This document shows positions 1-64,000 of a stretch of DNA of 64,000 nt, piece after piece; position 1 is the first letter of the stretch; each line of letters starts with the position of its first letter. The notes under the pieces were generated by a model, which was given only the letters and a program-made list of their open reading frames with translations, made no database searches and was not told where the DNA came from. The stretch is taken from IMG/VR virus record IMGVR_UViG_3300023083_000001, positions 1 to 64,000 of that record. The stretch is one strand, 5' to 3'. The translations under genes and the position numbers were made by a program.

Positions 1-1339
1 ACTTGTCGGGCGATCCTTCAGCATTCTTATCCTTACGACCCACCGCCATGTCGATAACCCGCACACTGGCTTTGATACCAGTGAGGACCTGAGGAACGGT
101 TTTCACCCAACCGGAGATCATGATCGAGTTAGCCGCTACCAAGGTTTTGTAAGTCCTGGTGGCAGCTGCAATTTCTTCAGAAGTGAAACGCTTCTCAGCG
201 GATTTCTCTTCACGCTTGAGAGCGGTCAGTGCGTTTTTGGAAAACGTCTGGATCTTGGCGGCGTACTTATCCCACTCATCGACCTTGGTTTGGATTTTAC
301 CAATCCCCACCAGGCCTGCCAGAGCGGCATTGATGCCCGCAGTCAGATCACCCTTGGTCAGCGCACCCATCTTGGCGTCTTTAACTTTGGAAACCATTTC
401 GATCTTCAAAGTAGAACCGATCATGGAGTTCTCTTTGTCCTGACCTGGAACGATCGAGATCTGGTGAGAAGGTATGAAGTTCAGTTTATTGATCGAAGGT
501 GAGCCGCTGTGGATGATGTTACCGACAGCCGCGCTCAACTGCTGGATAAACTTCTGCTGGCTGGCTTCGTCCATCACACCTGATGGAATCTCGATCTTCA
601 GGATATTGCCAAAGCTACCATCCCACTTCTGACTGAAGGTCTGGAAGTCAGCCATGATCGCGCTGATGGCTTTGTCAGGATGAACGATGGTGCCGTTGTT
701 ATCGGCCAAGTAGATACCGATGTTGCCCAGGTTCACTTCCTTGGTAGCGGACGTGACGGCAAGACCGTTCACCTTGGTCTGTACGGTTTCAGCGTACTTC
801 TTGACCCCGTCGACGTTACCGGCGAACTTCTGGAAGAACGACTTGATCGACGTCCACATGGCGCTGAACGCTTCAGCAATCCAAGCAAGCATACGCGCCA
901 ACATGCCTTGTTTCTTTTCTTCAGCTTCAACCGAATACTCAGCACGAGTCATGCCGCTCTCGAAAGAAGGCACCAGCAGACTGACCGGGATCACGTCGAA
1001 CAACTGCGCCGAACGCAGGATCGATTCAACCGACACACGCATCAGCTCAGCAGCTTGTTCGGTCATGCCGTCTTTGCCGTAGGTGTCCAGTGTCGAATCA
1101 ACCAGGTCAGTCAGCGTACCGGTGAGAGCGTTGTTCTTCATCAGCTCATCAGATTGCGCACTGATGTCTGTGGACGTGGTCAGCATCTCTTCGAGGTTCT
1201 CGGAGACACCTTCGTAGATCTGCGCAAGATCCGATTCGAAAGCTGCATCTTCTACAGCTTGTTTGATACGTTGCAGCTCATCACGCTGTGCAGTCTGTTG
1301 CGCGGTAGCTTTGCTCATGGATTTGAGAAGGCTGGACAT
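1..1339 (-). CDS. phiKZ-like internal head protein paralog (runs off the window edge; not in the ORF track)
   Basis: ATG at 1339 with AAGG upstream; reads MSSLLKSMSKATAQQ...AAFESD...VSVESIL...PSFESGMTRAEYSVEAEEKK...MLAWIAEAF; same architecture as the adjacent 1375-2679 gene, with several S/A-x-E prohead-protease-type sites. Confidence 0.75.
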   Translation of the reverse strand, partial: MSSLLKSMSKATAQQTAQRDELQRIKQAVEDAAFESDLAQIYEGVSENLEEMLTTSTDISAQSDELMKNNALTGTLTDLVDSTLDTYGKDGMTEQAAELMRVSVESILRSAQLFDVIPVSLLVPSFESGMTRAEYSVEAEEKKQGMLARMLAWIAEAFSAMWTSIKSFFQKFAGNVDGVKKYAETVQTKVNGLAVTSATKEVNLGNIGIYLADNNGTIVHPDKAISAIMADFQTFSQKWDGSFGNILKIEIPSGVMDEASQQKFIQQLSAAVGNIIHSGSPSINKLNFIPSHQISIVPGQDKENSMIGSTLKIEMVSKVKDAKMGALTKGDLTAGINAALAGLVGIGKIQTKVDEWDKYAAKIQTFSKNALTALKREEKSAEKRFTSEEIAAATRTYKTLVAANSIMISGWVKTVPQVLTGIKASVRVIDMAVGRKDKNAEGSPDK

Positions 1340-1374
1340 GAATGCCGTTCCTTGATATTAAGTGTGGATAGTTT

Positions 1375-2679
1375 TTATGCAGCTTTCTTCGATTCCAGCG
1401 CATCCACGCACCGATCAAGATATTTCTCGATCGCATACTGAGTGAGCATGTAAGCAGAAAGGTTTTCGCGAGGCAGTCTTGCCAGCTGGGCGAGGATAGT
1501 CCCAAACATGGCGTACATCTGACTGGCTTGACTGGCTATACGTTTTTCTTCGATGTCATCATTGTTTGACAGCTTTTTCATGTTCTCATTGAAGCCGGAG
1601 TCCATCGCAGCGCCCATGGATTTGAATACACGAGAAGCGCTGTCCATTGGAGCCTTCATGGAGTCGAAGCTGCCGTACGATGCCGCAAGCGCGTCCAGCA
1701 GTTGCACACACTCTTTAGATGTCATCGCAGGCGCCATACCTGACTTCTTAGGTTCTTGATGACTTGATACCTTCGCCCCGACCCGATCCCCTTGGCCTTG
1801 AGTCAATTGGATCCTAACAGAATTCCCAGGACCAATCGGAAGGTCACGAACGTAACCACCTTCCCCTTTCTTCAACTCAAGGGCGGTAGTCAGCTTGGCG
1901 AGAATATCAGCCGCGCCGGCTTTTGAGTCATGCTCCCCCGGCTTGAAACCTTTGAACACGTCCATGGTTTTACGCAACATGACCAACGTTTCGTTACCGG
2001 CAGCCTTAGTGTTGGCTTGGGTACTGCTCAACACCGAAATGGTTTTACTACCGCCTTCACCGATCAGGTTCAGATCGGGAACGGATACAGTCGTAGGTGT
2101 CGATGCTTCTGTACTGACGTCTGATTTATTCTCCAATGCGAGTAACCGTTTGCGGATGCCCTCTACACGTTGGGTACCCGCTTCGGAAGACTGCTTAAAG
2201 CGACCAATCAGTTCGCTGATATGGTTGACGACCTTGACCATCTGTTCCTTTATCCACGCCCAGATACGGCGCAGGACATCACCCGCTTTCTTTTCAGCTT
2301 CAACACTGTAGGTGGAGCTGGATTCAAACGATGGCGCCAAGAGACTGGACGGGAGGTCCAATTGACTGACCAGGAAGATCGATTCTACTGACAATTGATA
2401 AACGTCAGCGTCGCGTTCTGTCAGTTCACGACTTTCAGTGAAGAAGCTTGATGTCAACAGCTGAACTGCCGTCAATGTCCGACAGGCTGATTCCAATTCA
2501 AGGTGATCTTGTTCAACCGACTCCATCGACACACCGATCAACTTGGCAAAGCCATTGAAGAAAGCATCCCACCAAGTCGTCTCTTGTTCTAACCAGTTGC
2601 CAGCACCACCGTGACCCCGTTGGTTAGCTTCGAAGACAGCGTCTCCCAAAGCTATACGTTTCATCAGCGACGTAGTCAT
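1375..2679 (-). CDS. phiKZ-like internal head protein paralog
   Basis: 434 aa; acidic N-terminal region with AVFE, SME, SVE, SFE, SVE sites followed by RRIWAWIKEQM helix, typical of proteolytically matured head proteins. Confidence 0.75.
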   Translation of the reverse strand: MTTSLMKRIALGDAVFEANQRGHGGAGNWLEQETTWWDAFFNGFAKLIGVSMESVEQDHLELESACRTLTAVQLLTSSFFTESRELTERDADVYQLSVESIFLVSQLDLPSSLLAPSFESSSTYSVEAEKKAGDVLRRIWAWIKEQMVKVVNHISELIGRFKQSSEAGTQRVEGIRKRLLALENKSDVSTEASTPTTVSVPDLNLIGEGGSKTISVLSSTQANTKAAGNETLVMLRKTMDVFKGFKPGEHDSKAGAADILAKLTTALELKKGEGGYVRDLPIGPGNSVRIQLTQGQGDRVGAKVSSHQEPKKSGMAPAMTSKECVQLLDALAASYGSFDSMKAPMDSASRVFKSMGAAMDSGFNENMKKLSNNDDIEEKRIASQASQMYAMFGTILAQLARLPRENLSAYMLTQYAIEKYLDRCVDALESKKAA

Positions 2680-2771
2680 TTTACACCCACTCGGTTAGTC
2701 ATATGGAAATTGATCGGACTACGTCAAGCCGTGCTGAAACGACGTCCACATAGGATCAGAATGGGGTACTT

Positions 2772-3365
2772 ATGATCACGAAACGTTATGCCGGTATTGG
2801 ATCACGCGAAACACCACCTGATGTCATGAAGACTTCGGTCATCTTCGCTAACATCCTGACTGAATTGGGTTACGCGTTGTATTCGGGCGGTTGTCCTAAA
2901 GGCATGGACATGGCGTGTTTGAAAGGCGCTTATCGACACAGCTCTTTCGACAAGTCCAAACACCGTATCTATCTGTCCTGGAACGGCATGTCCGACCTGT
3001 ACCATCTTCCAGCGGCAGGCCTGTACGATGCGCAGCGTTTCCCTAACTACGAAGAGGCGGGTGCGATCGGCTTACGGATGCGGGGTGTCTGGGATGGCTT
3101 GGGTCGAGGTGGTATTGCTCACCACAGTCGTAACCCGTATCAAGTGTTGGGTGATGACCTTAAGTCTCCTGTGGACTTCGTCTACACCTGGGCGCCACCA
3201 GTAGGTAAGAACGGTAACGTCAAAGGCGGTACAGCCACTGCGGTGAAACTGGCGCTGGAGAATAACATCCCGGTGTACAACATGTACTACGATGAAGTCC
3301 GTGAACGTGTAGAACATTTTGTAGCCAGCGTGTTAACGCAGCGCAGGATGAGTGTGCAGGCATGA
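2772..3365 (+). CDS. SLOG-superfamily (DprA/Smf-like nucleotide-binding) protein
   Basis: YAGIGSRETP, SGGCPKGMD, RNPYQVLG, GGTATAVKLA motifs. Confidence 0.8.
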   Translation: MITKRYAGIGSRETPPDVMKTSVIFANILTELGYALYSGGCPKGMDMACLKGAYRHSSFDKSKHRIYLSWNGMSDLYHLPAAGLYDAQRFPNYEEAGAIGLRMRGVWDGLGRGGIAHHSRNPYQVLGDDLKSPVDFVYTWAPPVGKNGNVKGGTATAVKLALENNIPVYNMYYDEVRERVEHFVASVLTQRRMSVQA

Positions 3366-3712
3366 GGGAACGTCTATTGAAGATCGAAGTAGTGGACGTG
3401 GTCTTCACCACCACCAAGTATGGGAACATCAAACCTGAGTTGGTCATTCAATTCAACAGTTATAAAGGAACGATCGAATTACCCAACGTCCATGTGTTAC
3501 TGGAATCCGGTGTCATGATTGGCGATTACATCAAAGCCGTTCACGACATTGAATCTCAGTTGCCGATGGATGTCGATAAAGGGATAGATCGATCACCTCC
3601 TCTGTTACCAACCCATTGTCCATGCTGTGGGGAAGAACTGTCTATCCAAGTGGGACGACACACCGTCCTTAAATGTCTTAACGTCGTGGGCTGTAGTGCT
3701 CAGAACCAGTGA
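3362..3712 (+). CDS. stand-alone OB-fold + C4 zinc-finger module resembling the C-terminal part of NAD-dependent DNA ligase
   Basis: TKYGNIKP..., LPNVHVL..GVMIGD, PTHCPCCG...LKCLNVVGCSAQ match the LigA OB/Zn-finger pattern; no KxDG adenylation motif. Confidence 0.6.
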   Translation: MRERLLKIEVVDVVFTTTKYGNIKPELVIQFNSYKGTIELPNVHVLLESGVMIGDYIKAVHDIESQLPMDVDKGIDRSPPLLPTHCPCCGEELSIQVGRHTVLKCLNVVGCSAQNQ

Positions 3713-3721
3713 GGTAGCCGC

Positions 3722-4180
3722 GTGGTATTCGAACACACAGGCAACATGTTCCAAATGGCGCCTATGGGTGCGTTGGTGGGTATCCCTGTGAACACTGTGG
3801 GTGTTGCAGGTAAAGGTCTAGCGCTTCACATGAAACAGCGTTACCCAGAAGCACACGAGCAATATAAACAAGCTTGTAGACGAGGGCGTATCGCCGGTGG
3901 CGAACTGCTCGTGGTGGATGTCATAGCTTATAAATTGGCTATGTTACCCACCAAGTACAATTGGGTCAATCCTTCCGAACCTGGCTTGATTGATCAGACC
4001 CTGTACCGCTTGGTTGAATACATGCGGGCAAACAGTATCGAAGAAGCACACATTCCTCGGTTGGGGTGTGGTGTTGCGACTGGGATGTTGGATTACGAGG
4101 AAGACGTCAGTCCCATTATTCAATTCCACTTCGGGAGTGACGAGCAGAAAGAAGCGATTCACGTCTACAACTTCGTGTAA
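3722..4180 (+). CDS. macrodomain (ADP-ribose hydrolase, DarG-like)
   Basis: PVNTVGVAGKGLA, PTKYNW..PS, IPRLGCG motifs. Confidence 0.85.
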   Translation: MVFEHTGNMFQMAPMGALVGIPVNTVGVAGKGLALHMKQRYPEAHEQYKQACRRGRIAGGELLVVDVIAYKLAMLPTKYNWVNPSEPGLIDQTLYRLVEYMRANSIEEAHIPRLGCGVATGMLDYEEDVSPIIQFHFGSDEQKEAIHVYNFV

Positions 4181-4234
4181 TGGCGATCTGACTGCTATGC
4201 ACGACCCTTTTAAATCGAAACAGGAGTAACACCC

Positions 4235-4393
4235 ATGTCGATCTCATTGATCGTGGTTATCCTCCTCGTCGTTCTGTTGTTGGGTGGCATGCCTACCTGG
4301 GGCTATTCTCGCGGATACGGTTGGGGACCTAGCGGTATCATCGGAGTTATCCTGGTGGTCCTCGTGGTCTTGCTTTTGCTTGGCAGGATCTAG
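4235..4393 (+). CDS. DUF3309-like small membrane protein (52 aa, not in ORF track)
   Basis: AGGAG RBS; MSISLIVVILLVVLLLGGMPTWGYSRGYGWGPSGIIGVILVVLVVLLLLGRI. Confidence 0.8.
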   Translation: MSISLIVVILLVVLLLGGMPTWGYSRGYGWGPSGIIGVILVVLVVLLLLGRI

Positions 4394-4452
4394 CGTGATA
4401 ACGGCGGGGTCATTCCCCGCCCTTTATGCCGCAAATTAATCGTAGTTAACTT

Positions 4453-4480
4453 TTCTACAGTCACACATGACCGTATTGAA
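4453..4480 (+). promoter_or_regulatory. putative phage early promoter
   Basis: TTCTACAGTCA-CACATGAC-N5-TGAA; fits the consensus shared by about nine sites in the window. Confidence 0.55.
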
Positions 4481-4524
4481 TAGAAACAATAATGTTTCTT
4501 TAAACACCCGTGGAGGGTAAACAA

Positions 4525-4920
4525 ATGACTACTCAAGCTACTGCTGCAATCAAACAAGCTCTGACCGAAAAGATGGAACGCGTCATGCTGACCACTCAAG
4601 GTACCCGCATCGAACTGTCCGATGCGGCTCTCAAACAAGCAGGTGCTTTGCTTGAGCTGATGAAGAAAGAAACTAACTACGACGAAACCAAATTCGTTGA
4701 AGAAGATTTCGCCTTGGCGACCGCGTTCGTCGACAACTTCACCACGTATGAAATCAACGGTGAAGTTGAAAACAACGTACTTCAGCCTATCCCTGACGAA
4801 ACCTTTGAGTCCGTCATGCATCACTGCAAGGCTCAGTTCGAGACGTATCCTCTTAACGCTGTCATCGCCGTGGACATTCTTCAAGGCCTGATGGCAAAAC
4901 ACAAACACTTCTACCGCTAA
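4525..4920 (+). CDS. hypothetical early protein
   Basis: GGAGG RBS, downstream of early promoter motif. Confidence 0.7.
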   Translation: MTTQATAAIKQALTEKMERVMLTTQGTRIELSDAALKQAGALLELMKKETNYDETKFVEEDFALATAFVDNFTTYEINGEVENNVLQPIPDETFESVMHHCKAQFETYPLNAVIAVDILQGLMAKHKHFYR

Positions 4921-4959
4921 CCCCAGGAGAATTACCTCCTAAAGATCTGGAGATCAATC

Positions 4960-5247
4960 ATGTCCGTTATCCGTTACGCACACCCTACACACATTGACGA
5001 CTTGTTCGTCATTGGTACTGATCGGGCTTTCTATCTGGGAGGTCAAATCAAAGCTGCCTTCCGTAACCCAATCAAGGGTCTCGTACGGGTACTGGTCAAT
5101 GACGATTACGTCACAGTAGGCGGTCCCTTTAACACCCTCGAAGAAGTGTACGAATTTATCAAGAAGGAGTTTCCTAACCACACCCCTCAGAAGGTGTTGG
5201 TTAACCGTCTTGTTCGTACTCGTTGGAAAGCAGCCACTGCGGCTTAA
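4960..5247 (+). CDS. hypothetical early protein
   Basis: GGAG RBS, operon context. Confidence 0.7.
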   Translation: MSVIRYAHPTHIDDLFVIGTDRAFYLGGQIKAAFRNPIKGLVRVLVNDDYVTVGGPFNTLEEVYEFIKKEFPNHTPQKVLVNRLVRTRWKAATAA

Positions 5248-5269
5248 TCGTTGTACTCTGGAGGTCACC

Positions 5270-5728
5270 ATGTTCCTAGTTACCAGTAAACACGTCGCAC
5301 GGGCTAAGCTTGAGTTCAGCAGAAGCGATCCTGAGCTGTTCGATCGTGGCATGTGGCAAACATGCCGGGCCATCAACGAGATCCCTTCAGTGGCTGTTCT
5401 TGATAGCCACGCAGGTCACGCTGAACACGATGACCTTAAGTTCTGGGTGACGTTGATCACATCCACCGAAGAAGGCATTGCCAAGATCGATCAGCTGTAT
5501 TCGATCTGGTGCTCGATGTTGGGCACGCATGTCAAGGTGGATGAGGAGACGTCTTTCCCCATCCATCATCAGCTGTGTCTGGAAGTTAATCGCCTGGAAG
5601 ATAAACATGGTCATGAAGGCGATGTCATCTGGGTACACACGTTGCGTGCAGTCATTGAAGGCTATCACTTACCTTCCTTGACCGTCGCTAATCGGCTGCA
5701 ACTTGCAGCGACTCGAATCAACCGTTAA
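5270..5728 (+). CDS. hypothetical protein (weak Tyw3 N-terminal-like motif)
   Basis: GGAGG RBS before ATG 5270; D..M...CRAINEIPSVAVLDSHAGH. Confidence 0.55.
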   Translation: MFLVTSKHVARAKLEFSRSDPELFDRGMWQTCRAINEIPSVAVLDSHAGHAEHDDLKFWVTLITSTEEGIAKIDQLYSIWCSMLGTHVKVDEETSFPIHHQLCLEVNRLEDKHGHEGDVIWVHTLRAVIEGYHLPSLTVANRLQLAATRINR

Positions 5729-5753
5729 ATAAATCCGACCGTGGAGGTCATTG

Positions 5754-6125
5754 ATGTCTATTGCAAACGTTGTTAAAGCTACTGTTACCCTGGTGGGTAT
5801 TGCCGCGGTTGGTTACGTCGGTTACGTCGGTTACAAAGGTTACCAGAAGCACGTGGGTCCGATCATGAAGTTCCGTCAGGCGCTGACGATCATCGAAGTG
5901 AAGCTCAACAAGCTTGACCGCGCTGTCGCCGCTGAGAAGGATGCAGTGCTCAAAGCTGAAAAGCTCGAGAAGCTGAAACTCTTCCAAGCCAAGCTGATCG
6001 AAGTGCAGAATGTTTGGTCCGATATCGTGGGCCGTTACGCCAGTGATGAACTCACTCATGAACAGTGGGTGAGTGAAGTCACTCAATGGCACGCTAACGT
6101 CACCAGTACGTTTGCTGATCTGTAA
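5754..6125 (+). CDS. membrane-anchored coiled-coil protein
   Basis: GGAGG RBS; N-terminal TM segment with GYVGYVGYKGY followed by a coiled coil. Confidence 0.7.
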   Translation: MSIANVVKATVTLVGIAAVGYVGYVGYKGYQKHVGPIMKFRQALTIIEVKLNKLDRAVAAEKDAVLKAEKLEKLKLFQAKLIEVQNVWSDIVGRYASDELTHEQWVSEVTQWHANVTSTFADL

Positions 6126-6154
6126 CCCATTCCAATCGACCGTGGAGGTCATTG

Positions 6155-6283
6155 ATGAACCGCAAGTCTATCAAAATGCTGTTGGCTGGTTTGATCATCG
6201 GCGGTGTCTTGAACTCCGGTCTGTTTGATGAAGCCGGTCAAGCCCGTGATGCGAAAGTTGCCTGGATCGCATCCTCCAAGTAA
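6155..6283 (+). CDS. small single-TM protein (42 aa, not in ORF track)
   Basis: Same CGACCGTGGAGGTCATTGATG initiation cassette as the 5754 gene; MNRKSIKMLLAGLIIGGVLNSGLF... Confidence 0.65.
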   Translation: MNRKSIKMLLAGLIIGGVLNSGLFDEAGQARDAKVAWIASSK

Positions 6284-6360
6284 TCGTAGTTAAAAGAAAT
6301 AAAAGAATACATCATCCAAGTGGTTACGCGCTGACCTTAACATTCATTAGGAGTTTCACC

Positions 6361-6456
6361 ATGGCTAATATTGCCCGATCTATCGCTGTTGGTATCGTTG
6401 TCGTTGTTGCTTCGAACATCATCCTTAAACAGATGAATAAACGCGGCTGGGTGTAG
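6361..6456 (+). CDS. small single-TM peptide (31 aa, not in ORF track)
   Basis: AGGAG RBS; promoter-like TACATCAT at 6308; MANIARSIAVGIVVVVASNIILKQMNKRGWV. Confidence 0.65.
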   Translation: MANIARSIAVGIVVVVASNIILKQMNKRGWV

Positions 6457-6494
6457 TCCAGCCGTAAACCCTACTATCCTCAAGGATAAGTCAC

Positions 6495-6824
6495 ATGTTT
6501 ACATTCATCGCCGACGCGTTCCTCTGCTTTGTTCAAGTTGTTCTGGTCATCGCCGTCATCTTCTCACATTCAACATTGCTTCATGAAGACGACACACCGA
6601 TCTCAATCATCACGTATTCGATTTGCTCGACCTTGGCTCTCTGGTCCGGCAATATCAAAACGTTCCTTTGCGTAACAATACCGTTCTACGCGTTGGTGAT
6701 TAGCTTGATGACTCTTTACCATCTGACTTACAGTCTAACGTTTGCAATCTTCACCTGTGTTGTTTGTTGGCTGGTGATGGGCTGGATGTGGATGACTTCG
6801 CCGACTATTCGGCGGGTAGGGTAA
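6495..6824 (+). CDS. multi-pass membrane protein
   Basis: AAGGA RBS, about four hydrophobic segments. Confidence 0.65.
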   Translation: MFTFIADAFLCFVQVVLVIAVIFSHSTLLHEDDTPISIITYSICSTLALWSGNIKTFLCVTIPFYALVISLMTLYHLTYSLTFAIFTCVVCWLVMGWMWMTSPTIRRVG

Positions 6825-6893
6825 GGTATGTGGAGGAGGCGAAAGCCTCCTCAATACTTATTCTTTTTTTTTGTTTCAAAGGAGCGGGGGAGC

Positions 6894-7178
6894 ATGCCAA
6901 GTAAAAGTCAAGCCCAACACAAACTCATGTCGATCGCAGCGTACAACAAAGAGTTCGCTGAATCACGTAACATCGATCAAGAGATGGCGCGCGAGTGGGT
7001 CGCTGAAGATAAGAAGATGTTAAAGGAAGATCCCGACTTCTTGAAGAACCTTCCTGAGAAAGCGGAAGATGAACACGACAAGGATGACAAGAAAGACAAG
7101 TCCAAGAAAAAGAAGAAGAAACCCGAAGCTTCAACTGAATCCAGCGGCTGGGCAAAGTTGTTCAGTTGGATCGAGTAA
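6894..7178 (+). CDS. conserved small phage protein (MPSKS.AQH.LM family), possibly head-packaged
   Basis: MPSKSQAQHKLMSIAAYN.EFA; Lys-rich linker and C-terminal STESS...W tail. Confidence 0.65.
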   Translation: MPSKSQAQHKLMSIAAYNKEFAESRNIDQEMAREWVAEDKKMLKEDPDFLKNLPEKAEDEHDKDDKKDKSKKKKKKPEASTESSGWAKLFSWIE

Positions 7179-7180
7179 CG

Positions 7181-7214
7181 ACATAGACGCCCGGCCTCGT
7201 GCCGGGCTGTATGC
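7181..7214. repeat. dispersed CATA-GC hairpin-TATG intergenic element
   Basis: ACATAGACGCCCGGCCTCGTGCCGGGCTGTATGC; near-identical copies at 23893, 37411, 43090. Confidence 0.85.
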
Positions 7215-7224
7215 TGGACTAGGC

Positions 7225-7252
7225 TTTTAAAGCCATACATTACAATGATGAA
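7225..7252 (+). promoter_or_regulatory. putative phage early promoter
   Basis: TTTTAAAGCCA-TACATTAC-N5-TGAA; resembles phiKZ early TATATTAC motif. Confidence 0.7.
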
Positions 7253-7280
7253 CACCAAAAACCATTAGGAGTAATACCGC

Positions 7281-7661
7281 ATGACTATGCCTGCAAATTC
7301 CCGTACTGCTGATAAGTTTGTTGTCCGCCTGCCAGATGGGATGCGTGAGCAAATTTCTGAGGTCGCTAAAGAGAGCAACCGCAGTATGAACTCTGAGATC
7401 ATTACACGTCTCGAATACTCGTTGGCCGGTGAAGCACCGCCAGTAGCCACACGTGTTGAACCTTGGACGCCTGCCATTGGGATGCTTATCGTTTATAAGG
7501 TAGACACCGAGCAAACGCAACCCATGGAAATCTTGAAGTTTGGCTATGACCGAGATACCCTGTCGAGTAAGGTGACGGTGTGGTTCCAGGTGCGCATGCC
7601 TTCAGGTGCCAAGAATGAACCGGTGTATGCAAACCTGTGCCGTCCTTACATCGTTAAGTAA
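7281..7661 (+). CDS. Arc-family ribbon-helix-helix DNA-binding protein, AmrZ-like
   Basis: [39 protein letters not shown] closely matches the Pseudomonas AmrZ RHH domain. Confidence 0.85.
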
Positions 7662-7709
7662 TTAATCACAGCCTCGACTCATGATGTACTAATGACTAGA
7701 GGCTTTGTG

Positions 7710-8363
7710 ATGGCTGACAATAAAGGATTGTTTATCGCCCTGGAAGGAATAGACGGTACAGGCAAGACCACCCAGCGCGAGTTTGTTGCGCAGACTTTCC
7801 GTGATGCTGGCTTTGAGGTGATACTTACTCGTGAGCCGGGCGGCACGCCGCAGGCTGAACGGATTCGTGAGATCATCCTGACGCCACATGAGGAAGATCT
7901 TTCTCCTCGTGCAGAAGTGTTGCTCTTCTTTGCTGCACGCGAACAACATCTTCAACAGGTTATTCTTCCTTACTTGGCAAAAGGCTGCGTTGTCATCACG
8001 GATCGCTTCGTAGACTCGACCTATGCTTATCAAGCTGCGGGCGGTGGGGTCAGTGAAGCTTGGATCAATGATCTGACCGAGATGGTTGTAGGTGAGAACC
8101 AACCTGACATGACTTTCCTACTCACCATGGATCACGCCATAGCCAAGCAGCGTTACGCTGCCCGTGGGGCACTGGACAGGATGGAAGGTAAACCTGACGG
8201 TTATTACGTCGCTGCACAAGAGGCTTTCATTTACCGTGCAAAGATGGAATCGCATCGGTACAAGATTGTGGAAGCTGGTGGTGATCTGGACAGTGTTCGT
8301 GCACAGATCCTCCCCATGTGCAACCGTCTCATTCGACAACTAAAAGCGGCCAGGGCCGACTAA
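7710..8363 (+). CDS. tmk: thymidylate kinase
   Basis: FIALEGIDGTGKTTQ P-loop, TREPGGT, DRFVDSTYAYQ. Confidence 0.95.
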   Translation: MADNKGLFIALEGIDGTGKTTQREFVAQTFRDAGFEVILTREPGGTPQAERIREIILTPHEEDLSPRAEVLLFFAAREQHLQQVILPYLAKGCVVITDRFVDSTYAYQAAGGGVSEAWINDLTEMVVGENQPDMTFLLTMDHAIAKQRYAARGALDRMEGKPDGYYVAAQEAFIYRAKMESHRYKIVEAGGDLDSVRAQILPMCNRLIRQLKAARAD

Positions 8364-8378
8364 CAAAGGAATTTCAAC

Positions 8379-9155
8379 ATGCCGCTCATTGAAGCACTGC
8401 CGTACGAAGAACGGTTGGAGATGATCCTCGGGTTGGATCGTGATACCGCCTTGCATCACTTGATCGCCAAACAAGGCGTAGCGATCCAGAACGTCGAAGG
8501 GTACTGTCATAACCTGCGCTTCGCTCACGTCAGCATGCCTCGGGTGAAGATGGAAGCTGATCGTCTCAAGCTGCACTTCGTTCAGTACGGTCTTGTCCGT
8601 CAGCGTCGCAGCGGCATGCTGCTCAGCTACAAACGTCCATTGAAAGGTGGTGAACTCAGAATTGCAGGTTCTGATTCGGTAGGTGTGGGCGGTCATGTCG
8701 ATGGTATCGACTATTGTGTTGACCCACGTGGTGTGCTGAGTTTGTACGCCACACTCAATACGACTGCCTGGCGTGAGTATTGGGAAGAGATCGCATTCTC
8801 CTACACTCACGGCGGTTCGGTGCGCTGGACCCAAGCGGAGTTGATGGAGAGATCCGAGCTGTTCTTTCATGGCTTTGTCATCGACCGAACTGAAGATGTC
8901 GGTATGACTCACCTGGGCGTCTTCACGACACTGTGGGTCGACGATGACGTCTTGATTGACTCAGGTGAGGACGCGGTCATCGACCCTCACTGGATCACCG
9001 TAGAGGACGCCTTGGAGAAACACGCCAACGGTGAATACAAGTACGAGAACTGGTCCAAGTTCCTGTTGCAACATGTCCACGACCATCCACGCAGTGTAGC
9101 GCCGATCAACGTGGCAGAAACGCACCGCTCGTACAGCTTCCTGCAACCCAAGTAA
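8379..9155 (+). CDS. Nudix-fold hydrolase (predicted phosphoesterase)
   Basis: SVGVGGHVD...AWREYWEEI Nudix box variant, VGMTHLGV, ENWSK. Confidence 0.75.
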   Translation: MPLIEALPYEERLEMILGLDRDTALHHLIAKQGVAIQNVEGYCHNLRFAHVSMPRVKMEADRLKLHFVQYGLVRQRRSGMLLSYKRPLKGGELRIAGSDSVGVGGHVDGIDYCVDPRGVLSLYATLNTTAWREYWEEIAFSYTHGGSVRWTQAELMERSELFFHGFVIDRTEDVGMTHLGVFTTLWVDDDVLIDSGEDAVIDPHWITVEDALEKHANGEYKYENWSKFLLQHVHDHPRSVAPINVAETHRSYSFLQPK

Positions 9156-9635
9156 ACAACATAAAACAACGCCCCATTTCGGTGGGGCGTCTATGGCCTT
9201 CGAGGATTCCCATGCCAGAAATCAAAGCTCCGTGGGCAGTCAGTTTCAAAGAAGCTACTAACGATGAAATCGAATATAGCGTCGTTCGTATTGACAACGA
9301 TCACGGTTTTAAGTCGTGGCGTTGGATTGAACCTGACCGTAAATTGATTGTGGCGTGTTCGCGTGATGCGGATTACAAATACCCACAGTTTCTTAAGGAC
9401 CGTTTGAAAGTAATCGCTATCGATTACGCTAACCACCTGAACGAGCAGGAAGGTCAGGGCGATTTTAACGTCATGTGGCATGAAGACACAAAACCACCTC
9501 ACGCAGTAGAGGTTGTGCCTGAACCGCTGAGTACAGAACAGCAAAATCTAGCCGTCGAATTATTTCGGGCGCAGCGTAAATTGGTTAACGATATCACCGC
9601 CTCCTACCCACCCTACATTCTTACGGAACCCAAAG

Positions 9636-11477
9636 ATGTTGAATAAAGTCGATCGTGAATTTCACAGTTTGTACGAACGTATCCTCAAAGACGGCGCTTT
9701 GAAAGAAGACCGTACCGGTGTGGGTACTATCATGTTACCAGCGCAGACAATGCGCTTTGATTGCCGGGATGGGAAGATGCCGATCCTCTCCACTCGCAAG
9801 ATCCACACGCGTAGCTTTATTCACGAGATGCTCTGGTTCATCTCTGGTGAGAGCAGCATCAAGTACCTGCGTGACAACAAGGTCGGTATCTGGGACAGTT
9901 GGTTTATCAAAGGTACTGACAAGTACGACGAACCGGTAACCAAATACTTGGCAGTTGAAGAACGTCTCAAGTTACCAGAAGCGATTAACCGCTGGGAGGA
10001 GATTGATTTCACCCTGAAGACCGCTTTGGAAAACGCCATTGGTGTCGGTAGTGCTCAACTGGAAATGGTTACACCAGACGGCACTGTCATCGAATACCGA
10101 AACCTCAACGGCCAGGTGTATAGCGAGTTCAGTAAATACCTGGATACGCTACAAGTTCCGACCCACGCTACGCCGGCTATTATCGGGCTTGATCTTAACC
10201 AACGTTTGACTTGGGCTCTAGACCACGGTCATAACGACGCTGTCTACGAGTACAGTCGTGTACTACCCGGCAGCGCTGATCATCAGGTTGCTCAGATCAC
10301 ACTCAAGGACCGCAATGGTGATCGTGTTGTCATCGGCTTAGGTAAGTCGCACGTTAACGAACTAAATGACTTCCTGACATCCCTCGGCGCGCCGACGGTA
10401 AGGTCAAATGGCAGCGATCCGATTTCACTTCAACGCCGGCTGGCTCGTGTCTCCAAGAACGATACTGACAAGTGGGACGCTATCAATCGCGTTATCGACG
10501 AAGACTGGGAAAGTCTGCGTGTCAACTGGGTGGGTGAATCCATCTTGAATGCCGAAGACTCCAAAGACTACGTTGTCTTCCGTGAAGGTAAGTTCCAGAC
10601 CGTCACGCTGATCCCACTGGTGGCCGCTTGCGTCAATGAACGGTTGAACCAACTGAAAGTCCCAGCCTACGAACTCCTCGATGCTGACATCGGTCAAGGT
10701 GGTTACGGTCCCCAGTGGCGTAAATGGCAGGATACTCAAATGGTCCATCATTCTGACAAAGCGACTTACGAGGCTCAAGGATATCACCGCATAACCGAGA
10801 TACAAGTAGAGCACGCATCTTACGATTATGCTGGTTTGGTTATCATGCATCGTGAAATCGATCAGCTGCAAAACGTGATCGACAAGCTGATGATCAACCC
10901 TGACGACCGCCGTATGATCGTTACGGCTCACAACCCTGGCCGTACCTGGCAGGCAGCGCTGCCGCCGTGTCATCTGTACTTCCAGTTTGTTACGCGTTTG
11001 GGTACCGAAGCTGAACTTTTTCAGATCATTGAAAAATCGAACTTGGTCGAACAGTTCAAAGGGGAGTTAGCAACCACTCCCATGCGTCGAAATCAAACTC
11101 GCGATTTCATGATTCGTTTCTGCAACAAACATTCCATCTCAACACGTTACCTAACGTTGTACGTGCAGCTCAGGTCTAACGATGTTCCGTTGGGCGCAGT
11201 TTTCAATGTGGCACAATACGCATTGTTGTTACACATGGTCGCTCAGGTGGTCAACATGGAACCTGACGAACTGATCAGCATGGGTGTGGATTCACACATC
11301 TATCTAAATCAGGTCGACCACATCAAAGAACTCCTCGAGCGTGAGTCGCCAGAAACAACTGATCCTCGGGTGGTCTTTAAGCGTCAAGTGGCAAGTATCG
11401 ATGACTTCACGTTTGACGACATCGAGATCGTAGGTTATGAAAGCGGTCCTGAGTTGAAGATCCCAGTAGCTGTCTAA
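9636..11477 (+). CDS. thyA: thymidylate synthase with large insertions (613 aa)
   Basis: DRTGVGT, EMLWFISG, YGPQWR, PDDRRMIV, ALPPCH, RSNDVPLGAVFN (dUMP-specifying Asn), DSHIYLNQ. Confidence 0.95.
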   Translation: MLNKVDREFHSLYERILKDGALKEDRTGVGTIMLPAQTMRFDCRDGKMPILSTRKIHTRSFIHEMLWFISGESSIKYLRDNKVGIWDSWFIKGTDKYDEPVTKYLAVEERLKLPEAINRWEEIDFTLKTALENAIGVGSAQLEMVTPDGTVIEYRNLNGQVYSEFSKYLDTLQVPTHATPAIIGLDLNQRLTWALDHGHNDAVYEYSRVLPGSADHQVAQITLKDRNGDRVVIGLGKSHVNELNDFLTSLGAPTVRSNGSDPISLQRRLARVSKNDTDKWDAINRVIDEDWESLRVNWVGESILNAEDSKDYVVFREGKFQTVTLIPLVAACVNERLNQLKVPAYELLDADIGQGGYGPQWRKWQDTQMVHHSDKATYEAQGYHRITEIQVEHASYDYAGLVIMHREIDQLQNVIDKLMINPDDRRMIVTAHNPGRTWQAALPPCHLYFQFVTRLGTEAELFQIIEKSNLVEQFKGELATTPMRRNQTRDFMIRFCNKHSISTRYLTLYVQLRSNDVPLGAVFNVAQYALLLHMVAQVVNMEPDELISMGVDSHIYLNQVDHIKELLERESPETTDPRVVFKRQVASIDDFTFDDIEIVGYESGPELKIPVAV

Positions 11478-11524
11478 CCCTCACGTCCCAAGGATGGGAC
11501 ACCTAACTTTCAGAGATGTTGCTG

Positions 11525-12145
11525 ATGACCACCGTAGCGTTCGATGGGAAGATATTGGCTGCCGATACATTAGCAGTACACACCAATGACGATGTAGACC
11601 GTTTCTGCTTGACTTGCAATACTTGCACCGAAGAGGTGGGTGCGGACATCAGTAAGATTCATCTCTACGAAAAGGAAGTGTCTTATAAAGGACAAACCGT
11701 CATCGCCACGGCAAGACTCGGCAGTGCCATTGTATCTAAAGCCATGGACACGTCCCTGGAGTTGGGTCAACTGAACGAAGAGACACTGGAGATTGTTTTC
11801 AGGTTTCTACAATACCGTAATGAAGTCTGCGATGCCACATTGGCTATCTGGACACGTGAATCATTCTGGGTGGTGCGAATCATCGACGGTAAGTTCTCCG
11901 TTACTGAAGTTACGCAATTCCCGTGGGAAGGCGGTAGCGGTGGTTATGTCGCGATGACTGCCATGAAGTACATGGGTCTGAATGCAACTGATGCGTTGGC
12001 CATTGCGACTGACATCGACTACCACAGCGGTGGCCCTGTCGAAAGCGTCGTATTCAAAGACAACACCTATTCATTGGTGAAGACTGAGTATACCGCTAGT
12101 CAGTTGGAGCAGTTAAAGAAATTACCCTCAACCAACCCGCTTTGA
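11525..12145 (+). CDS. HslV-like Ntn-hydrolase (threonine peptidase fold)
   Basis: N-terminal MTTVAFDGKILAADT; GSGG.VA..AM; A..IA...D..SGG. Confidence 0.7.
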   Translation: MTTVAFDGKILAADTLAVHTNDDVDRFCLTCNTCTEEVGADISKIHLYEKEVSYKGQTVIATARLGSAIVSKAMDTSLELGQLNEETLEIVFRFLQYRNEVCDATLAIWTRESFWVVRIIDGKFSVTEVTQFPWEGGSGGYVAMTAMKYMGLNATDALAIATDIDYHSGGPVESVVFKDNTYSLVKTEYTASQLEQLKKLPSTNPL

Positions 12146-12156
12146 AATAAAGGAGA

Positions 12157-12822
12157 TTGTTTATGGCTTGTGTCTGGACGCTCGAACAAATGCCCGGTGA
12201 CAGTACGGAGTTCCTTATCAATGAGTTTAATGAATATTACGAACTCACCAAACTTAAAGAGTTCAAACTCTACGATTGGCGTCGGCAACATTGGTTCGAA
12301 GTCAAAGCCGGTGACATGACTGTTGGTTACGATCGTGACGATGGGTCGGTGGTCTACCTGTATCGCGGTAAGCTCGACGGCTCTGAAGGGGACGTTACTT
12401 CAGAGTACGTTACAGTCAAGCAAGAGGATTATCCAAACCTTGACCCACACACAGTTCTTGGTCGCGCTCATGGTAATCTTCGCCGCATCGTAGCACAACT
12501 CAACTTCAGGGCAAAGGATCTTTGGAACGAACGTGTGATCCTTAAATACGATCATAACAAAGTTTGCACCACTCTCAACGGTGTAGAAGTTGGAGTTTAT
12601 TATAAAACGGACAGCGTTCAGATCGTTGGCGCGATGGATTACCCGCTTGGGATGAAGCTTACAGTGGGGGATGAAAAATATCTCTTGTCGACAAACTGGG
12701 GTGACAGCTTCCTCATCTTTAAGTACGTAAAGGATTCAAAGATTGACAAAACTGTGTCAGTGGATGAGTTAATCATTCCAGGCGACCATCCAGCGCTCCA
12801 ATTCATTAAACCTGTGGAGTAA
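12157..12822 (+). CDS. hypothetical protein
   Basis: AAGGAG RBS, 221-aa ORF in operon. Confidence 0.7.
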   Translation: MFMACVWTLEQMPGDSTEFLINEFNEYYELTKLKEFKLYDWRRQHWFEVKAGDMTVGYDRDDGSVVYLYRGKLDGSEGDVTSEYVTVKQEDYPNLDPHTVLGRAHGNLRRIVAQLNFRAKDLWNERVILKYDHNKVCTTLNGVEVGVYYKTDSVQIVGAMDYPLGMKLTVGDEKYLLSTNWGDSFLIFKYVKDSKIDKTVSVDELIIPGDHPALQFIKPVE

Positions 12823-13403
12823 GTAACGATGTCCGGTACCAGCATCTTTTCTGTAAAGCGTCTCTGGATTGCAATCCCTGTAACCAATAAAGACGGTGTA
12901 GTTGTGCGTCATCGGAAAGCCCGTCTAATCCGAGGTCCGTTTAAAGGTGTCAAGAGCGACGTGGGTTCGGTATCGACCTACACCTTTGCGGTAACGAAAC
13001 GTCAGGTCAGCGGTGACTTTGTCGTCAAGTTAGACAAGGCTACGGGTAACTGCACCGCAGACGCTGACAAGCTGATCGTTCACCACAAACTTGCTAAACG
13101 CAAGTACGTAGTGATCGGTTACGCTCTCGACGCTAATATCACCAACACTAATCGCCGCGCTGCGGCTGTGGAGCTTTAAACAATGGGTATCAGTGAAGAA
13201 ACGTTCAAGCCGGGTCCCTATTACGAAATATCTGGTTTTGGGGAATACGACGTAGTTGTCGTATTTGGCCGACACACCGATAAAGAACAAGCTCAAGCGC
13301 AGTTCGATAAGCTGGCTGCGATTAAGGTTAGCAACCCTGATTCTAAAGTAACGTTGTACGAGGTGACCAAAACTCCAATCGCTACTGCGTTTACGGGAAG
13401 GCG

Positions 13404-13829
13404 TTGATCATGCCAATGTCGTTAGAGCAGTACCTGTTGGGACGAGTGGCTGAAGAGTGTTCTGAGTTGGCTAAGGCTGCAATGAAAGCTCAGTCCTTCG
13501 GGATGGACAGCTATTCCCCCAAGGACAGAACCACCGGCGATAAAGTCATCGATGCTGAATACGTCGATGTGGAAACTGTCTACGGGATGTTGAACGAAGT
13601 ACGTCACCGTGTTTACCATACCGGATCGAAGTCTGATGCACATCTGCGTAAACGTGTAAAGGTCATCCTCTTTCTACGTCGGGCGTTGTCGGCGAATACG
13701 GTGGTGTTGACTCCCGAAGAACAGCAATGGGCCGACACCATCGCCAATAACTACACGGAAGTTTACGTTGAGCTTCAGATGGAGCATGCATTCGTAGTTG
13801 CTGCTGCTGCGTTGGGGGTTGGTCAATGA
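13404..13829 (+). CDS. MazG-like all-alpha nucleotide pyrophosphohydrolase
   Basis: VAEECSELAKAAMK...EYVDV acidic motifs. Confidence 0.6.
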   Translation: MIMPMSLEQYLLGRVAEECSELAKAAMKAQSFGMDSYSPKDRTTGDKVIDAEYVDVETVYGMLNEVRHRVYHTGSKSDAHLRKRVKVILFLRRALSANTVVLTPEEQQWADTIANNYTEVYVELQMEHAFVVAAAALGVGQ

Positions 13830-14386
13830 ATACCAACCACACACTCACCGAGGAACAACAATGGCGCCAAGAAGAACACGACCGCCTGTTTCATTTTGAC
13901 ATCTATACACTCAGCAAACATCACCGACTGGCCCACTTGACCTTACACATGGCTAAGTACAACGGGAAGCTCTTGCAGGCTATTGGTGATGTAAGTCGGG
14001 TGCAGGGCGTATGTGTCGATGCTTTTATCGTAATGACGTCCATCCTCAACACGCTTGGTCATTCATTGGGAGATAAAGAGATAGCAGAGATTTCATACGG
14101 GGCTAACGTCGATTACGCCATTCGTCCATTGGTTATTGAAACCGGCAAGCTCTGCAAGGTAGTCGAAGCCATCGACCATCTCGAATACATCGACATCAGG
14201 AAGACCAGCCTGGAGATCGTTACGAAGTTGTTGAGCGTATGGTTGTTTGTGTGGGTGGAGACTTCAGGTACGTTTGAACAGCTAAGTCAGTCGATCCTTG
14301 AGCGCTTGATCCAGGTAGAGCAAAAGAACATCTTCTACAGACAAATCGTGGAAGAGAACCCACACCTTGGAGCCAATCATGAGTGA
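13826..14386 (+). CDS. hypothetical all-helical protein
   Basis: Overlaps stop of previous gene; operon context. Confidence 0.65.
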   Translation: MNTNHTLTEEQQWRQEEHDRLFHFDIYTLSKHHRLAHLTLHMAKYNGKLLQAIGDVSRVQGVCVDAFIVMTSILNTLGHSLGDKEIAEISYGANVDYAIRPLVIETGKLCKVVEAIDHLEYIDIRKTSLEIVTKLLSVWLFVWVETSGTFEQLSQSILERLIQVEQKNIFYRQIVEENPHLGANHE

Positions 14387-15805
14387 ACGTATTGCAGGTG
14401 TTGTCAAAGCAGGCGAAACAATTACTCTTGGCTGGAGCTATTACCAAAACCGTGAACACATCCTCACAGCGTTAGTCGACTTTGACGCTGGTAACGATTT
14501 GGCTGAGTTAAGGCAACGCCTGATCGACGATAAGCAGGATGACGATACAGACGAACTCGAGCTTGAGGAGTTCTATCCTAAAGTCATTGAGCGTTGGACT
14601 CTCCTCGGCTACGTGACTGAAGTCAAGATCATTCACGGGTTCATTGGAGCGACTGTTCCAAGTTACGGTGTCAGTCAATTCAACGTCAATGAATGGAGAC
14701 TTGTCCCGGACGACTAACTCTCTGTCAATGTTCAAATCCGTAAATTAATGAGGAACCGTATCATGAGTAAAGCTAAGTCTGATCAATGGCGTAAATCTAA
14801 CAGCGAATACAAGAAAGAGAAAGCGTTGGAACACAACGAACTGTACGAGTACATGAAGAAGAAGGGTGGTGAGAAAGAAATCATCCCAGCGACCGCTGGG
14901 CGTACCGGCGCTTCTAACCCACCTCGTAAGTAGGAGGCGTTATGTCGGAAGTACCCCAGTACCAATACACCTTCTTCGGCCCAGAAGCGTGTCTCAAGAA
15001 ACTCACCCACATGCATGACGTGGATGCAGTTATTGACGACCGTCAATGGATCATGGGTAAGGAAGTCTTGTCTCTTCTGAACTCCAACACGTTCCCAGAG
15101 CCTGGCTTCACCAGGATCCGTCCTGATATCAAACTGGACACCGAACTGGAAACGATCACCATGCGTCTTGACTACACTGAACATGACGGTGTCACTATCG
15201 CGATCGCTGGTGGTGTGATGTCAGTAACCATCAAGCCTGTGAAAGTCATGCGTACACCATCCGGGGGTTAACGTGTTCAAGACATTCTTCCAGAAGCGTA
15301 AACTCAGGATGAAGGAAGCCGTACTCAACCACCTACTCAGGCAGATGGTGCGTAATAACTACCCCTACCTCTCCCTGAAGATAGACATCGGCCATCCGAG
15401 TCTGATCGGCGATTACCTCATCCTTGGGTTCAACGAGGAGAAGGTGTGGTTTGTCGTTGGTGATAAAGTAGCCTGGGTCTACAAGTGGCAAGTGTTGACC
15501 AGTGCTAACGCCATGACCAGTCTGGAAACGGAGATGTTGGCTCGCATTAGCAACTCCTATTACCAAGGGGAGGTCATTGACGCTCTCGAAGCGTTTACCC
15601 CGTACTTCGGCCAATCGGTTATCTTGACCGATAAGACTACAGGCCAGAAATACATCACTCATAACTTCCAGATCCATCGGGGACATCTGCTAGATCGAGA
15701 AGATCCACCTCAGACGTTGGCCGTTCACTTCACTCCAGGGTGGGAAGTTGGTTTCTTTTACCTGCACCACTGCACACCTTCCCCTTACATCAAGGAGTAA
15801 TTTGA

Positions 15806-16282
15806 ATGAGTTCTATTGAAGTAGAGCTACTTGATCTATTCATCCCTACAAAAGCTACCGGTCGTACTTATCTGGTGACTCCGGCGCTGTTGTTCTGGAT
15901 TGAAAAGATGTACTCCAACGGCGTAACGGTCGAATGGCAGTCGCCTTCCAGGCCTGAGACTATGGGCGCTGAGGACTGGATCAAACGCATTCGAACGATC
16001 GATCTAAGTTCAGGCGCTGGATTGCTTAGCGGGTTTCGTCTGAAGACTGTCGACGGCGTCGTCAAACTGACCGGCCTCTTCACCCCTTGTGGTCCGCACG
16101 GCGACTTTGGTAGTAAGATCTTGCGCGACAATTCGGCCATGTTCTCTATGCGGGCGTTTTCTAGCAAGATCTCGACGAACGGGAGACCGACCTGGTGGAT
16201 TGATGAAGTGATCACCTTTGACCTCTCCCCATTACCGAGTCCTAAAGATGACAGCAGCAACGGAGTTGTGGACAAAGCCTGA
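15806..16282 (+). CDS. prohead-protease-like (T4 gp21 fold) paralog, possibly inactive
   Basis: TGRTY, RIRTID, PCGPHG, FSMRAFS, ITFDL pattern. Confidence 0.5.
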   Translation: MSSIEVELLDLFIPTKATGRTYLVTPALLFWIEKMYSNGVTVEWQSPSRPETMGAEDWIKRIRTIDLSSGAGLLSGFRLKTVDGVVKLTGLFTPCGPHGDFGSKILRDNSAMFSMRAFSSKISTNGRPTWWIDEVITFDLSPLPSPKDDSSNGVVDKA

Positions 16283-17284
16283 AGACCTCACTGACGCTCA
16301 GAAGGCGTTAACGGTTGTAGCCCGCTGGAAGTATATCGAAGTAATGCCCGATGACTCCATGCGGGCTGTGGATGAAGTAACGGGGGTCTTGGGAAACCTC
16401 ACCGCCTTTGCTGTAACTTTCCAAGGAATACAGATAGGAGATGTATCGGAAGTCCGTGAAGGACCTACACGGGAAGAAGACGTCGTTGTCATCTATCGAA
16501 AAGAACGTTTTACTGATCAGCCGGGGTAATTGTGGACAATCTAACAGAGATTCAAAAACTCAACAACGAATTGATCGAAACCCATCAGAAGCTGATCGAG
16601 GCGCAGGCTTTGATCAAAGGTCCTGAGGGTTATGCGACCTGGCGCGATGCGGCTGTTCATGAACGGTCTCTTCGTGTTGCCGAGCGTCGTGAGGGTATCA
16701 AGGACCACGATGTAGAAATCGGTTCATTCAAATACCCATCCGAAGAAGACCGTACCAAGTGGTGTGTGGGTGAGTGGGCCAGACACTACGGTGCATTCGA
16801 GAACGATAAGGACCAAGTCTGTTTTGGCAGCTGGTTTGCGTTTGCCAATCTGGTCATTGGTGTGGTCAAGTGCTTCAAACCCAAAGTCGAACAGGAGTTA
16901 AACCATTGAAACCCAAACAAGAACATGCAGCTAGTAAAATGCAAGGTACTGAAGTTGAGTTCGCTGAAATCACAGCGGGTATCCAGATGACCATGCTGTT
17001 GAAGATGGCCAGCTCCTTCAACCTGGCTGTCATGGATTTCAGTGAAGAAGTTCTTCACGAAACTCACATGCACGACGTGGACGTTACGGTGCGTATTAAG
17101 ACAGACGCTCGTGGTATTGGTGAGATTCACTTCATCACAACTGAGTTCCAACCTTCTGTCTGGAAGCTTGGCGGTATGTACGCATTACGTACGTCCCAGG
17201 ATCGTGAACTGGCAGGGTTGCAGCCCTTTCAGATGCTCACGTGTTTGAACATGGCGCTTCTGAAACTGCGAAGCAGAACCAGTC

Positions 17285-17542
17285 ATGACGTTCACTGAGT
17301 TAATCGCGCAGTTCAAACCCGGTATGATTGCGCAACGTCCCTCCTGGGATGCGCAATACACCCTCCAGCAAAAGGAGGGTGATGTCATCCGCTTGCGCGA
17401 CAAACGGTGCCCAAGCTTCGGTCCGCAGTGGCGTCAATCAGGTTACGACGCCGCGGCAGACGACTACGTGTTTGTAGTCCCTGTCGTTGAAGAGCTGGTG
17501 GACTTACCTGTTTGTAATGCTGTGCAGGTAACTACCGCCTAA
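17285..17542 (+). CDS. DUF2829/Tad2-like protein
   Basis: MTF.E....K.G....R.SW ... W..S..D..A.DY pattern. Confidence 0.6.
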   Translation: MTFTELIAQFKPGMIAQRPSWDAQYTLQQKEGDVIRLRDKRCPSFGPQWRQSGYDAAADDYVFVVPVVEELVDLPVCNAVQVTTA

Positions 17543-17909
17543 TTAGGATGTGCATATGGAAAATCACGATCACCTCACGCCAGAGTTCCTCTTAGAAGTA
17601 TCGGGGATGTTGGTCTTGTCCATGGGGGATAAGTTCCAGGAAGCTGTGGAAGCTGAGACACAACTGCAAGTGCGTAGTTCCGAGATCGAAGGGATTTTGA
17701 TGATCGTCTCGTTCACCCAGGTTCAGGAGGGTGGTCGTCTGATTGAATTTCACACGCCATCTGAAACGATTGCTTTGGAATTCAACTATGTTCCAAACGC
17801 AGAAGTCAAAGTCGTGAGGTATCATAAGGCTGTCGATACCAAGGCTATTGGCGCAGACACGTTACTCAGTGTGTTAGGTTCTGCACTTGAGAAACTCCAC
17901 GAATAAACG

Positions 17910-17954
17910 GCATAGACCACCTGGGTGTACCCAGGTGGCTTTGTTCTTTTTTTT
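17910..17954 (+). terminator. intrinsic terminator (CATA-hairpin type)
   Basis: CCACCTGGGT-GT-ACCCAGGTGG followed by a T-run. Confidence 0.75.
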
Positions 17955-17960
17955 GTATTA

Positions 17961-17988
17961 ATTTAGAGTCATACATCATCCGACTGAA
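17961..17988 (+). promoter_or_regulatory. putative phage early promoter
   Basis: ATTTAGAGTCA-TACATCAT-N5-TGAA. Confidence 0.65.
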
Positions 17989-20033
17989 CGATGTATTCTC
18001 ATGAGGAGTGTAGTTACATGGCTTTTGACTTAAACGGCTTGCATTTGGCACTGATGGCCGCTGCGTTGGAATACGCGGATGACCAAGGTGTGCTGTTTGA
18101 CGATCTCGAAACCATCATTGAGATTGGTGAATCGAGAGTGAACGTTGGCGTCTACTTCGTCAATGCCCCGCAACAAGTAGTCAGTATCCGTAAGCGCCGA
18201 GATGCAGCTGCACTTACAGATACCGTCTTCAGATTCGTGACGATGTTTGAAACCATCAACTATCGTTATTACGCCTCCAACCGAGGTCTGGAATTGCTAG
18301 ACCGCACCGTAGGACACCCAGATGATCCGAAGCTTTCTCAGGATGATCAGTTGCGCCTTCTGAAAGAGGCTTTGGTAGCCGCTACAGAGTAACGCCGCAA
18401 ATGGTGACTTCCATGTACATCCAGCTCAATGATAACTCTCCGTACAGTCTCATGGACCGTATAGCGTTGACCCAAATGGCAACGGCTATCATGACGCTAC
18501 ACCAGAACAGTATCAGTTTCCTGCCTGGTGAAATCTTCACGTACACGTTACACAGCTCAACTGATCACCACCAAGCCTCGGTGCTCTTTAAAGACATCAA
18601 CGGGGTAGGTGTGCATGTCACGATCTACACTGAACACCAAACCAGTGAATGGCAATGGTTGTTGGGTGAAGATCAGATTCGCCCTCTGAACCACACCACG
18701 CACACGTTTAACGGGTATGTGGAACCTGTCAGTTTGATAGACAAGGTAGCCTTGGTTAACAGGGCTATCCAGGATGTGGTGCAACGTCACTTGATGTCGG
18801 TGGGTAAGCGGGAGTAACTTTGATCCAAATGGGATGAGTTGGATCGTTTGGTCCGGTTCGTTTCACCGGGAGATAAGAGGATGCCACGCGTGCTAATCAA
18901 TCGCCGACGGTTACTTGTGGGTGACCGGTTTGTACTCCCTGGTGATCGAGACCGAACTCTATACGAGGTAATGGGTAATAGTCCTGAGGGATTAATCCTA
19001 AGGCCAAGGAAAGGAGGTTGGTACGGTTACCTTCATATCGACTCCGGCGTCGTAACAGGGAGTGAACAAGGTAGTGAGTTCAAGGAATTACTCAAAGTGC
19101 CAGATGCAGTGGCAATGAGAGAATGCGACGTGATCTAAACATATCGGCGGGCTAGTTCCCGCCTTTATGCCCTAAACCTATAATTGGAATTGGAACTATG
19201 TACGCTACTAATCCACTGATTGCTCAATTTGAACAGAACCTGGCACTTCGCAAGATTGCCGGGGTCATCCAGACGTCCAATGAATTGAAGGTCGATCTGG
19301 TTAATCATCGCTACATCGTACAGGAAAAGATTATCCCTCGTTACATCGACGTGACGTTCTATCGTGATTCCAGCGGCGTGTCGATTAAACTACACGACCA
19401 GGACATTACAGTCACACTCAACTGTTCGTACGGTGATGATCCTACCAAGATTGTCGATACCCTCTTTCGCGCGACTGTCGTTGATATCATCGTCCACACG
19501 ACCGTTGAACCTAGACGATCGATGGCCAATCGTCCTTCCCTGTGGGTCGATGCAGTGACTTCAGCGATCACTACCGAAGCCTGGAAGAAGTGGCCTCAGA
19601 TCGACTAACGTCAAATAATACCGAACTGGAATCTTGTATACCTACTGAAGGATTTGTGCCATGACTTTGCGGAGACCCACCGCTCCAAACCAGATCAAAC
19701 AGATTCAGAAGCTGACGAAGCTGATCAATGAATCCAGTTATCTGTTTGTTACCGACAACGAAGTCCACACCGGTCAGAAGCTCTCTGAAGGTGAGTGGTT
19801 GCCACGGGTGGACGAATTCATCAGCGACCCTATCTCGGGTATCCCTGACACCGACTATGACCGCATGTACACCAGGGCGTTGCTGACTAAGCGTTTCAGT
19901 CAGTACCTGGATAAGACGGTGGTCGAGAAGTTCACGCGTTGTCTGATCGACCCCACACCTGCCGACCCTAAGCAGGTAGCTATTAACAACCTGATCAAAA
20001 CATTTAAGAGAAAGAAATAAAAGGAGCGTCAGT

Positions 20034-20411
20034 ATGAAGTTTGTCAGTAAACCCGAAGAAGTAGAAGCTATCCAGCTGACGACTGAGAATTTGAATGAAG
20101 TGCGCAAATGGCTGGAAGCCGCGCCCAAAACTCCGTTCACTCTCAAGCGTCGTGGGAACACTCTTGATTTGACAGTGCAGACGCCAAACGGTCTGGTGCA
20201 GGTACCGCCTGGCCATTACTTGATCAAGTTGATCGGTGAAGCTGAGGTGGTGAACGAAACGCTGTTCAAGCAGTACTTCAGCCAGTTGGCTAATCAGGTC
20301 GTGCGCAAGCCCGTACCTAAACGCTTGGACGCCTGGTTGCCGACTGTGCTGGGTAATAACATCCAGACATTGAACGTCACCATCAACAACTTCGGCGTAA
20401 GGCGGCGATGA
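20034..20411 (+). CDS. conserved phage protein (KP..VEAIQ family)
   Basis: KPEEVEAIQLT...TPNG...V.PGHYLIK...F...F; related to the N-terminus of 52998-54017. Confidence 0.6.
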   Translation: MKFVSKPEEVEAIQLTTENLNEVRKWLEAAPKTPFTLKRRGNTLDLTVQTPNGLVQVPPGHYLIKLIGEAEVVNETLFKQYFSQLANQVVRKPVPKRLDAWLPTVLGNNIQTLNVTINNFGVRRR

Positions 20412-20684
20412 TGGAAGTCCTCATTAAGCAAACGAGTGAGGAATGTGAAACAGCCGAAGACGCTTTCGATCTCATGCACGCTCTGCGGCAGATGGAGGGA
20501 TGTGTCTTTGGTTATGTCAACATCGATGAATGTAAGTCGGTGAGTTTCCATCAACCTAACCCACCCATTACCTACGAAGATATTCAAGTCGGTAATGGTC
20601 AGACTTTCGCCAGGCAAGAGTACGTCCTTGTACTTGAGTGTGACGAAGATCGGTTACCTGTTACGTATGCGAAGGAGATCGATA

Positions 20685-20912
20685 GTGACGCCTGAAGAAG
20701 AAGTCGCTCTGCGTAAGATGCTGCTGAAGTTGGTATCTTCGATTATGGACTTGCGTTTTAATACTGTCCAAGCGGTCAGTAAAGAAATTGGTATTCCAAC
20801 CGAACAGCTCAACCACATCCTCAACAGCACCATCGGGAAGGTCAAGATTGACACGATCCTGACGATTGCCCACAAGGCTGGTAAACAGGTCATGGTCAAG
20901 ATCGATGACTGA
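20685..20912 (+). CDS. XRE-family HTH protein
   Basis: AAGGAG RBS before GTG; VSKEIGIPTEQLNHILN...KVKIDTILTIA. Confidence 0.65.
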   Translation: MTPEEEVALRKMLLKLVSSIMDLRFNTVQAVSKEIGIPTEQLNHILNSTIGKVKIDTILTIAHKAGKQVMVKIDD

Positions 20913-21324
20913 TACGTTAGGTAGTCGTATCAAGTATCTGCGCAACAAGAATGGCCTGACCCAAGAACAATTGGCTAAGGCTATCAAAGCTAGCACATAC
21001 TCGATCTCATCGTGGGAAAGTGATCGGATACGCCCGAGAACAATCAACCGCTTGGCAAGCTTCTTCAAGGTGCCGATGTGGTGGATCTTTCAGGGCGGGG
21101 AGTTACCCGCAGTGTTCGACAGTGTTAACTGCCGTAACGATCCGGCTGCAATTATCAAACAACTGTACCGTACGTTGGCTAAGCGAGCGATCGTTGAACT
21201 GACACGTGCTGGGGTTGAGCCAACTCCCCAAGAACTCACTCAGTTCAGTAAAGAATTGAGTGCTAAGACAGACCTGGAAATCAAACGTTTATTGAAACTG
21301 GAGAGTTGTCGTGTCAAAGACTAA
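20905..21324 (+). CDS. XRE-family HTH transcriptional regulator
   Basis: LGSRIKYLRNKNGLTQEQLAKAIKASTYSISSWE. Confidence 0.85.
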   Translation: MTDTLGSRIKYLRNKNGLTQEQLAKAIKASTYSISSWESDRIRPRTINRLASFFKVPMWWIFQGGELPAVFDSVNCRNDPAAIIKQLYRTLAKRAIVELTRAGVEPTPQELTQFSKELSAKTDLEIKRLLKLESCRVKD

Positions 21325-21859
21325 ATTTGGTTTGATCGTAGCTTCTACACCCAAAGGTGAGATTGGTTTTCAGAACACCATCCCTTGGCGCCTTAAGGGT
21401 GATCTGGCACGCTTCAAAGCGTTGACTCTTAATCAGGTCATTATCCACGGTCGTAAGACGCTGGAGTCTCTTCCAGGTGGTCAACCACTTGCAGGGCGCT
21501 ACACGATCATCCTGAGCAAGACCCTCAAGCCTGGTGCGTTGGATAATGAACTGTACGGCACCAGTGTGCAGGTGGTGGGTACCATTGAAGAAGCCATCGC
21601 CATGGCTGAGCACTACTTCCATTCCGACTGGGCTTACTTCGTGGGTGGGGCAGAGGTTTACGAAGAAGCGTTGAAGTTCGTGACAGTGGCTCACGTGACC
21701 ATGGTGTATCTCGAATGTTACGAGTACGACACCAAGATCAAGAACTTCACTTTCCCTGACCAGATCTGGGAAGGTACTTACCCGGAAGATCAACCTGCTC
21801 TCAAGGCAGATGGGTCAGCGCCTGGGTTTGCGTTCATTGATTATAAACGCAGGCAGTAA
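21311..21859 (+). CDS. folA: dihydrofolate reductase
   Basis: IGFQNTIPWRLKGDLARFKALT, GRKTLESLP, VGGAEVY. Confidence 0.95.
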   Translation: MSKTKFGLIVASTPKGEIGFQNTIPWRLKGDLARFKALTLNQVIIHGRKTLESLPGGQPLAGRYTIILSKTLKPGALDNELYGTSVQVVGTIEEAIAMAEHYFHSDWAYFVGGAEVYEEALKFVTVAHVTMVYLECYEYDTKIKNFTFPDQIWEGTYPEDQPALKADGSAPGFAFIDYKRRQ

Positions 21860-22419
21860 TAAGGAGACACCACTTGAAAGGAATATTTCTGTGGGACGGA
21901 AAACGCGCTGAGGACGGGGGTCTTTTTCAGATAGCGACCGTTTCAATGGAGAGACTTGACAAGGCAGGGTTGTGGAACTTGCCGACATGTACGACAGGTG
22001 ATGGCATTAAGGCGATTGATCTTAAGATCTTCATCGTACGTGTAGGTCGGATTATTGGCGGTGAAGCCACGATAAAGAACAGGGTGGAGATTGTCCGCGC
22101 CTTGTCTCAATATCGGTATTTAAAATGGGGTAAAGAATGACTATGCAGTCTTACGTTTGGACCAGCTTGCTGATCACTGTAGCCGCCGCGTTGTTTTATT
22201 GGTTGCTCAATTGGTGGTTACATCGTGCAAAGAAATACCCGGTGGAGTTCAAAGGATGGAAGGGGTTCTTGCGTTGGGGTAAGTTACTGCGTTGGAACAT
22301 GATGTTAGTTGCAGTGTTTGTACTGGTGATACAGTTTGCAGTCATGCCAGAGCAAGTCAAACATCGCGTTGAAGTCAGCAACACGTCACTGTCTAAAATC
22401 TTTCTATAAAGGAGCTGTA

Positions 22420-22902
22420 ATGCCTAAAGTAGCCTGGGTACCAAAAGAAGCCGCTAAAAAGATTACTGTTCCCACCAACGTCATCAGCATCCGCGGTCCT
22501 TACGACAGCTACCCGACGTTTGCTGTAAAACACAAGCGCGTGCTGAGCCTGAGCTTCAATCCGTTTGATACTCACCAGTCGGAGAGTATGAAGGAGAAGG
22601 AGTTCACACCAGCACTTTGCCGTGAAGTCTTCGCGTTCATGGAAAGCTGTCAGGGTGAAGACATCCTGGTTCACTGTGGTGAGGGTCGTATCCGTTCACC
22701 AGCGGTTGCCTTCTTCATCGCCGAAGCTTACGACCGTACCGACGAACCCGTTGGCGGTAGCTGGACTCCAGACTTCAAACACCCTGATCGCAAGTTCTCA
22801 GATGCCGGCATGGACCGTCAACTGTGGCGTATGCTCAAGCGTGAATGGCAACTTTATAACGAAGAGAAGAAGGAACAACATGAGCTTCCTGACCAATCCT
22901 GA
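22420..22902 (+). CDS. protein-tyrosine/dual-specificity phosphatase-like
   Basis: VHCGEGRIRS CX5R motif; GGAG RBS. Confidence 0.8.
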   Translation: MPKVAWVPKEAAKKITVPTNVISIRGPYDSYPTFAVKHKRVLSLSFNPFDTHQSESMKEKEFTPALCREVFAFMESCQGEDILVHCGEGRIRSPAVAFFIAEAYDRTDEPVGGSWTPDFKHPDRKFSDAGMDRQLWRMLKREWQLYNEEKKEQHELPDQS

Positions 22903-23461
22903 CGGCAGTCGGTTGGTAGTGTATCGCGGTGAACATGGGTCTTACGCTGGTAAGGCCTTTCATACCCGCAGCGCAACTCTCTACTTTTCAGACGTAGAGG
23001 CTGCTAACTATTACGCTATGCACCCAAACAACCGCAACGAGTTTGCCGAACAACCCCGTGTCATTCCAGCGTATCTGAAAATGTCCAAGCCCTTCATCAA
23101 TACTCCGTTGGATTCGTTCATCGAACTGTCGGAAGTAGAGCAGAAACTTGGTACGGCTGAAGCCAAACGAATTGCCTGTAAGTTTGCTTACTGGGTCAAG
23201 GCTACCGATAACTGGCAGTTCACTATCAACCCGGACGAACACTGGCACGGTGTGGCTGAATACCTCTACCACAACAAAGATGGACTCAAGCACTTGTTCT
23301 TCCAGGCGTATCCTTTCTTTGCGGATGAGCGAGAAGTCAATCGTTTGAAGCGCCAGGGTTATGACGGGGCTATCCATGCGGGTACCGGTATGGCGACCGC
23401 TAACCGTACTGAGTATTGTGTGTTCAATCACAAACAAGCTGTTCCCATCTTCACAGCGTAA
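22880..23461 (+). CDS. ADP-ribosyltransferase-fold protein (ART-PolyVal-like)
   Basis: PDGSRLVVYRG, LYFSD...A..YA, VIPAYLKMSKPF, LKRQGYDGAI, EYCVF...Q. Confidence 0.65.
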   Translation: MSFLTNPDGSRLVVYRGEHGSYAGKAFHTRSATLYFSDVEAANYYAMHPNNRNEFAEQPRVIPAYLKMSKPFINTPLDSFIELSEVEQKLGTAEAKRIACKFAYWVKATDNWQFTINPDEHWHGVAEYLYHNKDGLKHLFFQAYPFFADEREVNRLKRQGYDGAIHAGTGMATANRTEYCVFNHKQAVPIFTA

Positions 23462-23892
23462 ACGGTTACAGTTATACATCACAGACACGTACCCCACATC
23501 TGTTGGGCTATTTACCTCTATAAGGAATTACCATGCTCTTGAGTATCAAACTTGATCGCGATCAATCTGGCCACATCTCAGAATTAGCCAGTGAAGTAGA
23601 CCGTAAGAAGATCTGTCCAATGGACACCATTTTCACAGGTTTGATCCCGGTCTCCGTGCGTAATAAATCGAACAAGGTTACTAATCAGGAAACCCTGATC
23701 TGCGACCCTACTAAGATCGACTTCGGTCGACGCGAGTACCGTGTACTCGCACGCGGCCAGACACGTCCTAAAGCGACGATCGTCATCGACATGAATACTG
23801 GTCGCTTCGAAGTGACAGTCGCTCCTGAAGAGCGTAAGCGGGCCCTGTCAGCTGAGTTTGAGATCTCCACGAAGACGCCTAAGAAGGCAACG

Positions 23893-23926
23893 GCATAACA
23901 CGCCCGGCCTAGTGCCGGGCTGTATG
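23893..23926. repeat. dispersed CATA-GC hairpin-TATG element
   Basis: GCATAACACGCCCGGCCTAGTGCCGGGCTGTATG. Confidence 0.85.
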
Positions 23927-26123
23927 TTGTAAATTCTGATTTTAGGTCTGTATGGTTTGAATAAACTTGCAGGCGTCAAACATGAAGAAGAGTAACCTCT
24001 GGGTCCAATACGGCATTGTCGTCCTGGTACTCGCTGTCTTTACAGTCATCGTTTGCACCATCCGCGCGATGAATGACCATTATCATTTCTATTAAGAAGA
24101 GAAGCAGTATGATCATTAAATCCTTGGGCGCTATGCAAGACTTCGTCAAACTCTGGGACAGCTTGATCGACAAGCCCGATCTGGAGTTTGTTTCCTTGAA
24201 AGGTATCCAAATCGCCGAAGCGGTCGCACTGAGCAAGATGCCCGTGACGTTGACAGGTACTTCGGCTCGTGGGATTCGCTTCGCGGGTCAGTATCATGAG
24301 GAGTACGTCATCGTCCATGGCGAGTACGGTTACCTCGTCATGCGTACCACGGCCGATAATAAGGTCGTACTGGAAAAGTCCACCAGCTATGTATTCAAAG
24401 ATGCACACGCGTCAGCTACTGTTCGTATGGACGAGCTTGCAAGCGCATGTCTGCTGACCGGGTTGAAAATCCCTACTCTGATGCATTGGTACGATTCGGT
24501 GTACCGCAAGGTGTCCGGTAAGCATGTAAGTCAGAACTTCTGTCCGTTCAAGTCGCTCGACAAGTCGGCGGCAATGATTGTTCCGGGTCTGGTGCAGTTG
24601 ATGAAAATCAAATACCCGGAAGAAACGATCAGCGCAGATAACTATCTGCCGATCATGCACACAACCGCCCAACGTGTTCATCACGCGATGTCATAACCTT
24701 AGAGGTGTCAGATGTCCTTCACCGATGCTAAAGTAAGTCAGCTCAAATGTACCCGCAGTAAAGGCGACTGGTTTGCTGAACTCGATGGGCAGCGTGTGGG
24801 AATCGATTGGGATGAACCAATCTACGACCACGACTGGGATTATCATTACCAAGGCGTCAATGGGAAGTTGGTGTTCCTGGAGATCCACGATGGGGATGAT
24901 CCTTACTTCAGCTCTCAGAAGGACGCTGACAAACAACTGATGCACTCATTGAACCTGGATCCAAGTCAGGAGTTCATCCGCCACATGTACGCGTTCGTGG
25001 GAGATGAAGAAGTTAATCTGGGCGACATCATCGTCAAGGAGTAGTAATGTTTCGCCTGATGAAAAACTATAAACGCAGCGTCATCGATCGCGAGGAGCTG
25101 TACGCTCGTATTGAAGAGGCGTATGCGGAACTCAAAGACATCTATTCAGAAGAACGTATTGCCAGGTCTACACGACTGACGATTCAGACTTCGGCATCAG
25201 ATGCGCTGGACATCGCGTGCGGTATGGCTAACGACTGCACGCGGTTTGCTGAAACAACCTTACGCTACATGTGGTTGGATATTTTCTTCTATCCAGGTAT
25301 CAAAGCTAAATCCGATAACGCCCGCAAGATGGCATTCCAAGCTAACGTGTACGTCAATCGTACATCTGCACTGCTGGAAGCTGCCATGGGTAAACCAATC
25401 AAACCTAAACTCACGGTGGTAAAGAATGAACGCATTGGCTAACAACGAACAACTCCTGTCCCTCAAGAAATCCCTGCCAGTCACCCAAGCTGCCGCACCG
25501 ACCTACAAAGACGTGCAAGTCGGCGAAGTCTACAAGACCGAGCGTTACAAGATCGAAAGCACGGTCGTGGTTGTTGAAGTCAAGAAGGACCAGCTCAAGC
25601 TCAAGCGTGACCCTACGGCCAAGGACTCGTTCACCGAATCCCGTGCTCGCTTCGACAAGTTCTACAAGAAGGTACGCTAACATGGCAGCGTACATGACCG
25701 TGTACCATCCTGAGCGGGAAATCAACGAGCACGATGTTGCGCGGTACATGTCGCTGCATCCGTACTTCTCGACGTTGAAGAATGTTGATACGTCCTTGAA
25801 AGGAGCCTGCTCTCAACTCGGGGGCTTCTTCATGACGGTCTTGCAGTTTAATGACGTCCCAGCTGACGAACGGTCTACGATGCATTGCATCTTTGACTTC
25901 GCTGAACCGTTTGACTTCAAGAAGTTCAAACCTCAGCTGGACTACGCACTCAGCTACTGGTTCAGGCTTAACCTGATCGACCGGCCTGAGTACGAAGTGC
26001 TTCTGGGTAACCCTACGATGTTCATGATCGACCTGTACGGCATCAAGGTTGCTCAGGTGACCTTGGACGCCATGACAGTAGTTCACGACACTCCGGCTAA
26101 AACGCTACACTGAGGTATGGGTC

Positions 26124-26468
26124 ATGCAAGATAAAGCACAAGCAGTCTTTGACGTGTTAGTTCAGGCTGCTCGTGAGACGAGGACGGTGGTAGTTTCAGA
26201 CCTCGTTCAAACGTGTGGGTTTCCTAGTGCAACTAACAACATCACTTTAGATGCATTGGGTGAGGTTCACCAGCACTGCATCGATAATGGATTACCTTTC
26301 CTGTTATCGTTGCTGGTCGGTAAAGGTAAGTACGGCGATCGACACATGGTGTCGATCTTTTGGGGGCTCTATAAAGGAGGTATCTACGCCAAGCGCGTGG
26401 ACCACTTCAAGTTGAGTCTGGTCTTGAAACTTCGCGAAGATGTCTACATTCATTACTGCAAGGATTGA
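26124..26468 (+). CDS. winged-helix-like protein, paralog of 27901 and 46737 genes
   Basis: L..AA....TV...DL...G...ALGEV..HC...GLP.L..LLV. Confidence 0.6.
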   Translation: MQDKAQAVFDVLVQAARETRTVVVSDLVQTCGFPSATNNITLDALGEVHQHCIDNGLPFLLSLLVGKGKYGDRHMVSIFWGLYKGGIYAKRVDHFKLSLVLKLREDVYIHYCKD

Positions 26469-26471
26469 CGT

Positions 26472-27836
26472 ATGGATTTCGTTAACTGGCTTAAAGATCA
26501 ATACGGTGTACTCAACGCAATGTCGCCGATTGCTGGTGGTGTGGTACTTGCGAGTTTGATGGGTCTGATCTACGCGACTTTGCGTGGATTGCCAAAGGTT
26601 ATCTATACGGCAACCTTGAATCAGTGCATTACCAGCCTCACGTTCACCAACGCTGGGGCATGGACTGAAGAGCGTGTGGGTTTCACCTCCTTCATGGGTT
26701 GGTTTATTTCCAACAAGTGGTCAAGGCATTCCAGAAACATCAGCATGGTTACGGTCGGCGATAACGTCGTCTTTGGTCCTGGGAATGGCCGCCACTTCTT
26801 CTTCTACAAAGGTAAGCTCTTCTGGTTCAATAAAGAAGCGCTTGCCAGCAGCGGTACGCATGTCGAGAAAGAACGCATCACTATCGTGACCTTTGGCCGT
26901 GATCAGGAAAAGCTCAAAGAGATCGTGAAGTCGTTCATGCCCAAACCTGAAGACGGTAAGCCTCGGGTCTATACGTTCACTCACGACAACAATTGGCAGT
27001 ATCTGTGCACTATCCCACGTCGTGACTTGTCTACAGTGGTGATCGACAAGGAAACCAAAGCTCATCTGGTCAAGAAGCTCGAGGAGTTCGCTGCTAGCGA
27101 AGAATGGTTTAAATCCAAAGGCTTAGCCTGGAAGTTGACCGTGATCCTGCACGGTGTTCCAGGTACCGGGAAGACCAGCCTAGTCAAGGCACTTGCTAGT
27201 CACTACGGGAAGAACATTGCCTCGCTCAATATCTCTGGCGTGTCTGACGCTCAGTTTGAGAAAGCGGTGAGTAGTCTGCCGGAGAATACGTGGTTGTTGG
27301 TTGAAGACTTCGACAGCGCCAATGCAGTCAAGTCTCGTGGCCTGAGCCGTAAAGCACCTGCGCCAACACCCGGAAAAGAAATTGTAGCACCGGCAAGTGA
27401 CGGCATCAAACCAGCAGCACCCGTTAAGAAAATGGATGCGGTGGATAGTCTGATCGAGGAGTTCACTCGTCTGTCTCTGACCAAGGTGCTCAATACGCTG
27501 GATGGCATTGTGAGTCTGGATAATTCGGTGATCTGGCTGACCACTAACGCTCTGGACCGTATCGATGAAGCAGTGACTCGTAAGGGTCGAGTGGACCACA
27601 TCTGGGAGATCAAACTCCTGGAAGACCCTGAAGTGCGCGAATACATCAACATGGTGTTCCCTGATCACGAGATCAAGAACCCAGGCAAGTTCTCTCAAAT
27701 CGCAGGCTGTGACTTACAGGCATTGTTCCTGGAAGAGCGATTTGACTCGGCAGCATTTGAACAATCGATTCCGAAAGAGTTCAGAGCGCCGTTTGTCCAC
27801 TCGGTCAACAGTAACACGCATTTGTACCAATCCTAG
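26472..27836 (+). CDS. BCS1-like membrane-anchored AAA ATPase
   Basis: N-terminal TM, BCS1_N-like FGPGNGRHFFFYKGKLFW..ERITIVTFGRD; GVPGTGKTS, LLVEDFD, LNTLDG, RKGRVD. Confidence 0.85.
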   Translation: MDFVNWLKDQYGVLNAMSPIAGGVVLASLMGLIYATLRGLPKVIYTATLNQCITSLTFTNAGAWTEERVGFTSFMGWFISNKWSRHSRNISMVTVGDNVVFGPGNGRHFFFYKGKLFWFNKEALASSGTHVEKERITIVTFGRDQEKLKEIVKSFMPKPEDGKPRVYTFTHDNNWQYLCTIPRRDLSTVVIDKETKAHLVKKLEEFAASEEWFKSKGLAWKLTVILHGVPGTGKTSLVKALASHYGKNIASLNISGVSDAQFEKAVSSLPENTWLLVEDFDSANAVKSRGLSRKAPAPTPGKEIVAPASDGIKPAAPVKKMDAVDSLIEEFTRLSLTKVLNTLDGIVSLDNSVIWLTTNALDRIDEAVTRKGRVDHIWEIKLLEDPEVREYINMVFPDHEIKNPGKFSQIAGCDLQALFLEERFDSAAFEQSIPKEFRAPFVHSVNSNTHLYQS

Positions 27837-27900
27837 TTCACCCCACCGCCGACATCCCGTCGGCGTACTACTCACTCCACACGGAGTAAGGAAAAGCCAC

Positions 27901-28899
27901 ATGGCTACCATTTATGATGCACAGGTTCCCAAAAGCTGGATCGCACCAAATGTCAACGCCGACATCCTCACGTACTTGGTGTCGTGCGCTGCGAACAACC
28001 TCACGGTTACTTATCGAGACGTACAATCCAAAGTTAGGTACCATTTAGCAAATACCCTTGACGACTCTAAAATCATCATCACCACCAACGTCGCCTTGAC
28101 CAGCATCTTCGATTGGTGTATGAAGAAAGAATGGCCTCCTCTGACCTGTTTGATCGCGCGCAGTTCGGGTGAAGATAAAGGCCTACCTGCACGCAGGTTC
28201 TGGGAAATGTTAGACCAAACTAATTACGTCCAGGACTTTTATTCCGAAACGTCCTTGGTGGATGCGCCTAAAGAGATCCGTGAACTCTGCACGCGTTATT
28301 TACAGCAGCGGTGTTTCAACTATTTCGCAGGACTGAAAGTTACATCGGCCGCTTTGGTTACTCAGCAAGGTTCGACCGTAACGCCAGATACCCCAGCTGA
28401 ATCGTCAGACCTCCCCATCACCAGAAACTGGCTCCATAACCGCGCCTCGCAAGAGTACGGATATCACCAGTTGACGGACGATGATAAAGAACGGATAGCT
28501 AAAAGGTTCGTTGGGGAAACATGCAGTTTTTTCGAAACGTTTATCGAGCGAGTTAATGTTAAAAATAGGGTAAATGACGCCAATCCCAAGCGGGCTTGGT
28601 TAGAGGTTCTAGACGGTTATTGTCCCCTGGTGAATCAAGCTCCTATAAACGACACGACCAAAGTTCTCGGCACTATCCTAACGCTACCTGGGTTCAATGA
28701 TCTCAGTCACACTGTACAGGCTGAGATCAAAACGCACTTCGGGCGCATTCACGACGATATCCAGTCGGATATTAACCAGTTCGTTGAAGCCGTGAAACGT
28801 GACCAGAGCGTTTACTGTCATTTAGGTGGTATGTCGCTCTCTGACGTAATCCTTTACCTGTTCGCCAAGATCAGCGTCGAGTTTAACCGTTCACTGTAA
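27901..28899 (+). CDS. winged-helix-like paralog with C-terminal extension
   Basis: TVTYRDV...WC...WPPLTCLIARSSG...GLPARRFW. Confidence 0.6.
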   Translation: MATIYDAQVPKSWIAPNVNADILTYLVSCAANNLTVTYRDVQSKVRYHLANTLDDSKIIITTNVALTSIFDWCMKKEWPPLTCLIARSSGEDKGLPARRFWEMLDQTNYVQDFYSETSLVDAPKEIRELCTRYLQQRCFNYFAGLKVTSAALVTQQGSTVTPDTPAESSDLPITRNWLHNRASQEYGYHQLTDDDKERIAKRFVGETCSFFETFIERVNVKNRVNDANPKRAWLEVLDGYCPLVNQAPINDTTKVLGTILTLPGFNDLSHTVQAEIKTHFGRIHDDIQSDINQFVEAVKRDQSVYCHLGGMSLSDVILYLFAKISVEFNRSL

Positions 28900-29691
28900 C
28901 GACACACAGCCGGGGAGAAATCCCCGGCCTTATTTCCTTTAGGAGTAGTTGCATGACCGATAAGAAAATGCCTGAATGGAACGACACCAACATTCAGAAA
29001 GCTTTGATCATGACCGGTGGTACACCGGATCAACAAGTTGAAGCGCGTGAGTTCCTCAGCCATTACCTGCTACCGGATCCTGATCGCTTTAAGCCCTACA
29101 TGAACTTGTACTTGCTCAATAAAACAAACCACGCCATGTGCAAGTTCAACCGCATGGTCGTAGCCGCTCCAAATGAAGAGGTCGCCCGTACAATCAGACC
29201 CACGCATCGGGATGATGACGACAATTCCGATTCATACTTCAATAAGAACAATGATCCCACTCGCTTTACCGATGAAGATTTGTTGTCACGGGGTTTCGGC
29301 GAACATGATTACTGGGATTGTACGCTCATCGGTAAGGGTGTTGGGAAAGAACCCAAACTCATTCTCAGTCATTACTGGCATCCGTAGGAGATTTCATGAG
29401 ACATCAATTCAAGCCGGGTGATCCGGCTATCATTACAACGGTTACCAATCCTCTCCTGATCGAAAACATCGGTAAGGTAGTTACGTTTGTGGACTGGTGC
29501 GATGACGACGGGGATCCTAAATTCGATTGCGTGATCGAAGCGTCTGACCTACTCGCTGTGAACCGTACGTCTAGAGAAGTCTGGCCTTACAGTGGGCTGG
29601 GAAGATCCCACACGTCTCGCCTCATGCGATTGTTTGACGACGATAACGACTTCAGTGATGAGGTAGTTGATCAGCGACAGCTTGTCATGGG

Positions 29692-30030
29692 ATGAGGTAC
29701 TGCCTGGAGCTTGACCAGTTCGCTAGGCAAGTGATCGCGAAGAACTTCAACATGGCTGTGCCGTGGTACCTATCGGCCAGCTATGCGTACTACAAAGAGG
29801 CTGAGTCGATTATTAGCGATGAGTTCTTTGACAGTATCTGTAGGATACTGAAAATGTATTGGTCAGCAATAGATCACCCGCACAAATACTTGATCCGGGA
29901 GGACAGTTTAGATTCTGGCACTGGTTACTATCTAGATTATGATTTATTGCCGTTGAGGACTCGCTCAGCGACACAAAGACTTATCCTGGTTGCTCAAGGT
30001 AAGATTCCGTTGTATCCCACTAAGTCCTGA
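29692..30030 (+). CDS. stand-alone NAD-ligase domain Ia-like (Nlig-Ia) protein
   Basis: YLSASYAYY...SIISDEFFDSICRIL matches the LigA domain Ia YY..D..YD motif. Confidence 0.7.
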   Translation: MRYCLELDQFARQVIAKNFNMAVPWYLSASYAYYKEAESIISDEFFDSICRILKMYWSAIDHPHKYLIREDSLDSGTGYYLDYDLLPLRTRSATQRLILVAQGKIPLYPTKS

Positions 30031-30033
30031 ACG

Positions 30034-30078
30034 ACATACAGCCCCGCCGTTTGGCGGGGCTGTATGCTCTTCTTTTTT
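30034..30078. terminator. CATA-hairpin-TATG element between convergent genes (bidirectional terminator candidate)
   Basis: CATACAGCCCCGCC-GTTT-GGCGGGGCTGTATG perfect inverted repeat plus T-run. Confidence 0.75.
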
Positions 30079-30316
30079 TATGTTGCTTTCTTGCTCTTGA
30101 CTTTACGGTCTGCATCCCATTCGTCGTATTGCTGTTGCAGGCGACCTTGAAGGCGTATGGTGCCACAGTGCCCACACTGGTCACTGCATTTGGTGCAGAC
30201 GACATGACCGCCACTCAGGATGAACTTGTTGTTAATCAACTCATCCCAAAACTGCTGAGGTAACCGGGTATTGTGATCATCGAACACCCAGTCCCAAAAC
30301 CGCTCCCACAGTTGTT

Positions 30317-30643
30317 TCATGATTTCTTCTCGCACAGACATTTTCGACAAAGACAGGTATCACCAGCGTCTGCCATCTCTGGTTTACTTTCCCGTACTAC
30401 AGTCATGCACCAACAGGTGTTAGCTGACTTACCGCCTTCCATAGCGCAGTATGCCGGGCCTTCACAGCTTGGACAGGTGTGAGTGCTAGTCTGTCCTTTA
30501 AGTTGGTTCATGAGCGCCATACGGTCGTCCACGGGTTTGTTTCTCCAGTCCTTGAGTTCATCACGGGTCCGCAGGCATCCTTTACAGATGCCATTGACTA
30601 GACCGCATTCAGAGATGCAAGGACTTACGATGGGTTGATTCAT
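30317..30643 (-). CDS. DUF1289 / cysteine-rich CWC Fe-S or Zn protein
   Basis: SPCISECGL..ICKGCLRT.DE..DW; CPSC...C...CWCM...CLCRKCL. Confidence 0.8.
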   Translation of the reverse strand: MNQPIVSPCISECGLVNGICKGCLRTRDELKDWRNKPVDDRMALMNQLKGQTSTHTCPSCEGPAYCAMEGGKSANTCWCMTVVRESKPEMADAGDTCLCRKCLCEKKS

Positions 30644-31077
30644 TCGACGGCCTGTTTATAACGTTCCCAGCCTTCACGGATGTTCGCTTCGTTAACATCA
30701 AGCGCTGGACCGTGGACGTTGGGGTTCTTGAGGTGTGCACGGGAGGTATCTTCTTCTGTCCAGACGCTGACGTCGCTACTGGATAACTCGAGTTTATACT
30801 TGACCTGTAACTGGATCAGCTCTTCAAGAAACTCGTTAACCCGTTGCTTTTCTTCTACGGTACGATCGGACATTCGATACCTCTACATTTATAACCACGG
30901 GGACTTAAAGGAGGGACCCTAAGGTCCCTCTCTAGTTGGATCAGTTGAACAATTGCTTAACGCGCAATGCGAAGAACTTCCAACGACCTTTCAAGGTCTT
31001 AGGTTTCTTCGTAGCCATTAGCAACAACTTATCCAATTCAGTGTTTTCAATCATGGACAGATTTCCTGTTAGATCGG

Positions 31078-32301
31078 TTACACGTTAGCCGCTGCGTAAG
31101 CATCGGCACGTGCAGCCAGGTCAGGTACTTCACACGCGCCGCCGGCGCAAGCTGCTGCACCCATGGTGTCGACTTCGGTGTAGGTTTCCTGAACGAGCTG
31201 GTCAGCGAAGTTGATCGGTTGCATGGAACGAGTGATGTTCTCCCACTTGTGGAGGTTGTAGACGTCCTTCAAGCAGAAGGTCATCTTCTCCAGGTTACCG
31301 CCGAAGTAGTTACCCGCAAACTTCTTGGCACGGCGTACCCAGTCGCGTGGCAGCAACAGATCAGAGTTGTCGCCAGAGATGTCGATACCCTGACCCATCA
31401 CGGTGGAGCAACCCAACCACAGGTTGTTGTTAAACGCCTCCATGCCATCAACGATCAAGCCCGATGCAAAGATCGCACCTTCGCCGTACAGGTCCATGAT
31501 TTCCTGAGCTTCCAGGACTTCAGTGAACGGAGCCTGAGCGTATGCCTTGTCGCCACTGCCAGCCATCAGACTGATACCGGCAAAGTACTGACGGTTATCA
31601 AAGATGTACTGCTCAACTTCAGCCCACGCCTCGTCGGTGTTTTCTACCGAGATGGTGTTGGAGATGTTGTGGCGGATGCGTTTATCAACCGACAGGCTGT
31701 CATCGCTACCGTGCTCGATCCAGTTCTGCTGAGCCAACTTCACGTATTCCAGTTGCTTCTTGCCCAGCAGGTCTTTCTTGAAGATAGCCGTTTCACTGGA
31801 AACGATCGGGAAGGATACAACCAACGATTTGCCGTTGCTGTCCCAGACCGACTTCTCAACCATTTTCGGGTTGAACTCTTTGATCAGCGGCAGAACGGTT
31901 TCCTGGTCAGTCATCTGCACGTTACGGAAGTAACGCTTGGAGTGTGCGCCGTGGATGCCGGAGTCAGTGCCCAGCAGGACCGAGGCATTACCCGACGGCT
32001 TGGTGGTGGTGGTACGTGGTGCGGGATTGATACCAATCAGCTTGGCAATTTTCTTGTTAGTAGCCAGTACCAACTCAGCCGCAAGCTTCATGTGTTGAGG
32101 ATCGAACAACACACCTGGTTCAGTCATCCATCCGGTGATTGAAACGCCCAACAGAGCCTCGCGCTCAGTGATCTCACGAGTAGCGTCGCCAAGGTAAGTG
32201 AAGTTAGTGTAACCAGCTTGAAGCGTACCCATGATGCCGCCAGCTTTGCTGGCTCGCAGCAGTGCCGCAAGCGTTGTGCACTGCGCGCCATTGGTTTCAG
32301 T
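31078..32301 (-). CDS. nrdJ: class II (AdoCbl-dependent, monomeric) ribonucleotide reductase, exon 2
   Basis: Begins ACT GAA ACC AAT (TETN) after the intron; LLGVSITG, TTTKPSGNAS, HNISNTI, YAQAPF, C-terminal ACAGGACE redox pair. Confidence 0.9.
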   Translation of the reverse strand, partial: TETNGAQCTTLAALLRASKAGGIMGTLQAGYTNFTYLGDATREITEREALLGVSITGWMTEPGVLFDPQHMKLAAELVLATNKKIAKLIGINPAPRTTTTKPSGNASVLLGTDSGIHGAHSKRYFRNVQMTDQETVLPLIKEFNPKMVEKSVWDSNGKSLVVSFPIVSSETAIFKKDLLGKKQLEYVKLAQQNWIEHGSDDSLSVDKRIRHNISNTISVENTDEAWAEVEQYIFDNRQYFAGISLMAGSGDKAYAQAPFTEVLEAQEIMDLYGEGAIFASGLIVDGMEAFNNNLWLGCSTVMGQGIDISGDNSDLLLPRDWVRRAKKFAGNYFGGNLEKMTFCLKDVYNLHKWENITRSMQPINFADQLVQETYTEVDTMGAAACAGGACEVPDLAARADAYAAANV

Positions 32302-32800
32302 CTTTATGTTCAAGGATCAGCGTTAGTCGATCCTCGGGGATTTCTTCGTACGTCCTATACACCCAGTCAGCAAACTTCAACAACTGCGATGGTGTTGCGA
32401 ATGACTTCATCGAGTTTGCCAACTGACTAATTACCTGAACGTTTCCTGGAGCGTAATCGATCGTAGTATCAATTCTATCCAAAGATGGGGAATTGTACTT
32501 CCCACCTGGAGACCCGGAATGGCAGACCAACGGAATGTCCAATACAGGACATCTTTCTGGAATGACGATATCGGCAACGGTAAGACTACAGATCGACTGC
32601 CTGTGTGTACTTCTGGCTTTGGCTCTCGCCAACATCCTGGACTCAGCGCTAGAGCTTTTCACACGCGCCGAGTTACATTTACCGCAAAGGGTAACTGTCT
32701 TAGAAGTCTTTGGAAACATCATACGGCAATTAGTACACTGCCTCTCCGTGTCGGAAATTAAGTTACCTTCACGATTGAGACGGTATTGGGTGGTGGTCAT
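32297..32800 (-). CDS. intron-encoded HNH-superfamily homing endonuclease
   Basis: N-terminal CxxC..CxxC, CPVL, SLDRID....Y.PGNVQVISQLANSMK beta-beta-alpha-Me motif; located 3' of P9. Confidence 0.85.
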   Translation of the reverse strand: MTTTQYRLNREGNLISDTERQCTNCRMMFPKTSKTVTLCGKCNSARVKSSSAESRMLARAKARSTHRQSICSLTVADIVIPERCPVLDIPLVCHSGSPGGKYNSPSLDRIDTTIDYAPGNVQVISQLANSMKSFATPSQLLKFADWVYRTYEEIPEDRLTLILEHKD

Positions 32801-33161
32801 ACGGACATCCTTGAGTTCTGTAATCTACATACTATTCAGAATTCAAGTATATCTACCCACCTGCAAGTCTCCTTGCAGAACAGACTACATCATCACCGAC
32901 TCCTGTCGGTGCTACGCGCTTCCCACCACTTGGCGGTACTCTACTCATCACCTATGTCATCATCCATGTAGGTGCTTTCGATAGTCGTTGAACCCGATTC
33001 GTGATACGTTAGACGTACTTTAGAACCTCGGCTGCTGATTGTCCTGTAATGATAGATTTTCAAGCATTCACGCTCACCGTTTCCAGTCACGTTGTAGCTC
33101 TATCACCTTTAGGAGTTTCCAGCAATTCGCGTAGTTTATTAACGTAACCTCATTGATGTTT
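32302..33161 (-). mobile_element. group I intron (IA2-like), 860 nt, in nrdJ
   Basis: P1 GUAACCUU/GAGGUUAC with U-G at the splice site; P AAUUGCUGGAA, Q AAUCAGCAG, R UUCAACGACUA, S GAUGUAGUC; P3 CUACGCG/CGCGUAG; terminal G; removal restores FCNL|TETN in frame. Confidence 0.93.
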
Positions 33162-34220
33162 AAGGTTACAGAATTGAAAGCCTGAACGACCGTCTTCGGT
33201 GTAAGCCCGCAGACCGATCTCGACACACGGGTTGTAACCCTGCTCGCTGTCTTCTGCGAAGATGAAGCCAGGCTCGCCGAATTCACGAACGGACTTCATG
33301 ATGGTTGCCCACTCAGAACGACCCAGCTCACTGCGGATCAGCAGTGCAGAGTTGTTAGAACGACCACGTTGCGGGTTGGTGGTGTACCAATCGCCTGTCT
33401 TGGCGGTGAGCATTTCTTTGTCATCTTTGGAGAAGATGCAGATCGTTGCAGCGCGCCGTATACCGCCTGACAGAACAGCGTCAGCCATGTGCATGACGAA
33501 GTCGTACGCGTGGATCGGTTTGAGCTGCAATTCAAGGTCTGGGTGTGCGATGCCATCAAGTAGTTCGCGACACTTCTCCAGAGAGCGTTGCAGGCCGTCA
33601 GGACCCGGTGCTTTAAAGCCGCCGGAGATCAATGCGCCGCGTGGACGGACTTCGGAGTAATCGAAGTGCACCTGAGTGTTCTTGTACTCAGGGAACGTAC
33701 CGCCGTCAACGAAGTAGCTGGATAGCAGAACGCCGAATGCGTCAGACCAACCTTCAATGCTGTCCGGCACGACGAAGACTTTGGCTTTGTCTTTACCAGG
33801 TGCAGTGACTTTCGGCAACTTGGCGATGTGGTGCTTTTGTACGGAGAACCCAACACCGCAGCCTGCCAGCAACAGATACATGGCGTGTTGGAAGAACTCG
33901 GTACGGTCGCAGTAGCTGAACGAGCAGTTGTACATACGCGCTTCGTGCTGGAAGATCTGAGGACCACCAAACTGCAAAGCACGCTGGGAGCCAAGTACGG
34001 CTTTATCTTTGTAAGCCAATTCAGCGAAGGCAATTGCCTCTTCCAACTCAGGTGACATTACCGCTGCATACTTCTCGCGGTGCATGTCCATCACACGCTC
34101 TACCGCCTCATCCCACGTCTCATACCGCCCAAGCTTCTCGGAGAACCGAGAATAACCCATGAAAAACTTGGAATCAGCCAACATGTCTTTGGCTAGGCTA
34201 GGTTGGAAGTTAGAATTCAT
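33162..34220 (-). CDS. nrdJ: class II ribonucleotide reductase, exon 1
   Basis: GGAG RBS before ATG 34220; YSR...ETWDEAVERV, MYNCS, GCGVGFS, GGIRRAA, GEPG, NPCVEI (thiyl Cys), FCNL. Confidence 0.9.
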
Positions 34221-34751
34221 TAACAGCTCCGTTGTGTTTTCGTATGACAAATTCTGGAGGATTTACGGTCCCTATATCGCTAGTGACCAGGGTTAAAATC
34301 TACTCTTATTTTTCGTCTTGGACATATACTAAGGTCTGATTTTTCGATTGACTTAATGGTATTAAAACTTAACGTTCAAGCGCTATATATTGACCCCGCA
34401 AACCCTTACTTTGGAGCGTTATCATGAGCAAACAACCGACCTACAGTTCAATCCCAGACCCAAGGGATTTTACACCCAATCAACCAGCAGTTATCCTCCA
34501 ACCGGTTGACGTCAGTGCGATCTGCAATTTCGCAGAGATCTACCCTACCGGAGCCAGCGAAGAAGTTAAGTTCATCGCTAACACTAATCATGTCATCGAT
34601 CTGGCTAGAACGGCCGGGTGGGGTGAGATTACCTTGATAGGTAAACAGATCCTGCTGGTAGCTAAACTCTCCCTGGACGATCCCGGCGTGCCTGCAAAAG
34701 CTGACGAGTAAGCTCCAGATCGTATAACCTACCTTACTGCGGTTATACGTC

Positions 34752-35042
34752 ATGATCAAATTCTGGAAACGTCACTCGCTCAGCATCGTACTCTTCACTA
34801 TTACCCTAGGTATGTTTCTTTCCAGCTGGCATCTGGGGAAAGCAGCTTGGGATGGTAAGGGTAGTTATTTTGACTTCTTTGTAGCGCAATCAATCTGGGC
34901 CTTCGAAGGTGATATGTTTGGAGGTTTCATTTTGGTTTTGTTTACCAAGTGGTTTAAAGAGTACGGTTCTGCTGCGAGTAACGACACGAAAGAAGAAAAG
35001 GCTGCGCGAGCCTCCATTGATAATCTGGAGGATCGCCCTTAA
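34752..35042 (+). CDS. small membrane protein (DUF6766-like)
   Basis: FWKRHSLSIVLF...LFTKWFKEYGSAAS. Confidence 0.55.
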   Translation: MIKFWKRHSLSIVLFTITLGMFLSSWHLGKAAWDGKGSYFDFFVAQSIWAFEGDMFGGFILVLFTKWFKEYGSAASNDTKEEKAARASIDNLEDRP

Positions 35043-35787
35043 TACGTATAAAAAGGAATTGCCATGGCAACTCGTAAAGGAAGTGTACTCCTCACCGTAG
35101 ATACGCAAGACAAAGCCGACGCCCTGGCTAAGTACTTCAAGGAGGAGTTTGTTGACATCGGTCCAATGTTAGCGCCTGGAAGTCGTACCCGTAAAGCTCA
35201 GCTAAACGAGGTAGCGTCAGGTATCTTGCACGGCCGTACCAAATTCGCCTATCTGGTCAAACCTAAAGATGAAAATGAAACCGGCAGAGACTGGTGGTTG
35301 ACCAAACACATCCAGTCAATTTACCCGCTTTACCACCAGTACGATAAAGTCGTTGTGATGTCAGACAAGACGTTGGTGTTCGAAAACCGTCAGATCGGCA
35401 CACGTTGCGCAACCCTGCTCAAGCTGGCTCAACAACTATGCGATGTAAACGCTCCAGACTTTTATCTGGAGATCTGCTGAGTAAGGTCTACTAGGAGGCC
35501 GGTCGATGTCCCTCTACAAATGTTTCGATACCGATCGCAACGGTAACTTCTATCTACTGACGGTCTCCATCAGCTATGACAAGAAAGGCACTCGTTCCGA
35601 TACCGTACAGCGAGTGGTACATCTGGGACGACACGCTAACCAGGACTACACCACCATCATCCGGGAACATGCGCCCGGTCTGACCAACGTGATGCTCTTC
35701 GCTGAAGCGCGTGAGTTGCCTGAGTCCGTCTTGGTTCAGTAACTTATTACACAGCCCACCAGTCTTATACGAGAAGAGGATTCCCGA

Positions 35788-36177
35788 ATGACTGATAAGA
35801 ACATCGAAGTAGGCAGTGTTGTCTACCTCAAGAGTGGTTCTCCTGGTTTGACTGTATTGGCCATTTCCGGTGATAGAGGCGGGCAATACCAAGATAAAGA
35901 TGGCGAACGGGTGCGTGGGTTGATGCCTAACCACGTACGAGTCACTTGGGAAGGTCCTCAGGGACTGGCTGAGTTCGAGAACTTCCCCACTGCTTGCGTA
36001 TCCTTGACCAAACCCGTCTGCCCTGACAGTGAAGCAACACTGGCTCGTATCAGGGAACTGCGTGAAATGGTTGCCAACATTCCAAAACGTGAAGTGCCGA
36101 TCAGTGGTCAGCGCCATTGGTACGTACAGCGCGGTGAAGTGCTCGATTGCTTCGATGAAGCCTTGGGTACTTTGTAA
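35788..36177 (+). CDS. DUF2158/YodC-like SH3-fold protein
   Basis: IEVGSVVYLKSGSPGLTV...VTW...FP..CV. Confidence 0.6.
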   Translation: MTDKNIEVGSVVYLKSGSPGLTVLAISGDRGGQYQDKDGERVRGLMPNHVRVTWEGPQGLAEFENFPTACVSLTKPVCPDSEATLARIRELREMVANIPKREVPISGQRHWYVQRGEVLDCFDEALGTL

Positions 36178-36184
36178 AGCGTTC

Positions 36185-36324
36185 GAAGCAGCACGGTGTG
36201 CCAGAGACGGTTGAATGGTGAATAGATGGAGTAACGTCCATTACAGAGCTACAGTGAAGACAGTGTCCGCCTGGGACTATACTGAATCTAACCGTGGGTT
36301 CGAATCCCATCGCCGTGTTGCTTC
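36185..36324 (+). ncRNA. tRNA-like RNA 1 (anticodon arm replaced by ~70-nt domain)
   Basis: 14-bp terminal stem GAAGCAGCACGGTG/CGCCGTGTTGCTTC; class-II-type D arm TG-CCA-GAGACGGTTGAA-TGG; T arm GTGGG-TTCGAAT-CCCAT. Confidence 0.75.
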
Positions 36325-36328
36325 AAAC

Positions 36329-36574
36329 CTCGTTCGCCAGCAGATAAGTCTGGCAAACATTGAGTGTGATGTGCCTAAACTACCCAGGCGCCGGACTGTA
36401 CGTCACCTCTCTTATCGATCCCTACGACCATACCCAGTGAGTCTATTTACTGAATTGCGAGGGAAGTCCACAGCCGCCGCACCCCGATAGGATGTAACCA
36501 CTGGAATAGACTCTGGAGGTTACCGCCCGATACTGACCTGAAAGCGTAAGAAGGTCCGGTTGGTCACGAACGAG
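36329..36574 (+). ncRNA. ~250-nt structured RNA with kissing loops and pseudoknot
   Basis: Closing stem CTCGTTCG/CGAACGAG; complementary hairpin loops GTCTAT and ATAGAC; CCGGACT/GGTCCGG long-range pair; followed by a UUCG hairpin. Confidence 0.65.
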
Positions 36575-36588
36575 ATACCCGTGGCACG

Positions 36589-36610
36589 TTACCTCCCTTC
36601 GGGGAGGTAG
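36589..36610 (+). terminator. UUCG-capped hairpin (terminator or processing/stabilising stem)
   Basis: TTACCTCCC-TTCG-GGGAGGTAG. Confidence 0.6.
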
Positions 36611-36622
36611 CACTTATTATAT

Positions 36623-36726
36623 ACCGAATGCGCTCGAAAGAGCCAGCCAGTAAGGGTGGGTCAGTTCCGCCTCGCTGACCGAGGGTAGGTGCGAAAGGAG
36701 TGGGGTTCAATTCCCCATGATTCAGT
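36623..36726 (+). ncRNA. tRNA-like RNA 2 (degenerate acceptor stem)
   Basis: T arm TGGGG-TTCAATT-CCCCA; GCTC-GAAA-GAGC in D position; GGTCAG/CTGACC internal stem. Confidence 0.5.
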
Positions 36727-36827
36727 CTTAGGGACAATAATCCTTAAGTAACTCTGGTGAGACAAATGGTCCGGGCGACACGCCCGTTAAACGCACCGGC
36801 GGAATCCGGTCGAAGTGTAAAGTTTCT

Positions 36828-36912
36828 GGAGAGGTTCCCGAGCGGTCAAAGGGGGCAGACTGTAAATCTGCTGTCGCGTACTTCGAAGGTTCGAATCCTT
36901 CTCTCTCCACCA
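36828..36912 (+). tRNA. tRNA-Tyr (GTA)
   Basis: GGAGAGG/TCTCTCC acceptor, GCAGA-CTGTAAA-TCTGC anticodon arm, long V arm, GAAGG-TTCGAAT-CCTTC, encoded ACCA. Confidence 0.97.
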
Positions 36913-37015
36913 ATTACGATCCTTTGTAACTGCACGCGACTTGCCATTGAGCGAACGTCATTCGGGCAGAAGCATTAACTTGGCGCTGTTGGCGCTGGGA
37001 GGGTCACCTTTACTC

Positions 37016-37101
37016 GGATCGATAGGGAAGTGGCTTAACCCAACGGCCTGCAAAGCCGTCTTCGAAAGATACCGTCAGTTCAAATCTGACTCGATCCTCC
37101 A
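37016..37101 (+). tRNA. tRNA-Cys (GCA) with long variable region
   Basis: GGATCGA/TCGATCC acceptor, U73, CCA; ACGGC-CTGCAAA-GCCGT; GTCAG-TTCAAAT-CTGAC. Confidence 0.92.
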
Positions 37102-37115
37102 ATTTAGGAATCGGC

Positions 37116-37268
37116 ATGGTTACTGTAATGAAGCTGGATCTCAGTAAAGTCAATTCGGTTCCGCCTGAGTTTCATCTGGAAAAGATCCGTCAATTCCAGG
37201 AAGCTCAAACCAAGCTTGAACAGGTCTGCAAAGAGAAAGGTATTCCTGTACCGATCATGGTCTGTTAA
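37116..37268 (+). CDS. small hypothetical protein (50 aa) inside the RNA cluster
   Basis: AGGA RBS; MVTVMKLDLSKVNSVPPEFHLEKIRQFQEAQTKLEQVCKEKGIPVPIMVC. Confidence 0.6.
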   Translation: MVTVMKLDLSKVNSVPPEFHLEKIRQFQEAQTKLEQVCKEKGIPVPIMVC

Positions 37269-37278
37269 TAGTTTCAAT

Positions 37279-37406
37279 CCCTCGGTCCGCAGTTGGGCGG
37301 GGTCACTGTAAGGCGATACGATACGGGAAGAGGTCGAACAAGTTTTGATAGGTCGTTCGTCCGTCGCTGGAAGTTACCGGGAGTTCGACACTTCCACTTA
37401 GGGCCA
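37279..37406 (+). ncRNA. tRNA-like RNA 3 with encoded CCA
   Basis: CCTCGGT/ACTTAGG acceptor + G + CCA; CCGC-AGTTGG-GCGG D-like arm; GGGAG-TTCGACA-CTTCC T arm; ~78-nt insert closed by GGTCACT/AGTTACC. Confidence 0.7.
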
Positions 37407-37410
37407 AACA

Positions 37411-37444
37411 ACATAGACGCCCGGCCTAGTGCCGGGCTTTATGC
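37411..37444. repeat. dispersed CATA-GC hairpin-TATG element
   Basis: ACATAGACGCCCGGCCTAGTGCCGGGCTTTATGC. Confidence 0.85.
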
Positions 37445-37452
37445 TGCTAATG

Positions 37453-37480
37453 TTTTAAAGCAATACATTACAGTGGTGAG
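37453..37480 (+). promoter_or_regulatory. putative phage early promoter
   Basis: TTTTAAAGCAA-TACATTAC-N5-TGAG. Confidence 0.7.
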
Positions 37481-37504
37481 TCCATCTATCACACAGGTGT
37501 CTAA

Positions 37505-37852
37505 ATGAAAGCATTAGTAGTCGCAGTCCTGTTATTGATCTCAGGTTACGTTCACGCTGAAACCGAGAAGATCATGAAGTACACTAACAAAGATTGTGAA
37601 CGCCTACGTTCCAATCTTCAAATCATCGCGGACAAGCAACAGAAGGGCGTTGACTTCAACGTCGCCATTGCAAGCCTGTACCGACCTTCAGTCTTAAGTG
37701 ACTTTACCTACAGGGCGTCTCTGTGGATGCTGGTCTTTTCCTCTAACAAGTTTTACGAAGTCCCTAACATGGATCAGAGTATGTATATTGGTAAAATATA
37801 CACTACGTGTATGGGAAAAGTCGGAACCGGTTATTGGACCTATTACGAATAA
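37505..37852 (+). CDS. secreted two-cysteine protein, paralog A
   Basis: Signal peptide (VHA|E); T..DC ... G V ... YR..L ... Y.TCM. Confidence 0.7.
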   Translation: MKALVVAVLLLISGYVHAETEKIMKYTNKDCERLRSNLQIIADKQQKGVDFNVAIASLYRPSVLSDFTYRASLWMLVFSSNKFYEVPNMDQSMYIGKIYTTCMGKVGTGYWTYYE

Positions 37853-39972
37853 AGGGGTTTGTAGCAATGCTTAATCATTTCAAAGGGCTGACGTTCGAGA
37901 ACAAATACTTCGCTATGCGCCCGTTGCTTGTCCATGCAATTCATGCGCTGTCTGACTTACCGCTGTTGTCGTTTACGTTGATAGACGATACGGGAGATTC
38001 ATCTAAGGTCTACTACGACCTGGATTTCATAGATTACAATCCAGAGCACCACGTTCCCAGTCACCTGGCGCACTCCCTTGCCAACAGGGTCTGTAGCGCT
38101 ATGATGCAAGAGGGTGTTCGCTTCGATGGTGAAGAGGAACGTTGGCACGGTAGTCCTGGCGACTATTTGGCGTCGGTGATCAGGGGAACAATCAACCGTA
38201 AGTATCCTAACGGCAGCTCAGTCATCCGCGAGGACATCATGACTGTCAGACTGCCGCAAGGGGCCGTGCTCCTTGTACTCGACAAAGACCACGAACGGTT
38301 GGACAGTACCAAACCACACAACCGTGAAGACCTTCTTCACACACTCATGCTTGGGAAGGTCAACTTCTTCGGTATTGACAAGGTCTGGATGTTTCACCAA
38401 CCACATGTGAAGTTCACGGAAATCAGCATTCCGTCACCGAACATCCTGTTGAACGAGATCATCGATATTGTCTTCCAAACATTCCCCTTCCTTAAAGGAC
38501 ATGTGGTGTTTGGTCCTGAGATCAGTTACATCACTGACAAGCCTTAAGGAGCTGTAGTCGATGGAAATCAATAACGATGTAAACGCAGTCATCATCGATT
38601 TGAAGCTGTACAACGAACTGCTGCGAATGGCAGACTTCGCTATCAGTGAAGTACGGTCTAACGAAACAATCGTAAGGCGTATCAACAAACATGTCTGTCG
38701 TTTTAACCCGTACATTGCCGAGGCTCAGAAGGTAGGCCGGGAAGTGATCGCATTGTCGACAAAGACCATGCGCGATAAGTTGAAGAGCTTATACAGAACC
38801 GGCGGTAAGCAGGTCTACTACCGCGAAGATAAAGACGTGTACTGGCCTGTCACGCTGGGTAAACAAATGAAGTACGATTGGACGATGGTGCGGATGAAGT
38901 CCGCTACTGAACATCGTAAGTTCTCGTCGTACGAAATCTGGCAGCATCTGAATAGCTTTGTGGTCGAGGGTGACGTTCGACTGTGTCCTAACCCAAACGT
39001 TCCTGGTTCGTTCATGAGAGCCTTGACCGAAGCTGAACGTAACGCTGAGTGGGAAAGGAACCAACCACCTGTTGTCAAAAAATCAAAACCTTACAACTTG
39101 AAAGTTATCATCACCGGCGATTCACTTACGGTGCATAAAGAAAGATCTGACGGTGAGGTGGTCGTAGAGCCTGACGATCAAGAAGAACCGAAACTGTATC
39201 TTGCGAAAATCAGATCGTTAATGAACGATTGTGTGGACGAACACCTCATTGCAGATCTTTATCGGATTGCCGATGATACCTTCGGCGGTGATCGCTACTT
39301 CGGCCAATTGCTTGTGGAGCAAAAGTGATGTTTCCGTTAAAGGACATGGTTCCAAAGAAGTACAGTCCGGTGATCGTTTACTTCAACGCCAGTTCGGTGG
39401 AAGAACTTGAAGCACAGCGTACCGCAGTACATGAGTCGATGGTTGCTAACGGTTATCACTTGCAAGCGTTCTCAAGTCATAGTTCTGTTAGTGTGGAGGT
39501 TGCATATCTCTCTACACCGATGAAGCAGTTGGCTGATGCAGAGTTCTTGCATTCAGATCGCAATTCGGCAGGACATCTTTTCCATGACAAGAAAACATTG
39601 GAACTTCCGCTCGACCACGGATTGAATGGTACCTGGCCGTTTTCTGAGGCTGATACCAATGACCTTGATCATAATTCGATGGTCGTATCCCGCTCCAATG
39701 GTGAGGTGTTGGTATATTGGAAAGAGTGGCGACTCACTCACATGCAAGCTAGACTGATAACTATCAGTCTAGCTGAGAAGGAATTTCCAATGGTCCGTAT
39801 TGTCATCGATGCGGAAGGGAAGTTTCGAATTGACCTCGATCAGTCCTTCCCTAAAGGACTGAAACTAACTGTTACTTACTAGCTAAGTGCCATTATGTGC
39901 CGAGGATATGATAGGACCCGGAGCACACCCCCTAATTCCAGCTACATCCCACGAATGAAAGGATATCGAGTC

Positions 39973-40782
39973 ATGACTAAAGCTAAAGATAAAGAGACCA
40001 AAGCAGCGGCCGCTAAAGACACTAAAGATGTCAAAGACACCTCTGTCGAAGATCTCAAAGAGCAAAACAAAGACGCCGTTGGTACTGCCGCTGCACCAAA
40101 GCCACCTGAGCCTGGTAGCGTTGGCATGAACGATGGTTCCAAATCCAACGTCAACGAAGAACCTGGCATCGATACCAACGTCCGTGAAGGCGCTGGCATT
40201 GCTGACGGTAACGAGCGTATCGGTCTGAACGACGGTACTGTTGGTACTCGTGATGACCTGGCTCCAGGTTCGACTGTTATCGGCGAAGGCAATGCTGCCG
40301 CTGGTACTCCTGACGACCGCGAACCAGAACCTGTTGCACGTGAAGGCCTGTCGCCTGCGGAGCTGAACCCTACGCCATCGACTGACCCTGCGATCAACAG
40401 TCTGTTCGGCGGTAACCAAGCACCATCGCCAACTCTCGACAACGTGCCGGCTGGCACTACGGTCGGTGACGAAGCACCTGGAATGACGCCAGAAGATGAG
40501 CGCCTGGTCGGTGTTCCTACCGATTTGATGGTACCTCTGAAAGCAACCATGGACCGTATCACTGTTGCTCGTGATCTGGGTCATGCCGAAGCTGCTGACC
40601 GGGCCATCAAAGACCTGTACGAAGCGCTCGGACCTGTCGATGCCGGTCAGGCTTCGGCACTGCGTGATTGGGCGAACGAACAGCGTGACGGTCTGGCCAA
40701 AGACAACGAGAAGGCTGCAAAGAAAGCTGCTCGTGATCGTCTGAAGGCTCAAGAGGCTCAGGAAGAAGCCAACAAGAAGTAA
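39973..40782 (+). CDS. low-complexity acidic Pro/Gly/Thr-rich protein
   Basis: AAGGA RBS; disordered core with charged helical ends. Confidence 0.75.
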   Translation: MTKAKDKETKAAAAKDTKDVKDTSVEDLKEQNKDAVGTAAAPKPPEPGSVGMNDGSKSNVNEEPGIDTNVREGAGIADGNERIGLNDGTVGTRDDLAPGSTVIGEGNAAAGTPDDREPEPVAREGLSPAELNPTPSTDPAINSLFGGNQAPSPTLDNVPAGTTVGDEAPGMTPEDERLVGVPTDLMVPLKATMDRITVARDLGHAEAADRAIKDLYEALGPVDAGQASALRDWANEQRDGLAKDNEKAAKKAARDRLKAQEAQEEANKK

Positions 40783-40891
40783 TAGTGTCAGTAGCCGCCC
40801 TACGGGGCGGCTGTCTTATGCTTGCTTAAAATAATACCTGGTGTAGGAATCAGATAGTCAAATAAAACAGCATATCGCAAGGACGTTATCA

Positions 40892-41260
40892 ATGAAGCAC
40901 TTCTTGATCGCACTGTTGTTAATGGTGGTGGCATTACCAGCACTGTCGGCAGATAACATCTCCACAGTCGATGATGCCAAGACTCGTAAGAACACCCCGG
41001 ACGACTGCCTGCGTGTAGTCGAGAATGGTAAACAGGTAATCAAGCTGCGGGACGACGGCGTAGGACTCGCTACCGTTACTGCATCGATGTTGCGCAAGAA
41101 CCTGCTGCAAGATGATCAGTACCGTACCACGTTGCCTCTGCTGCTGAACTTTGCATCACAGGCGTATGGGCGCGGGAAGTTACTGCCAGGTAAGGATTTG
41201 GTCACCGCGTTGAATATGACTTGTCATAGTGAGACTAACGGTGAATGGGTCTACTTCTAA
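40892..41260 (+). CDS. secreted two-cysteine protein, paralog B
   Basis: Signal peptide; TPDDC...RDDGV...YRTTL...AY...TC. Confidence 0.7.
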   Translation: MKHFLIALLLMVVALPALSADNISTVDDAKTRKNTPDDCLRVVENGKQVIKLRDDGVGLATVTASMLRKNLLQDDQYRTTLPLLLNFASQAYGRGKLLPGKDLVTALNMTCHSETNGEWVYF

Positions 41261-41327
41261 CCACGATTCCTAATCATCGATATCGGTACGCCGATATCGA
41301 TGTGTCTATGTCCATTGGAGGATACCC

Positions 41328-41990
41328 ATGAAAGAAGGTAAGCAACAACGTAAGTACCAGATTAAGGTCACAACCACCTCCGGTGTCGATAAGGTCTTTC
41401 ACACGCACAACCATTTGCGTGAGAACAAGGTCTTCGAACACACCGAGTTGGTTGACATCCTCCACCAAGCGTCGACATTTGCGGCAGAAACGCACATGAC
41501 CGACCCTATCGTTAAACTTGTCGAAACCAGCATGGCGGCGACTGACTCCGAGATGCTGGTAGTGCCCACTAGCCTGCTGACCGGCGTTGCTCTCGATTAC
41601 GCTGTAGCGCAAGCACTCAATTGGGTAGAGCCGTTCCACAGTAGAGGCGACATCATGGTACTCGAAAGTGGGCAACATATCGAGTACCAGTGTCCAAATC
41701 CAAACGACACCGATGAACCGTTGACGTGGGATCATACGGCCGTTTGGAACCCATCGACCAATATGGCTCTGGCCGCCAGGTTGATGAAGATCTACAAAAT
41801 CTCCGTAACCCCGTCGACTGTAGAAGTCCAAAGTCCCAACATCATAGCGGGCTACAAACCCACTGATTTCCATCCCGAAATCAAAATTGAAGCGGAGACC
41901 TACGAGCGAGCGATCTGCCTGGTGGTGGTGATGTCTATCAACGGCCCAAGCACTGTAATCCCTGCGCAGTTGGAATCGTCATTGGTCTGA
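41328..41990 (+). CDS. NinX-family (DUF2591) phage protein
   Basis: LTGVALDYAVAQA, WNPSTN..LA..LM....ISV, AIC..VV. Confidence 0.7.
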   Translation: MKEGKQQRKYQIKVTTTSGVDKVFHTHNHLRENKVFEHTELVDILHQASTFAAETHMTDPIVKLVETSMAATDSEMLVVPTSLLTGVALDYAVAQALNWVEPFHSRGDIMVLESGQHIEYQCPNPNDTDEPLTWDHTAVWNPSTNMALAARLMKIYKISVTPSTVEVQSPNIIAGYKPTDFHPEIKIEAETYERAICLVVVMSINGPSTVIPAQLESSLV

Positions 41991-42016
41991 TTCGACCAAC
42001 AAGAAGGTATCGGGTA

Positions 42017-43087
42017 ATGAAGGCTGATCTGCTCTATTTGGGTTTTGAAAACGCTGTGGCTCATGCACGCAACTTGGGTAAGGTTGCTAACTATCTGGAA
42101 GCCGTTCGCCTGGCTACCGGGTACGTGGTCATGAATCCTGCGTTGTTTGCCGATGGGTTTACGTGCGGCTACATCGGTGTGGATTCCCGGCGTGCCATCG
42201 TGTGGCGTGGGATCAATGGTTGGGTCTGCATCCATGAGAGTCTGGAAGGTGTGTTAGAACTTGCACTAGACGACCAGTATCAAGTGGCGTTGGATAAAGC
42301 AGGTTCGGATGTTCGTGACTATACCCGTTTGATCATGAACATCATGGCCGGTGGTCTGCCCTTCGATACGCTGCTGGTCCTGCTCGATGCCAGCCTGGGT
42401 GATCCTACGATCCTTGAGAACAAGTTGCGTCCTCTGAGCGATGGGTTACGTGATGTGTTTGACGTCCTGGAAGCTCAGCTGGAGCGTTCTAACGTCGGTG
42501 ACCCATTACTACGTCGCCGCGTGGAAGAAGAGCTTGCAGGCGCTGTGAGTACGTTCTACACCGACCTATCGTCGGACGTTCAGCTGCGCATCTTTAATCA
42601 GGTGGCTACGCTGATCGAAGACGATCGTCGGTTTAACTCGTTAACCCGTCTGCAAGCGTTCCAGGACAAGAAGTCTACCGCTGTCTCCATGGAAGACGTT
42701 GCATCCCTGTTGGCCTGGATTCTGGAATACGCGTATCACCATTCGGTTCTCATCCCGATGTGGGATGCGGTGATCGCTCCACCTGATGCGCAATACATTC
42801 CGTTACCGGATGCCAGTATTCGTACCGTCGGTGTGATGAGTCAATTAGGTAAGCTGCAACGTACTGACCCTGACTTCTCCACTAAAGTTCAAGCCATCAT
42901 GGATGTCGTCCAACTGGACAGTCGCTTTGGTGACTTCTACAACGACCATCCTGGCATGAACCTGTGGCGTGCCATGTACGATCGAGTACTGGGTATGGAA
43001 GGTGATGACGCAGCGAACGATCGTCTGTCGTGGCCTCTTTATCAGCTGTTGTTGCAATACGCGATCAAACACGAGATCGTGCATTAA
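42017..43087 (+). CDS. hypothetical helical protein (possible virion protein)
   Basis: 356-aa ORF with SLE/SME motifs and an internal D.RF...L..A..H repeat. Confidence 0.6.
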   Translation: MKADLLYLGFENAVAHARNLGKVANYLEAVRLATGYVVMNPALFADGFTCGYIGVDSRRAIVWRGINGWVCIHESLEGVLELALDDQYQVALDKAGSDVRDYTRLIMNIMAGGLPFDTLLVLLDASLGDPTILENKLRPLSDGLRDVFDVLEAQLERSNVGDPLLRRRVEEELAGAVSTFYTDLSSDVQLRIFNQVATLIEDDRRFNSLTRLQAFQDKKSTAVSMEDVASLLAWILEYAYHHSVLIPMWDAVIAPPDAQYIPLPDASIRTVGVMSQLGKLQRTDPDFSTKVQAIMDVVQLDSRFGDFYNDHPGMNLWRAMYDRVLGMEGDDAANDRLSWPLYQLLLQYAIKHEIVH

Positions 43088-43089
43088 TG

Positions 43090-43122
43090 ACATACAGCCC
43101 GGCTCAATGCCGGGCTGTATGC
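43090..43122. repeat. dispersed CATA-GC hairpin-TATG element
   Basis: ACATACAGCCCGGCTCAATGCCGGGCTGTATGC; followed by early promoter motif at 43137-43164. Confidence 0.85.
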
Positions 43123-43195
43123 TGTCTAGTCCAGTTAATTACAGTCACACATTCTTAGATTGAACAACATCCCTAATGTCCGTGGAGGACACGAA

Positions 43196-43543
43196 ATGAA
43201 ATACCTGCTTCTTGCTCTCGCTTTGATTACTGGCTCTGCGCAGGCAAGTCTCCAATCCCAACCAGCACCTCAGGTAGAGATTACCGATGAGGATTGTGAT
43301 ACGTTCAAACAAGTGTCTCACGACGCCGTTCTGTTTCGCAACGATGGCACCGCCGTACAAGTGGTTAAAGACACCATCGTCACCAACACCCTCAATGAAA
43401 CAACCGAGTACAAGAAACTGTTACCCCGGATGTTCTCGTTGGTTGATAAAGCTTACTCGGACAAAACCAGCACTCCTGATAAAGAGTCTGAAGATACGTA
43501 CATGAAATGCATGGACCACGTTTACGCCGGTACCGACTTCTGA
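43196..43543 (+). CDS. secreted two-cysteine protein, paralog C
   Basis: GGAGG RBS; signal peptide (AQA|S); TDEDC...RNDGT...YKKLL...AY...YMKCM. Confidence 0.7.
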   Translation: MKYLLLALALITGSAQASLQSQPAPQVEITDEDCDTFKQVSHDAVLFRNDGTAVQVVKDTIVTNTLNETTEYKKLLPRMFSLVDKAYSDKTSTPDKESEDTYMKCMDHVYAGTDF

Positions 43544-43910
43544 CACCCTCCTCCCTTCGGGGAGGACTCACCCTTCTTTTTTTGTTAATTCTTACCTGCT
43601 GTCGTATTCGTATACACCTACTTACGAGTACAGGTAATGAATCTTTCAAAGATAGAAGTGACTCAAGAAATTGAGGCCGCTATACAAAGAGCTATGCTCC
43701 AAGACACATTGGCTAAGGCCGTTGCTGCGATCTCGCTGTGGGAACACTTACGACTGTGTCGCGAGATCCGTGACGGTATCCCGGTTACTTCTAACTTCTT
43801 GTACCTGGTCCAGCGTGTGATTCAGGAATACATCTGGGTATCTCCTAGCGATGCCAAGCTGTTTCCAGACGAGACCACCATTCACCTACCTAAAATGGAC
43901 TGATCAACTT

Positions 43911-43938
43911 TATTTGGGTCCTACATTACCGGCTTGAG
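43911..43938 (+). promoter_or_regulatory. putative phage early promoter
   Basis: TATTTGGGTCC-TACATTAC-N5-TGAG. Confidence 0.6.
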
Positions 43939-45585
43939 TTATACCTAGTCCGATATGGAGATCTGAACAATGAACATCAGTCCTATCTTGCGTCAACTGA
44001 GTCTGTGTCTGGTCATCGCCGTAGCGCTGATTGGTATCGTCTTGATGGCTAAGGATTCCCGCCCTTCTGACTTAGGTCAGCAAATCGGCGGACAGATTCG
44101 CGCATTCAATAAATAGAGGTTTTTCAATGCCAGCTATTAAAGCATTCAAACGTCATCCGTCCATTCACAGCATCATGTACCTCACTGACCCAACCAACGC
44201 GGTAATCTTGCGTGAAATTGAAGACAAGCAAGGGAACAAGAAGTGGGTACCGTGCCGTACTGAAGGCTATCCTAGCTGGAAGCATCGTTTCAAATGCGCC
44301 TGGCTGGTCTTTACTGGTCGGGCTGACGCATTGACTTGGCCCGAGGATCAATAATGATCGTTGTAAAGACTCGCAAAGAACTGACACGGCTCATTTCCAA
44401 CTTCAGCGTTGAAATTCTGGAGTTCGGTGATGTTATCAAGGCGACTGGGAAATTAGGGTCGTTTGAATTCAGCTCCGAGTCTCACTTTGGTGGACCTGGT
44501 ACCGCTGGTGGAATGGCTTCTATTCGTGATCGGGTAGCTGATTGCTTCTCGGAGATCGTTGATGGGGTGATGGAAGCCTTGCTTGACCGCGGCGAAACCA
44601 TTACCTATAACGGCGAGGAATTGAAATGGGAGGATGTCCCGCCCGCCCAACCTCCTGTTGCACTTTCCGTGGTTAAGACCCAACCAAACACTGAATGGGA
44701 GATAACGCCAATACGCAATCGCGCACCCTTCAAGATCGAAGTAACTCTTTTGGGCGTTAATTCGTTCCACGTGTTGACTACGTCGATCTTCGGTACCCCG
44801 GTGGACAGGCCAGCCTTACGTCCTTATGCCCATCAGGCGATTGAGATTATTGATCAACTGCCAACTACGTTGACTGACGGTTATCGTAGTCAGTTGATCA
44901 TCGACAACATCAACGCACATTTTGAAGGCACCGAGTACTTCCAAGGTGTCGTCATTAAAGATCTTCGAGAAAACGTATGACCAACGTCAGCACGATCGAC
45001 TCACCGCTCAACAACATGCGTCGTTCGGCGATAGCAGTTGAGCAACGATACCAGAACATGCTCGGTGCACTGCAACAAACGATTGTACTCGAGCCTAATC
45101 ACCTGGTGTTTCATCTGGCTGCACATTTGCTGGGCCAATACTTAGGTATAGCTAGCAAACATTGGGTAGCGGCTACCGACTTCCGATTAAAGATCGAAGA
45201 CCCTGAGGATTACGGGGTGACTGTTAACAGCATCCTACTGGGTCAGGAAAAGAAGCTGGTTGTGGAGTTCACTTCAACTCAGTTGGGCGCTGCGTACATT
45301 GGCCCTACAACGCCCTGGGGCGACATCATCGCTATTCGTGACCACTGGACGACTAAGTACGCCGAAGTTGTTCAACCGATGTCGATGTTCATCTACGCCG
45401 CCATTCAGTACTTTGAGATGCATGGGTGGCGGCTAGTGCAAAATAAAGCTGTACCGGGTGATGAGAAGTTCGACTGGGTCTGGTTAGATCCTAGCCGCAC
45501 GTACCTCATCACGATGAAGATTAATTACAGCACTCTACATGAAGATGGCGAGATGCTCAAACCACGAGTGAGTGAGTAGATACAC

Positions 45586-45756
45586 ATGGCTATTAAACTG
45601 AGTCGTTCGTTCTTGAAAATAGCGCTCGGCGTTATCGCTGCTGCGTTCCTTACCCTCAATGTGTGGTACAGCTTTACTACGGTCGAACAAAGTGACCGTG
45701 CTGCCGTCGTAATGGGCGGTGTACCACCGATTGCCAAACAACCCACCAAAGAGTAG
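45586..45756 (+). CDS. truncated SPFH N-terminal paralog (56 aa, not in ORF track)
   Basis: MAIKLSRSFLKIALGVIAAAFLTLNVWYSFTTVEQSDRAAVVMGG aligns with the start of the downstream SPFH gene. Confidence 0.6.
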   Translation: MAIKLSRSFLKIALGVIAAAFLTLNVWYSFTTVEQSDRAAVVMGGVPPIAKQPTKE

Positions 45757-45765
45757 TAGACACAC

Positions 45766-46641
45766 ATGGAAATTCGTGAAACTCGTTCGTACTTCAAACC
45801 CGTGATCCTTTCGGTGCTGGCGTTGATTATCCTCGTCGTTCTGTTGAGTAGTTTCTACAGTGTCGAGGAACAAAACCGCGGCATCGTCCTGAGCGGCGGC
45901 GCTTACACCGAGACGGTAGCACCCGGTCTTCACATGAAGATCCCGTTCTACCAAAAAGTTAAGATGCTGAGCACTCAGACTTGGACCGATACTTACCCCA
46001 AGCTTGAAGCTTACAGCAAAGACCGTCAAACAGCGACCATGCGGGTTTCCGTTACTTGGGCGCCGGTGTCTGACAAATTGGTTGATTTGTATCGGGACGT
46101 ACTGGATCTTCAGAACGTGACGGATCGGTATATCACCCCGTCAGTACCAACCCAGGTGGAAATCACCTTTGGTAAGTTCGAAGCTGAAACCTTCTCGGCT
46201 GATCGCGATAAGTTTGCACTGGCGTTGACGAACAACATCCGTGCGTTGGCCCCTCCATATATCAAGATCGCTTCGGTTCAGGTGGAGAACGTTGACTTCA
46301 CTCCGGCTTACGAGAAGGCGTCTGAAGATCGCGCTGTGGCCGAGGTGGCGTCTAAGACGATTGTCCATCTGGAAGCCAAGCGTGTCGTAGAGCAGCGGAT
46401 CCAAGTAGCTCAGGCTAAAGCCGATGCTGAATCACAGTTGGCTAAAGCTAAAGCAGAAGCTGAAGGTATTGCGGTACGTGGTAAGGCTGAAGCTGAAGGC
46501 ATCTCTGCCAAAGGCGCTGCGTTGCGTGATAACCCGATGTTGGTCGAACTGGCTAAGGCAGACAAGTGGAACGGCGTATTGCCTACTACCGTCCTCCCTG
46601 GCAACGCTACACCTTTCATCAGCCAGTCACTCGGTAAGTAA
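45766..46641 (+). CDS. SPFH/band 7 (prohibitin-family) membrane protein
   Basis: TM anchor, PGLHMKIPFYQKV, SKDRQ, VQVENVDF, AKAEAE coiled coil, KWNGVLP. Confidence 0.9.
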   Translation: MEIRETRSYFKPVILSVLALIILVVLLSSFYSVEEQNRGIVLSGGAYTETVAPGLHMKIPFYQKVKMLSTQTWTDTYPKLEAYSKDRQTATMRVSVTWAPVSDKLVDLYRDVLDLQNVTDRYITPSVPTQVEITFGKFEAETFSADRDKFALALTNNIRALAPPYIKIASVQVENVDFTPAYEKASEDRAVAEVASKTIVHLEAKRVVEQRIQVAQAKADAESQLAKAKAEAEGIAVRGKAEAEGISAKGAALRDNPMLVELAKADKWNGVLPTTVLPGNATPFISQSLGK

Positions 46642-46736
46642 GTAACACCCCCCCCCCTGTCCAATGACTGGGGGGTCTAAACGCCACCTAGGTGACATCA
46701 CTGTAGTAATGCTACCAACGTAGCGAGGAGTTTCCC

Positions 46737-47135
46737 ATGGAAACTGTAGAAATTGTAGAAGTAAAAGAACTGACCTTGCGTCAGATGCGGGCGTTGTCTT
46801 GCCTGCATATTTTGCAACAACTGGCAGTTCAGAAACGCACAGTCCCCTACGAGGCCATGGCAGTGATTCTTGGTTTGCCTCATAAAGGCCAGGCGATGGT
46901 GGGAGCGATCTCACAGGTGCTGTATGACGTGTTCGATCATTGTCGGATGACAGGTCACCCACACTTGACTGTGCTGGTAGTGCGCAAGTCTGGTAAGGAC
47001 GTGGGGTTGCCAGGCCCTGGGTTTTGGAAAGTTTGGGCTAAAGATGGGGCGATCCCGGACTTCCATACTCGGGTAGAGCAGACCGAGTTGATGACCGGTA
47101 TGTGCTACCGCCTCTACGATCATCTCGGCAAGTAA
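46737..47135 (+). CDS. winged-helix-like protein, paralog of 26124 and 27901 genes
   Basis: RTVPYEAMA..LG...HC...GHPHLTVLVVRKSG...GLPGPGFW. Confidence 0.65.
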   Translation: METVEIVEVKELTLRQMRALSCLHILQQLAVQKRTVPYEAMAVILGLPHKGQAMVGAISQVLYDVFDHCRMTGHPHLTVLVVRKSGKDVGLPGPGFWKVWAKDGAIPDFHTRVEQTELMTGMCYRLYDHLGK

Positions 47136-48340
47136 CATCTAACGGGTGGGGTAATTCCCACCTGTTGTTTTATTTTTTATTTAACCAGATGGATTTTATT
47201 TATGAGAACTAAAATCGATTGGCCTGATACCAGTCGTGAGTTAGACGGTATGGACAGGTTCTGCGGAGGTCCTTCTCACGAGGACTATGATGCGGCTACT
47301 TACTACGGCTGGATTAAGCCTTTAGTAAACCGGGCGATTCACAATCTCGAACAAGAGATCGACCAACTCAGGTTTGAAGTCCAGAAATTGGTTGAAGCTA
47401 AACCAAGGCTTCGTTTCCACCCCGAACTACAGTTGTGGTACGTGGTGTCAAAGGAGAATCAAAGTGGCTGCTAGAGGTATCGCATTAATCATTGTCGGGC
47501 AGCTAGGTGGAAACGTCTGGCCTCTCAACGTAGAGATCACCTCTGAGACGAACAACCTGGACGTACGCAACCGTTCGGTGATGTTCTTCCCCGAGATCTC
47601 GGACTACCCGACATTGGTTGAAAAAGAGTTATTGTTCCGAGCAGAAGTACCGAAACTGTGGTACGTACTTCGCAGTAAGCCACCCGCTACTAAAGATGGG
47701 TTGGAAGTTTGGCAACCAGATATTCCGATCGAAGAACCAAAACCTGTTGAGATTCTGTTCCACAACGTCGGCTCTTACAAAGGTGCTTATGGTGAGTATG
47801 ATGTCATCATCATGGAACCGACCGGCGTTGAAGTGATGTACAAAAACCGCAACACTGTATTGGGTGGCCGCACCCTACCCCAAATAGCGTTCGATGACCT
47901 GGATCTAGATCTGAGTCAAATGTTGTTGGACGCATGGAAACGTTTTCAATAAACCAAAAAGGAAGCAGTACGATGTCGAAGATCCCTTTGAGTAAAGCAG
48001 TAGGTCAGATCCAGGACACGTTTAACAAGGTAGGTGTTACCACGTATAGCCGCTACATCAAGGGCGAACACTTGACCTTCTTCACCGAAGGTCTGAAGAC
48101 CCGTGGTTGGCCTGAGTTGATGATAGATCACAGTAGTCAGCTTCTTGCTGATCTGACCATCGCCACTGTTCTGGAAGAATGGGAACGCCGTGGTGGTCCA
48201 TTCACCGGCGATGCTGAATACACAGTCAGCAAGAACATCCTCAATCTGAAGTCAGAGTACAGCACGCATTTGGGGATCAAGTACATCAAGGTGTCGCTGA
48301 TCCCCAAAGCGCAGTTGATGAAGAAAACTGGGTAACGACG

Positions 48341-48377
48341 GCATACAGCCCCGGCACTGCCGGGGCTGTAGTTATGC
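48341..48377. terminator. CATA-hairpin-TATG element between convergent genes
   Basis: GCATACAGCCCCGGCACTGCCGGGGCTGTAGTTATGC. Confidence 0.7.
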
Positions 48378-48917
48378 TTACGCTGGATCGAACCCATTCA
48401 TGACCAGAACGGTGACTACGTTACCCAACGGGATGTCGGTGTCAGGTGTGGTCAACTGGATGTTCAGCGGATTGCCGACATACAACGAACTGTTGGCAAG
48501 TGGCGTCACTGTCACGGAGACAGATGTATCGTCTTCGTTAGCGGGCAAACCAATGTCACCCCCACCTACCGCTGTTACAGTGATCTGAGATTCCATCAGA
48601 CCCAACGCAGCTGCCACTTTGGTCTTACGCTGCGCTTGAGTGTCAGCCGGGAAAATCGAGATCGAAGCTGGCAGTGGGTTCACACCTTGGTTCACGCCAA
48701 GTCGGTTGTATTTGATTGTTACACTTTGCGAGTAACCCATGTTAGCTTTTGCTGTCACGGTTACTTGACTGTTCTTACCACTCGCATCACCAGTGAGTGC
48801 CTGTACAGGACCTACTGTGATCTTGTCCAAAGTCACCGTGGATGCAGCACTAGGGTTTGCATCGTGGATCAGCGCGAGCATGTTCTCCGCGATAGTCTTA
48901 CTGAGATTAATCTTCAT
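48378..48917 (-). CDS. virion structural protein (phiKZ-type repeated tail/baseplate module)
   Basis: L.LI...NP...NSQVTVTA...GY..SVTI.Y.RL module shared with the neighbour. Confidence 0.7.
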   Translation of the reverse strand: MKINLSKTIAENMLALIHDANPSAASTVTLDKITVGPVQALTGDASGKNSQVTVTAKANMGYSQSVTIKYNRLGVNQGVNPLPASISIFPADTQAQRKTKVAAALGLMESQITVTAVGGGDIGLPANEDDTSVSVTVTPLANSSLYVGNPLNIQLTTPDTDIPLGNVVTVLVMNGFDPA

Positions 48918-48932
48918 TAAAGTATTCCTCGT

Positions 48933-50132
48933 TTAGGCAACCAAGCCTTTTATCTGCGTGGAGTTATTTCCTGCAATAAACGTGACGGTCTTGCCGTTCA
49001 AGTTAATCGCCTTCCCAGCAGCACCGCCTGGGAAGTTGGTAATGGTGGTTGAGCCAGCCGTTCCAAACGTGGCCACTCCCGCAGTACCCGCAGCGCCTGG
49101 CGCGCCGCCGTTACCACCTTTACTGTTCTGCGTCGTATTGCCAGTGTTCGTACAGACTGCACCGTTCCCGCCTGCTGTGGATGTCCCTACCGTGGGTTGA
49201 CTGGTTACTGTACCAACTGTCATGACTGCGGTCCCTGTACCTATGGGACCTGCGGAGACGCCTGAACCGCCGCCACCGGCCGCACGCAAATACCCTGACC
49301 CTAGTCCGGCAAGACCAGGCCAGCTTTGAGCACAACCACCGCCACCACCGCCACCACCGAATGTTTTCCCGGTACCGGTATCGTAACTGAAGTTCATTAG
49401 CGCATTGATTGCATCTCCACCGGGTAGGCCCGGTCCTGTGTAAGGACCACCTTGTCCGCCCATCCCCTGGATAGTACCTTTGTTAATCAGCGTCATTACT
49501 GACCCTGTTGGTAATACCCCGATGGTTAAAGCAGGGCTTGAAGTAGACGTGCTACCGATCACACCAGTGATAGTCAGTCTATAATCAGCGATCGCAGTTG
49601 GCGAGTTCAGCAGAGTTAAAGTATTGAGGTTGTTACCGATACCTGAATACGTTACTTCTACGATAGGAAGTGTCATTTTCAGCGTAACTGTTTTACTGGC
49701 TGTTGTTAGGAACAGCTTCGAATTGTTCTTGGCGGCAATGGTCACGTTGACTGTTTGATTAGTCAGGGTGGGTAATGTAATTGGTACGCCTGCGTTGATA
49801 ATGAACTCTGAAGAGAGCACACCCATTGCAGCGACCAATCTCGCTGTCACCGCAGCGATCGTATCAGCTTCTGCAACCACCCAGGTATCTGCCATTGCAG
49901 GAAAAGCCTGAGCGAACGATAATCGTCTGTACGCTATCGTGACACTGTCCCGGTAGCCTTTGTTCTTTATAGCCGTCACAGTGATCTTACTGTTGCTGAC
50001 TCCAGAGGGGTCAGTGAAAGCAACCGGATCACCAAATGTCACAAGTTGATCAGTCATGGGTTTTGTAGGATTTACTTCATTCATGAGAAGAAGTAAGTTC
50101 GGGACTACAGCCTTGGTCGGATCGATCTTCAT
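48933..50132 (-). CDS. tail fibre/adhesin with glycine-rich gp38-like C-terminus
   Basis: Same N-terminal module plus IQGMGGQGG, GGDAI, GGGGGGGG, GGNGGAPGAAG, GGAAGKAI motifs. Confidence 0.7.
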   Translation of the reverse strand: MKIDPTKAVVPNLLLLMNEVNPTKPMTDQLVTFGDPVAFTDPSGVSNSKITVTAIKNKGYRDSVTIAYRRLSFAQAFPAMADTWVVAEADTIAAVTARLVAAMGVLSSEFIINAGVPITLPTLTNQTVNVTIAAKNNSKLFLTTASKTVTLKMTLPIVEVTYSGIGNNLNTLTLLNSPTAIADYRLTITGVIGSTSTSSPALTIGVLPTGSVMTLINKGTIQGMGGQGGPYTGPGLPGGDAINALMNFSYDTGTGKTFGGGGGGGGCAQSWPGLAGLGSGYLRAAGGGGSGVSAGPIGTGTAVMTVGTVTSQPTVGTSTAGGNGAVCTNTGNTTQNSKGGNGGAPGAAGTAGVATFGTAGSTTITNFPGGAAGKAINLNGKTVTFIAGNNSTQIKGLVA

Positions 50133-52310
50133 GACCTTACTGACTTCCTTATGGGGTCTTTTGACATACTATTTTTTAAGAGGTGTATATGAAACGTAAC
50201 TTATTGTACGCTGCGGTTGCATTATCACTGGCTCACACGACTATTACAATGTCGTCTGTCTCGTGGTCCAACTTCCACACGCCTAAACATCCTGACGAAC
50301 ACAAACATCGTAAAGACATCGACCGTCACGGCATGCCTCGTAAACGTAAGAAAGGGAGTACGCACTAATGTTCAAATCCGGTACCGAAACTCCTGAGCGG
50401 TATTACGACCCTGAACCAGAGCAGTGTCAGCAGGATGACGAAGTCAAGAAGCCTGCGTTCTACCGCCATGATCTCAATCTTAACGGTGTTCCTGGCCGTA
50501 AGAAGAAAGGTCACCACAGTCGCCATTCCTAATCGAGGATAGTTCCATGGTAAACGATCGCGACATGCGTGATGCGAACATGTTGTTGGATATATACGGT
50601 CCTCGCATGACAGCCACCAAGCCGGAGCGAAACCCGCCTTGTGTAATGCGGGGTGTGTCTGAAGGTATCTACCCGATAATGGAGCGATGGGCTTTATCTC
50701 CAGATGCCCAAGTCACGTTGCAGTACGCTACCGGTCCAGAAACACAAGTGGTGGTCTTGGTTACAGGTCCAGAGCATCGTACAGGTCAAGTACATGAACT
50801 CATGCGATTGATGAATGAAGAACATCCGCAATATGAATTCATTGAACTTGGACGAAATATGTTCGAGGAATTGCAGGCGTACGAGGAACAGATGAAGATC
50901 CCGCGCTCGATGATGTTTGAGATCGACAGTATCTCACCGCCAGACAGAGTGCTTTCTGCTAAACACATGAATAAGTCTTACTTTTACCGGCCACGTAGCG
51001 AACGTGTTCCTCACATGAAGCGCGCTGGTTTCGATAAACAGCGTAAACCGTATTAAGGAGTACCGATGCCGCATTCACTGTATCGCCCCTTGGCTCCTAC
51101 CGATCTGGTAGATGCTGAGATCACTGAACTCTCACCTATCCCAGCTGAGGGTAATCCTTATCTGCACGACCCTATTCGTAGCGGATTGGGATTACCTAAA
51201 GGCTGGGAGATCATGTACGAGACCAGCAAACCTGGTGCGCTCGAAGAACTGATCCTGGTCAACTGGAAAAGCGGGCAGCGTTTGAAGATCGACTTCACAC
51301 CCAAACATTTACAGTTGGCTGACATCATCGAAAGCGGTAAACACCGCGACAAACGCGCTGTCTCCGGCGTACTGTACTTCGCTGAGATGGGTGACGGTGA
51401 TCAGATCCTTTGGAAGTGTGTGGATGATCTCGACAGAAGTGGGATTGAAGAATTCCTCTACGCACTCTGGTGGGGTGAGCGTGGGATGTACTTCGTCAAA
51501 GCTACGTTGTTTGTAGACACGACCAAGTTCCCGCGCGAATTCCTGACGTTCAGTGAAGATCCCAAGTTCGACCCTAACCGGATGTACCCCAACGACGTAG
51601 CTCGTATTCAAGCGATGTTGGATCAGTACAAACCCGGCGAACCTCCAACAACTGCTAACAACGTCACTGCAAAACCGTTTGGTTTGAACGAATAAGACGG
51701 CGGGGGTTATTCCCCGCTTTATGCCCAATGTATAAAACCACGAATTAGGATAATTGCATGAATGCTCATGTAGACGTACCTCAGACTTCAGAAGAACCCA
51801 CCATTGTGATACACCCAGGTACGTATCAAGGTGTTGATGCGGGAGATAATGCGCGCCGGTTGGTCAAGCTGCGTAAAGCAGCCGTGGTGGCCAGAAAAGT
51901 CTTCTTTCGTACAATCGCACTGGTTGTCGTGTTGAGTCTACTCAGCGTGGCTGCTGCGGCGTACTACGGCTACACCACTCGTGTCGGTGGTTACAAGTCA
52001 GTGGAAACCAAGTGTAGCTTTATGTTGGGTGACCAAGAACTGACCGGTACTCGGATCTACTCGTACCCGTTCCAGGAATACTTCGGTTTCCGTTTGACCG
52101 ACACCAAGCAGATCGAAGAGAAGACTCGCCTCAATACCAACGGCAACCCACTTCAAGTGATCGGCCTGGAAGGCGATACGCATTGGGTGCAGAACATCGG
52201 AATGGGCGAACGTGGTTTCGTTCTACTCAACCACGCCGACAGTTACGTCTTCACCAGCGGTAAGGTTGCAGACGTGGTCAAATATAAATCCTTCTGTAAG
52301 TGAGAACATC

Positions 52311-52727
52311 ATGACCGTAGATAACTCGCTATACCCTGACCTGATCGAGGAAGCCTACCCTCTGGAAGAATGCATCCGTCATTTGGAAGCGCATTACACC
52401 AACCTTAACAGTTACGAAGACGGTGTCCCACACCACGTCAAGTACGCTGCTAATCGCCGCATTGCTTGCGCTGCGAACCGTTACGGTAAGTATATCGTCA
52501 CCGGGGCCCGTCATCATGATTCCATGATGCGTATCCAGATCATGGCGATAGGTGCGGATCGACTATGGGCGTTGGCTGGTGGACGTCATAGGGAAGAACA
52601 AGGCTTCGTGGATCAATGGGGTATCTTCCTCACCCGTGAAGAAGCCTGGGTGGTTGCGGAAGCAGCGGGGCAGATCAAAGACCGTACCTTCGGTCACGGC
52701 ACCTTGTTCTCCGAGAACTATTTATAA
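52311..52727 (+). CDS. conserved phage hypothetical protein
   Basis: IACAAN...GARH...EQGFVDQWG.FLTREEAW.VA..AGQI...LFSE. Confidence 0.7.
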   Translation: MTVDNSLYPDLIEEAYPLEECIRHLEAHYTNLNSYEDGVPHHVKYAANRRIACAANRYGKYIVTGARHHDSMMRIQIMAIGADRLWALAGGRHREEQGFVDQWGIFLTREEAWVVAEAAGQIKDRTFGHGTLFSENYL

Positions 52728-52997
52728 CAAGAGGTTTGCATGACGAACAAAGTTGAAGGTGTCGAGAACGTCACCGCCTTCCTCAGTGCATTGGTTGATG
52801 TTGGACAACTCACAGCCGATGCAGCTAAACAGTTGGTGGCTTTAGCCACTGACGGCGTTACACGCTTTACCGCCCAGGTGATCACTGTAGGTACTAAACA
52901 GGAAGTGATGGTGGAGACAGACAATCGTTTCCCGTACTACTTCCCGTTGCGTGCAGTGAAACCCATCCCTCAAATAGACCCACAGTAAGGAAGTCCC

Positions 52998-54017
52998 ATG
53001 GATCTTAAGAACCTGTATATACACACGCCTGGCTACGTTGACAAGAAATCAAAGTACGCCGTTTTCGCTGTCCAGTACACCGGTCCAGAATCGGTGCCAG
53101 AGGACATGAGTACCGATTTCGCCAAGTTGGTCAATCAATTCATGCCTGAGTACGACGAGGCGTATAAACAGGTTTTCCCAGACGGCGCGTTGCTGGTGAC
53201 TCTGAATGAGGACTGGGTATTTATCCATCCGACCGATTGGTTAGTACGATCCACGGTTGATGGACCTGCGCGTATTTACACCGATGACAGCTTCACTGCA
53301 TTGCACACGTCGGCAGCAGCCCTCAACACCCCAACCGCTGAAGAGCAACTCGCTCATGTACCGTCGGCACTGTCGCGTGCTAACGCGGTTAATCCAAATG
53401 TTGCTGTCGGCGACGTTGCGGTTACTGCGTTGATCGAAAGACTCGTCGCTGAAGGTCGTCTTGAATTAGACAGGGCTACATTCAGCATCTGGGATCTTCC
53501 GCATTGGGAAGGGGTAATCAGTGCTCGAATCGTTGAAGTGGTCATCGCCGGCACTGCTCTCGCTGAACTTGAAATCTCGGCTAACGACTGCCAGCCTGCG
53601 TACATCCTGCTGGATGGGCCAGCGATTATCTCCAAAGACAAGCACCACGTCACCGCGGAAGCCGCCTACCCAACGCTTGACGCCGAACACACTCCGCGTG
53701 AATTGACGTTCAATGCACTAAACGACGACTTCGCCGAGTTCGCGCTACTGATGCAAACCAAAGCAGACGAGCTGGGTATCGCTGACGACCATAAGTCTCT
53801 CATGAAAGCCATGGCTGAAGCCCTGACCAATATTGAAGACGATGACGTCCAGATCACAATCGCCGTCTGCGCAATGGGTCTGCATAATCTCGGCGACTTT
53901 ACACCGGGTGAGTTGATGGCAGCTGACACACACGACCTGGTAGAACCTGCCGCCGAACCTGGTGGTGACATCGTTGATATCGGCGATGATGAACCGGGTT
54001 CAGCACGCGGCCAGTAA
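52998..54017 (+). CDS. acidic hypothetical protein
   Basis: AAGGA RBS; 339 aa. Confidence 0.7.
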   Translation: MDLKNLYIHTPGYVDKKSKYAVFAVQYTGPESVPEDMSTDFAKLVNQFMPEYDEAYKQVFPDGALLVTLNEDWVFIHPTDWLVRSTVDGPARIYTDDSFTALHTSAAALNTPTAEEQLAHVPSALSRANAVNPNVAVGDVAVTALIERLVAEGRLELDRATFSIWDLPHWEGVISARIVEVVIAGTALAELEISANDCQPAYILLDGPAIISKDKHHVTAEAAYPTLDAEHTPRELTFNALNDDFAEFALLMQTKADELGIADDHKSLMKAMAEALTNIEDDDVQITIAVCAMGLHNLGDFTPGELMAADTHDLVEPAAEPGGDIVDIGDDEPGSARGQ

Positions 54018-54589
54018 TTCACGCTACTTCAGATAAGGATAGTTTCCGTGGATAAGAAGAATATTTACGTAGTGGTAAAGTCTCCCAATTGGGCTATGGC
54101 TCACTCGGTAGGTGTGGCGATTTCTCTCGGCCTGGCTACGCTGGACATTGAGAACAAACTGGCAGGACCTAATGAGAAGTTGTTGTTCACAGCGGGTTCT
54201 TTGGAAGATGGGGCTGACCACAATGGCCTTATCAAAGGTATCCTGTTTACCGAACACAGTTTGAATCCTCAAACCGATCGCGTTCGCCCAGCTATCCCCA
54301 AAAGCCAGGTGTCGTTGCAACACAATCTACACATCGCAATCGCCGGCTCAGCTAACTCCGGTAAAACGTCGGCCAGATGTTTGATCGGCTCGCTACTCGA
54401 TCTTCATTACGAAACCATCTTCCCGTTCATCGACATTACGCTTGATGGGATGGAAAAGTATCCTGATGAAAATCTGCGTCTTTTCCTGACTTCACCAGAA
54501 CACGTGACAAAGATGCGCGATAAGATCATCGTCAACATCATCCCACAACAACTGATCACCTTTGAGATTATCTGAGTCAGTTGTAAGCG

Positions 54590-54667
54590 GCATACAACCA
54601 CCGGGGTCATTCCCGGTGGTCTGTTCTTTTTTTGTATTTAATTGTGGTCATACATTACCCCTAGGAG
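54590..54667 (+). promoter_or_regulatory. terminator + early promoter cassette
   Basis: CATA-ACCACCGGG/CCCGGTGGT-T run, then AATTGTGGTCA-TACATTAC; parallels 17910-17988. Confidence 0.65.
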
Positions 54668-57600
54668 TACCAACCATTAGGAATAAGGCGCATGTACGAT
54701 ATCATGGACGCTATGTTGATCATGGCGCTTCACGCTAGTAAGAAACCCAGTGTCAAAGAATTCAAACGGGAAGCCTTCAAGCTTTCGAAGAAATGCACAC
54801 CGGCGGTACAAGCTGGATTCATGGCGGTATTACAAGTCGCTCCTAATCCGATTGACACGATGTACTTTCACGTTGAACAGTTCCTGGATCTTCTGACTTG
54901 TTCTTCAGAAGTTTCCAAGATGGGGAATGATTGCATCGGCCTCGTCGTTCACGACTTCCAGGCGTATCCTGTCAGGATAACATTCTCAGCCGAGACCCTG
55001 AAAGAGCAACAAGCTGATGCTACTTGGTTAATGCAGAACGAGTTATCGTTGACGACCCGTATCGTTCAACAATCCTTGAAGGCACTCAACCTGACCAAGA
55101 TTACGTGCAGAGTTCTTCTATTTAATAACCGCGGCTTCTCAGGAGTCCTGGTTCCATTTAACAATGTTGGGGGTGAGGTATGGATCTGAATGAAATGCGC
55201 GAGATGCATGAGCGTCAGCGGCAGTTTACGGTCAAGCAAGACATTATTGTCGTGACAGCCAAACAACCTGAGTCCGGCAAGATTCAATACAACGGCCAGG
55301 TAATTATGCCAGCTGTCCCTTCGGTAGTCGATTACATTGGCTTGCTCTGCGTCTAACGTTTTATAGTTTAGGAGATCATGATGAGCAATGGCCTGATTAC
55401 TCTGGGTGATGTACTTGACGTTGAGTCGTTTGACCTGATGGAAGAACTCAACCAGATGCGCAGGGAGGTGGTTGATCCCATCGACTTCGATCTGGATCGT
55501 TTCAACGAGATCATGGATCAGCTGTGGGGAACTGAGTAATGAACCTTCAGACGATCATGATCGGTGCAGCCATCTGGGCTGCTGGCACCATGTTACTGGT
55601 GGCTGTGGAATCCAAATTTCTGCGACATGATAAAGAAGCGTTAAATCAGCTTCCTTACTTTTGGCGCAAGCACTGGGACCACCTCCTGGCTGCGGCTATC
55701 TATCTTTGGCCTGTGGTGGTGTGGTTTCTACTCCACTACCTTGCCGGACACTACATCCTGCGCTTGATTGAGATCACTATTGATTATCTTGATCAGCGTA
55801 AATTGAATAAAGGGGTTAAGCGTGTATAAAGTCGTTATCAATAAACAGATTGGTGGTTTCGGTTTTGGTAACGAGGCGGAGGCTTTCATTGCCGCGTTAC
55901 TCGAGTGCGAAGAACTCAGCTCCTGGGTTGATCGTCCTGACGTGGAATACGAACTCGATCCAGTCGACCGTATCTACTTTGCAAACATCCCACGTCATCA
56001 TCCTGCGCTTATTAAGTTGGTGGAGGAGCATCGTAACTCACTCGAAGGTCAATATGAAGTGGTGGAGTTGATCTACCCGACGTACTCCATCTTCGACGAT
56101 GGTCGTGGTGTGGAATACATCTCGGTTATTTCCTCGCATCAGTTCGATGCACGAATCATCCCTAAGGAAGGTGAGGTAGAGTACCATCCAAGTTCACTGG
56201 TCCCGATCGGTGAGTTGCAAGCGTTAGTGGACTCGTGCGGTAAGTCGTTCCATGGCGTTTCCGCTTACCAGCTCACTCAGGACCTCGTTGCCTTGATTGT
56301 CAAATACACCCCAGGAGTATAAAGATGGACACCTCTCCGCCGACTGTCATCGACAAAGATAAATCAGACCTGTTCAGAAAAGACGGTGTGGTTTATAGCT
56401 ACAAAGGTATCGCTCACGAGCGTGGTCTCAACGACACGGTCATCAAGTTCCACCTCCTGCTGAATCACAATACCAATGAGTTCTGGTTGGAAGACAACGA
56501 GGGGATCTTGGATTACCGCCAATTGACCAAGGAAGAAGAACATACTTACCGTTACGGAAAGAATACAACGGTTATAAACTGTCGGCGTAAGCCGTTGGCT
56601 AGCGTTAAACTGTAGAAACTTACAGCTAATCAATAGTTTATGTAACAGACGCATCGATCGTTAGTAAGGATACTACATGGAGCTACTCCTTTGGTGTTTG
56701 GTTCCTCTACTGATCGGTTTCATGATTCTCACTTCCTGGTGCACTCGGGTTAGTATCTCTGCGACGTACGTTTTGCCACAAGCGTCGGTGGTACTGCTCA
56801 GCATTAAGGAACGTGGTCATTCGTATACGGTAGGCTTCTGGGGCCTACACGAGCGGGTTGATTACTTGATGAGAACTAGATTGATCGGTACGCCTCAAGC
56901 TGACACGACCCTAACCTCAGGGCACAGGTCCCTGTAAGGTGAAGTAGTAGGGATAAAGTAATCACAGTAAGTGTTGGAACACCCCTCCAGTACAGCTCCC
57001 TGGTTACAGACCCACCAAAGAGACGGGATGACCGCTCACCCAAGATAACGACGACAGTTGTCGTCACGGCACAGCCCTGCTCCCCTGACCTATTGCTGGT
57101 TACGAGTACTCTGTGTAGATGTACGGTTCAAGTGTCCCCCTATATATCGCCACTAGCCCTCTAGCGCCGCCAGATTAATTACCTGGAAGAACGGATATGG
57201 CAAGTCGATCACTATAGGGGTCATTTTCTTTTCTTTATGCTGTATCTTTATTTAGGAGAGTCTGTATGAACGCTGTAACTTTGGAAGAACAAAGCTACGC
57301 AATAGAACTGCTGTTCCCTCAACCGGGAGACCAGGCGTTCTTTAACGAACACATCCTGCACAGTATCGCTGGTACTCTGGCCAAGCTGGCGATGGTGACT
57401 GTCGAACGATTTTCCAAACAAGAAGAGATGTTCATCGCTGTCTTGCGTGAAATATTCATGATGAAGTTCTCCAAAGACCAAGTAGTCTCGTTCAGCGGTA
57501 AATACCATCAGAACCATGACGAACTCGGCCCTCATTACGATCTCGGACTACGCTTGGGTGAAGGGATGGATGCCATCTACCCGGTGCGGGTCACATTCCT

Positions 57601-58109
57601 CCAGACCCCCAAGCAAACCACAACTGTACATTAATTACCAATGGACTAAGCAGATGCATCTCCAACGCCGGATACTGTACATCGTCACAACGTTACTCCT
57701 CATTATCTGCTGTTGGTACTGGGTCAGTAACGATTACATGACTTCCCGTGACTACACGGTCAAGATGGTCGACAAGTTCAAAGAAGAACGCTGCCACAAA
57801 AGCAGCTGCAATCTCTATCTGAAAGGTTTGTTTAGAACCGAAGACGGAGACTTCTTTGATCTGGATCTGACCATGGCTTCTTACACCCGGCTACATCCCG
57901 GTGATGAAGCAGTCTTTGATCTCAGACCGTTCGATATAAAACAAACCCCCAGAGAGAACCTGTTGTACTTCTTTGGTCCGGTGATCGTTTATTCACTAGC
58001 CCTCAGTGCCATTTTATGGTCGGTGGTATGTGTTATCGTTGAACGAAAGGACGCTAAAGTCAAGAAGGAATCCAAATGAAATGAATAGACACCCCTAGAG
58101 GCGATCATC

Positions 58110-58649
58110 GTGACAGACTGGAACCCTGAGTTTACACCCAGTTTCACACCGCAGGAGATGCTGGAGAAAGGCGTCTTCGAAGGTAAGTACATCAACAGCG
58201 TCAAAGGGGTTCCAGTCTCTTGGAAGAAGTCCCCTAAAGTCTTGGGTCCTAAAGACGAACCGGACATCTCTCTGAACTTCTACGGTGAGAAGTCACGTCA
58301 ACCTCTATCCGTCTGGAAAGCCAATGGTTGGATCAAGACAGATAAGAGCGCCTGGTTTGAATGGTTTTGTCACTACTTTCAAGGGAGGCGTCTAGGCGCT
58401 GAAGATGACTGGCAGATCGGGCGATGGAAAAGCTTTGTAGCCAGACACATGGGGCAGATCAAAGCCAACTGTAGCCTCACCGATAACAAGTGTCGACCTA
58501 CCCAACGCCAAGGTCTGTTGCAATGGGCGTGGGATTCATCGACACCGTTTAACGAAGAACAACGCAAGAAGAACCTGACTCGGATCTTAAGTAAGTCAGG
58601 TGCCAAGAAAGCGGAGCCTTCTACCGAATCCAAAGTGTTCCAATGGTAA
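58110..58649 (+). CDS. conserved large-virus protein of unknown function with C-terminal STES..W tail
   Basis: F.P..TP.EML..GVF.GKY, WFEWFC.Y..GRR..ED..QI.RW..F..RH, RQGLLQWA. Confidence 0.7.
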   Translation: MTDWNPEFTPSFTPQEMLEKGVFEGKYINSVKGVPVSWKKSPKVLGPKDEPDISLNFYGEKSRQPLSVWKANGWIKTDKSAWFEWFCHYFQGRRLGAEDDWQIGRWKSFVARHMGQIKANCSLTDNKCRPTQRQGLLQWAWDSSTPFNEEQRKKNLTRILSKSGAKKAEPSTESKVFQW

Positions 58650-60693
58650 CGTCGATCAGCGCAGGACACCCTGCGCTGTCTATGCCGTAAATGTGTTTTA
58701 CTAATATTTTCTTTGCTGAGATGTAGGGGAATGAAAATGCATACACGAATCACACAACTCACCCTATCAAGAGAAGTGGGGAATCACAGCGGTTATTTCA
58801 CCATCTGCCGAGCGTTGCAAGAAGTAGGTATCCGAGTAACCGATAAAGAAGTGGTTGTTGATGTGAAACGGTTCCATGATGAAAACCGTACGTTTGATCT
58901 CGAGATCACCGAGAACACCGTACACTACACTCGTCTTACTGGTGATGAAGCCATCGTCATCACTGTTAACTTAAGGGAGCTTTGACGTATGAATCAAGCT
59001 GAACGTAATGCTGTCCACGTTTTCAACCCAGAAGCTGGGGATATGTGGTACGACGGTCAACGGGGCGAACAATGTTGTTTGGTTCTCCGTGCATTGGACA
59101 ACGGGAACGTGGTGATCACGACTAAATGTATCACCACGCCTTTCGGTTGGGAGTGGGATATTTCTAAGGCCGCTGAAGTAGAAGGTCGTGACTTTGAAAA
59201 CTTCGTCTCGGGCTCTGGTGCAGATGTCTCAATGAACCCAGGACACAGCCTGATTCAAGAATGGAATGCCGAAGGTAGTCAATACCAACCGTTACCTGAA
59301 CCATACGTCGATAAACGCATTACACGTCGGTACCTGCATGAACTCCGTCAGCGCGGATACGTGGCGAGGAAAAGTGACAAGGGTAATTACCTGGACGGTA
59401 ATCACTTGATGTGGATGCTCAACAGCATTCATTTCAACCTCGTGTCATCCCAGACCAAAGCTCACCGGTGGCTCGGATTTGTTCAATGTGCCCTGTGTGT
59501 TCTAAACGTCACCACTGTAGACGGTGAGCGTGAGTTCACACGCGCCATCTTCAACGGCAAATAAGTAACAATCATCTCAACGAGGAAAAACGCTTGAAAC
59601 GGTTCTGGTTCAGAAACTGGCATTACATTTTAGCCTTTGTTATAGCGGGGTCGATTATTGCAGCTCAGGTGTATGCTGGCCGGGATGCGGACGTACGTGC
59701 AATTGCTGCATTGGAAGGAGCAGGTTACACTGAGGTTAAACTCAGTGGACAACGGTGGTGGGGGTGTGGTAGTGCCGAATATATGAACTATGGCTTCATT
59801 GCCAAAGGTCCTACCGGTAAGACCGTCATGGGTGTCGCTTGCTCTGGCATGTCCAAATATACAACAATACGTTTGCACTAAGGAACCCGTCATGTCCAAA
59901 GACACCGTTATTCTCATCAATCCACGCAAGTCCATCAAGGACGCCTTCATTAACTCAGACGTGCACTTGTACTTGCCAGTGGATGATAAGGGTAACGTAG
60001 TAGACCCCAGTAAGGCCCGACGGTTGGAGTGTTGGGTGAGTGTGTCTGCTATTGCACAGGCTGCATTGCCAGAAGTCTTCGGTGATGATAAAGCCGGAAT
60101 CAGTAACGCTCTCCTGTGGAAGAAGGGCGACCATGAGTTTGGCACATTGTCTCGCAGTGTAGCGTTTGGCTCCATCATGAAACTCAATGAATGGCTCCAC
60201 ACGTTACACCGCTTACCTGCCAGGGATATTTCCTACTCAAAGGCTTACATCGCCAATCAGTAAGCGGCATAATGCAGGAGGGCGTTTGCCCTCCTGTTAC
60301 TTTCTTTTATTTTTATCCAGTCGAGGTGGTTATGGATGAAGTCCAAACGTCACATTTCTTCTTTCGCGAAGAATATTGGGACAACACAATCTTTAAAGGC
60401 GCTCCTCCTCTGGAGTTCAGCAACACCTCTACAGACGACGTTAATCTGTTCTTGAACGGTGTACTCAACAAGCGTGTGAAAGACCTGGAGGTTGAGCTGG
60501 TGCGTCCTGAAGACATGCCATTGAATGCTTACGCAGAAGTGATCAACCACACGTTGCTCTACATCGACCCAGACAGCCTGATGATTGTTGTGGGTTGGTT
60601 TGATACCGTGCCGGTGTACTGGCCAACTTAATTATTTACCAGTTCAGTAGCATCTATGTACTGAACCCCTAATTCCCGTAGGATGTATTTCGC

Positions 60694-61404
60694 ATGTCCG
60701 TACTTTCCGATAAGTCAATCAAGAAGTTGTGTCAAGTTCAGACGGTGGCGACCAGTAAGCAGTCGACCAGGTTTTTCGTCGAAACTCTGCGTGACGACAT
60801 CCAAAGAATGCTAGAGTTTTCAGGTCACAAAGTTTCCGCAGTGACTTCCGAAGACTATGAGGAAATCGGATTTCAACCGATGATCTCTCCGTACTTTGCC
60901 AAGAAGGTGAAGGTCGATGAGCAGGGCAACAAGATTGCCAGTTACGGCCAAAGCTCTGGTGGTTACGATATCCGCTGCGCGCCTGAGTTCAAGTTGTTCT
61001 GTGGTGTCGACGGTGAGCCGATCGATTACAAGAACATCCGTGACGATCAGTTCAAGACCATTCTGGCTGACCAAGTCATTCTGCCGCCCAACAGCTTTGT
61101 GCTGTCGCGCAGTATCGAAAAGATCAAGATGCCGCGTAACGTCATCGCGCTCTGCATTGGTAAGTCCACGCCAGCGCGTGCAGCTATCAGTTGCCTGTGC
61201 ACTCCACTGGAACCTGAGTGGGAAGGTTACGTGACGCTGGAGTTTGCCAACACCAGTAACCAACCTGTCATCCTCTACGCCAATGAAGGTGCAGTGCAGT
61301 TGATGTTCCTGTGGTTGGACGAAGAATGTGAACGTGGTTACGCTGCCGATGGTGGCGGTAAGTATCAGAGCCAGTTGCCGGAAATCACGCTACCGCGTGT
61401 TTAA
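60694..61404 (+). CDS. dcd: dCTP deaminase
   Basis: SYGQSSGGYDIR, GKSTPAR, TPLEPEWEGYVTLEF, YANEG, GGKYQ; ~45-aa N-terminal insertion. Confidence 0.95.
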   Translation: MSVLSDKSIKKLCQVQTVATSKQSTRFFVETLRDDIQRMLEFSGHKVSAVTSEDYEEIGFQPMISPYFAKKVKVDEQGNKIASYGQSSGGYDIRCAPEFKLFCGVDGEPIDYKNIRDDQFKTILADQVILPPNSFVLSRSIEKIKMPRNVIALCIGKSTPARAAISCLCTPLEPEWEGYVTLEFANTSNQPVILYANEGAVQLMFLWLDEECERGYAADGGGKYQSQLPEITLPRV

Positions 61405-62048
61405 TGGATTTTGTAGTACGACGCTGAGGAAAGCGGTGATGATCGATTGGATGAAGAGAAAGATAAGCAGGGGTCAGGTCAAATCCACTGACGCAGTCGA
61501 ATATCCGAAAGGACCACCTGAGAAACTTCATCGACATTGTCCACCCATCGTGTTACGCGTGGGGGATGTCAGCAGTATCAGCGACGATAACCACCGCCAG
61601 TTCCTTAGTTACGGTTGGCGTTATGGGAAAGACACTCCTCTAACCCAACCGTTTGACCGCATGATGTTCGAAGGTCTTAACGGCGCCGGTGAATACATCG
61701 TGCTCGGTGTGACGTTACCTATCCCCGATGGGTTTCATGTACGTGCAGCGCAGGTGGCACAACACGAAGGGATCGATTACTACGGTGATGCGTTGATCTG
61801 TCTTTTCATCCCAGGCGATGTCAGACTCAAAGGCATGTTACGTTCCTCCAGTCACGTCGGTGGTCCTACAACTGAACTGATGGAAATGATTCAATACCTG
61901 GCCATGCGGTTTGAGTCACGCATCATCTCGATCGAAACCGCTCTCGATGGCGACGTGTTGATCCTGTTCTCTCCTTGGAATAAGCAGTACACCTTGGAGA
62001 ACTACAACATGCGCTGGAAGGAAGAACGCATCACGAGGGCGTTTGACA

Positions 62049-62423
62049 ATGGACCTCTGGACGATACAGATGGCAAAGTGGAGGATAGCAAGGGATCAGG
62101 AGATACCCTTTCTTGACACCACTGTAAAATCGGGTGACAAGGTCTTTGCACCCTCATGGCAGATTGTCATGGATGTAAAGGCCAAGATCATTACACCTGA
62201 TGAGTACACCGTACACTACACCGCCATGATGCGGGAAAGCTACACCCACAATAAGGAACGCTGGTTAGAAGTGTGCAATATGAAACAGGTCGCCATTGCC
62301 TGCTATTGCGAGGAAGGACACTTCTGCCACCGACATGTATTAGCGTATATGTTTCAACGCGTTTGTCATCAACATGGAATTTCGTTTAAATTACGAGGCG
62401 AGTTATCTCGTCGTCAGGGGTGA
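62049..62423 (+). CDS. DUF488-like protein
   Basis: FAPSW...EY...Y...MR...ACYC....FCHRHVLA. Confidence 0.65.
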   Translation: MDLWTIQMAKWRIARDQEIPFLDTTVKSGDKVFAPSWQIVMDVKAKIITPDEYTVHYTAMMRESYTHNKERWLEVCNMKQVAIACYCEEGHFCHRHVLAYMFQRVCHQHGISFKLRGELSRRQG

Positions 62424-63106
62424 AGTATGCAAGCTCTGAAACTCAAACCACGGCCAACTGTAAGTATTGCAGTGGATCCGAATCCTACAGCTAGCGAAGT
62501 TGCTTACACCAACGGTCACGTAGCGACCACGTTGTTGAAGATGAACAACGTGCAACTGGATGGTCATGCCATTCCAGAGAAAGACGGCGATGTATTCCGT
62601 CGCAGGGTCATTGCCAGTAAGATTGTCAAGAAACGTGCGCCGTCAGACGACTTGCCAGACCTCAGTGATCTGAGTGATACCAACTTACCTTGGGCTGGTC
62701 ATCTCACGTTCGTCGGTGCTCATCGGCAATTCCGCAGCAAGTTCGTCTTGGCCGCGGTCTGCGACATCGTGCGGATGTACGATGGGTTTCTGTACCACCT
62801 GAGTGTTGCAACGCCAGGACGGGATTACAAAGCCCACCCGTTCTGTTTGATCAACATCCCGCCAGTGGATATCCGCGAACAACACTGTCACGTTACCATC
62901 GACCGCCATCTTGATTACGCTACTGTCGAGCGTCATTTCAGCAATGCTGAGGACGTTCCGCGGCAGTTGATCCTTGAACTGGTCCGGTTGGGCTATGTAC
63001 TTGAGGGTAACGTCTTCAGTCATCCGCAGTTCACAGGGATTGAAGGTCGTATCCGTTGCGACCTGTGGGGTAAGGTCATCACCAACCAACCGTTGCGAGA
63101 AGTGAA

Positions 63107-63625
63107 ATGACCGCATTTCTGAAGCTGATCCCTGGTTGGATCTACGCCGTGATTGCGTTCCTGGTCCTGGCATTCGTGATTTACGAGGTCGTGGACACGA
63201 TCAGTGCTCAAGCCACCAGCATCGCCAAGTTGCAAGATGAGAAGGCTGACTTGGTTACCGATAACGCTTCTCTGACAAAGGAGATCGCTCGGATCAATCA
63301 GGACATTGCTGACAAAGCCAAACTCAACGGTGAAGTCGCAACCAAGACGCAAGAGAACAACCAGACCTTTAACGAACTCGATCAGACATTACAGTCGGCC
63401 ATCGAAGAACGTAAAGCGCTGGAAGCGGCTCTGGCGGCGCAGCAGGCGATTCAGTCACCTGCCGACAATCCTAACACGATTGACATCATACCGGTCTCAA
63501 ACAAGCCCGTAGTCACTCAGGCGTTAATCAACGCCAAGGCTGCGAACAATGAAATGAACCTGGTGTGGAAAGCCTACTGCGTAGGGTCCACCGATGCCAA
63601 ATGTGTGAAGGGGAAGACGCCATGA
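63107..63625 (+). CDS. inner-membrane spanin (Rz-like)
   Basis: N-terminal TM, long coiled coil, C-terminal cysteines; overlaps the lipoprotein gene. Confidence 0.7.
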   Translation: MTAFLKLIPGWIYAVIAFLVLAFVIYEVVDTISAQATSIAKLQDEKADLVTDNASLTKEIARINQDIADKAKLNGEVATKTQENNQTFNELDQTLQSAIEERKALEAALAAQQAIQSPADNPNTIDIIPVSNKPVVTQALINAKAANNEMNLVWKAYCVGSTDAKCVKGKTP

Positions 63626-63945
63626 AGCATGTTCTGATATTGGCGATCTTGTTCATGATCGTTGGCTGTGCTGCGCAAACTGTGACGGTCACCGAGACCA
63701 CCACACACTACGCCGTCATGGAAGATAACTGGCTAGTGGATTGTCCGACGGTACCACCGCCTGACCAGCTGGTATATACAGCTGGTACGTTGCAACAACG
63801 CATTGACATGTGGACGGCTACCTATCTGGAACAAGCCCGTATCCAGAGCGAGTGTCGTATCCGTAGTAAAGCTGCACGCGACTACAATAATCTCAAGCGT
63901 AACGAGACGACGGTCGTAACGTGTAGCGAAGGTCAGTGCAAATAA
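63622..63945 (+). CDS. outer-membrane spanin lipoprotein (Rz1-like)
   Basis: Lipobox IVG|C, Pro-rich DCPTVPPP, helical C-terminus with Cys. Confidence 0.75.
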   Translation: MKHVLILAILFMIVGCAAQTVTVTETTTHYAVMEDNWLVDCPTVPPPDQLVYTAGTLQQRIDMWTATYLEQARIQSECRIRSKAARDYNNLKRNETTVVTCSEGQCK

Positions 63946-64000
63946 ATGCGGCCGTGGGTAAGACCACGGCTGTATGCCCCATTCTTATTTAAATTAGTTA

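What the first reader, a model, noticed from the sequence alone, without database searches (positions are those of the whole stretch)
37279..37406. tRNA mimic 3 with encoded CCA end and ~78-nt anticodon-arm replacement
Seen: canonical 3' geometry (T arm GGGAG-TTCGACA-CTTCC, 7-nt acceptor strand ACTTAGG, discriminator G, CCA); 5' strand CCTCGGT; D-like hairpin CCGC-AGTTGG-GCGG. The central domain is closed by GGTCACT/AGTTACC and contains nested GGCG/CGCT, ACGG/CCGT and CGAAC/GTTCG helices. Same design as mimic 1 but with no evident sequence similarity. Inference: the tRNA scaffold is being used to display different RNA domains.
Basis: partly seen in the sequence, partly recalled or inferred. 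Interest (0 to 1): 0.75.

Follow-up and report, generated by a model that had tools for sequence, protein, structure and literature searches.

The report
Conserved tRNA-shaped phage small RNA
An uncultured 258-kb phage and its few known relatives carry, at the end of their tRNA gene cluster, a strongly conserved non-coding RNA gene that has the acceptor end, T arm, D arm and CCA tail of a tRNA. A 78-base rod stands where the anticodon arm should be, much like the still-unexplained "species 1" RNA of phage T4.

Summary
The composite (T arm, 7-nt acceptor pairing, discriminator, encoded CCA, flush D hairpin) occurs three times in the 258-kb genome: twice in the two real tRNAs and once here, against 0.2 per shuffled genome.

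I found five distinct homologues on Logan/ENA contigs of related phages, plus partial ones in two read sets. The RNA is 88-92% identical among them, while the adjacent gene is 56-63% identical as DNA and 37-54% as protein.

- In one run, homology starts exactly at 37280.
- In one relative, a 124-nt insertion sits exactly after CCA.
- All homologues fold into the same four-way junction. Variation falls in loops or keeps pairs, with two double compensatory changes.
- The only ORF across the element is broken in relatives.

It is not a tRNA. Rfam and ARAGORN reject it, even after in-silico "splicing", and it lacks the junction linkers and a variable loop.

Best reading: a stable tRNA-like RNA matured like a tRNA, with the rod as its working part. 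What the rod does is unknown. Covariation is not statistically significant and no expression data exist. The closest analogue is T4 RNA C, which shows no homology. The idea of one scaffold displaying many domains is only partly supported.

The parts
37279..37279 (+). C at position -1. It can pair with G37403 and extend the acceptor stem to 8 bp. Whether it belongs to the mature RNA is open.
   Evidence: Conserved in 5 of 5 full homologues. It is replaced in run X3, where homology starts at 37280.
37280..37286 (+). 5' strand of the acceptor stem (CCTCGGT)
   Evidence: Pairs with 37396-37402. Invariant in all homologues. RNAalifold pairs columns 2-8 with 119-125.
37287..37300 (+). D-like hairpin: a 4-bp stem and a 6-nt loop AGNNGG. 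It is flush with the acceptor stem, with no nucleotides 8/9.
   Evidence: The stem is invariant. Only the two middle loop bases vary, and the GG is kept.
37301..37378 (+). 78-nt irregular rod that replaces the anticodon arm. It has a 7-bp closing helix, a conserved internal loop GUAA/GGA (37308-37311 opposite 37369-37371), further helices and a 5-nt apical loop.
   Evidence: Same fold in every homologue. Compensatory A-U to G-C change at 37305/37374 and repair of the C.U mismatch at 37304.
37379..37395 (+). T arm: 5-bp stem and T loop TTCGA+NN (7 nt here, 8 nt in four relatives)
   Evidence: In run X3 the pair 37383/37391 changes from G-C to A-U and 37381/37393 from G.U to G-C.
37396..37406 (+). 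3' acceptor strand ACTTAGG, discriminator G and encoded CCA
   Evidence: In relative L007 a 124-nt insertion lies exactly after the CCA.
37407..37442 (+). Conserved 12-nt trailer AACAACATAGAC, then an intrinsic-terminator hairpin (37419-37437) and a T run
   Evidence: Terminator scan. Trailer and stem are conserved and the loop varies in all relatives.
36828..37101 (+). Context: tRNA-Tyr(GTA) at 36828-36912 and a class II tRNA(GCA) at 37016-37101. Both have an encoded CCA, lie on the same strand and are upstream.
   Evidence: ARAGORN and Rfam

Best explanation
37280-37406 is a gene for a small, stable, tRNA-like non-coding RNA. It is the last gene of the phage's tRNA/RNA operon.

Inferred mechanism:
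1. It is transcribed by read-through from the cluster up to the terminator at 37419-37442.
2. Its acceptor stem, T arm and D loop form a tRNA-like elbow and acceptor end.
3. The host's tRNA maturation enzymes therefore accept it. RNase P cuts at 37279/37280. The trailer with the terminator is removed by endonuclease and 3' exonucleases, which stop at the encoded CCA.
4. The result is a nuclease-resistant RNA of about 127 nt.
5. The 78-nt rod, with its invariant internal loops, is the working part. It most probably binds a protein, as a decoy or sponge for a host tRNA- or rRNA-binding factor. Decoding is unlikely.

Shown: a discrete gene, non-coding, a conserved tRNA-shaped fold, module borders at the two predicted mature ends, and placement in a tRNA operon.
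Inferred: processing, stability, trans action and the partner.
For: 1. Conservation. Five distinct homologues (L006, L007, L008=L014, L015) are 88-92% identical to the element. The adjacent gene is 56-63% identical as DNA and 37-54% as protein, and tRNA-Tyr is 84% identical.
2. Borders.
- In run X3 a 2.6-kb contig matches only 37280-37427, and the match starts exactly at the first acceptor base.
- In L007 the element follows a tRNA 3' end (...CCTCCA) after 8 nt.
- L007 also carries a 124-nt insertion exactly after CCA.
- The upstream ORFs differ between relatives.
3. Fold. RNAfold on each homologue and RNAalifold give the same four-way junction. The variable columns are D-loop, T-loop and internal-loop positions. 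Of 9 variable pairs, 8 stay paired or become paired. There is one double compensation in the alignment (27-96) and another in X3's T stem.
4. tRNA signatures are kept: TTCGA in the T loop, GG in the D loop and an encoded CCA, as in the phage's real tRNAs.
5. Non-coding. The one frame that is open here carries stops in L006 and L014, and the T loop has a 1-nt indel.
6. Relative L014 has no canonical tRNA in its cluster yet keeps this RNA.
7. Precedent. T4 RNA C also has a T arm and an acceptor-like stem around long hairpins. It is the last gene of the T4 tRNA operon, it accumulates as a stable RNA, and its role is unknown (PMC3014915, PMC9697503).
Against: - There is no RNA-level evidence. No RNA run holding the sequence could be found.
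- Covariation is not statistically significant: there are 5 sequences at 95% mean column identity, and 106 of 500 shuffles reach the observed score.
- MFE z-scores are unremarkable.
- The high identity could partly reflect recent exchange of the cassette rather than selection, because X3 carries it in another context.
- The junction has no linker nucleotides (8, 9, 26, 44-48), so an L-shaped tertiary fold is not assured.
- The T loop is 8 nt in four relatives.
- No partner was identified. The longest antisense match in the genome is 13 nt, which is chance level. The conserved downstream protein has no recognisable fold.
Confidence: 0.6

Rival explanations
1. It is an intron-containing tRNA-Tyr gene. 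CUGUAA at 37306-37311 would be the anticodon loop C32-A37, and about 61 nt (37312-37372) would be an intron at the canonical 37/38 site, removed to give a decoding tRNA.
For: The heptamer after a 5-bp stem reads CUGUAAG. The phage's own tRNA-Tyr reads CUGUAAA. The heptamer is invariant in all homologues.
Against: - 25 in-silico spliced versions are rejected by ARAGORN, even at 80% of its threshold.
- The Rfam tRNA model gives no hit at E<=10.
- The spliced product would have no variable loop and no nucleotides 8, 9 or 26.
- The insert is too short for a group I intron and matches no Rfam ribozyme or intron.
- The phage has no RtcB or Rnl2-type ligase. An Rnl1 search was uninformative because its control did not ring.
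- The GUAA/GGA internal loop can equally be read as a sarcin-ricin/loop-E-like motif (xGUA opposite GAA). That reading is inference only.
Confidence: 0.05
2. It is a cis-acting 3' element of the upstream transcript, a processing or stabilising structure for the operon or the small ORF at 37116-37268. On this reading it is not a trans-acting RNA.
For: It lies between an ORF stop and a terminator. No promoter of its own is conserved upstream.
Against: - The upstream neighbour differs in every lineage: unrelated ORFs of 50, 67 or 77 aa, a tRNA directly in L007, and unrelated DNA in X3.
- In L007 another 124-nt module separates it from the terminator.
- Nearly every base is conserved, loops included, which is more than a stabilising hairpin would need.
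Confidence: 0.15
3. It is an aminoacylated tRNA-like RNA that enters translation or a tRNA-dependent pathway, in the manner of tmRNA or a viral TLS.
For: It has an encoded CCA, a paired acceptor stem, a T loop and a D-loop GG.
Against: - ARAGORN finds no tmRNA and no tag frame.
- There is no G3:U70. Pair 3-70 is U-A or U.G.
- C1:G72 with G73 fits no bacterial identity set that I know. This rests on established identity rules, not on a test here.
- There is a conserved C.U mismatch in the acceptor stem.
Confidence: 0.1
4. It is a decaying tRNA pseudogene or a chance resemblance, with no function.
For: It fails all tRNA detectors. The MFE z-score is about -0.4.
Against: - It is 88-92% identical across phages whose neighbouring genes are 56-63% identical.
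- Substitutions avoid or preserve the helices.
- The module borders are sharp.
- It is kept in L014, where the canonical tRNAs are gone.
Confidence: 0.05
5. It is part of a protein-coding gene (ORF 37293-37508 on the + strand, or 37274-37414 on the - strand).
For: Both ORFs are listed mechanically.
Against: The + frame has in-frame stops in L006 and L014. There is a 1-nt indel in the T loop. L007 has a 124-nt insertion.
Confidence: 0.01

Closest known systems
Phage T4 RNA C (species 1 RNA, rnaC) and RNA D
   Same: A small stable RNA encoded as the last gene of a phage tRNA operon. It has a canonical T arm (CCGGG-TTCGAAT-CCCGG) and an acceptor-like terminal stem enclosing long non-tRNA hairpins. 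Its function has stayed unknown for decades (PMC3014915, PMC9697503).
   Different: - No sequence or covariance-model similarity: model R1 finds nothing in the T4 locus.
- T4 RNA C has two hairpins and no D-arm/rod four-way junction.
- Its CCA is not encoded.
- Its fold is very stable (z = -4.6), unlike the fold here.
Engineered 'tRNA scaffold' for recombinant RNA (Ponchon and Dardel)
   Same: The anticodon arm of a tRNA is replaced by an arbitrary structured RNA. The tRNA body makes the chimera a substrate for tRNA maturation and protects it from nucleases (PMC3753655, PMC3401473).
   Different: That is a human design built on a real tRNA body with normal linkers. Here the body lacks nucleotides 8, 9, 26 and the variable loop, and it is a natural, conserved gene.
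C4 antisense repressor RNA of phages P1/P7
   Same: A phage regulatory RNA whose precursor is cut by host RNase P, because its terminal stem with a 3' CCA resembles a tRNA acceptor end. This is from my own knowledge of the literature and was not checked here.
   Different: C4 is about 77 nt, has no T/D elbow, and acts through known antisense loops. No antisense target was found here.
Bacterial and phage Y RNA-like YrlA (RF02553)
   Same: A non-coding RNA with a tRNA-like module of T arm and D arm. It is found in some phages (PMC4201824).
   Different: In YrlA the 5'/3' ends form the Ro-binding stem and the acceptor analogue is closed. Here the topology is the reverse, with a free CCA end. There is no Rfam hit on the element and no TROVE/Ro gene in the phage.
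tmRNA tRNA-like domain
   Same: An acceptor stem with CCA and a T arm, attached to a long helix that leaves the body where the anticodon arm would be.
   Different: There is no G3:U70, no tag reading frame and no pseudoknots. A true D stem is present. ARAGORN finds no tmRNA.

Membership tests
tRNA (Rfam RF00005 / ARAGORN) | Scores as a cloverleaf with the tRNA covariance model or with ARAGORN | tested here: not met
   No RF00005 hit on 37279-37406 even at E<=10. ARAGORN finds nothing, with or without introns. Only at 80% threshold does it give a spurious call, using a 5' strand inside the upstream ORF.
tRNA (Rfam RF00005 / ARAGORN) | 7-nt anticodon loop on a 5-bp stem, linkers 8/9 and 26, and a variable loop | tested here: not met
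   The four helices abut without linkers, and the arm is a 78-nt rod. In-silico spliced forms are not recognised either.
tRNA (Rfam RF00005 / ARAGORN) | T arm with T-loop TTCRA, D-loop GG, 7-bp acceptor stem, discriminator and CCA | tested here: met
   The T loop is 8 nt in four relatives and the acceptor stem has one invariant C.U mismatch.
T4 RNA C / RNA D | Sequence or profile homology to rnaC/rnaD | tested here: not met
   Model R1 finds nothing in the T4 tRNA region L016. blastn against 50,697 phage records finds only terminator-like matches.
T4 RNA C / RNA D | tRNA-like terminal module and position at the distal end of a phage tRNA operon | tested here: met
T4 RNA C / RNA D | Accumulates as a stable small RNA in infected cells | not testable with these tools
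   No RNA run holds the sequence. The phage is uncultured.
YrlA / Y RNA-like (RF02553) | Rfam model score, and a Ro60 (TROVE) partner gene | tested here: not met
   No YrlA hit on the element. PF05731 is absent from the phage genome while the controls ring.
tmRNA | tRNA-Ala-like acceptor (G3:U70) and a tag reading frame | tested here: not met
   ARAGORN -m finds none. Pair 3-70 is U-A/U.G.
tRNA interrupted by a group I intron | Group I core within the insert | tested here: not met
   The only Intron_gpI hit in the window is at 32861-33171 on the other strand. The insert is 61-78 nt.

The most novel reading that the evidence does not exclude
The RNA is a natural 'tRNA-scaffolded' effector. The tRNA-like body hijacks host tRNA maturation and stability. 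The conserved rod displays a CUGUAAG / GGA loop that looks both like a tRNA-Tyr anticodon loop and like a sarcin-ricin-type motif. It would act as a pseudo-substrate that soaks up a host defence nuclease aimed at GUN-anticodon tRNAs or at rRNA. The phage clade also carries tRNA-Tyr, Asp and Asn, which are the queuosine-family targets of such nucleases. If so, this would be a new class of RNA anti-defence decoy.
Probability: 0.12. Interest if true: 0.85.

Novelty: new variant of a known kind. Interest (0 to 1): 0.58.

Why it matters
Phage tRNA clusters are usually read only as codon-usage or anti-nuclease tRNA supplies. Here the best-conserved item in the cluster is not a tRNA. It is a tRNA-shaped RNA with a different business end, and it is kept even in a relative that has no canonical tRNA in the same cluster.

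It gives a second, independent example of the design seen in T4 RNA C, whose role has been unknown for decades. Unlike T4 RNA C, it comes with comparative data that mark its conserved loops as candidate contact sites.

If the tRNA body serves as a maturation and stability handle, this would be nature's version of the engineered tRNA scaffold. The same 1.2-kb cluster holds at least two further conserved structured RNAs with no known family, so these phages look like a rich source of new RNA biology.

Tried and rejected
None found a relative.
- blastn against INPHARED phages found only tRNA-Tyr and terminator matches.
- The search for related loci with the 115-aa downstream ORF found nothing.
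- Covariance model R1 found nothing in the whole genomes of phages D6, Holyagarpour, SA002, OBP and SXP01.
- The last protein search, with the 255-aa neighbour, gave no new contig that carries the RNA.
- YrlA/Ro, RtcB, CCA-adding enzyme, Rnl2-type ligase and TGT genes are absent from the phage. The Rnl1 search was uninformative because its control did not ring.
- The intron-containing tRNA-Tyr idea was rejected.
- An antisense target search found only chance-level matches of 13 nt or less.
- The downstream conserved protein P0001 gave a confident AF2 model (pLDDT 88) but no fold match in PDB or AFDB clusters.
- Complex prediction with the E. coli CCA-adding enzyme was not folded by the tool and is no evidence either way.
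- The idea that the neighbouring 266-nt RNA is a reduced RNase P RNA was dropped. It has no Rfam hit, and its 'AGUCC' pairs with an upstream GGACU, which is the wrong topology for P4.
- A T7/T3-like promoter string sits before the element in X3. The 9-mers tested from it (CTCACTATA, CCTCACTAT) are absent from this genome.

Full report
**What the window is**

The window is the first 64 kb of a 258,357-bp phage record with direct terminal repeats, assembled from a leaf-litter metagenome. Only a few proteins are recognisable: thymidylate synthase, an AAA ATPase, and a B12-type ribonucleotide reductase interrupted by a group I intron. There are no close relatives among 50,697 deposited phage genomes.

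**Checking the observation**

ARAGORN and Rfam find two tRNAs just upstream on the same strand. These are tRNA-Tyr(GTA) at 36828-36912 and a class II tRNA(GCA) at 37016-37101, both with an encoded CCA. Neither program finds anything on 37279-37406.

RNAfold nevertheless folds the 128 nt into a four-way junction with an acceptor stem, a D hairpin, a long rod and a T arm. The energy is no better than that of shuffled sequence (z = -0.40).

A script found 19 T-arm patterns in the whole genome on both strands. Five lie within 36294-37379 on the + strand, and only three are followed by acceptor strand, discriminator and CCA. A stricter composite that adds a flush D hairpin occurs 3 times in the genome, against 0.2 per shuffled genome.

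**Finding relatives**

Pattern scans of IMG/VR, JGI metagenomes and GTDB genomes, and blastn against phages, found no homologue. Two other routes worked.

The first route was laying public runs on 35600-38600.
- Run X3 holds a 2.6-kb contig that matches only 37280-37427, at about 90% identity.
- The match begins exactly at the first base of the proposed acceptor strand and continues through the terminator.
- X3's listed changes include 37383 G>A together with 37391 C>T, which turns a T-stem G-C pair into A-U.
- They also include 37393 T>C, which turns a G.U pair into G-C.

The second route was the downstream gene (226 aa, P0001). Its homologues P0002 and P0003 are 54% and 37% identical to it. 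Their contigs all carry the element just upstream. The copies are at L006:6760-6888, L007:15-143, L008:135-263, L014:7779-7907 and L015:1023-1151.

**What the comparison shows**

- *Conservation.* The element is 88-92% identical between lineages. The adjacent gene is 56-63% identical as DNA, and tRNA-Tyr is 84% identical.
- *Borders.* Similarity starts two or three bases before 37280 and runs through the 12-nt trailer and the terminator stem.
- *Variable neighbours.* The upstream neighbours are unrelated ORFs in three lineages. In L007 the neighbour is the 3' end of a tRNA only 8 nt away.
- *Insertion at the CCA.* L007 also has a 124-nt insertion exactly between CCA and the trailer.
- *Retention.* L014 has no canonical tRNA in its cluster but keeps the element.
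- *Non-coding.* The only frame open across the element here has stops in L006 and L014, and there is a 1-nt indel in the T loop.

It is therefore a non-coding gene whose ends coincide with the predicted mature ends.

**Structure**

RNAalifold on the five distinct sequences returns the same junction with 43 pairs, and each homologue folds the same way on its own.

The unpaired variable columns are the two middle bases of the D loop (AGNNGG), the last bases of the T loop (TTCGA+NN or NNN) and three internal-loop or apical-loop bases.

Nine pairs vary.
- Eight stay paired or become paired. For example, the C.U mismatch at 37304/37375 becomes A-U in all relatives.
- One pair, 37305/37374, changes on both sides (A-U to G-C).
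- One pair, A-U to U.U, breaks in one lineage.

With so few and such similar sequences the shuffle control is not significant (106 of 500).

TTCGA in the T loop and GG in the D loop are invariant. This fits a tRNA-type elbow, although the junction has none of the linker nucleotides of a tRNA.

**What it is not**

- *Not a tRNA.* See the membership tests.
- *Not an intron-bearing tRNA-Tyr.* The arm does contain CUGUAAG where an anticodon loop would start. However, 25 in-silico spliced forms are rejected by ARAGORN, a spliced product would lack a variable loop, and the phage has no RtcB or Rnl2-type ligase.
- *Not YrlA.* There is no model hit and no Ro gene.
- *Not tmRNA*.
- *Not related to the other 'mimics'*.

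**Most likely mechanism**

The gene lies last in a tRNA operon, in front of a conserved terminator. It keeps exactly those tRNA features that tRNA maturation enzymes read: the acceptor/T stack, the elbow and the CCA.

I infer that it is released by RNase P and 3' trimming as a stable RNA of about 127 nt. I also infer that the rod is the functional part. Nearly every base of the rod is conserved, loops included, which points to protein contacts rather than simple antisense pairing. No complementary target longer than 13 nt exists in the genome.

The partner is unknown. A decoy role for a tRNA- or rRNA-directed host factor is attractive but untested.

**Comparison with known systems**

T4 RNA C is the nearest natural analogue. 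It is the last gene of the T4 tRNA operon, it has a canonical T arm and an acceptor-like stem around long hairpins, it is a stable RNA, and its role is unknown (PMC3014915, PMC9697503). There is no detectable homology and the architecture differs.

The engineered tRNA scaffold works on the principle proposed here (PMC3753655, PMC3401473). YrlA is a tRNA mimic with the opposite topology (PMC4201824).

I class the element as a new variant of a known kind.

**Limits**

- There is no expression evidence.
- All homologues come from a narrow clade.
- The high identity may partly reflect cassette exchange.
- The complex-prediction job was not run by the tool.
- The conserved downstream protein gave no functional lead.

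Noticed in passing
window 36343-36611: A ~266-nt conserved structured RNA with no Rfam family, ending in a GC-rich hairpin. Homologues are L006:5328-5580 (92%), L014:6301-6547 (81%) and a 921-nt X3 contig (~90%, flanks unlike). RNAalifold gives 68 pairs, 9 of them with compensatory changes among only three sequences. It contains RNase-P-like strings, but the pairing topology does not fit P4.
   Followed up: partly
window 36647-36828 (includes 'mimic 2', 36657-36725): A ~180-nt RNA shared with Pseudomonas phages D6, Holyagarpour, Ebordelon and OBP, Salmonella phage SA002, Shewanella phage SXP01 and Klebsiella phage FBKp24. In the four relatives' loci examined (D6, Holyagarpour, SA002, OBP) it is intergenic or mostly unannotated; tRNA genes flank it directly in D6 and OBP and lie about 1 kb away in SA002. 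In the five-sequence alignment (own, D6, Holyagarpour, SA002, SXP01), 21 of 41 alifold pairs show compensatory changes. No Rfam family matches. The T-arm-like hairpin is not a T loop in SXP01, so this is a separate RNA family and not a tRNA mimic.
   Followed up: partly
window 37016-37101: tRNA with anticodon GCA and U73 but a long variable arm (86 nt, class II shape). This is unusual for tRNA-Cys. Phage D6 annotates a similar 84-nt tRNA-Cys next to a tRNA-Ser.
   Followed up: no
window 36192-36319 ('mimic 1'): A T arm with a 7-11-bp terminal stem and no CCA. It has no blastn homologue in the related contigs L006 and L014, so it is much less conserved than the finding.
   Followed up: partly
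L007:144-267: A 124-nt insertion exactly after the CCA of the element in one relative. Its ends pair (UUGAGUAAG...CUUACUCAA). No similar sequence occurs in any other locus or in this genome.
   Followed up: partly
L006:5678-5751, 5915-6040, 6164-6275; L014:7240-7375: The relatives' clusters hold further tRNA-like modules without CCA. One has a ~16-bp terminal stem and a T arm. Another has two T arms enclosed by a UUCCAUGG/CCAUGGAA stem and gives a weak YrlA-model hit (20 bits).
   Followed up: no
window 32861-33171 (- strand): A group I intron (Rfam 73.7 bits) lies next to ORFs with B12-dependent ribonucleotide reductase domains, so the RNR gene appears to be split by it.
   Followed up: no
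window 36913-37015: The spacer between the two tRNAs can form a hairpin (GATCCT...AGGGTC). By eye it resembles spacers after tRNA-Asn and before tRNA-Ser in L006 (ACGATCCTT...GGGAGGATCACC). blastn found no significant match.
   Followed up: partly
L019 (JGI Ga0247734_1068919): A gene of the L007-type relative is present in the same metagenome as the window's contig. A low-depth 155-nt variant contig of the element is also in run X1. Two related phages therefore appear to co-occur in the sample.
   Followed up: no
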